A stretch of DNA of 26,491 bases from Candidatus Bathyarchaeota archaeon B23 (GTDB lineage Archaea > Thermoproteota > Bathyarchaeia > TCS64 > B23), in NCBI GenBank assembly GCA_001593875.1, contig LUCA01000001.1, forward strand, positions 1-26,491. Direction: 5' to 3'. Made by a program: the position numbers and the translations under genes. Within the stretch, counting starts at the first letter, position 1. Each line of letters opens with the position of its first letter. The notes under the pieces are model-generated. The model had not been told where the DNA came from. It saw nothing but the letters and a program-made list of their open reading frames with translations, and searched no databases. This document shows positions 1 through 26,491 of this stretch, piece after piece.

Positions 1-24
1 GAGGCCCTCTTCAGAAACCTGTAG
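1..24 (+). CDS. 3' end of an upstream gene (…EALFRNL*), partial
   Basis: Frame 1 is open from base 1 to TAG at 22-24, directly followed by GGAGG and the ATG at 35. Too short to identify. Confidence 0.3.
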   Translation, partial: EALFRNL

Positions 25-34
25 GAGGAGTTAG

Positions 35-1099
35 ATGCCGATAGTGGAGGCGATAGCCTGGAGGGACGCCCCACCGGATCAGGTCGCCTACAGATATCCG
101 AAGGTCTCCCTCACCTATGGGAGCCAGGTCATAGTGATGGAGAACCAGTGGGCGGTCTTCTTCAGGGATGGGAAGGCCCTCGACGTCTTCGGACCTGGAA
201 GGCACACCATAACGAGCAGGAACATCCCCCTCCTCACCGCCGCCGTGAGGGCCCTAGGGATTATAGGCGACATCTTCGAGTGCGAGGTCATCTTCGTCAA
301 CAACAGTCAACTCAGGGCGAACTTCGGAGGGAAGGCCTACTCCGCCCCCAGCGGGCAGCTCGGCTACCAGGCCGAGGTGGGCTTCTACGGCTACGTCCTA
401 TACCGGGTGGAGGACCCGAAGCTCTTCGTCACGGAGTTCTTTGGGAACAGGAGGGCGACGACCTCGGAGGATGTGGAGAACTACATACGGGGCTTCATAG
501 TCGAGAAGGTGATAGACGCCTTCGCCGAGTTGGACATCTCGAATCTCGTCAGGAACGTCGACGAGATCACCGATAGGATCGCCCTCATCATCAACAGCGA
601 GGCGAGGAGGATAGGCCTCTCTATCCTAGACACCGTCTTCGAGGGGGTCAACATCCCGGAGGAGGCGAGGCGCTTCGCCTCGGGGATGGGGCAGCAGGCG
701 ATGGCGATGCAGTATATGAAGGAGACCGCCGAGGTGATACCGCCGACGGGAGGGGCGGCCGCCGCAGGGATAGGCGCCGGCATCGGCCTAGCCATAGGCT
801 CCCAGCTCGCCAGGGGGATGGAGCGGAGGCCGGAGGCTCAGGGCCTCATCCTCTGCCCCCACTGCGGCCACCAGAATCCAGCGGGTCAAAACTTCTGCGG
901 TAACTGCGGCCATAGCCTCAAGCCGGTCAGGAGGATCAAATGCCCCCACTGCGGGGCGGAGATGCCGGAGACGATGAATTTCTGCGGCAACTGTGGTAAG
1001 CCACTGCCGAAGAGCGAGGTCCTATGCCCCAAATGCGGCGCCAGGAATCCGCCGGGCATGAGGTTCTGCGGCAACTGCGGGGAGAGGCTCCCCACATAA
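35..1099 (+). CDS. SPFH (band 7)-domain protein with three C-terminal double-CxxC zinc ribbons (YdjI-like / DZR)
   Basis: N-terminal pattern IAWRD..YRYP..GSQVIVMENQWAVFFRDGKALDVFGPGRHT; Gly/Ala-rich linker GAGIGAGIGLAIG; six CxxC motifs in three CPxCG..N...NFCGNCG units; GGAGG upstream. Confidence 0.85.
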   Translation: MPIVEAIAWRDAPPDQVAYRYPKVSLTYGSQVIVMENQWAVFFRDGKALDVFGPGRHTITSRNIPLLTAAVRALGIIGDIFECEVIFVNNSQLRANFGGKAYSAPSGQLGYQAEVGFYGYVLYRVEDPKLFVTEFFGNRRATTSEDVENYIRGFIVEKVIDAFAELDISNLVRNVDEITDRIALIINSEARRIGLSILDTVFEGVNIPEEARRFASGMGQQAMAMQYMKETAEVIPPTGGAAAAGIGAGIGLAIGSQLARGMERRPEAQGLILCPHCGHQNPAGQNFCGNCGHSLKPVRRIKCPHCGAEMPETMNFCGNCGKPLPKSEVLCPKCGARNPPGMRFCGNCGERLPT

Positions 1100-1218
1100 G
1101 GTTGGCGACTCGTTCAGGGGGAGGCCTAGACCTCGGGGCTGGGGCAGCTAGAGGGCTCCGTCATTTTAATCAGGCAGTATCCCGCTTCTCCTCTTAGCCC
1201 TTCTTCGGGGAGAAGGCC

Positions 1219-2403
1219 ATGGGAAGACTCCTGCCTCAGGAGGGGAATATCCGTGTCCTCGCCCTTCAGACGGTCTTCTCCCAGCTCGGCTTCGGCATGT
1301 TCTACGTCGTCTGGCAGCCCTATCTGCTCTCCATAGGCGTCTCCGTCGTGGAGCTGGGCCTAGTTCAGACGGCGATAAATCTCAGCTCCGCCGCCGGCTC
1401 CCTCCTCTGGGGCCTCCTCTCCGACGAGGTGGGGCGTAAACCCATCATCGTCGTCTCCTACTTCTGCCGGGTCCTCTCCATGGCACTCCTCCTCCTCTCC
1501 GGCAGCCCCCTCTTCCTCTACCTCTTCGCCTTCCTCCTGGGCTTCTCGGCCTACTATATGCAGGGCAACCCCGCCAGGGGCGCCCTCGTATCGGAGTCGG
1601 TGGAGAGGGAGAGGAGGGCGACGGCCATCAGCGTCCTCATGTCCATCTCCCTCGCCACCTCGACGGTAGCCTCCTCAGCCGGAGGCTACATCGCCCTCAA
1701 GGTCGGCTACCACCCCATCTTCTACCTCTGCATCCTCTGCGACCTCCTGGGCGTCCTCCTCATCCACCTCTTCGTGAGGGAGACCCTACGAGAGAGGGTG
1801 CGACGGATGAGGGGGTGGCTGAGGGGCCTCGAGGCCTCCCTAAAGCCCGAGGGGGGCCTGCTCCCCCTCTACCTCATCGTGGTCCTCCAGGGCGTCGGCT
1901 ACTCCGCCGGCTACTCCCTCTTCTACGGCCTCCTCGTCGACCACTACGGCTTCACAACCCTGGAGCTGGGATTTCTGTCGACGGCCTTCAACCTAGCCTG
2001 GGCCCTCTCATCGATACCCCTGGGCCGCCTCTCGGATCGGCTGGGGCGTAAGCCCCTCCTCCTCTCCTCTTGGACGGCGGCCCTCGTCGCCGCCGTCGGC
2101 TTCCTCCTCTCCCGGAGCCTCTGGATGTTCCTTCTCTTCCAGGTGGTCTCGGCCCTGGACCCGGCGATGTGGATACCGGCCTGGATGGCCCTGGTCTCGG
2201 AGAAGACGCCGTCGACCTCCCTCTCCTCGGCCCTGGGGAGGCTCACCTCCTACTCGAGGCTTGCGGGCATCCCGGCGCCCTACATCGCCTCCCTTCTCTA
2301 CACCCATCACGGCTTCTCAGCCCCCCTTCTGCTGCATGTAGCCATCCTGCTGCTCACCGCCCTCCTCATCCTCTCCGTGGAGGAGGGCGCCCCATCCTCC
2401 TAA
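1219..2403 (+). CDS. MFS transporter
   Basis: About 12 hydrophobic segments; MFS motif A-like GLLSDEVGRK and GRLSDRLGRK in the two halves. Confidence 0.9.
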   Translation: MGRLLPQEGNIRVLALQTVFSQLGFGMFYVVWQPYLLSIGVSVVELGLVQTAINLSSAAGSLLWGLLSDEVGRKPIIVVSYFCRVLSMALLLLSGSPLFLYLFAFLLGFSAYYMQGNPARGALVSESVERERRATAISVLMSISLATSTVASSAGGYIALKVGYHPIFYLCILCDLLGVLLIHLFVRETLRERVRRMRGWLRGLEASLKPEGGLLPLYLIVVLQGVGYSAGYSLFYGLLVDHYGFTTLELGFLSTAFNLAWALSSIPLGRLSDRLGRKPLLLSSWTAALVAAVGFLLSRSLWMFLLFQVVSALDPAMWIPAWMALVSEKTPSTSLSSALGRLTSYSRLAGIPAPYIASLLYTHHGFSAPLLLHVAILLLTALLILSVEEGAPSS

Positions 2404-2512
2404 AATCTCCGTTATTATCCGAAGATGTTGAGACGTTTTTAACATATGTGATACAAAACCCGGGTCTCCCCACCCTCTTCCACGGAAGTTGATGCCCCCC
2501 TCACGTAACACA

Positions 2513-2527
2513 ATCATAATATATGAT
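2513..2527 (+). promoter_or_regulatory. AT-rich near-palindrome ATCATAATATATGAT; candidate TATA box/operator for the structured element
   Basis: TATA-like core sits about 25-30 nt upstream of 2547, the first base of the long stem. Confidence 0.35.
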
Positions 2528-2546
2528 CGATGTGCATAGTCTTGTT

Positions 2547-2687
2547 TGCCCAAGCAGGGGGGTACGCCAAGAATACGTGCATCGAGGCGATGAGCCCTCC
2601 GGTCGAAACGGCTGAAGACCGGTGGGCGACAAAGACGTCGCCCCGATGGGTCGGACATGTATTCAAGGCTTAGACCCTGCTTGGGCA
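2547..2687 (+). ncRNA. Candidate structured ncRNA (or MITE-like element): long rod capped by a four-way junction
   Basis: 13-bp perfect terminal inverted repeat (2547-2559/2675-2687); nested stems 2571-2579/2656-2664 and 2580-2584/2644-2648; three hairpins 2586-2596, 2599-2622, 2624-2643. Strand inferred from the upstream TATA-like box and downstream T-rich tract. Confidence 0.45.
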
Positions 2688-3289
2688 TTCTTCATTTTAG
2701 GCGATCTCGATCGGCGGTTGCCTCCCTCTCCCCTCGGAATCCATTCAAACTCCATCTCGATCTCCAGCCGCCCCTCATCCCATGCGTAGAGGAACTTGAC
2801 GTCGAGGGGCTCCGTGGGCTCCACCCTGATGGCCTCCAACTGGGGGAGGACCTCTGAGAGGTCGAAGCTCCCCCTCTCTAGGCCTCTCCCCAGCTCCTGG
2901 AGGAGATCTCCCAGCTCCCTCCTGGAGAGTTGTCCCCTGAAGCGTCGTATGGCCCTGTGGGCCTCGCCGTAGGCCTCGATGTGCTCGATCAGCCTACTCC
3001 ACCTCGTCATGGCCCTCCCGATGGCCTCCCGCCCCCTCTCCGTTATCCGGTAGTAGCGCCTATCGGGGGCCTCCTCCCTATGCTCAACCCTGCTTGAGAC
3101 CAGCCCCGCCCTCCTCAGCCTCTCCAGGGCTGGATAGATCGTCCCCGCCTTGGGCTCCCAATATCCCCCAAACATCTCCCTAAGCCTCTGTATGATCTGG
3201 TAGCCGTAGTTGGGGCCCTCGGATAGGATCAGCAGCAACCAGAATTGTACGGGGCTTATCTCCCTCCCCCTAGGTATGAGGCCGTGCAT
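2663..3289 (-). CDS. PadR-family transcriptional regulator with C-terminal extension
   Basis: LLILSEGPNYGYQIIQRL..GTIYPALERLRRAGLV..RRYYRITERGR winged-helix signature. Confidence 0.9.
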   Translation of the reverse strand: MHGLIPRGREISPVQFWLLLILSEGPNYGYQIIQRLREMFGGYWEPKAGTIYPALERLRRAGLVSSRVEHREEAPDRRYYRITERGREAIGRAMTRWSRLIEHIEAYGEAHRAIRRFRGQLSRRELGDLLQELGRGLERGSFDLSEVLPQLEAIRVEPTEPLDVKFLYAWDEGRLEIEMEFEWIPRGEGGNRRSRSPKMKNAQAGSKP

Positions 3290-3360
3290 CCCGCTCTCAA
3301 CCTCAATATATGTAGTGAATCTTTATATTTAGATGATCTACTGAGGGTTTGGTGAAGGAT

Positions 3361-3693
3361 GTGAGATGGGTCACAAGGGAGCACGTCCACGTGGATAGGG
3401 TCGCCTCCCCCTGGCTCATAAGCAAGTTCATCGACGGGGATGCGGAGTTCATCTTCGTCCCCTGGCCTGGGTCTCTGCCCACGCCCGAGATGGGGATACC
3501 CTTCGACTTCCCAGGGGCCGACTTCGAGCTGGGACACCACGATGGCAAATGCACCTTCGAGGCCATCGTCGAGAAGTACGACGTCGACGACCCCTGGGTT
3601 AAGGAGATCGCCAAGATAGTCCACGCAGCCGACGTCGCCGCCGACATCGACAAGGCCCCAGAGAAAATCAGGGAGGAAGATATCACAGCATAA
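3361..3693 (+). pseudogene. chrB: Chromate-resistance ChrB C-terminal-domain protein, 3'-truncated
   Basis: MRWVTREHVHVDRVASPWLISKFID..IPFDFPG..LGHHDGKCTFEAIVEKY..IAKIVHAAD matches the family. Similarity stops at APE (about 3663), where base composition shifts; the usual final helices are missing. GTG at 3361 is preferred as start. Confidence 0.7.
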
Positions 3694-3733
3694 TCCAAAA
3701 ACATTATAGAGTTGGAGATCCCCTCTCTGTGAA

Positions 3734-4960
3734 GTGATCTTAAACTTTTCAATTGAGTTGAGGAAGGTTTGGAGGCGTCAAAAGACTAATTGGAAGACAG
3801 TCGTCATCAGGCAGGTCTTCAACCGCTTCTTCGATCAAATGACGATGCAGTATTCCAATATCTACATTAGGGAGCTTGGGGCATCGCCCATAGAACTAGG
3901 TGAGGTGAATAGCGCCTCGGGTATTACAAGCGCCTTGATTTCACTTCCATTGGGTATATTGCAGGATAGATACAGTGTTAGAAAGATCTTTCTATTTGGA
4001 ATTGCCCTGCTTACGCTGGTTCCCCTCATCTATGCCCTCTCAAATAGCTGGGAGTTCACGGCTCTAGCCATACTGCTAACCGGCCTTGGAAATCGACTGG
4101 GATCCTGCGTCGTCATCTGCGACCTTTCACTACCTAATGAGGATAGGGCGACGGGTAAGGCACTATGCGAGGGGCTTGGGGCTATCCCCTCACTTATAGC
4201 CCCAACGGTAGCGGCTTTCATAATCACATGGATTGGTGGCATCAACGTTCGGAGTATAAGACTCCTCTTTTGGATGCAGCTCGTTGCGCGGATAGTTCTC
4301 TTCCTCTATGTAGTCGTCAGATTGACCGAGATCGATAGGCCGCCGAGGAAGGAGAGTGGTTTAAATTTCATGGAAGAGATGCGCGACCTTCTATCTCGTG
4401 GGGTGGCGGTTAGGAGATGGCTGCTCTACATCTCCATAAGCATGTTCACAGGCACCATGATGATGACCTTCCTCTATCCCTATGTCTATGAAGTTAAGGG
4501 GGCAAATCAGTTTATCATAGGGGGTGTTGCAACTCTTATTACCCTATCTGAGGCTCTCTTCTCTATCCCTCTTGGGAGGACCGCCGATAAAGTCGGGCGT
4601 AAGAAAGTGCTCTATATCCTTATTCCCCTTTTTTCACTAGCAAATTTTCTACTGATCCTAATTCCAACGCCCATCTATCTTTTACCAATCGCAGTACTCC
4701 TAGGATTCAGGATGATCGCGGGATATATCGCTGGCTCCATGACCCCTGAGCTGGTGCCAAAAGATTGCATCGGTCGATGGAGGGGTATCATAGGTCTCTC
4801 CACCGGACTCATCACTATACCCGCCCCCATAATTGGAGGAATACTCTGGGAGCGTCTAGGGCCCGGATATATACTCATGACGATAGCCATAATCGATCTC
4901 CTTCTAAGGATGATACTCCTCAAATCCATGCCTGAGACCCTTCACCTTAAACACTCATAG
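3734..4960 (+). CDS. MFS transporter (low-GC, in islet); start uncertain
   Basis: About 12 TM segments; motifs GILQDRYSVRK and GRTADKVGRKK. Confidence 0.88.
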   Translation: MILNFSIELRKVWRRQKTNWKTVVIRQVFNRFFDQMTMQYSNIYIRELGASPIELGEVNSASGITSALISLPLGILQDRYSVRKIFLFGIALLTLVPLIYALSNSWEFTALAILLTGLGNRLGSCVVICDLSLPNEDRATGKALCEGLGAIPSLIAPTVAAFIITWIGGINVRSIRLLFWMQLVARIVLFLYVVVRLTEIDRPPRKESGLNFMEEMRDLLSRGVAVRRWLLYISISMFTGTMMMTFLYPYVYEVKGANQFIIGGVATLITLSEALFSIPLGRTADKVGRKKVLYILIPLFSLANFLLILIPTPIYLLPIAVLLGFRMIAGYIAGSMTPELVPKDCIGRWRGIIGLSTGLITIPAPIIGGILWERLGPGYILMTIAIIDLLLRMILLKSMPETLHLKHS

Positions 4961-5231
4961 AGGATGAGGGTTGATGGTTAACAACAATAGCCACTAATCC
5001 CAAATACCTTGATATCATATTTATATCGATGACTATTTTCTCTGTTAATATCTCCTCCACCATGGATTAGTGATAGACTCTTTTTCTATATGGGAAACTT
5101 CCTATATACCTGGGCATTGGAATAGACATCTAGACACAAGAACTAAGTTCCATCTACTAATATAATGACTTACAGATTAGAAAAATAACAAAATTAAATC
5201 CTCCCAAACCCCCCTTCGATATGATTTATCC

Positions 5232-5353
5232 TCAAAGAATCGATTTTATCATGCTTATTATCCTATCATCTTCTACATAGAGTGTGCTTCTTTGAAAGGC
5301 TTCTCTTTATTTATCGTTGCAATGAGCCCATTCTTAATTAATATGCCTAACAT
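5232..5353 (-). pseudogene. Remnant of the N-terminus of a metal-dependent amidohydrolase (MtaD/deaminase-like)
   Basis: Reads MLGILIKNGLIATINKEKPFKEA, then after a frameshift STLYVEDDRIISM, resembling the ILIKNG.I.T...YIEDDRI N-terminal strands of this family. Stops after about 40 codons. Confidence 0.5.
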
Positions 5354-5393
5354 TGCTCAATCTCATTGACATTTAATAAATCAAATATGATAG

Positions 5394-6083
5394 TTAAGTT
5401 TTCATCGCCTCTTTGAAGAATCTGTTAGCTATCTCCATTAGCTCCTTTTTAACCTTCGATCTGTATTTAACTATAACCTTCTCCTTGATGTCTTGATCCA
5501 CCTCTCCTCGTTTGATTAGCTGCCTCGCTGCCACTGGAACCGCCTCGATGAAGTCCTTAACCAGCTCCTTGCCCTCTGGGTCCCGAAGCATCTCACCAAA
5601 CGGCAGCAGGATGTGAAGCGCGTTGGGGAAGAGATTTCTCACATGGTGGAAAGTACGTTGATCTGGGAAGCCTGACACCGCTATGAGTACGATCTTCTGA
5701 TGTTTGCTCCGATACCTCAGCGGATGGTAGATGATCCCCTGCCTCTCCTCCATCCATGGAAGCAGCAGGGGGAGCATACGTTCCATCATCCTCTGTAAGT
5801 AATGAGTTATATTTTCATTGTAGATAGGTGTGCCAAAGACGATCATATCTGCGTTGAGGTATTCCGATATGATCTTGTCCATGTCGTCTCTATAGATGCA
5901 TCTCCCAGGGGTCTCGGTCCAACATTTGAAGCAGCCGATGCAGCCCTGGATGTCCAGCTCTGTGACGTAGTATTTCTTAACCGTGGCCCCAGCCTCACTT
6001 GCACCGTTGAGGAAGTAGTCGAGTATGATGTCCGTGGTGCCCTGCTGTTTTCTAGGGCTGGTGTTGAACGCTAATACCTTCAT
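5394..6083 (-). CDS. Flavodoxin-like / iron-sulfur flavoprotein (NADPH-dependent FMN reductase family)
   Basis: MKVLAFNTSPRK..GTT flavin-binding start; CIGCFKCW..PGRC Cys motif; ADMIVFGTPIY. True start is ATG 6083; the longer ORF call overlaps the tRNA. Confidence 0.88.
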   Translation of the reverse strand: MKVLAFNTSPRKQQGTTDIILDYFLNGASEAGATVKKYYVTELDIQGCIGCFKCWTETPGRCIYRDDMDKIISEYLNADMIVFGTPIYNENITHYLQRMMERMLPLLLPWMEERQGIIYHPLRYRSKHQKIVLIAVSGFPDQRTFHHVRNLFPNALHILLPFGEMLRDPEGKELVKDFIEAVPVAARQLIKRGEVDQDIKEKVIVKYRSKVKKELMEIANRFFKEAMKT

Positions 6084-6122
6084 CGTCGGAACAGGTTTGT
6101 CTATAAGAGATAATGGTTTTGA

Positions 6123-6209
6123 TGGCGCCGCGGAGGGGATTCGAACCCCTGAGGCCCCGTGGGCCACGGGTTTTCGAGACCCGCCCAATCACCACTCTGG
6201 CACCGCGGC
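6123..6209 (-). tRNA. tRNA-Ser(CGA), CCA encoded, no intron
   Basis: Acceptor GCCGCGG/CCGCGGC + G + CCA; anticodon arm CGGGT-CTCGAAA-ACCCG; long variable arm; GGTTCGAATCC T-loop. Confidence 0.97.
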
Positions 6210-6240
6210 TCCTTTTTGTTTCTGCTGTGAGGCTGCCTAT

Positions 6241-6927
6241 TTAGGTTTCCCTCAGCCTCCTCACGCCCTCCCATCCCTCTTTGGCCTTGGCCTTGATGAT
6301 CTCCAGCGCCTCTTGGGAGGATGTGATCCTGACCTCTTGGCCCGTCGCCATTCTGACGAGATATTCCGCAGCCCTCAGGATTCTCTTGCTCATCTCCGAG
6401 TCGGCTAGGTCTGCGATGTAGACGATGAGGGCTTCTAGGGTTTTTGGCTCTATGGGTCCTCTGTCTCCGTGGTGGGCGGCTATTATGTGGAGGAGCTCTA
6501 GGGGGAGGCCCCGCCTATAGGCCTCGGCGACTAGGAGGGTGAGGTGGTCTAGGCGTTCCCCCAGGGGTGGGGAGAGATATCCGCCCCCCGGCTTTGGCGT
6601 GTAGACGTAGCGCTTCATAACGTCGTGGAGGAGCGCCCCAGCGAGGGCCAAGTCTCGATCCACCTCGCCTCCGTAGAGCTCCTCGATGAGGTCGCAGAGG
6701 GTGAGCGTAAGCCTTGCGACGGATACCGTATGCTGCAGCAATCCTCCCCTATAGGCGTGGTGGACTCGGGCTCCGGCAGGCGTCTCATCCAGGGGTAGGG
6801 CCTCTCCCTCGAGTGGGATGTCGCCGTCCATTAGGAGCTCTCTAACCCTCAGGCGGAGCTCCTCATCCCCTATGAGCTCCAGCAGTTCCTCCAGCTCAGC
6901 TTTCAGCCTCTCCATGTTGAGGCTCAT
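6241..6927 (-). CDS. HD-domain phosphohydrolase, YhaM/Cbf1-like, lacking the OB fold
   Basis: HHAYRGGLLQHT, ALLHDVMK, IIAAHHG and EALIVYIAD motifs. Start at 6927 or 6915. Confidence 0.8.
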   Translation of the reverse strand: MSLNMERLKAELEELLELIGDEELRLRVRELLMDGDIPLEGEALPLDETPAGARVHHAYRGGLLQHTVSVARLTLTLCDLIEELYGGEVDRDLALAGALLHDVMKRYVYTPKPGGGYLSPPLGERLDHLTLLVAEAYRRGLPLELLHIIAAHHGDRGPIEPKTLEALIVYIADLADSEMSKRILRAAEYLVRMATGQEVRITSSQEALEIIKAKAKEGWEGVRRLRET

Positions 6928-7067
6928 TTCACCCTTAATGGCTTCATTCTCCCTATATCTCTTCCCGCCTAAGGGGTTCAGTTCAACCCTCACCATCGGC
7001 CATGCCTGGGAAAAATCGCATTGTTATCGGGAAGGTTTATCCCTCAATCCTCGATGAATTCTATGCC

Positions 7068-8240
7068 TTGGCTGGGGGCTGGTCTCTGAGGGTTTATGTC
7101 GCCGCCTCATCGGTGATGCTCCTCGTCCTCTCCTGGTCCACCGTCGCCCCGATATTCCCGCTCTACGTCCGCTCCCTCGGGGCTTCGATCTTCCTCCTCG
7201 GCCTCCTCATGGCCATCAGCAGCCTCATGGGCCTCATCTTCAGGATTCCCCTCGCCGCCCTCAGCGATAGGGTTGGCCGTGTGAGGATGCTCCTCCTCGG
7301 CCTCCTCGTCGCCTCCACCTCCTCCCTCCTCTACGCCCTCGCCTCCAACCCCCTCCAGCTGTTGCCCATCATCATCTATCAGACCCTCCCCTTCTCCTAC
7401 TTCAACCCCGTGGCGGCCTCCATAGTCTCCGACCTCGCCCCCTCGGAGCGGCAGGGAGAGGTGATGGGGAGATACCTCATCTCCCCCTCCCTGGGCCTGG
7501 TCCTCGGCCCGGTGCTCTGCAGCCTCCTCGTCGACCATCTAGGCTATAGGGGGCTCTTCCTCGCCTCCGCCCTCTTCCCCCTCCTCGGCTTTCTCCTCCT
7601 ACTCCTCCTGCCGCCCAGGGTTCCCAGACGGGGGTTGGAGCAGCCCAGCGTCGCCACATCGCTGAGGGAGGTGGTGACGGATCGGAGCCTCCTCCTCCTC
7701 TCCTACTGTCGAGCCGCCTTCTCCACCTCCCACTCCATCTTCGCCACCCTCTTCTCCCTCTACGCCGTCGACGTCCTGGGGCTGGCCCCCTCCCAGGTGG
7801 CCGCCCTCTTCACCGTTAGGGGCGTCACCAACGTCGTCGTGAGGCTGCCGGCGGGGAGGGCCTCAGACAGGGTGGGGAGGAGGCCCCTCCTCATCGTCGC
7901 CTATGCCGCCATAGTCCTCGTCAACCTCCTCATCGCCAGGGCCGGCGGCCTCCCCCTCCTGGTCCTCAGCCTCCTCCTCTACGGCCTAGCCTGGGGCACC
8001 AGAGCCGTCTCCGAGTGGGCCTACCTCGCCGACGCCGTCAGACCCGAGGTGAAGACCGTCGCCTTCTCCTACCTCTCCACCATCTTCGGCCTAGGCTCCA
8101 TGCTGGGCAGCATACTGGCCGGAGCCCTATCCCTGAGGATATCCTACGGCGAGATCTTCCTCGTCGCCGCCCTCCTAAACCTCTCCTCCGTCTCCCTCAC
8201 CCTAACCCTGAGGGATGTCAGACCAGCGGGTCGAAGATGA
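7068..8240 (+). CDS. MFS transporter
   Basis: AALSDRVGR and GRASDRVGRR motifs; about 12 TM segments. TTG 7068 is chosen as start because it lies about 28 nt after a TTTAT box; the ORF is open from 7002. Confidence 0.88.
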   Translation: MAGGWSLRVYVAASSVMLLVLSWSTVAPIFPLYVRSLGASIFLLGLLMAISSLMGLIFRIPLAALSDRVGRVRMLLLGLLVASTSSLLYALASNPLQLLPIIIYQTLPFSYFNPVAASIVSDLAPSERQGEVMGRYLISPSLGLVLGPVLCSLLVDHLGYRGLFLASALFPLLGFLLLLLLPPRVPRRGLEQPSVATSLREVVTDRSLLLLSYCRAAFSTSHSIFATLFSLYAVDVLGLAPSQVAALFTVRGVTNVVVRLPAGRASDRVGRRPLLIVAYAAIVLVNLLIARAGGLPLLVLSLLLYGLAWGTRAVSEWAYLADAVRPEVKTVAFSYLSTIFGLGSMLGSILAGALSLRISYGEIFLVAALLNLSSVSLTLTLRDVRPAGRR

Positions 8241-8734
8241 AGCGGTGATGGATCTCCACCACCGGCTCCCCCGCCGAATCCTCAGGCGGGGCAGCTCCCC
8301 CATATCTCACCACCGTCAACCTATATCTCCCCCCTGGCTCAGGGTCCATTCGGAGCAGACCAGCTCCCCCTCAGCACATGGATCCCTCCGTCTCCCCAAG
8401 CCGAGGGCGGCGACCACCTCCTCCACCTCACCCCCCTCAAAGACCCTCTCATAGGTGGGGGGAAACCTCAACTCCACCAGGCCAACCTGGATCAAGGCCT
8501 CTCCGATCCAGGCGTAGAGATCGGCGTCGGAGGCGATCCCGGCGAGGTATTCTATGCCCCAGCGGTGGCGGCATCTGACCTCCACTCGGTAGTAGGCGCA
8601 GGGAGAGCCGGAGAGGGGGGCGTAGAGGGTCCTCTCCGAGTGCACCTCCACCTCGACGGTGGTTCCTCCGGGAGGAGGACCGCGTTGCTTCCATCCTCCA
8701 GCGTCCTACACTCGAGCTCCTCGGGTCTGATCAC
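8218..8734 (-). pseudogene. GIDE-like domain protein split by two apparent 1-nt deletions (pseudogene or assembly error)
   Basis: Adding one G near 8668 and one C near 8336 gives a continuous 172-aa ORF from GTG 8734 to TGA 8218: MIRPEE..PEGTTVEVEVHSERTLYAPLSGSPCAYYRVEV..EWTLSPGGRYRLTVV..FDPLV. The LxAPLSGxPCxYY and EWxLxPG motifs recall GIDE (PF12483). Confidence 0.55.
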
Positions 8735-8735
8735 C

Positions 8736-9095
8736 CTAGACGGTCGCCGACTCGACACGCCACTCGCCATCCACATCTCTCACTAGGGTGATGGGGACCG
8801 GCATCCCCCTCCCCGAGCCGTCGGGGTTCAACCTCTTGAAGAAGAGCTTTATCCTCCCCTCGGCTTCGTCTCCCCTCCTCTCCCCAAGGTGGATCTGCCA
8901 TCTAACTCCATAGCTCTCCACGTATCTCCTCCCCGTCGTCCACCAGAACCAGGGTGTAGCCCCCTTCACATCCATCGACTCTCGATGTTCCCTCGTCAGG
9001 GTCTCCCTCCACAGATCCAGGTCTCCCTCGACCATCGAGTCGTAGAAGAGGGAGGCGACCTCCTCCGGCTCAGCCCCCTTCGGAACTCCTCGCAT
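8736..9095 (-). CDS. Small hypothetical protein, possibly NTF2-like fold
   Basis: GGAGG upstream; host-like codon usage; PEEVASLFY..GD start and C-terminal PITLVRDVDGEWRV strand pattern. Confidence 0.6.
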   Translation of the reverse strand: MRGVPKGAEPEEVASLFYDSMVEGDLDLWRETLTREHRESMDVKGATPWFWWTTGRRYVESYGVRWQIHLGERRGDEAEGRIKLFFKRLNPDGSGRGMPVPITLVRDVDGEWRVESATV

Positions 9096-9153
9096 ATCCT
9101 CCCCTATCTCCCAGCCCTCTAATAACCTTTTAGGTATTCCTAAAGGATTCCCT

Positions 9154-9579
9154 CTACCTCGAGGAGAACCTCAAGAAGAGGATCTTCACCCTCCTATAGG
9201 CCTCCCCGGGGTCCTCCACCCCTGAGACCTCCCTCTCGAAGGGGCAGGGTCCGCCGTCCCTCCCCCTGATATAGTCGGTCTCGACGAGGAAGGAGTAGGG
9301 GACGCCGAATCGGCGGAGAACTCCCTCAGCGCCCCAACTCATCAGGACGGCGTGGACCTCCGAGGCCCCCATGTAGACGGCTACCAGGGCTGCGGCCCTC
9401 CCCACCACCCTGTCGACGACGATGCACCCCCTCAATCTCTCCAGGCCGACGGCCTCCACGGCCTCAACTAGGGGCTTGAGACCTCCCTCCTCGCTGCTGT
9501 AGAGGACTCGCCCCCCCTCCCCATCGTAGATTAGGAGGCTCAGCCCCCTCTCCCTCAGCTCCCTCAGATGGCGGCTCAA
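9154..9579 (-). CDS. DUF1893 (TM1506-like) protein
   Basis: GGLKPL, DRVVGRAAA and C-terminal CPFE motifs. Confidence 0.8.
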   Translation of the reverse strand: MSRHLRELRERGLSLLIYDGEGGRVLYSSEEGGLKPLVEAVEAVGLERLRGCIVVDRVVGRAAALVAVYMGASEVHAVLMSWGAEGVLRRFGVPYSFLVETDYIRGRDGGPCPFEREVSGVEDPGEAYRRVKILFLRFSSR

Positions 9580-9602
9580 CCCATACTCTTAGGGTGGAGC
9601 TC

Positions 9603-10148
9603 TCATTTAGGGGTGACTCCCCTGGCCTCTAAGCCGCCGACGATGGCCACGCCTAGGAGTCCACCTATGACGCCGCCGGCTGCGTGGAGGAGGGCGAAGA
9701 AGAGGACGCCGCCATACCGCCTGGCGAGGAAGACGGGGTTCATGAAGAGGGAGCCTATGATGAGGCCGGCGACGAAGGTGGAGGCGACGGAGATGACGAG
9801 GAGGAGGGCCGACCCCAGACCCCTCCGACTGAGGCTGCCGTAGCCCACAGCCCAGGCGGCGACGTCGAAGAGGATGCTGGCGGCCGTGAAGCCGAGGAAG
9901 TGGAGAGCTCCAGGCCTGAGGAGGAAGTTGAGGACGGTGGCGATCAGCCCCATCAGCGTCGCAGCCCCGAGACGCCTAGTCCACCAGACGGTGAGGATGA
10001 GCAGCGAGGCGGCCAGCATGTCGCAGAGGATGGGGAGATGGGTCAGCCTCCAGAAGATGGGGGCCACCGTCCAGTTGAGGACGCCCCAGAGGGCCGCGAA
10101 GAGGGCGATGGCGGATAGGTCCCTGCTGCTCAGATAGGACACGGTCAT
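9603..10148 (-). CDS. Integral membrane protein, ECF S-component-like (substrate unknown)
   Basis: 181 aa, 5-6 TM helices, N-terminal SSRDLSAIALFAALWGVL resembling the S-component AxxxA helix. Confidence 0.6.
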   Translation of the reverse strand: MTVSYLSSRDLSAIALFAALWGVLNWTVAPIFWRLTHLPILCDMLAASLLILTVWWTRRLGAATLMGLIATVLNFLLRPGALHFLGFTAASILFDVAAWAVGYGSLSRRGLGSALLLVISVASTFVAGLIIGSLFMNPVFLARRYGGVLFFALLHAAGGVIGGLLGVAIVGGLEARGVTPK

Positions 10149-10157
10149 CCCCAGCTA

Positions 10158-10185
10158 TTATTACTATCATTCAAACCAGTAATAC
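10158..10185. promoter_or_regulatory. NikR-like operator TTATTA-N16-TAATAC
   Basis: Inverted repeat with the half-site and 16-bp spacer geometry of the E. coli NikR site GTATGA-N16-TCATAC. Lies between the minus-strand TAAATA box and the ATG at 10148, divergent from hypA. Confidence 0.45.
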
Positions 10186-10276
10186 TATTTAGGGATTTCC
10201 CTCCCCGATGCGGGATCAATAGCCTTAATTTAAGCCCCCTCAATCACGTTAGGGGAATAAGGCCCCGGTGAGGTCT

Positions 10277-10684
10277 ATGCACGAGTGGGCTTTGGCTGAG
10301 GGGGTCGTCGCCGCCGTCTCCAGGATCGCCGAGGAGCAGGGCCTGAGGAGGGTTACCGAGGTGACGGTGAGGATCGGGGAGCTCCAGCAGGTGGATAGGG
10401 AGATCCTCATCTTCGCCATCGATCAGCTGCGCACCCCGGTCATGGGGGATGCCAGGATAATAGTGGAGGAGGCCCCTGCGAGGCTGAGGTGTAGGGTCTG
10501 CAGCCACACCTGGCGCTTCGACCCGGAGGGCCTGGGGGAGGAGGTCTCGGAGGCGATCCACTTCGTCCCCGAGGTGGTCCACGCCTATCTGCGATGCCCC
10601 GGCTGTGGAAGCCCCGACTTCGAGGTGGTGGAGGGCCGAGGAATCTGGCTGGCCTCGGTGAAGGGGTTGAGGGGCGATGGCTGA
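10277..10684 (+). CDS. hypA: Hydrogenase maturation nickel metallochaperone HypA (Thermococcales-like long form)
   Basis: MHEWALA Ni-binding start; two CxxC motifs (CRVC, CPGC); IHFVPEVVHAYL insertion. Confidence 0.93.
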   Translation: MHEWALAEGVVAAVSRIAEEQGLRRVTEVTVRIGELQQVDREILIFAIDQLRTPVMGDARIIVEEAPARLRCRVCSHTWRFDPEGLGEEVSEAIHFVPEVVHAYLRCPGCGSPDFEVVEGRGIWLASVKGLRGDG

Positions 10685-11429
10685 TCCCCGGGTGGAGGTC
10701 ATCGATCGACGCCTCTCCACCATAGATCGCATCATCGCCGTCTCCAGCGGTAAGGGGGGCGTCGGGAAGAGCGTCGTCGCCTCCACCCTAGCCCTCACCC
10801 TCGCCAGGAGGGGGCTGGAGGTGGGACTCCTCGACCTGGACTTCACCTGCCCCACCACCCACCTCATCCTGGGCGTGGAGGACGGGATGCCGGAGGAGGA
10901 GCGGGGCCTACTCCCCCCACGGGTCCAAGGCCTCGAATACCTCTCCCTCGCCTACTACACAAAGGATAGGCCGACGCCCCTCAGGGGCGGAGACATCTCC
11001 AACGCCATAGTAGAGCTCCTCTCCATCACCCGGTGGGGTCAGCTGGCCCTCCTCGTCGTCGATATGCCTCCAGGCATCGGGGACGCCACCCTAGACCTCT
11101 TGAGGCTGATACCCCAGATGGAGTTCCTGGTGGTCACAACGCCCTCCCACATCGCCTTCGAGACCGTGAGGCGTCTCCTAGGGCTGTTAGGCGGCCTGAG
11201 GCGGAGGGTCGTCGGCGTGGTGGAGAACATGGTGATGAACCCCTCAGACTTCGTGGAGGGGGAGGTTGAGGCGATGGGCTTCCCCTACCTCGGCGTCATC
11301 CCCTTCGACCCAGAGCTGGAGGGGACGCTGGGCGACGTGGAGGCCTTGATGGAGACTTCCTTCGCCGAGGCCGTGGGTCGGATAGCCTCAGCTCTCCTTG
11401 ATGAGGAGGCTGAGGGCGAAGGCGATTAG
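10677..11429 (+). CDS. Mrp/NBP35-family ATPase, probably ATPase-type HypB
   Basis: SSGKGGVGKS deviant Walker A, LDLDF, VDMPPG; overlaps hypA by 8 nt, the arrangement known for Thermococcales HypA/HypB. Confidence 0.85.
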   Translation: MADPRVEVIDRRLSTIDRIIAVSSGKGGVGKSVVASTLALTLARRGLEVGLLDLDFTCPTTHLILGVEDGMPEEERGLLPPRVQGLEYLSLAYYTKDRPTPLRGGDISNAIVELLSITRWGQLALLVVDMPPGIGDATLDLLRLIPQMEFLVVTTPSHIAFETVRRLLGLLGGLRRRVVGVVENMVMNPSDFVEGEVEAMGFPYLGVIPFDPELEGTLGDVEALMETSFAEAVGRIASALLDEEAEGEGD

Positions 11430-12533
11430 GGAGAGGAGGGCGAAGAGGTAGAAGGCGTAGTCCATGGAGTATCTCGTCGTCAGGTATCCCGCTAGGGCTG
11501 GAGTGAAGCTTCCGATGCCGTATTTGACGGCGAAGTTGAAGCCGTAGGTGGCCCCCACCGACCTCTTGGGGGAGACGTCGCCCAGGAGGGCGTTGATCGG
11601 CGACTGGGTGAGGTAGAAGGCGAAGCCCAGGAGGGCTAGGAGGAGCAGCATCAGGGGGAGAAAGCCCGGTGCCTGGGTGAGGGTGAGGAGGAGCAGGGAG
11701 TAGGCGGCGAAGCCGAAGAGGATGATGATCCTCCTCCCCCTCCTATCGGAGAGCTCGCCGCCGATGATCTGGGCGATGGAGCCGACGGTGTAGCTGATGG
11801 TGGAGAGGCCTCCGGCGATGAGGAGCTGAACCCCCTTCACCTCGTTGACGTAGGCCAATATGAAGGAGGAGACGCCACTCCAGAGGGCGCCGCTGAGGAT
11901 GACGATGGCGAAGACGATGACCAGCCTCTTAACCTCGATCCCCAGCGAGAGCCAGCCTCCCCCGCCTTCCCCCTCGCCCCCCCTCTCGGGCTCGACGATG
12001 AGGAGGAGGTCTAGGAGGCCGGTGGCGACGCCGATGGCCCCCCATAGGAGGAAGGTCTCCCTCCACCCTATGATGGAGCCGAGGGAGGTGGCGGTGACGT
12101 AGGACAACGCCATCCCGACGAGGCCGCCTAGGCCCTGAATCCCCATGTATCTCCCCCTCGTCCTGGAGGTGTAGAGGGCCATGGCGGCATAGCCCGGCGG
12201 GTGATATAGGCTGGCCCCCAGGCCTAGGAGGATGAGGGAGGCCCCCATCAGCGGCAGCGAGGGGGATAGGGCGATGAGGAGGGAGGAGCCTCCGCAGAGG
12301 AGCATGGAGAGGGCGATCATCAGCCTCTTCTCAGACCTATCGGCCATGAGGCCCACGGGGAGACTTCCCCAGCCGTAGAAGAGGAAGACGAGGGAGATGA
12401 GGGCCCCCAGGAGGGCGTAGCCGCCGATCTCCGCCCTCATCAGGGGGGCGAGAGCCGGCAATAGGACGAGGTAGGCGTGCATCGCCCCATGGGACCAGGC
12501 TATGGCGTAGATGCCGGCCTTCACCTTCTCCAT
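11388..12533 (-). CDS. MFS transporter
   Basis: GLMADRSEKR and GELSDRRGRR motifs; about 12 TM segments; ATG 12533 is the likely start. Confidence 0.88.
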   Translation of the reverse strand: MEKVKAGIYAIAWSHGAMHAYLVLLPALAPLMRAEIGGYALLGALISLVFLFYGWGSLPVGLMADRSEKRLMIALSMLLCGGSSLLIALSPSLPLMGASLILLGLGASLYHPPGYAAMALYTSRTRGRYMGIQGLGGLVGMALSYVTATSLGSIIGWRETFLLWGAIGVATGLLDLLLIVEPERGGEGEGGGGWLSLGIEVKRLVIVFAIVILSGALWSGVSSFILAYVNEVKGVQLLIAGGLSTISYTVGSIAQIIGGELSDRRGRRIIILFGFAAYSLLLLTLTQAPGFLPLMLLLLALLGFAFYLTQSPINALLGDVSPKRSVGATYGFNFAVKYGIGSFTPALAGYLTTRYSMDYAFYLFALLSLIAFALSLLIKES

Positions 12534-12616
12534 AGGCTTCTTAAAGACTCCGCCCACCGCTATAAATCCTTGGCGTCGAAAACCTTCTATGAGGGTGCAT
12601 CGCTGATAGATGGATC

Positions 12617-12823
12617 ATGTCGGCGAAGCTGAGGAGGAGGGCGTTGGAACTCCTCTCTCAGGGCCCCCTCACCCTGAGGGAGCTGGCTGAGGCCCTGGAG
12701 ATCAGCGAGAAGAGGGCCTTCAGGGTGCTGAGATATCTCTTCGAGAAGGGCCTCATCGACGCCTATAGGGATGAGGAGGGGAGGCGACGTTATAGGCCGT
12801 CCTCGGAATCGACCACTTTATAA
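12617..12823 (+). CDS. Small winged helix-turn-helix protein
   Basis: LSQGPLTLRELAEALEISEKRAFRVLRYLFEKGLI HTH pattern. Confidence 0.75.
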   Translation: MSAKLRRRALELLSQGPLTLRELAEALEISEKRAFRVLRYLFEKGLIDAYRDEEGRRRYRPSSESTTL

Positions 12824-12860
12824 GTGGGAGCGTTCTCCTTCAAGGCAACGAGTTGATCCT

Positions 12861-13295
12861 ATGGAGGGGTTCATCGATGAGGAGGGGAGGTGGAACGCCT
12901 CCCTGTCAGCGGGCGAGGCGAGCAGGAGCCTCACCCTCTACCGAGTTAGGGAGCCCCTGAACCTCAAGGGGGAGTTCCTAAAGCTGTTGAGACGCCTACT
13001 GGAGGAGAATGACCACTACGTCGCCGGCGACGTGATGCAGGCGCTCACCTCTCCCGAGGGCGAGGATATGATGGACCTGGCCTTCTTCCTCCTCGTCGTC
13101 GTCTTCGAGGAGGCGGCCGCCAGGGCCTTCGGAAGCCCCCACACCTTCCTCTTCGGCGAGATGGAGGATGGAACCGTCTCCCTCATGGCCTCCGGCGATA
13201 GGGAGATGACGGAGGACTACTTCTTCAAAATCCTGGGCGTCGTCATCGAGAGGCCTGACCTGGTGAGGACCCTACTCATCGCCTACGCCAGCTAG
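12861..13295 (+). CDS. Hypothetical protein (144 aa)
   Basis: Host-like codon usage; fills the gap between the HTH gene and rpiA; no recognised motif. Confidence 0.6.
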   Translation: MEGFIDEEGRWNASLSAGEASRSLTLYRVREPLNLKGEFLKLLRRLLEENDHYVAGDVMQALTSPEGEDMMDLAFFLLVVVFEEAAARAFGSPHTFLFGEMEDGTVSLMASGDREMTEDYFFKILGVVIERPDLVRTLLIAYAS

Positions 13296-13992
13296 CCTCC
13301 AGCCTTCTAACCCCCGCCTTCGTCCCTATGTAGGCCACATCGGCGTAGCCGAGGAAGAGCCCCGTCTCCAGGATGCCTGGAATCCCCCTCAACCTCCCCT
13401 CCAGCCCCTCGGGGTCTTCGAGGGGGCCGAAGTGGGCGTCCACGATGAGGTTGCCGTTCTCCGTCACCACCGGCCCCACCTTTCCACCCCCCATCCTCAC
13501 CGAGGCCTTGGCCCCCATCTCCCTCAGCCTCAGTAGGAGGGGCTTCACCGCCATGGGGTGGACCTCCAGGGGGATGGGGCACCCCTCCCCCAGCCTCCTC
13601 GCCAGCTTCCTCTCATCCGCCACTATGACGTAGAGCTTGGAGCAGGAGGCGACGATCTTCTCCCTCAGAAGCGCCCCTCCCCCACCCTTTATGAGGTTGA
13701 GCCTCCCATCCAGCTGATCTGCGCCGTCGATGGCGACGTCGACGGCGGGGTGCTCCTCCAGCGTCGTGAGGGGGATGCCGGCCTCCACCGCCTCCGTGGC
13801 CGCCTGGAGGCTCGTCGGGACGCCTAGGAGGGTCTTCAACTCCCCCCTCCTCAGCCGCTCGCCCAGGAGCCTTATGGCGTAGGCTGCCGTGCTGCCGCTG
13901 CCGAGGCCCACTATGGAGCCGTCCTCCACGTGCTGGACGGCCTCCTCAGCCGCCCTCCTCTTAGCCTCCTCAACCCAGCTCAAGGAGGTCAC
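13276..13992 (-). CDS. rpiA: Ribose-5-phosphate isomerase A
   Basis: GLGSGST, DGADQLD and KGGGGALLREKIV signature motifs. Confidence 0.96.
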   Translation of the reverse strand: MTSLSWVEEAKRRAAEEAVQHVEDGSIVGLGSGSTAAYAIRLLGERLRRGELKTLLGVPTSLQAATEAVEAGIPLTTLEEHPAVDVAIDGADQLDGRLNLIKGGGGALLREKIVASCSKLYVIVADERKLARRLGEGCPIPLEVHPMAVKPLLLRLREMGAKASVRMGGGKVGPVVTENGNLIVDAHFGPLEDPEGLEGRLRGIPGILETGLFLGYADVAYIGTKAGVRRLEASWRRR

Positions 13993-14660
13993 TACTCCAG
14001 CTCCAGCCTCTCCAGCTCCTCCAGCTCCTTCAGGACTTCTCTCCTCAGCTCCTCCAGCCTCTCCTCCACTCCCACCTCGGCGGGCTTCTCAGCTGGCTTC
14101 TCCTCCGGCACCGCCTCCTTCGGCTTCCTTCTCACCCTCCTGGGAGGCCTCTTCGGCTTCTCCTTCACCCTCTCCAGCTTCAACTCCCGGAGGATGGCGT
14201 CGATCCTCGCCTGGGTCTGGTTGAGCAGCTCATCGAACCGCTTCCTTATATCCTCCCTCAGGGCCTCCAGCTGATGGAGGGTGACGATGAGTTCAGCCCT
14301 CTTAATCTCCTCGTTGACCTTCTTCAGCTCCTCCTCATAATCCTTCGACAGCCTTATGCGCTCCTCCCGGGTGATCTCCCCCTCATCCTCCGCCTCGAAG
14401 AGGCGTTTGAGGGCCATGCTCAGTATCTCCCTCTTCAGGTTGAGGGTCCTGAGCTCCCTCCTCGCCCTCTCCACGTCGCTCCTACCCAGATATCTCGCCG
14501 CCCTGATCTCCGTCGCCACCGAAGTCGGCGGGGGAGAAGGAGAGGGCTCCTCAGCCCTCCTCTCAAAGCCGCCGGTGGCCTTGACGAAGAGGAGGATGGA
14601 GACGACGGCGACGGCGATGGCGCCTAGGCTTAGCAACAGCTCTAGGGGGAGGAGCATCAT
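13992..14660 (-). CDS. Membrane-anchored coiled-coil protein
   Basis: Single N-terminal TM helix, Pro-rich linker, long Glu/Arg/Leu heptad-rich helices; abuts rpiA. Confidence 0.75.
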   Translation of the reverse strand: MMLLPLELLLSLGAIAVAVVSILLFVKATGGFERRAEEPSPSPPPTSVATEIRAARYLGRSDVERARRELRTLNLKREILSMALKRLFEAEDEGEITREERIRLSKDYEEELKKVNEEIKRAELIVTLHQLEALREDIRKRFDELLNQTQARIDAILRELKLERVKEKPKRPPRRVRRKPKEAVPEEKPAEKPAEVGVEERLEELRREVLKELEELERLELE

Positions 14661-14708
14661 CCTTCATCCTCAAATAAAAACCCTCGCTATATAAGCCTGA
14701 GCCCGCCT

Positions 14709-14730
14709 CGACTCCCCGCATCGGGAGTCG
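14709..14730. repeat. Perfect 8-bp inverted repeat CGACTCCC-N6-GGGAGTCG in a divergent promoter region
   Basis: Read directly from the sequence. Confidence 0.6.
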
Positions 14731-14750
14731 ATCAGCCCCCATGGCCCTCA

Positions 14751-14765
14751 AATAAGCTCATTATA
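14751..14765. promoter_or_regulatory. Candidate ThiR operator AATAA-N5-TTATA upstream of thiC
   Basis: The same palindrome recurs before thiW and thiT. Confidence 0.6.
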
Positions 14766-14808
14766 TAACCCATAAATTTATATTGAGACGCATCAGAGGG
14801 AGGGTTGC

Positions 14809-16101
14809 ATGGCAACCCAGATGGAGTTGGCTAAGAGAGGCGTCCTCTCGGAGGAGATGCGATACGTCGCTGAGAGGGAGGGGGTCTCAGCCGACTTCAT
14901 AAGGCGGAGGGTGGCGGAGGGGCGGATCATCATCCCCAAGAACGTCGCCAGGGAGCTCCCTCCCCTCGGCATCGGGGAGGGTCTCCGGGTGAAGGTGAAC
15001 GCCAACATAGGGACTTCGAGGGATCTCTGCGACGTCGACCGGGAGTTGAGGAAGGCGGAGGTGGCGGTGGAGGCAGGCGCCGACACCCTCATGGATCTAA
15101 GCACCGGTGGAGACCTCGATGAGATTCGTAGGAGAATCCTGAGGGAGGTGGAGGTTCCCCTGGGAACCGTGCCCATCTATCAGGCCGCCGTAGAGGCCCA
15201 GATGAGGCATGGGGCGATCATCAACATGACGGAGGACGACATCTTCAACGTCATAGAGCGGCATGCCCGGGATGGCGTGGACTTCATGACCGTCCACTGC
15301 GGCGTAACGAAGGAGAGCGTCGAGAGGGTCATCCGCCAGAATCGCCTCCTCGGCATAGTGAGCCGTGGAGGCACCTTCCTGACGGCGTGGATCCTCCACA
15401 ACGGGGAGGAGAACCCCCTCTACACCAACTACGACTACCTCCTGGAGATCGCCGAGGAGTATGACGTGACCCTCAGCCTCGGCGACGGCCTGAGACCGGG
15501 GTGTATACATGACGCGACGGATGCTCCGCAGCTCCAGGAGCTCCTCATCCTAGGGGAGCTCGTCGACCGCGCCAGGGAGAGGGGCGTCCAGACGATGGTG
15601 GAGGGCCCGGGGCATCTCCCCCTGGATCACATCGAGGCGAATGTGAGGCTGGAGAAGACCCTCTGTAAGGGAGCCCCCTTCTACGTCTTGGGCCCCCTGG
15701 TGACCGATGTGGCCCCCGGATACGATCACATCGTCGGGGCCATAGGGGGAGCGCTCGCCGCCATGGCCGGCGCCGACTTCCTCTGCTACGTCACCCCCAG
15801 CGAGCACCTCGCCCTCCCCGATGTGGAGGATGTGAGGGAGGGCGTCATAGCCGCCAGGATCGCAGCCCACGCCGCCGACTTGGTGAGGAGGAGGGAGCTC
15901 CACGCCCGGTGGGACTATGAGATCTCCAAGGCTCGGGCGGATCTAGATTGGGAGAGGCATCTCAAGCTGGCCCTAGACCCCGTGAGGGCGAGGAGGATCC
16001 GGGAGGAGAGGGCTCCGGGGCGGGGGGAGGTCTGCACCATGTGCGGCGAGTTCTGCGCCATAAAGCTGTTGAGGGAGTATCTCCTCCACGCTGAGCATTA
16101 G
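14809..16101 (+). CDS. thiC: Phosphomethylpyrimidine synthase ThiC
   Basis: [52 protein letters not shown] and C-terminal CTMCGEFC motifs. Confidence 0.97.
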
Positions 16102-16106
16102 GCGAG

Positions 16107-17468
16107 GTGGTGGAGTTGGTCAGGCTGCCCTGCGTCCTCACCATAGCCGGCTCGGACTCCGGCGGCGGGGCGGGTGTCCAGGCTGATCTAAAGACCCTCG
16201 CAGCCCTAGGCGTCCATGGCATGGCGGCCATAACGGCCATCACGGCTCAGAACACCCTCGGCCTACGCCGGATAGAGGCCGTCGCCCCCGAGATGGTGCG
16301 GGAGCAGATAGAGGCGGTGGCCAGCGATATCGGCGTCGACGCCGGGAAGACGGGCATGCTCTACACCTCAGGCATCGTGGAGGTGGTGGCGGAGGAGGTG
16401 GAGAGGCATAGATTCCCCCTCGTCGTCGACCCCGTGATGAGGGCGAAGGACGGCTCCAGGCTTCTCGAACCCGAGGCGGAGGAGACGCTCATCGAGCGGC
16501 TGCTGCCCCTCGCCGCCGTCGTGACGCCCAACGCCCAGGAGGCGGAGGCCCTCTCAGGCATCAAGGTCGAGACGCTGGAGGATGGGAGGAGGGCGGCGGA
16601 GAGGATCATGGCCCTCGGCCCGGAGGCGGTGGTGGTGAAGGGAGGACACATCGAGGCCGGGGGGAGGGCCATCGACCTCCTCCTCCACCGGGGGGAGCTC
16701 ACCCTCCTGGAGGCCGAGAGGATAGATGCCAAAACCACCCATGGGACGGGCTGTAGCTTCTCGGCGGCCATCGCCGCCGAGCTGGCGAAGGGCAGAACCA
16801 TACCGGAGGCCGTCGAGACAGCGAAGAGCCTCGTCACCCTCGCCATCAGATACGGCATCGAGATAGGCCACGGATACGGCCCCATCAACCCCCTGGCCCC
16901 TCTCTACAACGAGGCTGAGAGATACTCGGTGCTGAGGAGCGTGGCGGAGGCGGTGAGGCTCCTCGAGGCCCATCCAGAGACGGCCGAGCTGACTCCGGAG
17001 GTGCAGATCAACCTCGGGATGGCCCTACCCCACGCCGTGGATCCCAGCGATGTGGCGGCGATCAGGGGGCGCATCGTGAAGATGGACGGCGGCGTCAAGG
17101 CCTCGGGATGCCCCGAGTTCGGCGCATCGAGGCATGTGGCGAGGGTCATCTTCACGGCCATGCGATACGATCCGGAGAGGAGGGCTGCGATGAACATCAG
17201 ATACTCGGAGGAGACGTTGAGGATCTGCCGGGAGCTGGGCCTCTCCGTCTCCTTCTATGATCGACGGGAGGAGCCCCCGGAGATCAAGGGGCGGGAGGGG
17301 ATGTCCACCATCTGGGGCGTTGAGCAGGCGGTGAGGCGATTCGGAGGGCTGCCCGACGTCATCTATCACCTGGGGGACGTCGGCAAGGAGCCTATGATCC
17401 TCCTCCTGGGGAGGACCGCCGTGGAGGTGGCTGAGAGGGCGATAGAGATCGCCGGGAGGCTCGCCTAA
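16107..17468 (+). CDS. thiDN: Bifunctional HMP/HMP-P kinase - thiamine-phosphate synthase ThiD-ThiN
   Basis: [34 protein letters not shown] (ThiD), followed by a ThiN domain ([32 protein letters not shown]). Confidence 0.95.
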
Positions 17469-17478
17469 GGGGGAGGCC

Positions 17479-18039
17479 ATGAACCCCTCCTTCCGCGATC
17501 TCCTGGGGAGGAGGACCCTGATCCTGGGGGATGTGGGGTCGGGGAAGACGGAGCTGACGAGGAGGCTGCTGATGGAGGCCCTGGAGCTCGGCTATTCGGG
17601 GGAGGTAACCGTCATCGACATGGCTCCAGAGAGGGAGGTGATAGGGGGCATATCCATCGGCGGCCTCCTCCTCGACGCCGTGGGGCGTCGGGGGATCAGA
17701 TATCTCGCCCCCAGCAGGGTTGAGAAGCCGAGGCTTAAGGCCTCCTCGGCGGAGGAGCTGAGGAGGCTGGTTCGCCTCAACGCCGAGAGGATCAGGCCTC
17801 TCCTGGAGGAGTATCTATCGTCGTCGACTCCGATCCTCTTCATCAACGACGTCTCCATCTACCTCCAATCCGGCTCCCTCCACCCCCTTCTGGACGTCGT
17901 GGAGAGGGCTGAGACCTTCATCGCCAACGGATACTATGGGGAGTATCTCGCCGAGGATCGGGGGACGGGGATCTCGGAGGTGGAGAGGAGGCTGATGGAG
18001 CTCCTCTCATCCCACATGGATGTCGTCGTCGCCCTATGA
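17479..18039 (+). CDS. Small P-loop NTPase of unknown function
   Basis: Walker A GDVGSGKT; candidate Walker B-like strands TVIDMAP and LFINDVS; GGAGG ribosome-binding site 10 nt after the thiDN stop. Confidence 0.8.
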   Translation: MNPSFRDLLGRRTLILGDVGSGKTELTRRLLMEALELGYSGEVTVIDMAPEREVIGGISIGGLLLDAVGRRGIRYLAPSRVEKPRLKASSAEELRRLVRLNAERIRPLLEEYLSSSTPILFINDVSIYLQSGSLHPLLDVVERAETFIANGYYGEYLAEDRGTGISEVERRLMELLSSHMDVVVAL

Positions 18040-18046
18040 GAAGATT

Positions 18047-18061
18047 TATAACGCTTTTATA
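18047..18061. promoter_or_regulatory. Candidate ThiR operator TATAA-N5-TTATA overlapping the thiW TATA box
   Basis: Perfect palindrome 17 nt upstream of the thiW ATG. Confidence 0.6.
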
Positions 18062-18078
18062 TCAGATTCTTATGAGCC

Positions 18079-18591
18079 ATGCGGGCAAACCTGAAGCAGA
18101 TCGCCCTCGCCATAGTCCTCATCGCCCTCGGAGTCAGCATCGCCCCCTTCCTATGGTTCCCCGTCCTCGCCTCCAAGGCCTTCCCAGGTCAACATATGAT
18201 AAACGCGATCGCAGGCGTCCTCCTCGGCCCCTCTTGGGCGGCCGTCATCGCCCTCTGCATAGGCCTCATAAGGATGAGCCTCGGCATCGGCACCATCTTC
18301 TCCATACCGGGTGGAATCCCCGGGGGCGTCGTCGTCGGCCTCTTCCACTACCTCCTGAGGAGGCTCGGGGTGAGGTATGGGGAGCTCGCAGCCCTCACCG
18401 AGCCGATTGGAACCGTGTTCATAGGGGGGACCCTCGCCGTCTACCTCTTCGCACCGCTGATAGAGAGGGAGATGCTCCTCATCCCCGTCTGGCTGCTATG
18501 GTCTCTGAGCTGTATACCGGGGGCAGTCATAGGGCTACTCATCCTGGAGGCCCTGAGGGTGGCGGGCTTCACCAGGGAGTCCTTCAGGTGA
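18079..18591 (+). CDS. thiW: ECF S-component ThiW (thiazole uptake)
   Basis: KAFPGQHMINAIAGVLLGP, IRMSLGIGT and EPIGT motifs; thiamine-cluster context. Confidence 0.88.
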   Translation: MRANLKQIALAIVLIALGVSIAPFLWFPVLASKAFPGQHMINAIAGVLLGPSWAAVIALCIGLIRMSLGIGTIFSIPGGIPGGVVVGLFHYLLRRLGVRYGELAALTEPIGTVFIGGTLAVYLFAPLIEREMLLIPVWLLWSLSCIPGAVIGLLILEALRVAGFTRESFR

Positions 18592-19546
18592 CGCCTCGGG
18601 CGAGCTCCTCCACCACCTGGATCGCCTTCTTGGCCACGGTGATGGCCGTCGCCCCGAAGAGATATGAGACCGGCTCGATGCCGTATCCCCCCTTATCCAC
18701 CACCACGTCCGGCAGACGCCTCAGCCTCTCGGCGACCAGTCTGACGCCGAGGGCCGCCAGGGGCCCCCCCTCCCCCTCCTCCATGGGCAGCTCCCCCCTA
18801 TCGAAGCATCCGATGGTCAACCCCATCCATTCGAGGGCCTGATGTATCGCCTCATCGTACTTGATGTTGATGGCGGACCTCACGGAGTCGTCGATCTCCA
18901 TGGCCGCCAGGAGGACCCCCGCCATATGTCTGGAGGAGCCGAACTCGGGCTCCATGAAGGCTCGGGCCCTCCCCCTCACCTCCACGATCCGCCCCGGGAT
19001 GCCGGCGACGTCGTAGATGGTCCTCGCCTCCGGGAGGGCCATCACCAGGTTGACTCGGACCTCGGGCATGATGAGGGGGAAGTCGTCGCAGCGCTCGATG
19101 ATCTCTATCGCCCTCCTCATCTCCTTCAGCACCCTATCCCTCTCCTCGATCCGCTCTCGCTCGGCGGTGAAGAGGCGGAGGCAGATGTCGCAGCCCTCCT
19201 CCCTAAGAAGCGGTATCTCCCCCTTATGGAGAGAGCAGATGGGGCCGCCGGATTTGAGATTGATGCAGAGGCTGCAGACCTCCATGACGACGTCCGACAG
19301 CGCCAGGCCCCCGGTGGCGAGGCCCTCAGCGATCCTCTCAGCGGTTTCCCTCAACCCCTCCAGGTCCAGGTCCATCTCCCCCTTCTCCAGGAGGGAGAGG
19401 TAGGTGCTGACGGCTGGCTGAGTGACCCCGAGGGCCTCGGCGATGCGTTTCTGGGTCCAGCCGTGGCGCTCTATCAGCTCCCTCGCCACCAGGGCCCTCA
19501 GAATCGGTAGGACCCTCCTCACCACCACCTCGCAGGGAGGCCTCAT
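18584..19546 (-). CDS. thiR: ThiR-type regulator: N-terminal HTH fused to a ThiN-like domain
   Basis: MRPPCE..WTQKRIAEALGVTQPAVSTYL HTH, then PEVRVNLV, FGSSRHMA, SAINIKY and GGYGIEP ThiN-like motifs. Confidence 0.85.
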   Translation of the reverse strand: MRPPCEVVVRRVLPILRALVARELIERHGWTQKRIAEALGVTQPAVSTYLSLLEKGEMDLDLEGLRETAERIAEGLATGGLALSDVVMEVCSLCINLKSGGPICSLHKGEIPLLREEGCDICLRLFTAERERIEERDRVLKEMRRAIEIIERCDDFPLIMPEVRVNLVMALPEARTIYDVAGIPGRIVEVRGRARAFMEPEFGSSRHMAGVLLAAMEIDDSVRSAINIKYDEAIHQALEWMGLTIGCFDRGELPMEEGEGGPLAALGVRLVAERLRRLPDVVVDKGGYGIEPVSYLFGATAITVAKKAIQVVEELARGVT

Positions 19547-19669
19547 CGAGATCAACTTTCACCCATCCTTTAAAGAGGATTCCCTCGACGCATCAGAAAG
19601 ATTAAATCTCACCATTTCGAAGGGTATCCCCCTAATTGATGGAGGAGGGGATGAGGGTGGGTGTTCAAG

Positions 19670-20050
19670 ATGGGCATCCATCTGATAGTCGATCTGCTGG
19701 GCGTAGATCCGGAGAGGATCTCCCGTGTTAAGCCCGTCAAAGGGATCCTTGAGAGGGCGGTAGAGGAGTCCGGGCTGAAGAAGATCACCGCCAGCTTTCA
19801 TCAATTTGAGCCCCATGGGGTTTCAGCCGTCTACCTCCTGAGGGAGTCTCACCTCAGCGTCCACACCTGGCCTGAGTATGGCTACGTCGCCCTCGACATC
19901 TTCTCCTGCGGCGACGACGAGAACGCCATGAAGGCCTACGGGATACTGCTGGAGGAGTTCAAGCCCGAGATCGTGGAGAAGAAGGTCTTGAAGAGGGATC
20001 TCTATGAACGCGTTGAGGCGTATCCTGCTCCACGAGCTTGCCGTCTCTAA
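19670..20050 (+). CDS. speD: S-adenosylmethionine decarboxylase proenzyme (SpeD/SpeH type)
   Basis: HLIVDL, FEPHGVS, autocleavage motif ESHLSVHTWPE, DIFSCG. The paralogous arginine decarboxylase activity cannot be excluded. Confidence 0.88.
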   Translation: MGIHLIVDLLGVDPERISRVKPVKGILERAVEESGLKKITASFHQFEPHGVSAVYLLRESHLSVHTWPEYGYVALDIFSCGDDENAMKAYGILLEEFKPEIVEKKVLKRDLYERVEAYPAPRACRL

Positions 20051-21035
20051 GCATAGCCTCTGGGAGCTCCTGGGGCGCTGCCAGTTCCTCCTGCGGGACC
20101 TCCTGGAGGAGCTCAACTCCCTGGTGGAGGAGGGGCTGGTAGCCGCCGATGAGGGGGGCCTATGGCTCACGGAGAGGGGGAGGGCCCTCGTCGATGAGGC
20201 CTATCTGAGGTATAGACCCAGGCTCTGCGAGGCCTGTGGGGGGAGGAGGATCATCCTGGATGACGCCTTCCAGGAGCTCCTACAGGAGTTCAAGGAGGCG
20301 ACCAGGAGGCGGCCTCTCCCCCAGCCGGGGTATTTCCAGGGATATATGCGGGAGCACGACGTCGTCGCCAGGGTCGCCCTGATGCATTATTACGGCGACC
20401 TCTGGGGGCGGGAGGTCATCCTCATAGGGGACGACGACCTCCTCAGCGTCGCCCTCTCGATGACGGGTCTCCCCAAGCGGGTGGTGGTCGTCGACATCGA
20501 TGAGAGGCTCGGCCTCCTCCTCTCGGAGATCGCTGGGGAGAGGGGGCTCGACATCGAGTTCAGGAGATATGATGTGGCTGAGCCGCTTCCCGACGACCTC
20601 ATCGGGGCCTTCGACGTCTTCTCCACCGAGCCGCTGGAGACCTGGCTGGGCCTGAGGGCCTTCATCCTCAGGGGCGTCGGCTGCCTGAGGGAGGGTGGCG
20701 TCGGCTACTTCGGCCTCACCAGGGCTGAGGCGTCGCTGGAGAAGTGGAGGAGGGTTGAGGCGCTGGTCACCAGGATGAACTTCGCCGTAACGGATGTGAT
20801 AGCCGGCTTCTCCTACTACCCCACCAAGTTCGAGGAGGTGGACTATGAGGCCTTCGTCAGGAGGCTCCGCTTCCCCGTCGGCGAGAACCCCGGCGTCGAC
20901 TGGTATAGGTCGACGCTCTTCAGGATAGAGGCCGTGGGGAGGCCCAGGCTCGTCGTGGACCCTGGGAAGAGGTTGAGGCTGACCTACATCGATGAGGAGG
21001 AGGACATCACCCATCCGGCGCTCTACGAGGGCTGA
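20004..21035 (+). CDS. bpsA: Branched-chain polyamine synthase BpsA (DUF43 family)
   Basis: N-terminal HTH plus CxxC; YFQGYM, GDDDLLSVAL and VVVDIDERL aminopropyltransferase motifs; adjacent to speD. Confidence 0.88.
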   Translation: MNALRRILLHELAVSKHSLWELLGRCQFLLRDLLEELNSLVEEGLVAADEGGLWLTERGRALVDEAYLRYRPRLCEACGGRRIILDDAFQELLQEFKEATRRRPLPQPGYFQGYMREHDVVARVALMHYYGDLWGREVILIGDDDLLSVALSMTGLPKRVVVVDIDERLGLLLSEIAGERGLDIEFRRYDVAEPLPDDLIGAFDVFSTEPLETWLGLRAFILRGVGCLREGGVGYFGLTRAEASLEKWRRVEALVTRMNFAVTDVIAGFSYYPTKFEEVDYEAFVRRLRFPVGENPGVDWYRSTLFRIEAVGRPRLVVDPGKRLRLTYIDEEEDITHPALYEG

Positions 21036-21046
21036 TAAGATTTTTT

Positions 21047-21061
21047 TATAAATTCCTTATT
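21047..21061. promoter_or_regulatory. Candidate ThiR operator TATAA-N5-TTATT overlapping the thiT TATA box
   Basis: Third copy of the palindrome, 10 nt upstream of the thiT ATG. Confidence 0.6.
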
Positions 21062-21071
21062 TAACCCTGGG

Positions 21072-21581
21072 ATGGAGCCCTCCAGGGTGAGGCTGCTGGC
21101 TGAGGTCCCCGTCTTCGTCGCCTTAGCCCTCGTCCTCAACTACATCAAGGTCTATCAGCTCCCCTACGGGGGCTCCGTCACCCTCGGGAGCATGGTTCCC
21201 ATACTGCTGCTGGCCTATAGGTGGGGGCTGAGGGTCGGCGTCTTCGGCGGAGCCGTCTTCGGCCTCGTCCAGATGGTGTTGGACGGCTGGGTCTACCATC
21301 CCCTGGGGATGTTCCTGGATTATCCCCTCGCCTTCGGCCTCCTCGGCCTCTCAGCCCTCTCCAGGGATAGGCCCCTCCTAGGCGTCTTCATCGCCCTCAC
21401 GGCCCGCTTCCTCTCCCACTTCCTCAGCGGCGTCCTCTTCTTCTGGATGTACGCCCCGGAGGGGATGAGCCCCCTCCTCTACTCCGCCATCTACAACGGC
21501 AGCTACATCCTCCCGGAGATGGCGATAAGCGCCGTCATCATCTACCTCCTCCACAGGAGAGGCGTCCTCACCCTCCGCTAA
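21072..21581 (+). CDS. thiT: ECF S-component ThiT (thiamine uptake)
   Basis: LPYGGSVTLGSMVPI, LDYPLAF, RFLSHFLSGVLFF and YSAIYNGSY, typical of ThiT/YuaJ. Confidence 0.92.
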   Translation: MEPSRVRLLAEVPVFVALALVLNYIKVYQLPYGGSVTLGSMVPILLLAYRWGLRVGVFGGAVFGLVQMVLDGWVYHPLGMFLDYPLAFGLLGLSALSRDRPLLGVFIALTARFLSHFLSGVLFFWMYAPEGMSPLLYSAIYNGSYILPEMAISAVIIYLLHRRGVLTLR

Positions 21582-21665
21582 CCCTCACCGCCTCCACCGA
21601 AAACGACTTTGCCGCCGCCACCCTTATCTCCCAAGGCCCGAAACCCCTCAGCCGAGGAGCGGGGT

Positions 21666-21707
21666 AGGAGGGGAGTCCATGACCGGGTTTTCGAGAGGCG
21701 AGGCTGA
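21666..21707 (+). repeat. Direct repeat copy A (42 bp), downstream of the tryptophanase gene
   Basis: AGGAGGGGAGTCC-ATGACCGGG-TTTTCGAGAG-GCGA-GGCTGA; 35 of 42 positions identical to copy B by hand alignment. Confidence 0.75.
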
Positions 21708-21720
21708 GGGGCGGGAGAGG

Positions 21721-23112
21721 CTACCCGATCGGCTCGAATCTGGCGAAGAAGTGCCCTAGGATCTCCGGCCAGTAGACCACTCTGAAGCCCTTGTTTAGGC
21801 GGCTCCTCTCCGTAACCCTCCCCATCACTGCGGCGACGTACTCCATATGGGCCTTGGTGAGGGCTCTCCTGGGTATGGCGAACCTCGCGAACTTGAAGCT
21901 CCTCCTCTCCACCTCCCCCCTCTCCAGGTCTACGAAGTCCACTGGGAAGGGGGCTCCAACCATCCTGACGCCCCCCTCAAGGTACATATCTGCGAAGAGG
22001 GCGACCTCCGGGAGCTTCTCATCCGTTAGGTGCGGATAGATCGAATATACGTCCACGAAGACCCCTGATCCACCCGTCGGCCTGCTCACCCTGACGCCGA
22101 GCCTTGAGAAGAGCTCCCCCAGATATTCGACCTGCCTGATCCTCCACTCCAGATACCTCTCGTCAAGCCCCTCCATCAGGCCTACGGCCATCACCTCCAG
22201 ATCCCTCCTGGCCAATCCGCCGTAGGTTGGGAATCCCTCATAGAGGACGAGCCTCTCCCTGCAGCGTTGGGCTAGCTCCTCATCCCCGACGGATACGAAT
22301 CCGCCTATGTTGACTAAGCCGTCCTTCTTACAGCTCATGTAGCATCCGTCGGCGTAGGAGAGGGCCTCCCTGACGATCTCGGCAACCGACTTGTTGTGGT
22401 ATCCGCTCTCCCTCAACTTTATCAGATAGCAGTTCTCGAAGAATCTGCATGCATCTATGTATATCGGTATGTCGTATCTCTCTGCGAGCTCCCTCGTCTC
22501 CTTTATGTTCTCCATCGATATGGGGGATGAGCAGGCGACGTTGTTCACGCCGGTTAGGAGTATGAAGGGTATCCTCTCATGGTGCTCCTTTAGGATGTAC
22601 TCCAATCTGGCTGGGTCGAGGTTTCCCTTGAAGGGGTATTCATGTTCAAAGTCCCAGAGCCACTCCCCTATGAGGTCGATGGGCCTCCCCCCCTTATCCA
22701 CTATATGAGCCCTCGTCGTGTCGAAGTGCGTATTCCCCGGGATGATGTCTCCGGGCTTTATCAGGGAGCCGAAGAGGACGTTCTCCGCAGCCCTACCCTG
22801 ATGGGTGGGGATGACATGCTCAAATCCAGTTATCTCCCTGACGACCCCCTCAAACCTATAGTAGTTCCTCGAGCCCACATAGGCCTCATCACCCCTCATC
22901 ATGGCGGCCCACTGCTCATCGCTCATGGCGGCCGTCCCGCTGTCGGTCAGCAGATCGATGTAGACCTCCTCGGATCTGATCCTGAAGGGCGAGTACCCCG
23001 CCTCCCTCAGAATCCTCTCCCTCTCCCCCCTATCTGGGAGCCTCACATACTCAACCGCCTTAATCCTGAAGGGTGGGGCCAGCGTCTCCCTCATGAGTTC
23101 CTCATCAGACAT
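21721..23112 (-). CDS. tnaA: Tryptophanase / tyrosine phenol-lyase family beta-eliminating lyase (divergent)
   Basis: IDLLTDSGT, GDEAY, THQGRAAE, HFDTTR, PLP-lysine motif MSCKKDGLVNIGG, FPTYGGL. The C-terminal HF matches tryptophanases rather than TPL. ATG 23112 is the likely start. Confidence 0.85.
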   Translation of the reverse strand: MSDEELMRETLAPPFRIKAVEYVRLPDRGERERILREAGYSPFRIRSEEVYIDLLTDSGTAAMSDEQWAAMMRGDEAYVGSRNYYRFEGVVREITGFEHVIPTHQGRAAENVLFGSLIKPGDIIPGNTHFDTTRAHIVDKGGRPIDLIGEWLWDFEHEYPFKGNLDPARLEYILKEHHERIPFILLTGVNNVACSSPISMENIKETRELAERYDIPIYIDACRFFENCYLIKLRESGYHNKSVAEIVREALSYADGCYMSCKKDGLVNIGGFVSVGDEELAQRCRERLVLYEGFPTYGGLARRDLEVMAVGLMEGLDERYLEWRIRQVEYLGELFSRLGVRVSRPTGGSGVFVDVYSIYPHLTDEKLPEVALFADMYLEGGVRMVGAPFPVDFVDLERGEVERRSFKFARFAIPRRALTKAHMEYVAAVMGRVTERSRLNKGFRVVYWPEILGHFFARFEPIG

Positions 23113-23183
23113 AACTCTCAAGATAAGGGTGGTGAATCCTCCTTAAATGTAGCAGGTTGGAGAGGCTGGAGAACCGGTGGAGG

Positions 23184-23224
23184 AGGAGGGGAGTCCCTCA
23201 CCCGTTTTCGAGAGATGCGGCTGA
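23184..23224 (+). repeat. Direct repeat copy B (41 bp), between tRNA-Thr and the tryptophanase promoter
   Basis: AGGAGGGGAGTCC-CTCACCCG-TTTTCGAGAG-ATGC-GGCTGA. Confidence 0.75.
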
Positions 23225-23253
23225 CTCGACGCCCAGGCACCCCTGAAACCAGG

Positions 23254-23329
23254 TGGAGCCCCGGGCGGGACTCGAACCCGCGGCCAACAGCTTACAAGGC
23301 TGCCGCTCTGGCCTCTGAGCTACCGGGGC
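23254..23329 (-). tRNA. tRNA-Thr(UGU), CCA encoded, no intron
   Basis: Acceptor GCCCCGG/CCGGGGC + U + CCA; anticodon arm GCAGC-CTTGTAA-GCTGT; GGGTTCGAGTCCC T-arm; 76 nt. Confidence 0.97.
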
Positions 23330-23394
23330 CTCTAAGATGTTAGGCTGGGCATCTCATATATCTTTAAGGCTCTAGGAGGGTTGGTGTAATCGCC

Positions 23395-23832
23395 TTGGAT
23401 CGTAGGGAGATGGAGGCCCTCCTGGAGAGGGCGATGGTGGGCCGTCTCGGCCTCTGCGTCGACGGCGAGCCCTATGTCGTACCCCTAGGCTTCGTCTACC
23501 ACGGTAGACGAATCTACTTCCACTCCTCTCCCCGGGGGAGGAAGGTAGAGGCCATGAGGCGGGGCCCCAGGGTCTGCTTCGAGGTCGATGAGGCTAGGCG
23601 CTTCCTCCCTGGGCCTACGCCCTGTAAGTTCACGGCGGAGTATGAGAGCGTCATCGCCTATGGACGGGTGCGCTTCCTGGAGGAGGCTGGGGAGAGGCTG
23701 GAGGCCCTGAGGCTGTTGTTGAGGAAATACGGCGCCGTGGAGGGCGCTGAGGCGTTGAGGGAGGAGATGCTCGGCGATGTCCTGGTGGGCGAGATCCTCG
23801 TGGAGGAGATGACGGGGAGGAAGCGCTCCTAA
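23395..23832 (+). CDS. Pyridoxamine 5'-phosphate oxidase-like FMN-binding protein (NimA-like)
   Basis: VGRLGL..GEPYVVPLGF..IYFHSSPRGRK..PRVCFEVD..YESVIAYG..GRKR. Confidence 0.88.
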   Translation: MDRREMEALLERAMVGRLGLCVDGEPYVVPLGFVYHGRRIYFHSSPRGRKVEAMRRGPRVCFEVDEARRFLPGPTPCKFTAEYESVIAYGRVRFLEEAGERLEALRLLLRKYGAVEGAEALREEMLGDVLVGEILVEEMTGRKRS

Positions 23833-23879
23833 CTATTAAAATAACCTCGAGGAAGAAGTCTCTCTTTGAGGGGGTTTTA

Positions 23880-24536
23880 ATGGAGAAGGAGGAGCTGCTC
23901 AGGAGGATGGAGGAGGCCGTCAAGGCCTATGATGATGAGGAGGCTAGGAGGCTGGCGGAGGAGGCCGTCGGGATGGGCCTAGACCCCGTAGAGGCCCTGG
24001 AGGAGGGCTTGGCGAAGGGGTTGAGGGAGGTGGGAGACCGCTTCGGACGGGGTGAGGCCTTCATCACCGAGCTCATCGCAGCGGCCCAGGCGATGGAGGC
24101 CGGGGCCGAGATACTAAACAGGGAGATAGAGCGGAGGGGCGCCGCCCGGGAGGCCCTAGGCCGCTTCCTCATAGGGACCGTCGAGGGAGACATCCACAGC
24201 ATAGGGAAGAACATCGTCGCCACGATGCTGAAGGCCGCCGGCTTCGAGGTCGTCGACATCGGCGTCGATGTCCCCACGGAGGCCTTCGTGGAGAAGGTGA
24301 GGGAGCTGAAGCCCGACATCCTAGGCCTCAGCGCCCTCATGACGACGACGATGGTGAAGCAGAAGGAGGTCGTCGAAGCCCTAAAGACGGCGGGCCTCAG
24401 GGATCAGGTGAAGATCATCATCGGCGGAGCCCCAGTCACCCCCGACTGGGCTAGGGAGATCGAAGCCGACGCCGTCGGCCTCGACGCAGCCAGCGCCGTG
24501 GAGGCGGCGCTGCGCCTGATAGGTGCGAAGAGATGA
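23880..24536 (+). CDS. Methyltransferase cognate corrinoid protein (MttC/MtbC-like)
   Basis: Cap domain GLREVGDRFGRGEAFITEL; B12-binding DIHSIGKNIV, SALMTTTM, IIGGAPVT. Confidence 0.93.
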   Translation: MEKEELLRRMEEAVKAYDDEEARRLAEEAVGMGLDPVEALEEGLAKGLREVGDRFGRGEAFITELIAAAQAMEAGAEILNREIERRGAAREALGRFLIGTVEGDIHSIGKNIVATMLKAAGFEVVDIGVDVPTEAFVEKVRELKPDILGLSALMTTTMVKQKEVVEALKTAGLRDQVKIIIGGAPVTPDWAREIEADAVGLDAASAVEAALRLIGAKR

Positions 24537-25978
24537 CTGGTCGACTGCGCCTGCTCACCCGAGATGAGATCGAGGAGATACACTCCGCCACCCTGTGGAT
24601 ACTCCGGGATCCCGGTATAGCTGTCGAGAACCAGGAGGCCCTGAGGCTGCTGAGGGAGGCTGGCTGCGAGATAGAAGGCGGAGTCGTCAGGATCGATGAG
24701 GAGCTGGTCGAGGAATGCCTCGAGAAGGCTCCGAGGGTCATCGACATCTACACCAGGGACGGCGAGAGGCATATGCCCGTCGGCGGAGACCACATCTACT
24801 TCAGCCCCGCCTCCACGGCCCTATACTTCATAGACCATGAGACGGGGGAGATGCGGAAGGCTAAGGCTCGAGACCTCGTCGACCTCGTCCGGGTGGCCGA
24901 TGCCCTAGACTCAATTGAGATGTTGAGCACCGCCGCCGTCCCCTCCGATGTGCCCCAGGAGATCGCAGACCTCTACAGGCTGTATATCGTCCTGAGGAAC
25001 TCGGTGAAGCCCGTCATCACCGGCGCCTTCTCTAAGGAGGGTCTTCTGGATATGATCAGGATGCTGGAGGCCGTCGTCGGGGGCCCGGAGGAGCTGATGC
25101 GTAGACCCATAGCCCTCTTCGACTGCTGCCCCAGGTCTCCGCTAACGTGGGGAGACCTATCGACTCAGAATCTCCTCGACTGCGCCGAGAGGATGGTGCC
25201 CGTCGAGATCGATCCGGCGCCGAACATCGGAGCCACCAGCCCCGTAACCCTCGCTGGAGCCCTGGTTCAGATGAACGCCGAGCTCCTCAGCGGCTATGTC
25301 ATATCGCAGTTGAAGCGGGCTGGAGCCCCCGTCGTCTACGGCTTCGTCCCCTTCGTCTTCGACATGCGCTACGGAATCAACCGGATAGGGGCGGTGGAGG
25401 CGATGATGGTGGCCTGCGCAGGCGCCGAGCTCGGAAAACACTATGGTCTCCCGACGCATACGGTGGCCGTCAGCGACTCGAAGGCTGTGGACGCCCAGAG
25501 CCTCCTGGAGACGACGATGGGCCTAACCCTCATGGCCCTGGTGAGGGTGAACAACATCTCGGGGCCTGGGATGCTGATGTTCGACAACTGTCAGTCGCTG
25601 GAGAAGCTGGTCATCGACGCCGAGGCCTGTAGGATGCTTCTCCGACTGCTGAGGGGGGTGAGGGTCGACGAGGAGGCCCTGGCCGTCGACGTCATCAGGA
25701 AGGTGGGCCCCGGAGGCCACTTCCTCGGTGAGAAGCACACCCGCCTACATCACCTGGAGGAGGTTTGGATGCCCTCGGAGGTCCTCTGTCGCCTAAGCCT
25801 CGACGCCTGGAGGAAGGAGGGGGCGAAGACCGTGCTGGAGAGAGCGAGGGAGCGGGTGGATGAGATACTCGGAGTCCACCAGCCCAAGCCCCTGCCGAAG
25901 GAGGCTGAGGAGGCCCTGGAGGAGAGGATGAAGGCCATCCTGAAGCGACGTGGCATCCCCCACCCAGGGGTTGGATAG
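24533..25978 (+). CDS. MttB-superfamily methyltransferase, non-pyrrolysine
   Basis: EIEEIHSATLWILRDPGI start, SPVTLAGALVQMNAELLSG, YGLP..SDSKAVDAQ, GPGGHFL; no in-frame amber codon; ATGA overlap with the corrinoid gene. Confidence 0.92.
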   Translation: MTGRLRLLTRDEIEEIHSATLWILRDPGIAVENQEALRLLREAGCEIEGGVVRIDEELVEECLEKAPRVIDIYTRDGERHMPVGGDHIYFSPASTALYFIDHETGEMRKAKARDLVDLVRVADALDSIEMLSTAAVPSDVPQEIADLYRLYIVLRNSVKPVITGAFSKEGLLDMIRMLEAVVGGPEELMRRPIALFDCCPRSPLTWGDLSTQNLLDCAERMVPVEIDPAPNIGATSPVTLAGALVQMNAELLSGYVISQLKRAGAPVVYGFVPFVFDMRYGINRIGAVEAMMVACAGAELGKHYGLPTHTVAVSDSKAVDAQSLLETTMGLTLMALVRVNNISGPGMLMFDNCQSLEKLVIDAEACRMLLRLLRGVRVDEEALAVDVIRKVGPGGHFLGEKHTRLHHLEEVWMPSEVLCRLSLDAWRKEGAKTVLERARERVDEILGVHQPKPLPKEAEEALEERMKAILKRRGIPHPGVG

Positions 25979-25982
25979 GTCG

Positions 25983-26491
25983 ATGAGCTGGAGCCTAAAC
26001 CCCCTCTCAAGCAGCGAAATCAAAGCTATCCATGAGGCCTCCCTGGTTCTCCTGGAGGAGGTCGGCATCAAGATACCCTCGGAGAGGGCCTTAAGCCTCC
26101 TGGAGGAGGCTGGGGCATCCATAGACCACGAGGAGCAGGTGGTCAGGATACCGGAGCATCTCCCCAAGGAGTGCCTGAAGGAGATGCCGGGGGAGTTTGA
26201 GCTCTATCATCGAGACGGCTCTAAGCGATTGAAAATCGGCGGCGACGCCATCCACTTCGGCTCCGTCGGTCGAATGGTGAGGATGAGGGACCTGGAGACG
26301 GGGGAGGTGAGGAAGCTCACCCTGAGGGATGTGGAGGAGCTGGCGAGGCTGGCCGACGCCCTAGAGCACGTCGAATTCTTCACCGTCGGCGAGCCCCTCG
26401 ATGTCCCCCTGGAGCTCCGAGGCCTCCAGCTTCTATATGCGACGCTGAGAAACTCGACGAAGCCCCCCATAGTGGAGCTCTTCAAAGCCGA
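25983..26491 (+). CDS. Second MttB-superfamily methyltransferase, 5' part (runs off the window)
   Basis: My translation from ATG 25983: MSWSLNPLSSSEIKAIHEASLVLLEEVGIKI..VVRIPE..RDLETGEVRK..DVEELARLADAL..LRNSTKP, paralogous to the preceding gene. Absent from the ORF track because it has no stop in the window. Confidence 0.88.
   Translation, partial: MSWSLNPLSSSEIKAIHEASLVLLEEVGIKIPSERALSLLEEAGASIDHEEQVVRIPEHLPKECLKEMPGEFELYHRDGSKRLKIGGDAIHFGSVGRMVRMRDLETGEVRKLTLRDVEELARLADALEHVEFFTVGEPLDVPLELRGLQLLYATLRNSTKPPIVELFKA

What the first reader, a model, noticed from the sequence alone, without database searches (positions are those of the whole stretch)
2547..2687. Unannotated 141-nt structured element: long rod capped by a tRNA-like cloverleaf, with an apparent promoter
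Nearly every base can pair. There is a perfect 13-bp closing stem (TGCCCAAGCAGGG/CCCTGCTTGGGCA), GCC/GGC, a 9-bp stem with one G-U (2571-2579/2656-2664), then a four-way junction: CATCG/CGATG closing three hairpins (GGC-GATGA-GCC; CCGGTC-12 nt-GACCGG; GGGCGAC-AAAGAC-GTCGCCC) separated by 0-2 nt linkers. A TATA-like box lies about 27 nt upstream and a T-rich tract follows. The loops carry GAUGA and CUGA, the box C and box D words bound by L7Ae. It sits between convergent genes, so a cis riboswitch is unlikely. I do not recognise it as 5S, SRP, RNase P, tRNA or a known riboswitch. It could be a new archaeal ncRNA class or a MITE-like element.
Basis: partly seen in the sequence, partly recalled or inferred. 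Interest (0 to 1): 0.72.

Follow-up and report, generated by a model that had tools for sequence, protein, structure and literature searches.

The report
New pseudoknotted archaeal RNA gene family
The 141-nt element is a real, separately transcribed structured RNA gene of Bathyarchaeia, not tRNA-like, and it belongs to a previously uncatalogued RNA family that in most lineages sits back-to-back with the gene of an uncharacterised nuclease-like protein.

Summary
The element at 2547-2687 (+) is real. It folds far better than shuffles (z -7.5). It has a conserved TATA promoter about 27 nt upstream, sharp conservation boundaries and a conserved T-tract, and is single-copy. The organism is a Bathyarchaeia MAG from a hydrothermal vent.

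It supports a nested rod in which the 12-nt apical loop pairs with a 3' bulge, a pseudoknot that is 98% paired with 3 of 4 pairs covarying. The box C/D words are not conserved. It is not a MITE, tRNA, SRP RNA or RNase P RNA, and no variant matches any Rfam 15 family.

The family spans at least 12 Bathyarchaeia families and three lineages of other classes. Its universal core is a terminal "clamp": P1, an internal loop (5' RAGYAN, 3' UUAGA) and P2. The interior ranges from a plain rod to one to three pseudoknot modules.

In 21 of 21 other genomes hit in a phylum sample, the RNA gene lies divergently, 80-325 nt from a conserved ~212-aa PD-(D/E)xK-fold protein gene. In this genus the two are unlinked.

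Best reading is an RNP partner or regulator of that protein; this is inferred, not shown. The scan noted the same RNA earlier in a sister genome.

The parts
2507..2524 (+). Archaeal promoter block (BRE/TATA-like AACACAATCATAATATAT); TATA centre about 27 nt before the RNA 5' end
   Evidence: Identical in five species of the genus while neighbouring bases vary. A TATA is kept at the same distance in another genus and in other families.
2547..2559 (+). P1 5' strand (closing stem, part of the universal 'clamp')
   Evidence: Pairs with 2675-2687. 11 of 12 pairs show double changes. All 9 inner pairs are kept in 12 of 17 sequences drawn from 12 families.
2560..2565 (+). Clamp internal loop, 5' side (GGGUAC here; family consensus RAGYAN)
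   Evidence: Near-invariant G..G.A across 17 sequences of 12 families.
2566..2568 (+). P2 5' strand (GCC; family GCY)
   Evidence: Pairs with 2667-2669; 98.5% paired; invariant GC.
2571..2579 (+). P3 5' strand
   Evidence: Pairs with 2656-2664; 8 of 9 pairs covary.
2580..2592 (+). P4 5' strand (13 positions with a conserved A.C mismatch at 2585/2643)
   Evidence: Pairs with 2636-2648; helices 4 and 5 are 97% and 95% paired, and 11 of 12 pairs covary.
2593..2593 (+). Single bulged A (5' side of the turn loop; conserved G-A-G context)
   Evidence: Invariant in alignment A7.
2594..2604 (+). P5 (GCCC) + 1x1 mismatch + P6 (CCGGUC), 5' strands
   Evidence: Pair with 2617-2627; 11 of 11 pairs covary.
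2605..2616 (+). 12-nt apical loop GAAACGGCUGAA; its CGGC (2609-2612) is the 5' strand of the pseudoknot
   Evidence: Loop consensus is NAAAC-RGC-KRAA. The pseudoknot helix is 98% paired and 3 of 4 pairs have double changes.
2617..2627 (+). P6 and P5 3' strands
2628..2635 (+). 8-nt A-rich bulge GACAAAGA (family G-N-Y-AAAGA); inferred site of the ~180 degree fold-back that lets the loop reach the base of P4
   Evidence: Conserved in all type-1 members. The fold-back itself is inferred from the geometry the pseudoknot requires.
2636..2648 (+). P4 3' strand
2649..2655 (+). 3' 'bulge' GGUCGGA; GUCG (2650-2653) is the 3' strand of the pseudoknot
   Evidence: Observed pairings are CGGC/GUCG, CGGC/GCCG, CAGC/GCUG, CAAC/GUUG and GCGGC/GCCGC in different lineages.
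2656..2664 (+). P3 3' strand
2667..2674 (+). P2 3' strand GGC + clamp loop 3' side UUAGA (the most conserved word of the family, GGCUUAGA)
   Evidence: Invariant GGCUUAG in 17 sequences from 12 families.
2675..2687 (+). P1 3' strand
2688..2698 (+). T-rich tract TTCTTCATTTT, probable archaeal terminator / U-rich 3' tail
   Evidence: Conserved in the genus and in a second genus; T-rich in the other families.

Best explanation
SHOWN:
- 2547-2687 (+) is a stand-alone gene for a ~141-nt structured non-coding RNA with its own TATA promoter and T-tract terminator.
- It is the one-module form of an uncatalogued RNA family of Bathyarchaeia and a few related lineages.
- The fold is not a cloverleaf. It is a terminal 'clamp' (13-bp P1, a purine-rich internal loop with 5' RAGYAN and 3' UUAGA, and P2) carrying a long hairpin.
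- The apical loop of that hairpin (CGGC) base-pairs with the strand just 3' of the hairpin (GUCG).

INFERRED FROM GEOMETRY:
- The pseudoknot needs the hairpin to fold back on itself. The fold-back is placed at the conserved A-rich 8-nt bulge.

INFERRED MECHANISM:
- The clamp is the only part shared by all variants, so it is taken as the recognition platform for a protein.
- The variable body (plain rod, or one to three pseudoknot modules) is taken as a rigid scaffold.
- The most likely partner is a conserved ~212-aa PD-(D/E)xK-fold protein. Its gene lies divergently next to the RNA gene in most lineages, but not in this genus.
- The RNA would act in trans as a subunit, regulator or decoy of that nuclease-like protein.
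For: Real RNA gene:
- z -7.5 against shuffles.
- Conservation starts exactly at the first base of P1 and ends after the T-tract, and the promoter block is conserved.
- The + strand scores 170 bits against 37 bits for the - strand, and many G-U pairs occur.

Structure:
- 94% of cells are paired, 45 of 51 pairs show double changes, and 0 of 500 shuffles reach this. Slid controls give 29-41% paired.
- The pseudoknot is 98% paired. It is kept with unrelated sequence (GCCCAG/CUGGGU) in a two-module member (L088).

Family:
- 24 of 151 Bathyarchaeia genomes are hit by model R1.
- Further variants occur in f6, f11, f12, f18 and f19, and in non-Bathyarchaeia f36, f57 and f65.
- The clamp is invariant, with P1 covariation, across 12 families.

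Protein link:
- All 21 non-own genomes hit by R3 in a phylum sample have the RNA 80-325 nt from, and divergent to, the protein gene.
- 24 of the 30 best protein loci carry the RNA alongside.
- Genes on the outer sides differ between families: DNA ligase, CDC48 and others.
- 22 of 24 RNA-positive genomes have the protein; the other two are 68% and 85% complete.
- The protein is 62-83% identical across families. It has no Pfam or NCBIfam family, and its fold is PD-(D/E)xK.
Against: - No transcript evidence: no RNA run could be listed.
- In this genome's own genus, in g10, f29 and part of f11 and f17, the RNA and protein genes are on different contigs or far apart.
- The protein was not found in this 68%-complete assembly.
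- The protein occurs without a detectable RNA in most of family f2 (28 of 28 genomes have the protein, 1 has the RNA) and in other classes such as f32 and f45. So the protein does not need the RNA.
- Adjacency could be inherited synteny of two back-to-back promoters.
- No physical interaction was tested.
Confidence: 0.5

Rival explanations
1. A protein-independent functional RNA: a trans-acting ligand- or metal-binding aptamer (sponge or sensor), or an unrecognised ribozyme. The pseudoknot module would form the pocket and tandem modules would act like tandem aptamers.
For: - Many invariant unpaired nucleotides cluster around the pseudoknot and the A-rich bulge.
- One to three similar modules lie inside one closing stem.
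- In family f15 the RNA lies 44-85 nt upstream of a CDC48 gene in the same orientation.
Against: - There is no expression platform and no consistent downstream gene. In the window the next gene is convergent.
- The modules are absent from several lineages whose RNA is a plain rod (f6, f57). The only universal part is the clamp.
- No known riboswitch or ribozyme class matches, even at E up to 10.
Confidence: 0.2
2. An L7Ae-type RNP or box C/D-like sRNA: GAUGA and CUGA, or the clamp loop, would form a kink-turn bound by L7Ae.
For: - The 3' side of the clamp reads GGC-UUA-GA-CCC. From my own knowledge of k-turns, this is the pattern of a k-turn bulged strand (C-helix, 3-nt loop, G-A).
- GA dinucleotides flank P5.
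Against: - GAUGA and CUGA are not conserved.
- The opposite strand of the clamp loop has four extra bases between its GA and the helix, which does not fit a standard k-turn.
- There are no guide regions and no Rfam C/D family match.
Confidence: 0.08
3. A cis element of the neighbouring genes: a bidirectional terminator between convergent genes, or an antisense or 3'-UTR element of the PadR-family gene whose last 25 nt overlap it.
For: - It lies between convergent genes.
- The 208-aa PadR-family ORF (2663-3289, -) ends inside P1.
Against: - Neighbouring genes differ between species and families while the RNA, its promoter and its orientation are kept.
- The structure is strand-specific and far more elaborate than a terminator.
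Confidence: 0.04
4. A DNA-level feature: a MITE or other mobile palindrome, or a protein-binding inverted repeat.
For: - Both strands fold about equally well as single sequences.
- One genome (G152) carries four loci.
Against: - There is one copy in this genome and in nearly all others.
- Compensatory changes pass through G-U, which works on one strand only. The pseudoknot exists on the + strand only.
- No hits were found in viral contigs.
Confidence: 0.02

Closest known systems
Bacterial Y RNAs (e.g. YrlA) and their partner Ro/Rsr
   Same: From my own knowledge, not tested here: a stand-alone small RNA whose paired 5' and 3' ends carry the conserved protein-binding site. The distal part is variable or modular. 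The gene is typically encoded next to the partner protein's gene.
   Different: No sequence or covariance-model similarity: no Rfam hit. The neighbour here is a PD-(D/E)xK-fold protein, not a TROVE/Ro protein. The distal domain is a fold-back pseudoknot, not tRNA-like.
Sarcin-ricin / loop-E (bulged-G, S-turn) motif; loop L1 of the yybP-ykoY Mn2+ riboswitch
   Same: The clamp loop reads AGUA (or AGCA) on one strand and GA-C on the other, next to a G-rich helix. As I recall, this resembles AGUA/GAC of the sarcin-ricin loop and GGAGUA/AAGAC of yybP-ykoY L1.
   Different: This is a local resemblance from memory only. RF00080 and all other families give no match. The overall architecture (no four-way junction, no cis-regulated gene) is different.
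Archaeal box C/D sRNAs / L7Ae k-turn RNPs
   Same: Small archaeal RNA with paired termini and GA-containing internal loops.
   Different: Box C and box D words are not conserved. There are no guide segments. The RNA is about 140-240 nt and almost fully base-paired.
Large or medium bacterial ncRNAs of unknown function with linked protein genes (e.g. OLE RNA with OapA)
   Same: Complex, covariation-supported structure. Lineage-restricted distribution, with conserved linkage to the gene of an uncharacterised protein.
   Different: Archaeal; unrelated sequence and structure; modular copy number of an internal pseudoknot domain.
Type III toxin-antitoxin RNAs (ToxI-like)
   Same: Tandem pseudoknotted RNA modules encoded beside a nuclease gene.
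   Different: The pair here is divergent rather than co-transcribed. It is single-copy and vertically conserved across classes. The protein is often present without the RNA.

Membership tests
tRNA / tRNA-like cloverleaf | Detected by tRNA models; four conserved arms around a four-way junction | tested here: not met
   ARAGORN and Rfam tRNA find only the two real tRNAs elsewhere in the window. The two arms specific to the cloverleaf are 67% and 72% paired, against 95% and 92% for the nested alternative.
Box C/D sRNA | Conserved box C (RUGAUGA) and box D (CUGA) forming a k-turn, with guide regions | tested here: not met
   GAUGA and CUGA vary freely among homologues. No C/D family comes near threshold.
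L7Ae-binding k-turn RNA | C-helix, 3-nt bulge and tandem sheared G.A pairs; binding by L7Ae | tested here: inconclusive
   The 3' strand GGC-UUA-GA fits, but the 5' strand does not fit a standard k-turn. Binding cannot be tested with these tools.
Archaeal SRP RNA (RF01857) | Match to the SRP covariance model; one per genome | tested here: not met
   The element gives no hit. Bona fide SRP RNAs lie elsewhere in four related genomes.
Archaeal RNase P RNA (RF00373) | Match to the RNase P model | tested here: not met
   No hit at the element. RNase P RNA is found elsewhere in RNA-positive genomes G095, G152, G087 and G029.
Any Rfam 15 family, including riboswitches and ribozymes (e.g. yybP-ykoY, fluoride, hammerhead, twister) | Covariance-model score at or near the gathering threshold | tested here: not met
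   The best scores are 11-14 bits at E above 1 for unrelated families. The same holds for 29 homologous loci of all structural types.
Cis-acting riboswitch | Located in the 5' UTR of a conserved class of regulated genes, with an expression platform | tested here: not met
   The element has its own promoter and T-tract. The downstream gene is convergent here and differs between lineages.
MITE / mobile palindrome | Many dispersed copies, terminal inverted repeats with target-site duplications, no strand bias | tested here: not met
   Single copy. Strong strand asymmetry and a + strand-only pseudoknot.
RNP with the neighbouring PD-(D/E)xK-fold protein (proposed, not a known family) | Physical binding of the RNA clamp to the protein | not testable with these tools
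   Only genomic linkage and co-occurrence are available.

The most novel reading that the evidence does not exclude
The RNA and the conserved ~212-aa PD-(D/E)xK-fold protein form a previously unknown archaeal ribonucleoprotein. The invariant terminal clamp (P1 + RAGYAN/UUAGA loop + P2) docks the nuclease-like protein. The fold-back pseudoknot modules then regulate, target or sequester its activity.
Probability: 0.35. Interest if true: 0.85.

Novelty: categorically new. Interest (0 to 1): 0.7.

Why it matters
Bathyarchaeia are among the most abundant uncultured archaea in sediments, and almost nothing is known of their non-coding RNAs. This is a covariation-supported RNA class rich in tertiary structure. 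It has a modular pseudoknot domain and an invariant terminal motif, and no Rfam 15 family matches it. Its tight gene linkage to a highly conserved, unannotated nuclease-fold protein gives a testable hypothesis for both molecules. Archaeal structured RNAs beyond the universal ones are rare, so a new class with a likely protein partner would interest RNA and archaeal biologists.

Tried and rejected
- **Rfam.** Searched at gathering and at E up to 10 on the window and on 29 homologous loci; nothing relevant.
- **tRNA scan.** Negative.
- **SRP RNA or RNase P RNA identity.** Both are found elsewhere in RNA-positive genomes.
- **Hammerhead reading of CUGAAGA / GAAAC / GUC.** Rejected by eye because the order of the elements around the junction is wrong and U4 is not conserved.
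- **Fluoride and yybP-ykoY riboswitch word similarities.** Only local, with no model hit.
- **H/ACA.** No ACA box and no pseudouridylation pocket.
- **Bulge-helix-bulge processing site.** The geometry is absent.
- **MITE.** Single copy.
- **Viral origin.** 18 pattern matches in IMG/VR were all chance; none scored with the model.
- **Conserved small ORF.** A 26-codon ORF runs from an AUG within GAUGA (2590) to the UAG of UUAGA (2671-2673). By eye, that AUG is missing in other lineages.
- **Clamp pattern in family f2 genomes.** Gave only chance matches in coding DNA. R1 and R2 also find nothing there except G029.
- **Expression data.** No RNA run could be listed.
- **Literature.** Three searches and two preprints read; no description of this RNA or of the protein was found.
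- **Naming the protein.** Pfam, NCBIfam, PDB sequence search, homologue names and the ESM Atlas all return 'hypothetical'.

Full report
**1. The observation**

- As RNA, the + strand folds to -79.2 kcal/mol, against -49 +/- 4 for dinucleotide shuffles (z -7.5). The - strand is similar (z -7.5).
It is a fully nested rod.
- Rfam (gathering, and E up to 10 on 2400-2800) and ARAGORN give nothing at this place.
- The element is single-copy in its assembly, which is 718 kb in 75 contigs and 68% complete.
- Record titles of near-identical loci identify the organism as Bathyarchaeia. The only DNA runs holding the window are hydrothermal-vent metagenomes.

**2. It is an independent RNA gene on the + strand**

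Four other species of the genus (92-94% identity) and one species of another genus and family (83%) carry it once each. The alignment with flanks shows three things.
- A conserved promoter block lies at 2507-2524, with the TATA centre about 27 nt upstream of the RNA. It is followed by about 20 poorly conserved bases.
- Conservation then starts exactly at the first base of the closing stem.
- Conservation ends after the T-tract TTCTTCATTTT (2688-2698).

More distant members have the same layout: an A/T-rich TATA element 22-30 nt upstream and a T-rich tail. Covariance model R1 scores the + strand at 170 bits and the - strand at 37 bits. Many compensatory paths run through G-U. This is therefore RNA-level, strand-specific structure, not a DNA palindrome. 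No RNA-seq run could be listed, so transcription itself is inferred.

**3. Structure**

Model R1 was built on six sequences. With it I found 24 of 151 sampled Bathyarchaeia genomes positive, in nine families, plus metagenome and MAG loci. Counts on 26 aligned members (A7) are as follows.
- The nested rod plus one pseudoknot gives 94% of cells paired.
- 45 of 51 pairs have changes on both sides.
- 0 of 500 shuffles reach any observed measure.
- Sliding the 3' partners by 1-3 columns drops pairing to 29-41%.

The pseudoknot joins CGGC of the 12-nt apical loop (2609-2612) to GUCG (2650-2653), directly 3' of the long hairpin. It is 98% paired, with CGGC/GCCG, CAGC/GCUG, CAAC/GUUG and GCGGC/GCCGC in different lineages. 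A two-module relative keeps it with unrelated sequence (GCCCAG/CUGGGU).

The loop sits at the tip of about 24 bp and its partner at the base. So the hairpin must fold back on itself. The only candidate hinge is the conserved asymmetric loop (one A opposite G-N-Y-AAAGA, 2593 and 2628-2635). P4 (13 bp) and P5+P6 (11 bp) match in length. This fold-back is inferred from geometry, not shown.

Its two private arms are only 67% and 72% paired. GAUGA and CUGA, the supposed box C and D, are not conserved.

**4. The wider family**

Some genomes carry two or three such pseudoknot modules in tandem inside one closing stem (L021, L033, G120, G090, G115, G158, G110). Other lineages have a different interior.
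- Families f11 and f36 have a hairpin with the conserved loop GGAGAUAACAUCAAA.
- Families f6 and f57 have a plain rod.

All members share a terminal 'clamp'.
- P1 has 9 or more pairs, covarying, often with AAG/CUU in the middle.
- The internal loop reads 5' RAGYAN and 3' UUAGA.
- P2 is GCY/GGC. GGCUUAG is invariant in 17 sequences from 12 families.

Model R3, built on the clamp, found the family in a 151-genome sample of the phylum only in Bathyarchaeia and in lineages f36 (11 of 13) and f57. Nothing was found in 19 genomes of f32 or in the other large families. A further hit lies in f65. Within the window's own order it is limited to this genus (4 of 5 other species, plus this genome) and one other genus. 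No variant matches any Rfam 15 family. SRP RNA and RNase P RNA are present separately.

**5. The linked protein**

In most lineages a ~212-aa ORF lies upstream of the RNA gene and is transcribed divergently.
- These ORFs are orthologues, 62-83% identical across families, with invariant D...E-x-E and K residues.
- They have no Pfam or NCBIfam family, no PDB sequence relative and no informative name.
- The AlphaFold model (pLDDT 88) has an N-terminal helical hairpin and a PD-(D/E)xK nuclease core. The nearest folds are XisH, AF1548, SPO1766, the NucS nuclease domain and Mrr-like proteins.

The linkage evidence is as follows.
- All 21 non-own genomes hit by R3 in the phylum sample have the RNA gene 80-325 nt from the protein start, in divergent orientation (coordinates).
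- 24 of the 30 best protein loci have the RNA alongside.
- Genes on the outer sides differ: a convergent DNA ligase in f13, CDC48 in f15, others elsewhere. Only the pair is preserved.
- 22 of 24 RNA-positive Bathyarchaeia genomes have the protein. The two exceptions are 68% and 85% complete.

Against a strict dependence:
- The protein is much more widespread, in 74 of 151 class genomes and 126 of 301 phylum genomes. It occurs without a detectable RNA in f2, f32, f45 and others.
- In this genome's genus the two genes are unlinked.
- The protein was not found in this incomplete assembly.

**6. Mechanism**

- Shown: an independent, conserved, pseudoknotted RNA gene with an invariant terminal clamp.
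- Inferred: the clamp is a protein-recognition platform, the body is a rigid scaffold whose modules vary by lineage, and the most likely partner is the PD-(D/E)xK-fold protein. I put about 0.35-0.4 on that partnership and about 0.9 on the RNA being a genuine functional structured RNA.
- Rivals: a protein-independent aptamer or ribozyme (0.2), an L7Ae-type RNP (0.08), a cis element of neighbouring genes (0.04), and a DNA palindrome or MITE (0.02).

**7. Comparison and novelty**

The nearest functional analogy is the bacterial Y RNA with Ro: conserved paired termini as the binding site, a variable distal domain, and a gene next to the partner's gene. There is no sequence or model similarity to it. 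The clamp loop resembles a sarcin-ricin or loop-E S-turn and loop L1 of yybP-ykoY, but only as a local motif recalled from memory. I found no description in Rfam 15 or in the searchable literature.

Its coordinates equal my locus G002:C1:25849-25989.

I rate the family as categorically new. The caveats are that its function is unproven and that transcription has not been observed.

Noticed in passing
L045:1716-2369 (+) and orthologues (alignment A6); not found in this window or assembly: A ~212-aa protein, 62-83% identical across Bathyarchaeia families. It is present in 126 of 301 sampled genomes of the phylum, always single-copy. It has no Pfam or NCBIfam family and a PD-(D/E)xK nuclease fold with an N-terminal helical hairpin.
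   Followed up: partly
window 2663-3289 (-): A 208-aa PadR-family ORF ends inside the RNA's closing stem, with a 25-nt overlap with 2663-2687. In a sister species the convergent ORF stops 24 nt beyond the RNA instead.
   Followed up: no
L128 (G152:C1:727500-742800): One complete genome has four loci of the RNA. Two near-identical copies in inverted orientation, with different P1 sequences, bracket a ~10-kb dTDP-rhamnose / UDP-GlcNAc-epimerase / glycan gene cluster.
   Followed up: partly
L021:545-775, L033:2880-3108 (-), L088, L059: Relatives carry two or three tandem pseudoknot modules within a single clamp. The modules differ in sequence but keep the loop-bulge pairing.
   Followed up: partly
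window 2560-2565: This genome's clamp loop reads GGGUAC where the sister species have GAGCAC. These are two adjacent changes in an otherwise near-invariant motif, and GGGUAA recurs in f12 and f19.
   Followed up: no
window 2590-2673 (+): A 26-codon ORF runs from an AUG within GAUGA to the UAG of the invariant UUAGA. The AUG is missing in other lineages, so it is probably not coding.
   Followed up: partly
family f2 of the same order (e.g. G010, G015, G026): 28 of 28 sampled genomes keep the PD-(D/E)xK protein, but only one (G029) has the RNA. That copy is 83% identical to this genus's copy, which suggests loss in f2 or transfer between the two genera.
   Followed up: partly
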